From: Candidatus Micrarchaeota archaeon
GTDB taxonomy: Archaea; Micrarchaeota; Micrarchaeia; Anstonellales; Bilamarchaeaceae
Direction: 5' to 3'
NCBI GenBank assembly: GCA_018304385.1
Contig: JAGVWJ010000050.1
Location: 1 to 19,202, forward strand
DNA: 19,202 bases
The notes under the pieces are model-generated. The model was not told where the DNA came from, searched no databases, and worked only from the letters and a program-made list of their open reading frames with translations. A program made the translations under genes and the position numbers. This document shows positions 1 to 19,202 of the stretch, one piece after another. Position 1 is the first letter of the stretch. Every line of letters starts with the position of its first letter.

Positions 1-1
1 A

Positions 2-1045
2 CACTTTGATACAACAAGAGCAAATATAGAAGCTAATGGAATTAATGCGTTAGATCTTTTCTCATCAGAACTAAAAGATGAAGGTTCAAAGTCTTATTTC
101 AAGGGAAATATGGATACGTTAAAATTCGAAAAATTACTAAAAGAACACAAAAATAACATCCCTATCGCATACCTGACTATTACAAATAATACTGGAGGAG
201 GCCAACCTGTTTCAATGGAGAACATAAGAGCCGTTTCAGAGATTTCTAAAAAATACGGAGTACCACTATTTTTTGACGCCTGCAGATTTGCAGAAAATGC
301 TTGGTTCATAAAACAATATGAAAGCGGCTATAAAAATAAAAAAATAGAAGAAATAGTTAGAGAAATGTTTTCTTATGTTGATGGATTTACTATCAGCTTT
401 AAGAAAGATGGGCTAGCGAATATGGGCGGTGGTCTTTTTATAAAAAAGGGCAGTGGATTTATGAAAAAATACCCAGAATTCTTAGATTCTCTTGTTAATT
501 ATCAGATAATAAAAGAAGGACACCCAACATACGGAGGTCTTTCTGGTAGAGACATTATGACACTTGTTGTAGGTTTGAAAACTGTTACCAAGGAAGAATA
601 TCTGAAGCATAGAATAACTCAAGTACAAAGTCTAGGTTTAAAGATGCAAAAATCTGGTGTTCCAGTATTGACTCCAATAGGCGGTCATGCTGTTTATTTA
701 GATATAAACAAATTTTTCTCAGATACAAAAATGAAACCAGGAGACTTTGGTGGTATTGCATTAACTGCAGTTTTGTTAGCTGCATACGGCCATAGGGCCT
801 GCGAATTAGGATGTTTTGCTTTTGGCAAATACGATAAAATAAAAAATATCGAAACCTTTCCTGAAATAAATTTTGTGAGATTTGCAATACCTAGATTAAG
901 ATATGAAACACAAGATATTGATGCAGTTGCAGAAGCAATAAAAGTTTTATACGATAATAGGAACGATATTCCTGCAGTAGAAGTAACTTACGGAAGAGAG
1001 CTATCATTGAGGCATTTCAAAGCTAAGTTTAGATTTAGAAAATAG
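2..1045 (+). CDS. tnaA: Tryptophanase-family (beta-eliminating) PLP lyase, 5'-truncated by the window edge
   Basis: The frame is open from nt 2 (HFDTTRANIE...FKGNMD) into the 110..1045 ORF. Family motifs: TNNTGGGQPVSMEN, DACRFAENAWFIK, PLP-lysine SFKKD, GGHAVYLD, C-terminal LRHFKAKF. RHF matches tryptophanase; tyrosine phenol-lyase has RFF here. Confidence 0.85.
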   Translation, partial: HFDTTRANIEANGINALDLFSSELKDEGSKSYFKGNMDTLKFEKLLKEHKNNIPIAYLTITNNTGGGQPVSMENIRAVSEISKKYGVPLFFDACRFAENAWFIKQYESGYKNKKIEEIVREMFSYVDGFTISFKKDGLANMGGGLFIKKGSGFMKKYPEFLDSLVNYQIIKEGHPTYGGLSGRDIMTLVVGLKTVTKEEYLKHRITQVQSLGLKMQKSGVPVLTPIGGHAVYLDINKFFSDTKMKPGDFGGIALTAVLLAAYGHRACELGCFAFGKYDKIKNIETFPEINFVRFAIPRLRYETQDIDAVAEAIKVLYDNRNDIPAVEVTYGRELSLRHFKAKFRFRK

Positions 1046-1046
1046 G

Positions 1047-1955
1047 TTATGTCAAATCACTATAATTCGCCAATCCCTTTACTTTTTTAATAACTGAAAT
1101 AGCAGCATTGCAGCCCTCACCTGCGCTTTTTGCTATTTGTAAGTTACCGCCTGTGCAAGCACCTGCAGCGTAACAGCCATCAAGCGAGGTTTTGCCTTCG
1201 CTATCTACAACTAGATAATTATTTTTCGTATCAAGTGCAAGCTTTTGGGCGAAGGCGAGCGCAGTTGTTGCGCCTAATGCAAGAAATACTCCATCAAAAA
1301 CAAGCTCTTGATTATCTGCTAAAATAACCTTTTCTAATTTCTTTTCTCCTTTAAATTCGCTAACTTTATCTTTTAGAAATTTTATTTTCGCTTTATTCAA
1401 TTCATCCATTAATTCTTTAGAAATAGAAAATTCTTTTCCATTTGAGATTAATGTAACATCTTTGGTCAGTGCTAAAAGTTCGATTACTTCTTCTGCAGCG
1501 TGATTCGTATTACCTATTACGCCTACTTTCTTCTGCTTGTACGGCCATCCGTCACACGCCACACAAGTATGTACGCCCTTACCAAGAAGTTCTTTTTCGC
1601 CAGCTATTCCTGCTGGGCGCAAAGCAACACCAGTGCAAATAATTATTGTTTTTGATTCATATGTTTTATTATCAGCGGTTTTTATTTTAAAATTCTCGCG
1701 CTTTTCTACGTGCACAACTTCTTGCTCTAAAAATTCAGAGCCATATTTTTTTATTTGCTCAATGCCTTTGTCTAACCATTCAGGTCCGCTCATTCCATCT
1801 GTACCAATATAATTTCCAAGATCTGCCGCGCTAACTAGCATGCTTTTCTTAGGTTCGCCAATAACTAGTACCTTTAGATTGGCACGAGCAGTAAAAACCG
1901 CTGCTGTAAGTGCAGTTGGTCCAGAACCAATAATCAATGTATCGTAAATTAGCAT
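1047..1955 (-). CDS. trxB: Thioredoxin reductase (TrxB)-like flavoprotein with atypical nucleotide-binding motifs
   Basis: N-terminal IIGSGP FAD motif, GVHTCVACDG redox CxxC, C-terminal AAG and QIAKSAGEG motifs, typical length of 302 aa. Confidence 0.85.
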   Translation of the reverse strand: MLIYDTLIIGSGPTALTAAVFTARANLKVLVIGEPKKSMLVSAADLGNYIGTDGMSGPEWLDKGIEQIKKYGSEFLEQEVVHVEKRENFKIKTADNKTYESKTIIICTGVALRPAGIAGEKELLGKGVHTCVACDGWPYKQKKVGVIGNTNHAAEEVIELLALTKDVTLISNGKEFSISKELMDELNKAKIKFLKDKVSEFKGEKKLEKVILADNQELVFDGVFLALGATTALAFAQKLALDTKNNYLVVDSEGKTSLDGCYAAGACTGGNLQIAKSAGEGCNAAISVIKKVKGLANYSDLT

Positions 1956-2022
1956 AAATAGAAATCATAGGAAAGGTTAAAATATATTGAGTTATAACAC
2001 AGCCTATTGATGAGCCGATATC

Positions 2023-2063
2023 TTTAAAAACACTTGTGATCATATATAATAACATAAGGAGGT
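2023..2063 (+). promoter_or_regulatory. TATA-like box (2023-2030) and strong Shine-Dalgarno AAGGAGGT (2056-2063) for ORF 2070
   Basis: tttaaaaa lies about 40 nt upstream and aaggaggt 6 nt upstream of the ATG at 2070. Confidence 0.6.
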
Positions 2064-2069
2064 ATTTTT

Positions 2070-2894
2070 ATGACTGCACAAAAACAATTACTTACTACAG
2101 CTGGCGCTACCACTAGGAAACCAGGTGTAGTTTCTAGTTCGCCTTTCGCAGAATCCAAAATGGGAATAAAAACTGTAAAATATGCAGATAATCTAGTTGC
2201 AATGGTGTTTGGATCTCGTGTTCTTCTGTTTAATACAGAATATTTACTTGGAAAACATGGAACAGGTACAGGAAGCGCAGGCTCAAAGCTTGGTCAGGTA
2301 GATTCTGAAGAAAAACTTACAAACTTATTAAAACAACATGTTGATGAAAGTAAACTTGCAGAATGTAAAGGAATTATGAGATTAGCAAATATTGATTCTG
2401 AACAGGTTGTAGGAAGCGATGGATTAGTTGAAATCCTTTCATTAAGAAAAGGAGAAGAAAACATTGCAGTTGGTTCAACACTTGAAAGCGATGTTGATTA
2501 TAGAGCAGTTGTAAAGGATGCTGCAGGAAATGAGCATGAAGTACGTTTGCGATACGAAATTACTCGCCCTGGTTCACCAGATGGTAAATTTCCAGTCATA
2601 ATGCAACCTGTTGCTTATATTGATATTGAAGCGCCTGATACAAATAGATTAAACATTATTATTGGCCAAGTTGATCTTAATGATGAAAGAGCAGCATGGC
2701 TTGAACCTGCGGCATTAAGGGCAGTGCTTGGTGAAGTGATAGATAAATGCGAAGGAGTTTATGCAGTTTTTACAATCTTCCCAGGTACCTACGCACCTGC
2801 AGCTAATGAACCAATAAGTTCCCAAATCGATTCAGTTTTAGGTATTACTGGAAATGAATTCTGGAGAAACCATGCACTAATGAAAAAACAATAA
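2070..2894 (+). CDS. Hypothetical protein (274 aa)
   Basis: Long ORF with a strong RBS and normal globular composition. No family recognised with certainty. Confidence 0.85.
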   Translation: MTAQKQLLTTAGATTRKPGVVSSSPFAESKMGIKTVKYADNLVAMVFGSRVLLFNTEYLLGKHGTGTGSAGSKLGQVDSEEKLTNLLKQHVDESKLAECKGIMRLANIDSEQVVGSDGLVEILSLRKGEENIAVGSTLESDVDYRAVVKDAAGNEHEVRLRYEITRPGSPDGKFPVIMQPVAYIDIEAPDTNRLNIIIGQVDLNDERAAWLEPAALRAVLGEVIDKCEGVYAVFTIFPGTYAPAANEPISSQIDSVLGITGNEFWRNHALMKKQ

Positions 2895-2905
2895 CGCAAG
2901 CGTTA
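2892..2905 (+). terminator. Short inverted repeat overlapping the stop codon (taacgc-aa-gcgtta), possible terminator
   Basis: Perfect 6-bp stem at the end of ORF 2070..2894, followed by an A-run. Confidence 0.3.
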
Positions 2906-2930
2906 AAAAAGTTATTAGTATAAACATATT

Positions 2931-3215
2931 ATGAAAAAAGTCGCATTCGCCGGTGGAGCGCTTATATTTCTAATTATCGTATGGACTAGCCTTAATGCAC
3001 AAGTAGGCATAGTAAATATTACTAGCGATCCAGAAGGTGCGAGCGTAACAATTGATGATGTGCCTCGCGGAACAACGCCATTAGAGGTTTCGCTAACTGC
3101 TGGAAAGCACACGTTAGTAATAACAAAAGAAGGGTATACTGGTTATGTTAGCTCGCTTGATATTGGAAAAGGCGAAACCAAAGATCTAAATGTGAAATTA
3201 GAGAAAACAAGTTAG
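2931..3215 (+). CDS. PEGA-domain protein with N-terminal signal/TM anchor
   Basis: Hydrophobic N-terminus, then ITSDPEGASVTID...GTTP...L..GKHTLVITKEGY, the PEGA consensus. Confidence 0.85.
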   Translation: MKKVAFAGGALIFLIIVWTSLNAQVGIVNITSDPEGASVTIDDVPRGTTPLEVSLTAGKHTLVITKEGYTGYVSSLDIGKGETKDLNVKLEKTS

Positions 3216-3221
3216 ATATAC

Positions 3222-3752
3222 ATGCTATCTTTTTCTACGTTGCGCGAAACTTGGCGAGAAAGGCGCAGAACAAGAATAGAAATTTTGGATCGTTATAAAG
3301 ATATTCTTGAAAAAGATAAAAAAGGCAGGCCATTGCACGCGCTAACGCACGATGCGCAGCTAGCTGCAGTTGCTATCTCAGTTAGTCATCAAAACACCCA
3401 TGCCTTTGGCTTAGCTATGATTTCAAAGGATACCAGATATCCTGTTCCAATGCGAATGATTGCGCGCGCAATAACTGCAATAATTCCAGCTGGATTTCTT
3501 GGTTTTGTTATTGCTGCTGAGGCAATAGCTGGAAAAGAAACAAACAGCAATCTTCTTACAGTTGCTGCTGTTTGTGCTGTAGTATTAGCGCTTGCCGAAC
3601 CTTTATTGGATTTGCATGCAAAAAGAAAGTTTATTAAGTTTCTAACGCATGCAGGTCCTCTAATCCTGCAAAAAAACGGTGCGAAACCAGCGTTAAACAC
3701 GCCCGAAGCAAGGGCATTTGTAACTGAAGAATTAGGTTTGCCGATTGAATAA
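3222..3752 (+). CDS. Hypothetical membrane protein (about 2 TM helices)
   Basis: ORF begins 6 nt after the PEGA gene. Two hydrophobic segments (AITAIIPAGFLGFVIAA, LLTVAAVCAVVLALA). Confidence 0.75.
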   Translation: MLSFSTLRETWRERRRTRIEILDRYKDILEKDKKGRPLHALTHDAQLAAVAISVSHQNTHAFGLAMISKDTRYPVPMRMIARAITAIIPAGFLGFVIAAEAIAGKETNSNLLTVAAVCAVVLALAEPLLDLHAKRKFIKFLTHAGPLILQKNGAKPALNTPEARAFVTEELGLPIE

Positions 3753-3761
3753 ATTTTATTC

Positions 3762-5084
3762 TTAAATTACGTTTCCAACTTTCCAAATTTCTGAGACAGT
3801 TGGTAAATCATCCCTAGTAAGAAATTCTGTTTCGTTTACTTCTTTAAATGCCCCTACTAATCCCGGATGAACTTCTTCGAAGGATTTTCCAGTATAATGT
3901 TCAAAATATTCATCCAATATTGCACGTGCCACTACTTGAAGCCGTTCTTTAGAGCTACAAAGAAAAGAGAAAAGTTGGTCTGTAATTCCAGATACGCTGG
4001 TTTCAGGTGTAAATGTTATACCGAGTTTTCCAAAAATTCTAGGCATACCATGTTGCTTAAAATACACACCAGATTCTGTTTCTCCGCTCATCCCTCCAAG
4101 TTGAATATCGCTAATCCTAAAAAATGGATCGCCATACGCTATATTCGCTAGCCAGCCAACAAAATCCAAAGTAGCCTCATTGGCTCTCATGATTGCTGAT
4201 TCATCATACTGAACCCGATCCCCATTTACTTCATTTATTATCCTTTGTCCCTCTCTATTAACCGCTAACTGGGTTATCACCGTACATCTTGCCATCAAAT
4301 TAAATAGATTAATTGTATGTTCGATATCATCATCACTATGGTATGATCTTATCATAAGGTCTATGAACTTAAGGATAAGAATTTTTCCAAAAGCTGGAAA
4401 AATTGCACCAATTTGCTTAGAACCCCCATTAAGTTCTGAAAGAATAGCTCTAAATCCATCAATATCTTCCAAATCACTTATTTCTTTTAAACGTCTCGCT
4501 ATGGCTTGCTTATCATTTGTAACTGGTTTAATAATGCTGCTTACTGGCTCTGGTTGATGGAATCTCATAAGATTTATTCTAAATATTGCTTCTTCTAAAA
4601 GAGAAACAGCATCAAGAATAATTCTACAGCTATTACCTCCATCGGAACTTTTGTCAGGTAAGAATATTGCAGCCCCAAGATGCTGATCCTTTAAAGCTGC
4701 AACAAAAATATCAACAGAATCAATTCTTCTAGTTAAGAGTAGTGGGCCTACATAAAGTCTTGATTTTGCACCATCAAAAAGTACTCCATTATCACGGAAA
4801 AATTTGTCCGAACGAGTTATGCTAGTAGCAGGATCGCGAATGTCCGGGAGTACTATCCCGTGTCTTTCTACTATCTTCCCGCATCTATCTAAAGCCTCTA
4901 AAAACGCTGGAATATCAACAAGTAACTCATGTGGATTAGGTGTGCCTCTAAAAATAGTCTCGCCCATTTCAATGCACGCAGCCACTTTATCAGGTAATGG
5001 TTTTGCCATGGCAGCGATTCGTTTACGATAAGGGGTTGATTTTGAATCTATATAAGGTTTGGGCAACTGCTCTATTGATCGCAT
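3762..5084 (-). CDS. Hypothetical protein (440 aa)
   Basis: Long ORF with a TTTATAAA box 23 nt upstream of the ATG. No motif recognised. Confidence 0.85.
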   Translation of the reverse strand: MRSIEQLPKPYIDSKSTPYRKRIAAMAKPLPDKVAACIEMGETIFRGTPNPHELLVDIPAFLEALDRCGKIVERHGIVLPDIRDPATSITRSDKFFRDNGVLFDGAKSRLYVGPLLLTRRIDSVDIFVAALKDQHLGAAIFLPDKSSDGGNSCRIILDAVSLLEEAIFRINLMRFHQPEPVSSIIKPVTNDKQAIARRLKEISDLEDIDGFRAILSELNGGSKQIGAIFPAFGKILILKFIDLMIRSYHSDDDIEHTINLFNLMARCTVITQLAVNREGQRIINEVNGDRVQYDESAIMRANEATLDFVGWLANIAYGDPFFRISDIQLGGMSGETESGVYFKQHGMPRIFGKLGITFTPETSVSGITDQLFSFLCSSKERLQVVARAILDEYFEHYTGKSFEEVHPGLVGAFKEVNETEFLTRDDLPTVSEIWKVGNVI

Positions 5085-5106
5085 ATTTATATTATCAATA
5101 ACAACA

Positions 5107-5114
5107 TTTATAAA
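5107..5114 (-). promoter_or_regulatory. Archaeal TATA box for ORF 3762..5084 (likely leaderless transcript)
   Basis: TTTATAAA lies 23 nt from the ATG at 5084. Confidence 0.6.
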
Positions 5115-5145
5115 CTTGAGCTAACACTAAACCATTTGCTCATAT

Positions 5146-5850
5146 TCAAATCATATCAAAACTATCCTCTTCTTTATTATATTTTTCCTCAACTATCCTG
5201 CGAATTACCTTAGCTCTTTTTTCGCCCATACCTTCAACTTCCTTAAGTTCGCGTTCGCTTGCCTTTACTATATTCTCAATATTTCCGAAATGTTCTAACA
5301 ATTGTTTTGCCTTTTTAGGTCCAATCATTGGGAACATCTCAATTATTGCACGCTGATTCTGCGAAATAGTTAGTGTTTTTCGCTTTGCATAAATACGTAA
5401 TGGCTGCTTTTTCGCTAATTGTTCGTGCTTTGCAATTGCATAAATCATTTCTGCGGTTTTTTCCATATTTCTTGTAAAAAATAATGCAGCACCAAAATCA
5501 GTTATAATTGTTGCATACGCACCAAGCAATGATTCTTTTCGCAATCTCTCCGCATTGCTTTCACCTTCAACAATGATTATTACTCGTTCGTAATTAGAAA
5601 CCAGGTTAAAAAGTTGGGTAAATAATCTGCCATCAATTATACTTGCCTCAAAATCATCACGCGTTTTGCGTTCAATAATGCATCTTGCGCTGCATATAAA
5701 GTCTCCAATTTCAAGCTGTGTCCGCTCAGCTACTGCGCCAGCTTGCTTGAACATCTCATCAAAGTTTTCGCTCTCGCGGTGATCGATAATTATCTTCGCC
5801 CTACCTTTATTTTCATTTTCGATTTCAAGAAATTGTTGTGCTGAGTCCAT
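5146..5850 (-). CDS. xpf: ERCC4-domain (XPF/Mus81) structure-specific endonuclease, short form with tandem HhH motifs and no helicase domain
   Basis: IIDHRE, LEIGDF, ERKTRDDF (ERKxxxD catalytic motif), IIDGRLFTQ, then HhH motifs PMIGPKKA and EGMGEKRA. Confidence 0.92.
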   Translation of the reverse strand: MDSAQQFLEIENENKGRAKIIIDHRESENFDEMFKQAGAVAERTQLEIGDFICSARCIIERKTRDDFEASIIDGRLFTQLFNLVSNYERVIIIVEGESNAERLRKESLLGAYATIITDFGAALFFTRNMEKTAEMIYAIAKHEQLAKKQPLRIYAKRKTLTISQNQRAIIEMFPMIGPKKAKQLLEHFGNIENIVKASERELKEVEGMGEKRAKVIRRIVEEKYNKEEDSFDMI

Positions 5851-5886
5851 GATGATCTTACTAAGAATTAGTTTTTAATACGATTA

Positions 5887-6516
5887 TCAGTGGCGAAAAG
5901 TGCGCCACCAATAATCCATACAGCTCAACATAGGCCAAGAATGCATAGAATGAATAAGCTTTCCATTGTGATAAATATCTGATCCCATGTGTGCATGGCT
6001 AGGGAGATCAAAATCCCCGTTAAGGTGTATCTCACCGCCTTCATTACCATATGGTCCTCCAAGGGCCTGATCTGTTTTTCCATTAACAATTATCTTACCA
6101 CCACGCATAAGTTCGCCAACACAAGTGCCTGCATTTCCGTTTATTGTTATGGTACCTTTTTTCATTCTATTGCCAACCCTGAGTCCAACATCCCCATTAA
6201 CTGTTATATTCTTGATATTTTCATATCCAAGAAAATTAAGAGGACTGTATAAATCAATTGTATGAATTATATAATCTTGTTCTTTACCCATGTTTATTAG
6301 CGCACTAAGAAAAAGTCCATCATAATGAGAAGAAGATTCTAGAGTTTGGAGTTGTGGAAGCATCAAGCTAAATCCTTCAACATCCTTTGCCGAATATTCT
6401 AAACTGCGAACTAATTCTACTGCGCGTTCATAAGGAGTTTCGAGATCTCCTGTTAGATTTTCACACAGTCGTAGCCATGCTAGTTTAATTGTCCTAAGCT
6501 TTTCGTTTTCTTTCAC
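5887..6516 (-). CDS. GXGXG (GltB-C/FwdC-like) beta-helix protein, paralog 1, main body; 5' end separated by a frameshift
   Basis: GLFLSALIN motif, LGYENIKNITVNGDVG and about 19-aa G-rich repeats. The GTG start overlaps the TGA of the upstream 31-codon fragment. Confidence 0.8.
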   Translation of the reverse strand: MKENEKLRTIKLAWLRLCENLTGDLETPYERAVELVRSLEYSAKDVEGFSLMLPQLQTLESSSHYDGLFLSALINMGKEQDYIIHTIDLYSPLNFLGYENIKNITVNGDVGLRVGNRMKKGTITINGNAGTCVGELMRGGKIIVNGKTDQALGGPYGNEGGEIHLNGDFDLPSHAHMGSDIYHNGKLIHSMHSWPMLSCMDYWWRTFRH

Positions 6517-6522
6517 ATCTGC

Positions 6523-6554
6523 TCTGGCTTGAATCTACGAAATGGATCGCTCGC
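6523..6554. repeat. 32-nt perfect direct repeat, copy 1 (tctggcttgaatctacgaaatggatcgctcgc)
   Basis: Base-by-base identical to 7366..7397. Confidence 0.95.
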
Positions 6555-6571
6555 TCGAACAGTACCCTTTC

Positions 6572-6605
6572 TTGGAATTTCTTTTTGGATATTGGTATTT
6601 GTAAT
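6572..6605 (-). repeat. Degenerate heptamer repeats (ttggaat, ttggata, ttggtat, ttgtaat) in the paralog 1 leader
   Basis: Three contiguous 7-nt units at 6585-6605 plus one unit at 6572-6578. Confidence 0.5.
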
Positions 6606-6614
6606 CATTGAGTT

Positions 6615-7451
6615 TCACCTATTCGGATAAATTAATTTTCCTTTATGATATACCATGCCACCTTTAACACTTTCTAAGCCATAATATTTGCAGAAAATAT
6701 GTATTTCTCCACAAGTAACCAATCCTATTCGTGCAATATATTCTACTGGATCATCCACATACTCGCCCATCTTCTTTCCTTGTACAGTAATTCTTCCGCC
6801 ATCCATTCCATTGCCAATATCTCCAAATTCATAAACGCCTCCTTTTATTAGTATGGCGCCCCCATGCATATTATTTCCAATACCATCACAACCAGAGGAA
6901 TTTCCACATATAATGATTGACCCGCCCTCCATTTTATCCCCTACTCCGTCATAAGTATCTCCTCTAACTAAAATAACTCCTTTCTTCATTTCAATACCTA
7001 CATTAAAACCAAGATTTCCATCAATAATTATTTTCTTTTTATTTCTATACCCTAAATTACATATTCTTTCTTTCAGATGTTGGGTAGAAAGATGAAACTC
7101 ATTATCATTTGAACTATTAATCAGAGCACTTAAGAATAACCCAGACTTAAGATGAAAAATTGGCTCATCTTGATGTTCAATTAGTAAAACACAGAATCGC
7201 TCTACATCTCTTGAGGATATAGAAATCCCTTCTATAGCTGCAAGTGCTACTAAATAATCACCCGAGTAATACCTGAGGTCGGGATGATCATTCCATTTAA
7301 TCCATGCCTCTCTAATTTTAGCAAAGTTCCCTGTTACTTCTAATTTTCTAACTTCCTGAGTTGGTTCTGGCTTGAATCTACGAAATGGATCGCTCGCGCG
7401 TAAAGCGTGGCTCACTGCCAAATGCTCACTGCCCATTGCCTTCCTTTTCAT
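6615..7451 (-). CDS. GXGXG (GltB-C/FwdC-like) beta-helix protein, paralog 2
   Basis: GLFLSALIN, LGYRNKKKIIIDGNLG and repeated G..M.GG.I.I.G units. ATGA overlap with the paralog 3 stop at 7448-7451. Confidence 0.88.
   Translation of the reverse strand: MKRKAMGSEHLAVSHALRASDPFRRFKPEPTQEVRKLEVTGNFAKIREAWIKWNDHPDLRYYSGDYLVALAAIEGISISSRDVERFCVLLIEHQDEPIFHLKSGLFLSALINSSNDNEFHLSTQHLKERICNLGYRNKKKIIIDGNLGFNVGIEMKKGVILVRGDTYDGVGDKMEGGSIIICGNSSGCDGIGNNMHGGAILIKGGVYEFGDIGNGMDGGRITVQGKKMGEYVDDPVEYIARIGLVTCGEIHIFCKYYGLESVKGGMVYHKGKLIYPNR
7366..7397. repeat. 32-nt perfect direct repeat, copy 2
   Basis: Identical to 6523..6554. Confidence 0.95.
7410..7444 (+). repeat. Heptamer array gctcact-gccaaat-gctcact-gcccatt-gccttcc in the paralog 2 leader
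   Basis: 7-nt periodic GC-starting units. 7423-7439 is the exact reverse complement of 12778-12794. Confidence 0.75.
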
Positions 7452-8326
7452 ACTAATTTCCCATCCTTTACTATCTGTCTTCCTTTATGAAATATGTTGC
7501 CACCTTCAATGTGGTCTGGCAGGGATCCATAATTTCCTTCTATTGATATCGTTCCGCCATACATGGAATATCCAAAGCCCTCATTTATATCGCCTTTGAC
7601 TATTATTTCCCCACCTCGCATTTCCACCCCAAGTTCGCTTCCTGCATTTCCATTAACAACAATCCTGCCGCCATGCATACCTGCGCCTGCGCTCGAACCA
7701 ACATTCTTTTCTATAACTATTTCCCCTCCTTCCATACCCTCTCCAATCCAATCTCCAGCATTCCCTGTAACTAAAATTCTTCCGCCTTGCATAAGCTGGC
7801 CCAGAAAATCACCAGCATCTCCAGAGATTAAAAGATATTTAGCATTAAGTGTACCAAGGCTATCTGGGGATGAATCGAGATGGTTAGTGCTTAAAGTAAA
7901 TTTACTGCTCTTTGCGGCGTTTATTAAAGCGCTAAGGAATGCGCCAAGAAGAAATTTATTGTCTTCAAGCTTTCTGATATCTAATAATTCTTGAAAGTCC
8001 CTTAAACAAAAAAGTTCTATTAATTTCGTTGGGTATGATATATCTCCTACAACTGCCGAGGCAATTCTATAAAGTACCAATTCAGGGTGATCAATGCTTA
8101 CTCCTGCACCTCTATTTTTATCTTTATTCATAGCTTTAAATATAGAAAGATATCTATCCCAAACCTTCACTAATCTGGCTAATTCTTTGTTTTCTCTCAC
8201 AGTGGCAGTTCTAATTGACTGGTAAGTTTCTCTTTTATATCTACCAAAATAATCTGCAGCAGCCGAGCTAGTCTCGGGTCTCGTGTTATGTGCCCTGTGC
8301 TCTGTAACTTGCGTTATCCTCCTCAT
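7448..8326 (-). CDS. GXGXG (GltB-C/FwdC-like) beta-helix protein, paralog 3
   Basis: GAFLSALIN and regular 19-aa repeats (GGRILVTGNAGDWIGEGME, GGEIVIEKNVGSSAGAGMH, GGRIVVNGNAGSELGVEMR, GGEIIVKGDINEGFGYSMY). A TTTTAAAA box at 8350-8357 lies upstream. Confidence 0.9.
   Translation of the reverse strand: MRRITQVTEHRAHNTRPETSSAAADYFGRYKRETYQSIRTATVRENKELARLVKVWDRYLSIFKAMNKDKNRGAGVSIDHPELVLYRIASAVVGDISYPTKLIELFCLRDFQELLDIRKLEDNKFLLGAFLSALINAAKSSKFTLSTNHLDSSPDSLGTLNAKYLLISGDAGDFLGQLMQGGRILVTGNAGDWIGEGMEGGEIVIEKNVGSSAGAGMHGGRIVVNGNAGSELGVEMRGGEIIVKGDINEGFGYSMYGGTISIEGNYGSLPDHIEGGNIFHKGRQIVKDGKLV
8279..8306 (-). repeat. Degenerate heptamer repeats (tctcgtg, ttatgtg, ccctgtg, ctctgta) in the paralog 3 leader
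   Basis: 7-nt periodic TGTG-type units that encode TEHRAHNTR. Confidence 0.5.
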
Positions 8327-8437
8327 ACTAAATATATTGGTAAATAGTGTTTTAAAACGTATCGTACGAAGGAAACTAACATTTAAAAAAGGTTTTCCCC
8401 AATAGATTCTTTACTAATTTAACCATTAGAAATAAAC

Positions 8438-8493
8438 ATGTCAAAATGTTTGCCATTTTGACAGCTAGTGAATTCCTAAGGAATTCGCTGGAT
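8438..8493 (+). repeat. Double-hairpin dispersed element, copy 1 (REP/MITE-like or ncRNA)
   Basis: tgtcaaaatg-tttgc-cattttgaca, one G, then ctagtgaattcc-taa-ggaattcgctgg. A near-identical inverted copy lies at 14691..14745. Confidence 0.85.
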
Positions 8494-8538
8494 GTCAAAG
8501 TTTTGAATAAAATTTTCGATCAGAGATGGTGATGTAAA

Positions 8539-8859
8539 ATGCAATTAATGTTAGCGCTCTCAAGATTAACTGGAAAGCAGCCTCTCCCAGTGAGACTTCC
8601 AAAAGGTCGATCTGCAGATCTAATATTAGCTGGAATAGCTAGAGAAGTTGATAGAGCATCTCGCAGCGGACCTTTAATTGATGGCATTGATTCCGGATTG
8701 ATTGAAGTTGCTTTAAGCAACGATCTTAAAGATCCGAAAACAAGGGAAACAGCAAGAAAACAACTCGTTAGACTAGCAGAAGCAGATATTTTAGCAGGCA
8801 AATGCGTTCGTCCTTTTTTAGAACGAATGATGAGAGAGCAGGGCATTCAAATTTTATAA
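8539..8859 (+). CDS. Hypothetical protein (106 aa, predicted helical)
   Basis: GGTGA RBS 6 nt upstream. Normal composition, in contrast to the Ser-rich antisense shadow ORF. Confidence 0.7.
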   Translation: MQLMLALSRLTGKQPLPVRLPKGRSADLILAGIAREVDRASRSGPLIDGIDSGLIEVALSNDLKDPKTRETARKQLVRLAEADILAGKCVRPFLERMMREQGIQIL

Positions 8860-8880
8860 AAAAGAAAAAAAGAAAAAAGG
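8858..8880 (-). terminator. Oligo-T tract downstream of glnA (archaeal-type terminator)
   Basis: The minus strand reads ccttttttctttttttctttttt about 35 nt after the glnA stop, between convergent genes. Confidence 0.55.
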
Positions 8881-8915
8881 GCTCATTGCTCATGGCCCAA
8901 AGCTCATTGCTTCGC
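8881..8915 (+). repeat. Heptamer array gctcatt-gctcatg-gcccaaa-gctcatt-gcttcgc
   Basis: Five 7-nt units abutting the glnA stop codon. Confidence 0.8.
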
Positions 8916-10331
8916 TTACACATCATGGTATAAATAAAATTCCCATGGATGCGGCCTTAGATTAACCTGGTTAATTTCATCCCTCTTTCGCTCTACCCAG
9001 ATTTCAATGAAATCCTTTGTGAAAACCCCTCCTTCAAGCAAGAAGGCATGGTCTGCTTCTAACTCGCCTAATGCACTCTTTAGGCTGCCGGGCATTTTCT
9101 TTATTTTTGCAATTTTTTCCTTAGACATTTTATAAATATTCTCATTAACCGCTTCACCAGGATGGATTTTTCTTTTAATGCCATCCAAACCAGCCATAAG
9201 CATTGCTGAAAATGCAGTATAAGGGTTGCAGCTTGGGTCTGGAGGCCTGTACTCTATTCTTCTTGCCGCGGGTCCTGCACCTTCTGCAACTGGAATTCTT
9301 ACTGCTGCACTTCTATTTCTGTAGCTATAAGCAAGATTAACTGGCGCTTCAAAACCAGGAACCAAACGCTTATAGGAATTAGTTGTCGGATTTAGTATTG
9401 CTGCTAATGCGCGTGCATGTGTAAGCAGTCCTCCAATATAATAGAGTGCAGTTTCGCTCAAACCACCATAGACTTCGCCTGCGAAAAGGTTATTTCCGTC
9501 TTTCCATATGCTTTGATGCGTATGCATGCCGCTTCCATTATCATTAAAGAGCGGCTTTGGCATAAATGTTGCAACTTTTCCATGCTTCTTTGCAGTATTT
9601 TTTACAACATATTTATAGATCTGCATGTTGTCTGCGGACTTCACTAAAGTATCGTATTTTATGCCTATCTCACATTGACCAGCAGTAGCAACTTCATGGT
9701 GATGTTTTTCAATAGTGATGCCGCACTTCATCATTGTAAGAATAGCATCACTTCGAACTTCATGAACTGCGTCATGTGGTAAAACAGGAAAATAACCTTC
9801 CTTGTGCCTTGGTTTGTAAGCAAGATTTCCAGTGCCATTGGTGCTTACTTTTCCTGAGTTCCATATTCCTTCTTCTGAATCAATAAAATAATATCCAGAA
9901 TGTTCATTTTGAGAGTATCTTAAATCATCAAATATGAAAAACTCTGCTTCAGGGCCAAAATATGCAGTGTCTCCTATGCCGCTTGAGTTAAGATATGCCT
10001 CTGCTTTTTTTGCTATTGTTCTTGGGTCTCTTGGGTAAGCTTCTTTTTTTATTGGATCATATACGTCGCATGTAACGCTTATACTTCTGCTTGAGAATGG
10101 ATCAACAAATGTCGTTGAGTAATCAGGTATAAGGTACATATCACTTTCATCTATTTCCTGAAAACCTCTTATGCTTGAACCATCGAATGGTAACGCATCC
10201 TTTTCATTAAACTCAAGCATGCTTAATGGCATGGTAAAATGCTGCCACTGGCCATGCATGTCTACAAATTTTACATCTACCAATTCCAATTTTTCTTTTT
10301 CAGCTAATTGCTTCGCACCTTTTCCATCCAT
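8916..10331 (-). CDS. glnA: Glutamine synthetase type I (GSI-beta-like); start moved to ATG 10331
   Basis: FDGSSIRGF, GPEAEFF, HHHEVATAGQCEI, TFMPKP, GSGMHTHQS, YKRLVPGFEAP, RIEYRPPDPSCNPY. A GGGGTG RBS precedes ATG 10331, and the 20 extra codons in the ORF track have no GS similarity. Confidence 0.97.
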   Translation of the reverse strand: MDGKGAKQLAEKEKLELVDVKFVDMHGQWQHFTMPLSMLEFNEKDALPFDGSSIRGFQEIDESDMYLIPDYSTTFVDPFSSRSISVTCDVYDPIKKEAYPRDPRTIAKKAEAYLNSSGIGDTAYFGPEAEFFIFDDLRYSQNEHSGYYFIDSEEGIWNSGKVSTNGTGNLAYKPRHKEGYFPVLPHDAVHEVRSDAILTMMKCGITIEKHHHEVATAGQCEIGIKYDTLVKSADNMQIYKYVVKNTAKKHGKVATFMPKPLFNDNGSGMHTHQSIWKDGNNLFAGEVYGGLSETALYYIGGLLTHARALAAILNPTTNSYKRLVPGFEAPVNLAYSYRNRSAAVRIPVAEGAGPAARRIEYRPPDPSCNPYTAFSAMLMAGLDGIKRKIHPGEAVNENIYKMSKEKIAKIKKMPGSLKSALGELEADHAFLLEGGVFTKDFIEIWVERKRDEINQVNLRPHPWEFYLYHDV

Positions 10332-10516
10332 ACTCAATCCACCCCTTAAAGTAATTAATTTAATTGTTTGTTTATTACATTGCAAATTCAAAACATTTAT
10401 TTATTAAATATGAGAAGTACAAGCCATATATAAACATTTCATTAAACATACCAAACAAAAATACACAATATTTATAAATTTTCTTAACAAATGTTTACTA
10501 TAAGAGGGAATAAACC

Positions 10517-10981
10517 ATGAAAAGTAAACATTTGAAATTAGATCAAATAGACAGGGAAATTTTAAAAGAGTTGCGGTTGAATTGCAGGCGCAGCTACCGG
10601 GAGCTTGCAAAGGCCATAAGCATAAGCCCTGCTGCACTAATTGAGAGAATGAAGCAATTGGAAAAAGAAGAGTATATTCTAGGTTATACTGCAAATATAA
10701 ATTTCCTAAAATTAGGATATGAATTCATGGGTGTTGTGCAGATAAGCATATCACATGGTGCCTTGTTAGATGTGCAAGAAAAAATAAGCAAATTGCCAGG
10801 GGTTGCAGCAGTTTATGATATTACTGGTGCGTATGATTCTGAGGCACTTGTAATGTGTAAATCCCGTGCCGAGCTTAGTGCATTAATTAAAAAAATATTA
10901 AAGATACCAAATGTAGAAAAAACCAATACAAATATGGTCCTAAACGTTATGAAGGATATCTATCAGTTTGAAGGTGTATAA
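10517..10981 (+). CDS. Lrp/AsnC-family (FFRP) transcriptional regulator
   Basis: LDQIDREIL..L..N.R.SY.ELA N-terminal HTH, RMKQLEKEEYILGY, and C-terminal RAM domain with YDITGAYD. Divergent from glnA. Confidence 0.93.
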   Translation: MKSKHLKLDQIDREILKELRLNCRRSYRELAKAISISPAALIERMKQLEKEEYILGYTANINFLKLGYEFMGVVQISISHGALLDVQEKISKLPGVAAVYDITGAYDSEALVMCKSRAELSALIKKILKIPNVEKTNTNMVLNVMKDIYQFEGV

Positions 10982-12673
10982 CTAGGGCAAAGGGGTATAT
11001 TCAGCCAAGTATTTAGATAATAAAACTGCTGTTTGAACTTCACTACATCTTGATAGCATACTTGTGGCAAAACGAGCTGATAACTGCACCCGTGGGTCAT
11101 ACACGGCCTCTAATTCATCTAAGTTATTAAGAGGTCTATCTAATCTGTAATCTGGTTTATTTGGTACTGTTATTGCACCACTTGTGATATCTATACCCGC
11201 CTTTACTAATAAATCGGCAACTAGTCTATTGCTTGGAATACCAATTCGTCCACGATACATCTGTCTTCCAGTAGTAGATCGAACAACAAGGTCAACTACA
11301 CTTAATTTAAAAGATGGTACTAATAATTTTGCAACAACGTCATCTCTACCAGTTTTTAATGCATCCATCATTTGCGCCCATACTGTGTTAAAAACCCTTA
11401 GGGCGTCTGTGCCGCCATATGTTTCTGCATTATAAACAAAATGTGCAGCACCACCACGTCTCGCCCAAAAATCACTTTCCTCTGTGTTTATCTGAATTTC
11501 AAAGTTGACAAATTCTCCGCGTGGTATGATGAAATCTAGATGGATAGATGAATATCCATTTGCTTTTTTGATTTTAAAGTAATCTTGCACTTCTAATCGC
11601 GTACCATATCCCTTAAGTGACATATCTAGCGTATCTTGATCCGGAGTAAGATCTTTTAACGAGGTTTTAGCATATATCTCATCCTCAACAAACGATTTAA
11701 TTCTGTATACCAATGCTAATTTTTCCTCTTCTGTTAGTTTTTTGCCACGTGGATCTTTTATGATTACCTTGAATGCTAATAAATCATGTAAATCACGAAC
11801 TGAAAAATCTGGTCTTCCGCCATTATGCGGGCTTTGGTGATATCTTACCTTTTCCACGATCTTACCCATGCTCTTTTCCGTTCTAAATATTATATCTACT
11901 TTTATGTCTTCTTGTTCACAGAATTCATCTATTTTTTTTGCTATGCCATGTGCTAGGACTGCAGTGCTGCTATGATGAGCTTGAAGTTCATTTAATTGAC
12001 TTACTACGTCACTAAAACTATCTCTAAATAGCGTTATGGCTGCGACCTCTAATATCTCACCAGATAGCTTACGATATCCTAGAAAATCTGCAAGTGGTGC
12101 ATACAAGAGGCGACCTATACGCGCAATCTTTCTTTGTTCTTGATGTGCTGTCATTTTTGAATCAAAAAGTGCGCTATGTTTTCCTTTATCAACTTGTCTG
12201 CGCCATTCAGGATCGTGGTATTCCCCAATATCTGCTAACCTTGCGAGCAATGCTTCAGGAGGCCTATTTAAAATGGCAGCATACATACTAAGAGGCGCTG
12301 CCTCTAAATCTAAATCCCTAAGTTCGCCTAATACCTTAAGCTGGCGACGAATTTTCTCATATTTTCTAACTGCCTGTGGAAGATGCCTATTGACGCGTGA
12401 TAACGCTCTCTGGTCAAGCTGATGACAACCTATCTCATATAGTAGACGCTCATTTATTTCTGGTGGTTTTGAATTGGTTTCAAAACGGTCTGGTTCAATT
12501 ATTCTGTTTCTTAATGCTACTGATAGCACACGCTCAACATGATCATTTAAGTCATTGGCACCTAGGGAAGAAAATAATCTTCTGAATGCAACTAACCCTC
12601 TATCTAATCTGCTGAAACCAGTAGGTGGTTGTACTCGAATGGTTGGCATAGGTGGTTCCAGATGTATTGCCAT
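10982..12673 (-). CDS. RelA/SpoT homolog (degenerate HD domain + (p)ppGpp synthetase domain + TGS-like region); start moved to ATG 12673
   Basis: YAPLADFLG, DLHDLLAFKVI, DY..KANGYSSIH, EIQINT and GGAAHFVY match RSH synthetase motifs. GGGAG RBS and TTTATAAA (12696-12703) lie upstream of ATG 12673. The track's extra 46 codons run through repeat DNA. Confidence 0.85.
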   Translation of the reverse strand: MAIHLEPPMPTIRVQPPTGFSRLDRGLVAFRRLFSSLGANDLNDHVERVLSVALRNRIIEPDRFETNSKPPEINERLLYEIGCHQLDQRALSRVNRHLPQAVRKYEKIRRQLKVLGELRDLDLEAAPLSMYAAILNRPPEALLARLADIGEYHDPEWRRQVDKGKHSALFDSKMTAHQEQRKIARIGRLLYAPLADFLGYRKLSGEILEVAAITLFRDSFSDVVSQLNELQAHHSSTAVLAHGIAKKIDEFCEQEDIKVDIIFRTEKSMGKIVEKVRYHQSPHNGGRPDFSVRDLHDLLAFKVIIKDPRGKKLTEEEKLALVYRIKSFVEDEIYAKTSLKDLTPDQDTLDMSLKGYGTRLEVQDYFKIKKANGYSSIHLDFIIPRGEFVNFEIQINTEESDFWARRGGAAHFVYNAETYGGTDALRVFNTVWAQMMDALKTGRDDVVAKLLVPSFKLSVVDLVVRSTTGRQMYRGRIGIPSNRLVADLLVKAGIDITSGAITVPNKPDYRLDRPLNNLDELEAVYDPRVQLSARFATSMLSRCSEVQTAVLLSKYLAEYTPLP

Positions 12674-12695
12674 ATTATATATCTCCCTATAACAT

Positions 12696-12703
12696 TTTAT
12701 AAA
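12696..12703 (-). promoter_or_regulatory. TATA box for the RelA/SpoT-like gene
   Basis: TTTATAAA lies 23 nt from the ATG at 12673. Confidence 0.55.
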
Positions 12704-12765
12704 TATATCTAAAGTTAGACAAATGGCGAAGTTTAAATTTAAATAGGAGTGTAACATGCTGCTGC

Positions 12766-12833
12766 CATGAGCAATCAGCAATGGGCAGTGAGCAAACGAA
12801 ACGTGGCTCAATGCTCACAGCTCATTGCTATTT
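12766..12833. repeat. Head-to-head heptamer arrays (4 + 4 GCTCAYT-type units) forming an imperfect long hairpin
   Basis: catgagc-aatcagc-aatgggc-agtgagc, 12-nt spacer, then gctcaat-gctcaca-gctcatt-gctattt. Overlaps the fni stop codon. Confidence 0.8.
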
Positions 12834-13897
12834 CTAAATACTATTTTCGCCTTCTTTAGCTGCTCGTAATTCTTGCTGCCAGTTAGAAATGCGCATGTTT
12901 TCATTTGAGTAATCCATTGTTCTATAAGTTTATCAAGACTCTGGACTGAATCGAGAACTCGCATCGAGTTCGAGAGATTTGTCCGAAGGACAAACTGAGA
13001 CTCAAGACTTTTAATAAAGGGATAAGCAGCTCCAGCAATATCGCAACCAAGCGCAATGCATTTCGCTGCATCAATACCATTACGCACGCCTCCACTACCA
13101 ATAAGCGGGAGAACCCCTCTACACATTAAAATAGCTGCAACAGTTGGTATACCCCAGTTTTCAAATCCAGGTGTAAAACCCTTTCGTTCGTATTCTACTT
13201 TGCTCCAGCTTGTACCGCCAGCACCGCTTACATCAATATATTTAACTCCAATATCACGCAGCTTAAGTGCAACATCGCTGCTAATACCTGCTCCAGTTTC
13301 TTTTACAATAACTGGCACGCTTAATTGTTCGCAAGCCTGCTTTATTGCGCTAAGTACACCAGTAAAATCACGATCACCTTCTGGCTGAATGATTTCTTGT
13401 AATGCGTTTAAGTGTACTGCAAGTGCGTCTGCTTCAATGCTAGACACAAGACTCGAGACCTTCTCGACCCCGTATTTGCGTAACTGTACGCCACCAATAT
13501 TCGCAAGCAGCGGAATGTTTGGTGCAACATCTCGTACATAATAAGTTTTTTTCAATTCAGCATTTTCAATCATTGCCCTTTGCGAGCCAACACCAAATGC
13601 TAATTTATATTTTTCAGCTGCAGCTGCGAGCGAACGATTTATTCTTTCAGCATCCTTATACCCACCAGTCATGCCTGTTATCAAAAGCGGCGCATCAAGC
13701 CTTTTTCCTAAAAATTTGCAAGATAAATCTATCTTATTAAAATCGCATTCTGGCAATGCGCAATGCAAGAGATCTATCTCTTCAAAGCCTGCACCTTTCG
13801 CATATTGGACATCTTTTTTCAGCACAATGTCTACATGATCTTTCTTGCGGGATTCTGTTTGCCTTGCAGCTTTTGGGTTTTTTGGCATATTAATCAT
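12815..13897 (-). CDS. fni: Type 2 isopentenyl-diphosphate delta-isomerase (FMN-dependent)
   Basis: RKKDH, ITGMTGG, GVGSQR, HLNALQE, VKETGAG, DVSGAGGTSW, GGVRNGID. Confidence 0.96.
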   Translation of the reverse strand: MINMPKNPKAARQTESRKKDHVDIVLKKDVQYAKGAGFEEIDLLHCALPECDFNKIDLSCKFLGKRLDAPLLITGMTGGYKDAERINRSLAAAAEKYKLAFGVGSQRAMIENAELKKTYYVRDVAPNIPLLANIGGVQLRKYGVEKVSSLVSSIEADALAVHLNALQEIIQPEGDRDFTGVLSAIKQACEQLSVPVIVKETGAGISSDVALKLRDIGVKYIDVSGAGGTSWSKVEYERKGFTPGFENWGIPTVAAILMCRGVLPLIGSGGVRNGIDAAKCIALGCDIAGAAYPFIKSLESQFVLRTNLSNSMRVLDSVQSLDKLIEQWITQMKTCAFLTGSKNYEQLKKAKIVFRNSNEL

Positions 13898-14649
13898 CTA
13901 GCCAGCGGATACTTCTCAATATACATCTGTGTCTGAAGAATAAGCAAGAACGGACTGATAAATAAAAGATGAAGCGCAACGTAAATATATTGTGACAAAG
14001 GCTTTGGAATAATATTAGATTCTAAGAAAAACCAACCCAATATAGTAATAAGTGCAACTGCAAATAAAAGCCAGGTAAATATAAGCTTTGGCTTGCGGAG
14101 CGCCAATGTTATCGAACGCCTCATTGCACTAAATGTATCTTCATCATCTATAACTATTGCAGTTGGTGTGAAAAATAAAAAGTAGGAAAAAAGAAAAACA
14201 ATGCCTGGAAATAAAAATCTCTGCCCAGTTTTTTCAAATGTCGCTAGCTGTAGAACAAAAATAATCAAAAACATAATAACTAAGAATGCAGTAATAGAGA
14301 ATGCATATTTCCCTAAGCCAGTAAGAATCTCTGAGGTAGGATTAGTAAGCATTCTTTTGGATTTTATTAATAAATTTATGTTAACTATTGTCTCAGCAAA
14401 TATAAGTATTGCTGCTAGGTAGCCAACGACAATTACTATGATGTCAAAAGATGTTAATTCTGGCAAACTGCCTGTACGTAGATGCGGCGCGCCTAATGCA
14501 GAGTATGTTGGTGCTTGCACTGTTGCTAGTATGAACCACGCGACAATCATTGGAATGGAAAATGCAATTATATAAACTAGCTTAGAGCGATAAAAATTCC
14601 AAGAATAGCTGAATAATCTGTTAATGTCTGATTCTTTTGTTACTGGCAT
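13894..14649 (-). CDS. Multi-pass membrane protein, translationally coupled to fni
   Basis: About 6 hydrophobic segments and an AMRRSITL amphipathic linker. ATGA overlap with fni. Confidence 0.8.
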   Translation of the reverse strand: MPVTKESDINRLFSYSWNFYRSKLVYIIAFSIPMIVAWFILATVQAPTYSALGAPHLRTGSLPELTSFDIIVIVVGYLAAILIFAETIVNINLLIKSKRMLTNPTSEILTGLGKYAFSITAFLVIMFLIIFVLQLATFEKTGQRFLFPGIVFLFSYFLFFTPTAIVIDDEDTFSAMRRSITLALRKPKLIFTWLLFAVALITILGWFFLESNIIPKPLSQYIYVALHLLFISPFLLILQTQMYIEKYPLAR

Positions 14650-14690
14650 CTAGAAAACCTCTGTTTTGTATTGTAAGGCTAATTTTTTAA

Positions 14691-14745
14691 ATCCAGCGAA
14701 TTCCATGGGAATTCACTAGCTGTCAAATGTTTGGGCATTTGACAT
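14691..14745 (-). repeat. Double-hairpin dispersed element, copy 2
   Basis: atccagcgaattcc-atg-ggaattcactagc-tgtcaaatg-tttggg-catttgacat is the reverse complement of 8438..8493, except for the loops and one stem base pair. Confidence 0.85.
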
Positions 14746-14793
14746 TGATAACTCAAGTTTATTAATATATTATTAATATGTTATTGGATTAAA

Positions 14794-14952
14794 ATGGTCA
14801 AACAAGAAAAATATAAAGGAAACCAAATATACGCATGCGAGGTTTGCGGTTTTGGTTATAAAGAAAAAGACTATGCACAGCAATGCGAGGATTTTTGTAA
14901 TGCACATAGCGGTTGTTCTTTAGAGATTACGAAACATGCGGTAAAGCGATGA
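14794..14952 (+). CDS. Small Cys/His-rich zinc-finger-like protein (52 aa), missed by the ORF track
   Basis: MVKQEKYKGNQIYACEVCGFGYKEKDYAQQCEDFCNAHSGCSLEITKHAVKR: CxxC plus three more Cys and two His. AT-rich promoter upstream and T7 tract (14963-14969) downstream. Confidence 0.8.
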   Translation: MVKQEKYKGNQIYACEVCGFGYKEKDYAQQCEDFCNAHSGCSLEITKHAVKR

Positions 14953-16140
14953 TAACAAACCCTTTTTTTCTTCAATGGGGGTTGCGCTAGATTGCCCGCC
15001 TGGCACTTGATAATCTGCGTTTAGAAGTTCAAGAAGGCTTTTGATCTGTACCAGCTCTGCTTCCAAATCTTTTTTCGAGTATTTAGAAAACTCTTCTTTT
15101 CTTCTCTCATTTTGCTTGTTTTTTTCATATTCCTCTTTATATAAGTGTTTCCCTTTTCCTATTTCTCTTATCTGCCCAACGATGTACCGTGCGCTTTCCA
15201 TTCTTTCAGCATAGAAATTCATGATATTTTCGTTCTCGTCATCCACTGCTAGAAATGTAGTCTGCTTCAATGAATTGATAGTTTCAAAAAAATTTCTATT
15301 TTCCATTATTACTCTTTTAAATCTGGAGGTTTCTGAGCAAACATGCGAAAGCTTTTTTTCACTATATTCGAAGAAATCACAAAGCTGGCTTGCGTTGCAT
15401 CTCCCAAACACAGTATATTCGGAAAGAAACTTCTTCAATTCTGTTATCTCATCTTTTCCTGGAAAGATTGGATCATATTCTTTAAGGGAATATTTTTCTA
15501 CCTCATCTAGTAGTTTTAATACTGACTCTGAAGCCAAGGAATGAAGGTATGCTGCCCTAATCTCTTCTAATTTTTTTAAATTTTCAGATAGGTTTTCATG
15601 TTTGTGCACTTTTTCTAAATCAATAGTTTCTTTTTCCAGTGCAGACATTTCAGCCAATAAATTCTCTAGCTTTAGTTGCTCTCTTTTGAGGACCTTGTCT
15701 TTATCTTTTATCTCTTCTTCAATTTGTTCATATCTTTTACTCAGATTAATAATCTCTGAAAAATACTCAAATTCTTTTTTTGCATCTTCCATCATGCTAT
15801 TTTTGATCAACTTTATAATTGATACAAGCCTTTTTCCTATGTCTTCAGAGATGTTGCGCTTTTCGAATTCATTCGCTACCTCTATTTCAAAATCAGTCAA
15901 TTCTTTGGAAAGTGTAATGCCTTTTTTAGCGATCCTTATCCTAGTGCTGACAGAAGGATTCCATAGACTTTTTTGTTTTTGCAGTGTTAATTCTATTTCT
16001 ATTATTAATTCTTCTAACTGTTGCGATAGCGTTACAACACTAGCGCGCTGATTTTTTTCTATTTTTTTCATTCCTCCTTCTAAGTGATTCTGCGTTTTTT
16101 TCAATTCAGATATCTCTTCTATGCTGAGCATCTGATTCAT
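14920..16140 (-). CDS. Hypothetical coiled-coil protein (406 aa, E/K-rich)
   Basis: Long ORF with heptad-like E/K/L composition and an AGGAAG RBS, 12 nt downstream of the cupredoxin gene. Confidence 0.85.
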   Translation of the reverse strand: MNQMLSIEEISELKKTQNHLEGGMKKIEKNQRASVVTLSQQLEELIIEIELTLQKQKSLWNPSVSTRIRIAKKGITLSKELTDFEIEVANEFEKRNISEDIGKRLVSIIKLIKNSMMEDAKKEFEYFSEIINLSKRYEQIEEEIKDKDKVLKREQLKLENLLAEMSALEKETIDLEKVHKHENLSENLKKLEEIRAAYLHSLASESVLKLLDEVEKYSLKEYDPIFPGKDEITELKKFLSEYTVFGRCNASQLCDFFEYSEKKLSHVCSETSRFKRVIMENRNFFETINSLKQTTFLAVDDENENIMNFYAERMESARYIVGQIREIGKGKHLYKEEYEKNKQNERRKEEFSKYSKKDLEAELVQIKSLLELLNADYQVPGGQSSATPIEEKKGLLSSLYRMFRNL

Positions 16141-16152
16141 CTTCCTATATAA

Positions 16153-17022
16153 TTAAACAATAATTAGCTCGCCACGGAACATATTCATTCCACAGGAATA
16201 AACATATTTTCCCGGCTGTGCAGGAGTAAATTGAATAGTTTCAGTTACGCCTGGCGTAAGTATTTTCCGAATTCCAAAATCTTTGAATGTTAATGAACGC
16301 GAGCAACCAGCATTATTATCTGCTGAAGCAGTTATGCGAATAGGAACGCCAGATTTTGCAACTATTCGATTAGGGCTATAACCAAATGCTGTTGCGCGTA
16401 GCTCGATAGTTTGCACACCATTTTCAAGTTTAGTAGTTAATTGTTGATCTGGTGCTTGCAGTTGCGCGTTTGTAATAGAACCAAATGGCCCAGTCGCAGA
16501 TACTATATCAACACTGAAATTTAGGAAGTAAATTATTGCTAAAATGACAAGTGATGCTACACTAGTATTTATCACATGATTTACATCAAGCTGCTTTCCA
16601 ATCTTCTTATAAACAACATTAGTAATCTCAAAAACAACTAGAAGCAACAGCGCGTAAAAAAATACCATAAACAGTTCAATATCGTAAGGTCTTGCCATTA
16701 CTCCAAGCATTGCACCCATCATGCCGCCCATTGGCCCTGCCATTATTCCTTCCATTCTGCCTAAAGACCCACCTAATTCGCCAAGCGGCGCACCAACTAC
16801 TATACCTACTATCGTTCCAATTATCATTGCCCAGACAAAATCCCCCGTATAAAGACCTACAAGCGTTCCTGCTACTAGGCTAGCAATTGTACCATAGGTC
16901 ATACCAATCATCATAGAAGTCATTTCACAGCAGAAATTCTTGCGATTAGAATAAGCAAACCAAGCGCCATAACCTATAATTACTGCTGCGATTATTGCAC
17001 CAATAAGATAAGCGAGTACCAT
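16153..17022 (-). CDS. Met-rich membrane protein fused to a C-terminal CupA-like cupredoxin domain
   Basis: C-terminal GYSPNRI...GVP...GCS...FTP..PGKY.YSCGMNMFRG matches CupA-like cupredoxins. The N-terminal TM region has CCEM and 14 Met in about 120 aa. Confidence 0.85.
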   Translation of the reverse strand: MVLAYLIGAIIAAVIIGYGAWFAYSNRKNFCCEMTSMMIGMTYGTIASLVAGTLVGLYTGDFVWAMIIGTIVGIVVGAPLGELGGSLGRMEGIMAGPMGGMMGAMLGVMARPYDIELFMVFFYALLLLVVFEITNVVYKKIGKQLDVNHVINTSVASLVILAIIYFLNFSVDIVSATGPFGSITNAQLQAPDQQLTTKLENGVQTIELRATAFGYSPNRIVAKSGVPIRITASADNNAGCSRSLTFKDFGIRKILTPGVTETIQFTPAQPGKYVYSCGMNMFRGELIIV

Positions 17023-17045
17023 AATTTATGTTATTCAGGCATAGG

Positions 17046-17051
17046 TTTAAA
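17046..17051. promoter_or_regulatory. Palindromic TTTAAA box shared by two divergent genes
   Basis: About 24 nt from ATG 17022 (-) and about 27 nt from ATG 17078 (+) in a 55-nt intergenic region. Confidence 0.5.
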
Positions 17052-17077
17052 TTCTTTCTACCAAATCTTAGTTTAAT

Positions 17078-17530
17078 ATGAAGCTAATTTTAAATTCTAT
17101 AAAAAAAGATTTCAAAAAGTTCATTGTTATCTTATTTGTAGTTTTACTCATCTCCATTTTCTTAATGAATTTTATAAGTTTGCCTGCCTTGCTTATTGAT
17201 AAAGAGGTGATTGTCGCACCAGATATCACAGTATTTAGTGTTTTATATTTAGCTATTTTTTCACTTCTTGCAAGCGTTGCGCTTTTATTAAGTTTAAATA
17301 AATTTGGCGCAGCAGGCTTTGGCTTTGGAATGCTTGCCAGCGCTTGCCCAGTTTGTCAATCTTTTCTAGTTACTTATGGAGCTGTGTTAATAGGAGTGCC
17401 GATTTCATTTTCATTCCTACCACTAAAAGGTGAGGAGTTTAAGATAATTAGTTTAGCGCTGTTTATAGCATCAATCTATTTAACTTCCAAGAGTTTAAGT
17501 ACAAAGTGTGAAATAAAAAAGAAAAAATAA
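17078..17530 (+). CDS. Membrane protein with a CPVC motif (putative metal-binding/transport)
   Basis: About 4 hydrophobic segments, LASACPVCQ at the end of a TM segment, and a C-terminal KCEIKKKK. Confidence 0.8.
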   Translation: MKLILNSIKKDFKKFIVILFVVLLISIFLMNFISLPALLIDKEVIVAPDITVFSVLYLAIFSLLASVALLLSLNKFGAAGFGFGMLASACPVCQSFLVTYGAVLIGVPISFSFLPLKGEEFKIISLALFIASIYLTSKSLSTKCEIKKKK

Positions 17531-17552
17531 AATTTAGGCACACCTAAATTTT
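17529..17552 (+). terminator. Hairpin aaaatttagg-caca-cctaaatttt followed by T residues
   Basis: Perfect 10-bp stem starting at the stop of 17078..17530. Confidence 0.55.
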
Positions 17553-17594
17553 TTAGGGAAGTATATAAATTAACCTAATTTCTAATAAATTTGC

Positions 17595-17999
17595 ATGGGA
17601 TTATTCTTTAGAAGTAGTGCAGCTGCGCAAAGACTACCTAAATTTGCTGGTACAGAACCTAAAGGTTGTTCTAGTTGTCAAAGGCCATGCATTATTGATG
17701 CGCCTACAGCAAAGGCTATTGAATCATTGCCAAGGGATTTTGTTGAATTTGTAGACAAAAACATGCGAACGGCAATTGTTGAGATAGCAATAATGGTCAA
17801 AGAAGCACAGCATACTGCAGCAGTTGAGAGAATAATAGCGCTAGTTGGCATAATACAAGAAGTGGCTAGAAAAGCTAGAGAAGTCGGCATCAGCATCAGG
17901 GATACAAAATCATTAGTTGATAATATGCTATCCATGCACGCTGATGAGCAAGTAAGAAGGTTCATAGAAGCAACACTTCAACAGCTGAGTAATGGATAA
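17595..17999 (+). CDS. Hypothetical protein with CSSCQRPC motif
   Basis: 134-aa ORF with a TATATAAA box at 17562-17569, 26 nt upstream. Confidence 0.75.
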   Translation: MGLFFRSSAAAQRLPKFAGTEPKGCSSCQRPCIIDAPTAKAIESLPRDFVEFVDKNMRTAIVEIAIMVKEAQHTAAVERIIALVGIIQEVARKAREVGISIRDTKSLVDNMLSMHADEQVRRFIEATLQQLSNG

Positions 18000-18001
18000 A
18001 T

Positions 18002-19202
18002 ATGCCAAAACGAGAACAAAAAAAAGCACCCAACGAGCAGGAGAGTGCTGCAATATCCGTCCAACAACAGCGTCCTAGATTTAAATCCAAAGAACCTATG
18101 AAAGAAACCAGTGCGTTTAGTATTTTTGATGCTGCCAGTTCTATTGATATAGAGAAAGCAAAGGCCATGAATTTAGATGCTATTGCGCAAAGAGCTGCAC
18201 AGCAGATGCAATCTGTACAACATTCAAAAAGAGAAACTTCACTGCAATCCCCACAGCAACAAACTCCAGATCAAGCTACTAAGAAAACTGGTGGGTGTGG
18301 TTCAGACTGCAGCGGAGATTGCAGTACATGCAAAGGAAATAATCAACAAAAAGAGATAGTTCTGAATCTAAAACCGCTTTTGGATGTAGTTTATATTAAT
18401 ATAATGGTTGGCGAGTTAAGAGAAAAAGCTGGCGTAAATACAACTGCTCGAACGGACAATACTGTGTCGCAACTTGTAAATGTTAGCCAGGCAGAGCAAT
18501 CTAATGCCCTTAGCACTACAAATAAAGATTCGACTAGCCAAACAAATTTGGAAACTAAGATGGAGGCAAGCGCAACATTGGAAAAACCACAAAATGATCC
18601 AGTGCCTAGCTCGAATATAGGAGCTGCAGATATAACATTCAGTAACATAGTACAAGATGATCCCAAACCAGATATTAAGGAGCCGGGAGTAATCCAGCAG
18701 TCTAGTGTTTCGAAAGCAGAAGAAAGGGAAAAAACAATAACAGATAACGCCTCAAATTCCCAAGATAATAAGATATACTCCGCCCAAATAGAAAAAGAAA
18801 GTCAATGTACTGAACAATCTAAGTTACAACGTGAGCAAACACTACCAATCTCGGCAAGCAAAATAACTTCTGAACAGGTACAATCGTGTTTAGGCCAACA
18901 GCCATCCACACCTTTAATCCAGAACATTATTAGCCTAATTACAAAAAATAAGAAATGGTTACAATGGAGAAGATCAAAATCAGATTCTAAAAATTCGGAC
19001 TCAGAGAAAAAAAGTCCAGATGCTTGGAAAGGAAGGACACGACAAAAGGACTTTACTAAAAAACCAAAAAAAGTGGAAAGAATGGTGCAAGGAATAAATA
19101 GGAAAATCGACCTCTTAAGGCAGAAATTGAAAAAAATCATAGACAATTTGAGGATTAAGGGTGTTACAGACAAAATTCGAAATAAGCAAAAGCTATTCGA
19201 AA
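18002..19202 (+). CDS. Hypothetical low-complexity protein with a Cys cluster, 3'-truncated (at least 400 aa), missed by the ORF track
   Basis: My translation from ATG 18002 (MPKREQKKAPNEQE...) has no stop up to the window end. Q/S/T/K-rich, contains GCGSDCSGDCSTCKG, and starts 2 nt after the previous stop. Confidence 0.8.
   Translation, partial: MPKREQKKAPNEQESAAISVQQQRPRFKSKEPMKETSAFSIFDAASSIDIEKAKAMNLDAIAQRAAQQMQSVQHSKRETSLQSPQQQTPDQATKKTGGCGSDCSGDCSTCKGNNQQKEIVLNLKPLLDVVYINIMVGELREKAGVNTTARTDNTVSQLVNVSQAEQSNALSTTNKDSTSQTNLETKMEASATLEKPQNDPVPSSNIGAADITFSNIVQDDPKPDIKEPGVIQQSSVSKAEEREKTITDNASNSQDNKIYSAQIEKESQCTEQSKLQREQTLPISASKITSEQVQSCLGQQPSTPLIQNIISLITKNKKWLQWRRSKSDSKNSDSEKKSPDAWKGRTRQKDFTKKPKKVERMVQGINRKIDLLRQKLKKIIDNLRIKGVTDKIRNKQKLFE

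Follow-up and report, generated by a model that had tools for sequence, protein, structure and literature searches.

A gene in the analyzed window, a 19,202-nucleotide stretch of Micrarchaeota DNA, encodes a RelA/SpoT-like (RSH) protein that is most likely (probability roughly 60%) a shortened, lineage-specific descendant of the long RSHs. Judging from its sequence and predicted structure, the protein would act as a monofunctional nucleotide pyrophosphokinase (alarmone synthetase) that is not under ribosome control. The synthetase (SYNTH) domain retains its catalytic residues across a highly divergent family, the canonical hydrolase motifs are missing from an otherwise constrained HD-like domain, and the regulatory C-terminal region is largely gone.

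Gene, genomic context and distribution

The archaeal origin proposed in the initial annotation was confirmed: the contig belongs to Micrarchaeota, the family members are annotated as Micrarchaeota or Bilamarchaeaceae, and a contig from the same genus is assigned to Candidatus Micrarchaeota archaeon. The host is a tiny groundwater DPANN archaeon. The sequencing runs listed for this sequence were metagenomic DNA from groundwater and soil, possibly the origin of the contig, with no RNA run among them. The reading frame is real, as positions 10985-12673 of the reverse strand translate into 563 amino acids without a stop and are followed by the stop codon (10982-10984). All strings quoted in the initial annotation were found in the translation, namely LLYE (residues 77-80), RLADIGEY (145-152), RTEKSMGK (264-271), DLLAF(K) (297-302), EVQD (361-364), NGYSSIH (372-378), and EIQINT (392-397). 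A longer frame starting with TTG (12811, 609 amino acids) has no support, as the close homologues comprise 563-565 amino acids and likewise begin with MAIHLE or MAIYLE, which supports the shorter start. The features of the locus are listed in Table 1.

Table 1. Features of the RSH locus and domains of the encoded protein (window positions)
Feature	Position	Strand	Basis
RSH-family gene, 563 amino acids plus stop (protein P0001)	10982..12673	-	open frame; Pfam RelA_SpoT E 8e-14
TATA-box-like TTTATAAAA, putative promoter element	12695..12703	-	~22 nt upstream of ATG; read from sequence
GGGAG, upstream of RSH ATG	12683-12687		read from sequence
Pseudo-HD domain, residues ~9-200	12074..12649	-	structural alignment to Rel/RelA/SpoT; hhalign and MAFFT residue mapping
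Central helices linking HD-like and SYNTH domains, ~201-255	11909..12073	-	model helices 201-215, 217-229, 231-254
SYNTH (pyrophosphokinase) domain, ~256-420	11414..11908	-	Pfam match 266-417; Z 11-13 to small alarmone synthetases; invariance counts
Helical linker 3' of SYNTH, ~421-452	11318..11413	-	model helices 423-440, 444-451; Rel aligned to chain residue 388
TGS-like beta-grasp, ~453-530	11084..11317	-	isolated model; wide VIA search; hhalign to bacterial TGS
Two-helix hairpin, ~531-563	10985..11083	-	model helices 533-542, 546-559; corresponds to start of long-RSH alpha-helical domain
fni (type 2 isopentenyl-diphosphate isomerase)	12815..13897	-	TIGR02151 E 5e-115, above cut-off
Conserved protein of 251 aa, possible membrane protein, 5' of fni	13894..14649	-	weak UPF0259 match below cut-off
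Lrp/AsnC-type regulator	10517..10981	+	Pfam AsnC_trans_reg, HTH_24
glnA, type I glutamine synthetase, downstream of RSH	8916..10391	-	TIGR00653 E 2e-197, above cut-off

The usual gene order (membrane protein, fni, RSH, lrp, and glnA) holds in most of the 22 loci compared. The fni gene lies directly upstream of the RSH gene on the same strand in 17 loci, and the genes encoding the 251-aa protein (cluster 2), glnA (cluster 3), and lrp (cluster 5) were found in 16, 13, and 10 loci, respectively. The lrp gene, whose best NCBIfam match (haloarchaeal Lrp) fell below cut-off, is convergent with the RSH gene, with abutting stop codons, and divergent from glnA. The proximity of lrp and glnA is only a hint of a link to amino-acid or nitrogen status.

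Members of this RSH family occur in 68 of the 99 genomes and 17 of the 23 genera of the host's taxonomic family, including 25 of its 35 high-quality genomes, and are mostly annotated as hypothetical proteins. In FastTree trees, which are unrooted with long branches and contain reference rows without subfamily labels, the family was monophyletic and set apart from all sampled canonical RSHs by a branch whose SH-like support was 97. The median terminal branch of ~0.75 substitutions per site indicates fast evolution, and the distribution within one archaeal family looks vertical. The gene behaves as a native archaeal gene, given its wide occurrence in the host family, its monophyly, and the conserved gene order. 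Long RSHs are reportedly divided into subfamilies such as Rel, RelA, SpoT, and plant Rsh (Atkinson 2011; Jimmy 2019 preprint).

Domain organization and active sites

The long-RSH-like character suggested by the initial annotation was supported by the predicted fold, which consists of an HD-like domain, SYNTH, a TGS-like beta-grasp, and a two-helix tail. The AlphaFold model of the whole protein (pLDDT 90.5) aligned with B. subtilis Rel over 341 residues (Z 21.3), with model residues 9-459 pairing with chain residues 4-388, and the N-terminal halves of Rel, RelA, and SpoT gave Z 17-21 in alignments beginning at residues 9-13. Pfam RelA_SpoT (PF04607) was matched with 52.3 bits (cut-off 27) and was also recognized in 69/72 family members, and the best PDB sequence match was RelSeq (1vj7; residues 177-277 vs. 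RelSeq 157-253). Profile-profile comparison (hhalign) with bacterial long RSHs yielded a probability of 99.96% and an E of 8e-39 over columns 42-557 vs. 42-477, thereby covering the HD, SYNTH, and TGS regions. RSH homology is far beyond chance. Both the model and hhalign place the N-terminal HD-fold domain in direct fusion with SYNTH, as in long RSHs, and with three domains the protein falls outside the definition of a single-domain SAS. The NCBIfam model spoT_relA scored 57 bits, short of its cut-off of 499.

The key positions of SYNTH are R264-x-x-K267, K275, D297, K370/N372/Y374/H378/D380, E392-x-Q394, and G407-G-A-A-H411-x-x-Y414. Conservation was assessed in 72 family members, of which all but the 5 close relatives share 19-28% identity with the query. 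K267, K275, D297, E392, and H411 were invariant (72/72 each), and R264, G407, A410 (71/72 each), Y374 (70/72), and G270 (69/72) were nearly so, followed by H378, D380, and Y414 (67/72 each), K370 (62/72), and N372 (58/72). The equivalence of D297, E392, K267, K275, R264, and Y374 to invariant bacterial residues comes from hhalign. The synthetase catalytic set is retained, as initially proposed. Furthermore, G-loop residues K370, N372, G373, and Y374, together with H378, agree with the aligned bacterial long RSHs, in which K299, N301, Y303, and H307 are invariant in the G-loop region. Two departures are family-wide signatures, i.e., RxxK where the bacterial consensus has RxK, and an H-x-D after the G-loop (D380, two residues past H378).

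On the other hand, most of the motifs initially described as remodelled are variable or confined to the host genus. RTEKSMGK is present in this protein, but its final K is not a family feature, as position 271 is K in 50/72 members and the canonical S in 20/72. DxxxxK in place of DxxxxR likewise exists here, although position 302 varies in the family (R 32, K 19, and T 13). EIQINT in place of EIQIRT was read correctly, yet N occurs at position 396 in only 2/72 members, with R (30) or K (24) being common; the basic residue of EIQ-I-R/K-T is lost in the host genus, in which the close relatives carry H or T where this protein has N396. The RxKD/ExDD specificity motif shows no conservation, with position 361 mostly gapped or E and position 363 being T, E, K, or Q. 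Upstream tandem paralogues that appeared to lack the catalytic motifs in a regex scan retained the SYNTH catalytic residues when properly aligned.

The absence of the canonical hydrolase motifs was also confirmed, in a different register from the one first read. Two independent alignments (hhalign and MAFFT L-INS-i) showed that bacterial LLHD aligns with I81-G82-C83-H84, past a family-specific insertion, rather than with L77-L78-Y79-E80; the LLYE reading was therefore off by four residues, although the HD dyad is indeed absent. The HD dyad is replaced by C83-H84 (family consensus Y-H, with Y, F, C, or W in column 83) and the ED dyad by D87-Q88, in columns that are unconserved across the family. 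In characterised Rel, SpoT, and Mesh1, loss of the HD-dyad Asp/ED dyad abolishes hydrolysis. Pfam HD_4 had no match in the query protein and matched a single one of the 72 members, at E 0.004. The pseudo-HD domain is nevertheless as conserved as SYNTH (mean major-residue frequencies of 0.38 and 0.39, respectively), and it keeps H45 (62/72), N74 (60/72), H84 (67/72), and D148 (61/72). Among these, H45 (the His of the first motif), H84, and D148 (the Asp of LAD) align with bacterial metal-ligand positions.

The TGS-like region and the helices noted after SYNTH were borne out at the fold level. An unbiased VIA search, in which the isolated C-terminal model (pLDDT 89) was compared with 48,161 chains, ranked Rel residues 379-488 (6yxa, Z 9.2) first; 6htq_x residues 391-489 gave Z 7.9 and SpoT Z 6.3, and ubiquitin-like folds reached Z <=5.6. 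Foldseek with the isolated domain returned ubiquitin-like folds only (E >1e-3), with SpoT at rank 11. At the sequence level, Pfam TGS matched none of the 72 members, and a profile restricted to the C-terminal domain gave no meaningful PDB sequence match (best E 0.44). The hhalign alignment pairs the region with bacterial TGS with a gap at V-H, and the tRNA-sensing histidine of bacterial TGS (the VHS histidine) is deleted. The TGS-like domain is present in 36/72 family members. At the C-terminal hairpin, Rel was aligned up to residues 488-489, and the chain ends at residue 563 after two helices, leaving no room for a ZFD or ACT and confirming the absence initially noted. Pfam ACT had no match among the 72 members, in contrast to the canonical Micrarchaeota Rel proteins, which match it.

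Proposed activity and alternative explanations

On the basis of the conserved residues and of what is known from RelSeq, RelP, and RelQ, R264, K267, and K275 would form a basic clamp for ATP, D297 and E392 would hold Mg2+, and the acceptor purine nucleotide would be stacked on Y374 of the G-loop (K370, N372, Y374, and H378). Transfer of the beta,gamma-pyrophosphate of ATP to the 3'-OH of the acceptor would then yield (p)ppGpp or a closely related nucleotide. Alarmone hydrolysis by the canonical route has probably been lost from the N-terminal domain because the HD-dyad Asp and the ED dyad are gone; the domain may instead assist SYNTH, either structurally or by allostery, and H45, H84, and D148 possibly form a remnant His-His-Asp site for a metal or ligand. 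Ribosome-dependent activation by deacylated tRNA is disfavoured because ZFD and ACT are absent, the TGS histidine is deleted, and the C-terminal domain is lost in half of the family; therefore, transcriptional, metabolite, or partner-protein control is more likely. Several features count against this reading: the RxxK clamp spacing and D380 could alter the chemistry or the substrate, the basic residue at position 396 is lost in the host genus, and a hydrolase partner is not evident.

A small alarmone hydrolase acting in trans in place of the inactive HD domain was considered as a general rule and was dropped, because HD_4 did not track the RSH gene across the 99 genomes. In genus g6, the RSH gene occurs in 7/7 genomes and HD_4 in 0/7, and in genus g19 the numbers are 35/40 and 9/40, respectively. 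The host genome carries two small HD_4 genes, one of which lies within a folP-HD-folK cluster, which also argued against the rule, and the second has EM where ED is expected. A dedicated hydrolase partner is thus not evident.

The RxxK and H-x-D changes of the active site, which are family-wide, and the unconserved RxKD/ExDD motif could also point to an active pyrophosphokinase that uses another acceptor, either adenine nucleotides, from which Tas1 and FaRel make (p)ppApp, or the tRNA 3' end, which FaRel2 and CapRel modify. CapRel and Tas1 are among the structural neighbours, with Z 9-11; however, the long RSHs match far better (Z 17-21) than these toxic SASs, and K370, N372, G373, Y374, and H378 agree with bacterial long RSHs. 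The layout of toxic SASs (bicistronic, with a small antitoxin or SAH gene, and patchy and mobile) was not found at the locus; the RSH gene is flanked by housekeeping genes whose order is conserved (fni, lrp, and glnA), and its occurrence across a single archaeal family suggests vertical rather than mobile transmission. A different acceptor is accordingly regarded as unlikely.

It is distinctly improbable that SYNTH only binds nucleotides or serves as a scaffold and forms no product, which is the pseudo-enzyme or sensor option raised in the initial annotation. The motifs off the bacterial consensus (RxxK, K271 for Ser, and N396 for Arg in this genus), the very fast evolution, and the lack of a co-distributing hydrolase partner would be compatible with such a role. 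In contrast, the D297/E392 pair and the phosphate-binding lysines (K267 and K275), as well as H411, are invariant in the 72 relatives despite ~20-25% identity, and retention of exactly the catalytic carboxylates would be surprising in a simple binding scaffold. A bifunctional protein that still hydrolyses alarmone or another phosphoester through an H45/H84/D148 metal site is the least credible option and highly improbable: three of the four metal-ligand positions keep a metal-binding side chain (H45, H84 for Asp, and D148; 85-93% conserved), the HD-like domain is constrained as much as SYNTH, and many RSH-bearing genomes lack an HD_4 hydrolase, but the HD-dyad Asp and the entire ED dyad are absent throughout the family, and HD_4 recognition is confined to the one marginal match.

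It is a tentative and rather doubtful possibility that one Micrarchaeota family has an alarmone signal of its own, the first in Archaea, which this shortened RSH would make without ribosome or tRNA sensing and which would be tied to nitrogen or amino-acid status via Lrp-glnA. In that case, RxxK, H-x-D, and the His-His-Asp site may confer a product or regulation unlike bacterial (p)ppGpp synthesis.

Comparison with known RSH systems

A classic RSH survey detected no long RSHs in archaea (PMC3153485), and reviews continue to present (p)ppGpp as undescribed there and seemingly without an important role (PMC10249747). RelA/SpoT genes have been noted in other DPANN phyla and attributed to transfer from Bacteria, with no Micrarchaeota listed (PMC8407392). 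The initial annotation took multidomain RSHs to be confined to bacteria and plastids, a view that is outdated in light of these DPANN genes and of canonical HD+SYNTH+TGS+ACT proteins in other Micrarchaeota. In two of the latter (L044 and L045), Pfam HD_4, RelA_SpoT, TGS, and ACT are all recognized, and both nest among bacterial sequences in the tree, whereas the present family is far more divergent and lacks ACT and the hydrolase motifs. Although such earlier DPANN reports and canonical Rel genes temper its novelty, the present family offers a concrete candidate for asking if signal nucleotides of the (p)ppGpp type are produced in archaea at all. The question is testable with a single recombinant protein because the gene is chromosomal and syntenic, has conserved catalytic residues, and occurs in most genomes of one DPANN family. 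The family also represents a natural experiment in long-RSH reduction (ACT and ZFD gone, TGS optional, and HD altered yet constrained), which could show the parts of Rel that are needed for catalysis versus ribosome coupling.

The bacterial Rel proteins (B. subtilis 6yxa/8acu/6htq, RelSeq 1vj7, S. aureus 7oiw, and T. thermophilus 6s2t-v) have the domain order and fold in common with the Micrarchaeota protein, from HD through SYNTH and TGS to the initial helices of the alpha-helical domain. The synthetase positions R, K, K, D, K/N/Y/H, E-x-Q, and GxAAHxxY are also shared. However, identity is 13-20%, and the Micrarchaeota protein lacks the HD and ED dyads, the TGS His, ZFD/RIS, and ACT/RRM, has RxxK instead of RxK and an extra Asp (H-x-D), and belongs to an archaeal host and to a clade of its own outside the sampled canonical RSHs. 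E. coli RelA (5iqr and 5kpv; Z 18-19) is of the same expected type, with an inactive HD-like domain beside an active SYNTH, but its C-terminal region is complete, and deacylated tRNA activates it on the ribosome; the Micrarchaeota protein lacks the corresponding parts. The loss of HD function looks independent of that in RelA, as the tree gives no sign of RelA orthology. RelQ and RelP (5ded, 6ewz, and 6fgx) have the SYNTH fold in common (Z 11-13 over ~160 residues), and their ribosome independence is probably shared by the Micrarchaeota protein; in contrast to these single-domain enzymes, it adds an HD-like domain under constraint, and half of the family members also have a TGS-like domain.

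Gene start and domain architecture

P0001, the RelA/SpoT homologue (RSH) of the window, is encoded on the minus strand by an open frame of 563 residues (12673..10985) without internal stop, and every motif string quoted in the initial annotation was recovered in its translation at the residues assigned. The predicted start codon is the ATG at 12673, because all five close homologues measure 563-565 aa and likewise begin with MAIHLE or MAIYLE; a longer ORF from a TTG at 12811 was rejected on the same grounds. A TTTATAAAA element at ~22 nt and a GGGAG at 9 nt upstream of the ATG were read from the sequence only.

RelA_SpoT was the sole Pfam match (E 8e-14, residues 266-417), and the score against NCBIfam spoT_relA was far under the cut-off. 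The top PDB sequence match was RelSeq 1vj7, aligning over the inter-domain helices (177-277/157-253) and the catalytic core (363-422/297-353). Profile-profile comparison (hhalign) of 72 members of the divergent Micrarchaeota family of P0001 with 16 bacterial long RSHs gave a probability of 99.96% (E 8e-39, 418 columns, query 42-557/template 42-477), spanning the hydrolase (HD), synthetase (SYNTH) and TGS domains and the next helix. An AlphaFold2 model built from the 72-sequence alignment (pLDDT 90.5, pTM 0.89) matched Bacillus subtilis Rel 6yxa with a Z of 21.3 over 341 residues (model 9-459/chain 4-388). The Rel proteins of S. aureus, S. equisimilis (against which modelling had been suggested), T. 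thermophilus and M. tuberculosis, E. coli RelA and SpoT gave Z 17-21, whereas small alarmone synthetases reached only Z 11-13, limited to residues about 215-433. A separate model of the C-terminal 119 residues (pLDDT 89) was searched, with no prefilter, against 48,161 representative chains. The top ranks were taken by Rel 6yxa 379-488 (Z 9.2), Rel bound to the ribosome (6htq_x 391-489; Z 7.9, rmsd 3.3 A, 97 residues) and SpoT (Z 6.3), with generic ubiquitin-like beta-grasps below them (Z <=5.6). P0001 thus consists of an HD-like, a SYNTH and a TGS-like domain and two helices, after which the chain ends; this bears out the anatomy first proposed.

Conserved and lost sites of the three domains

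Features of P0001 and their conservation among the 72 family members (nucleotide position in the window, or residue)
Feature	Position	Strand	Observation
Stop codon	10982-10984	-	translation
H of bacterial HPxxVA	H45		H in 62/72
Bacterial LLHD	I81-G82-C83-H84		consensus L-L-Y-H; H84 in 67/72
Bacterial ED	D87-Q88		unconserved
D of bacterial LADR	D148		D in 61/72, E in 5
SYNTH	K267, K275, D297, E392, H411		72/72
SYNTH	R264, G407, A410		71/72
SYNTH	Y374		70/72
SYNTH	G270, A300		69/72
SYNTH	H378, D380, Y414		67/72
SYNTH	K370		62/72
SYNTH	N372		58/72

Based on the hhalign alignment to bacterial invariant residues, the conserved SYNTH positions are predicted to comprise an ATP-phosphate clamp of R, K and K, the Asp and Glu of the Mg/catalytic site, and a G-loop that includes the stacking Tyr. 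Apart from five close relatives, the members are only 19-28% identical to P0001, and this selective invariance argues strongly against the alternative of a pseudo-enzyme. Three of the changes for which the synthetase site had been described as remodelled proved variable or clade-specific across the family. At the end of RxKxxxS (position 271), 50 members have K and 20 the canonical S; DxxxxK (position 302) carries R in 32, K in 19 and T in 13; and at position 396 of EIQINT, 54 members have R or K, with N confined to 2. The RxKD/ExDD position was likewise unconserved. Two other signatures are family-wide and nearly absent elsewhere when scorable sequences were counted against 83 other sampled RSHs: the R-x-x-K spacing (62/68 in the family vs 4/75) and an Asp two residues past the G-loop His (49/52 vs 3/70), where canonical RSHs mostly have Thr.

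HD residues were mapped by hhalign and by an independent MAFFT L-INS-i alignment of the N-terminal regions, which agreed. The canonical HD dyad is absent, as first noted, but LLYE was read in the wrong register, the true position lying four residues downstream past a family-specific insertion. Column counts over the 72 members showed that the Asp of HD and both ED residues are missing family-wide, and Pfam HD_4 matched only one member, weakly. Published mutagenesis of Rel, SpoT and Mesh1 underlies the reasoning from such losses to loss of hydrolysis, and canonical (p)ppGpp hydrolysis by P0001 is thus unlikely. The HD-like domain is nevertheless not decaying: its mean conservation (0.38) equals that of SYNTH (0.39), and 83-93% of members retain H45, N74, H84, P99 and D148. 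It would be a retained structural or allosteric module, possibly holding a His-His-Asp metal or ligand site.

Bacterial TGS DFAYxVHSxVG aligned by hhalign to family DaLv--aGvdL, with a gap at V-H. The His of this pair is invariant in the bacterial long RSH set; in E. coli RelA (H432) and B. subtilis Rel (H420) it is required for sensing the 3' CCA end of deacylated tRNA. A single Gly is the only invariant residue of the TGS-like domain, which is wholly absent from 36 of the 72 members. RelA-type ribosome- or tRNA-dependent activation is unlikely because this His is deleted, half of the members lack the domain, and ZFD and ACT are absent.

Host, gene neighbourhood and candidate hydrolases

In its genome (1.53 Mb in 65 contigs, 89% complete) the window corresponds to contig C57. 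Genes around P0001 encode, among others, a short XPF/ERCC4-HhH nuclease, type 2 IPP isomerase (fni), an Lrp/AsnC regulator (lrp), DUF7118 and cupredoxin proteins, and a 41%-identical orthologue is located in a contig of a same-genus Candidatus Micrarchaeota archaeon. Named family members are assigned to Micrarchaeota or Candidatus Bilamarchaeaceae, and almost all are annotated as "hypothetical protein". Together with the presence of the window DNA in groundwater and soil metagenomes, these neighbours and annotations uphold the archaeal assignment over a bacterial contig.

Gene order was compared at 22 RSH loci by all-against-all BLAST. Directly upstream of the RSH gene and on the same strand, fni was found in 17 loci, preceded in 16 by a gene for a 250-aa protein; downstream, lrp lay on the opposite strand in 10 loci, and glutamine synthetase (glnA) followed in 13. 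The neighbourhood is housekeeping, neither toxin-antitoxin nor mobile. In the window lrp is divergent from glnA, and the adjoining pair gives only a hint that the RSH gene is linked with nitrogen or amino-acid status. Convergent lrp (+) and RSH (-) meet stop codon to stop codon at 10981/10982, with zero spacer and no space for separate terminators. A form III-like RuBisCO large-subunit gene replaces fni beside the RSH gene of one relative (L004:2484-3767, genome G020). The only domain recognised in three genes in a row at 5887-8326 of the window was a weakly matching GXGXG motif (glutamate-synthase-type beta-helix).

The genome harbours two small HD_4 genes. One (L011:1318-1890, contig C51) encodes a 190-aa stand-alone protein with intact HDVVEDT, overlaps at its ends with flanking folP-like (306 aa) and folK-like (166 aa) genes, and may function in pterin/folate synthesis, e.g., as a pyrophosphatase, rather than in alarmone hydrolysis. 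The other (L012:1432-2052, contig C46; 206 aa) has HDTMEM in place of HD..ED and lies between aldehyde-dehydrogenase-like and metallo-beta-lactamase-fold genes. No co-distribution of HD_4 genes with the RSH gene was found across the Bilamarchaeaceae. Six genomes of sister genera (L037-L042; G006, G090, G014, G080, G012, G019) encode 360-490-aa proteins with an intact RSH-type HD_4 (HD, ED and DNLDN all present), whose ~200-aa C-terminal extension had no Pfam match and was not SYNTH by hhalign; such proteins are most frequent in genera that gave no RSH-family match or only a weak one.

Distribution and relation to known RSHs

Among 5.8 billion proteins searched by word seeding, only five close relatives were found (41-73% identity), followed by bacterial long RSHs (24-28%). 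Among 1.84 billion representatives, 73 clusters matched the profile from the N-terminus onward (E <1e-30). The family profile matched 68/99 Bilamarchaeaceae genomes (25/35 of high quality; 17/23 genera). Other families of the order (77 genomes) gave five weak, SYNTH-only matches, and matches elsewhere in the phylum were weaker. Some genomes of one genus (g19; L017, L020, L021, L025) carry tandem paralogues, ~461-474 aa directly upstream of ~528-552 aa, both with catalytic residues retained.

In FastTree analysis the family formed one side of a branch (SH-like support 97), with a second divergent Micrarchaeota group (including L043) on its side of a branch with support 99; these unrooted, long-branch, fast-method trees show distinctness, not origin. 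Another Micrarchaeota family contains canonical long RSHs of 647-652 aa (L044:1199-3139, G211; L045:1065-3020, G234) with HD_4 (1e-42), RelA_SpoT (1e-39), TGS and ACT. Their nesting among bacterial sequences suggests a separate, more recent bacterial transfer.

P0001 is most likely, with a probability of roughly 60%, a lineage-specific long RSH variant acting as an active monofunctional alarmone synthetase uncoupled from the ribosome. No published description of the family was found in the literature searched. Archaea were reported to have few small RSHs and no long ones (Atkinson et al., 2011; PMC3153485), and a 2023 review regarded (p)ppGpp as undescribed in archaea (PMC10249747). With this family, alarmone signalling in Archaea could be tested directly. 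Its novelty is tempered by membership in a well-known enzyme family and by RelA/SpoT genes previously noted in DPANN (Diapherotrites, Woesearchaeota, Pacearchaeota and Nanoarchaeota; Micrarchaeota unlisted), which were attributed to transfer from Bacteria (Li et al., 2021; PMC8407392).
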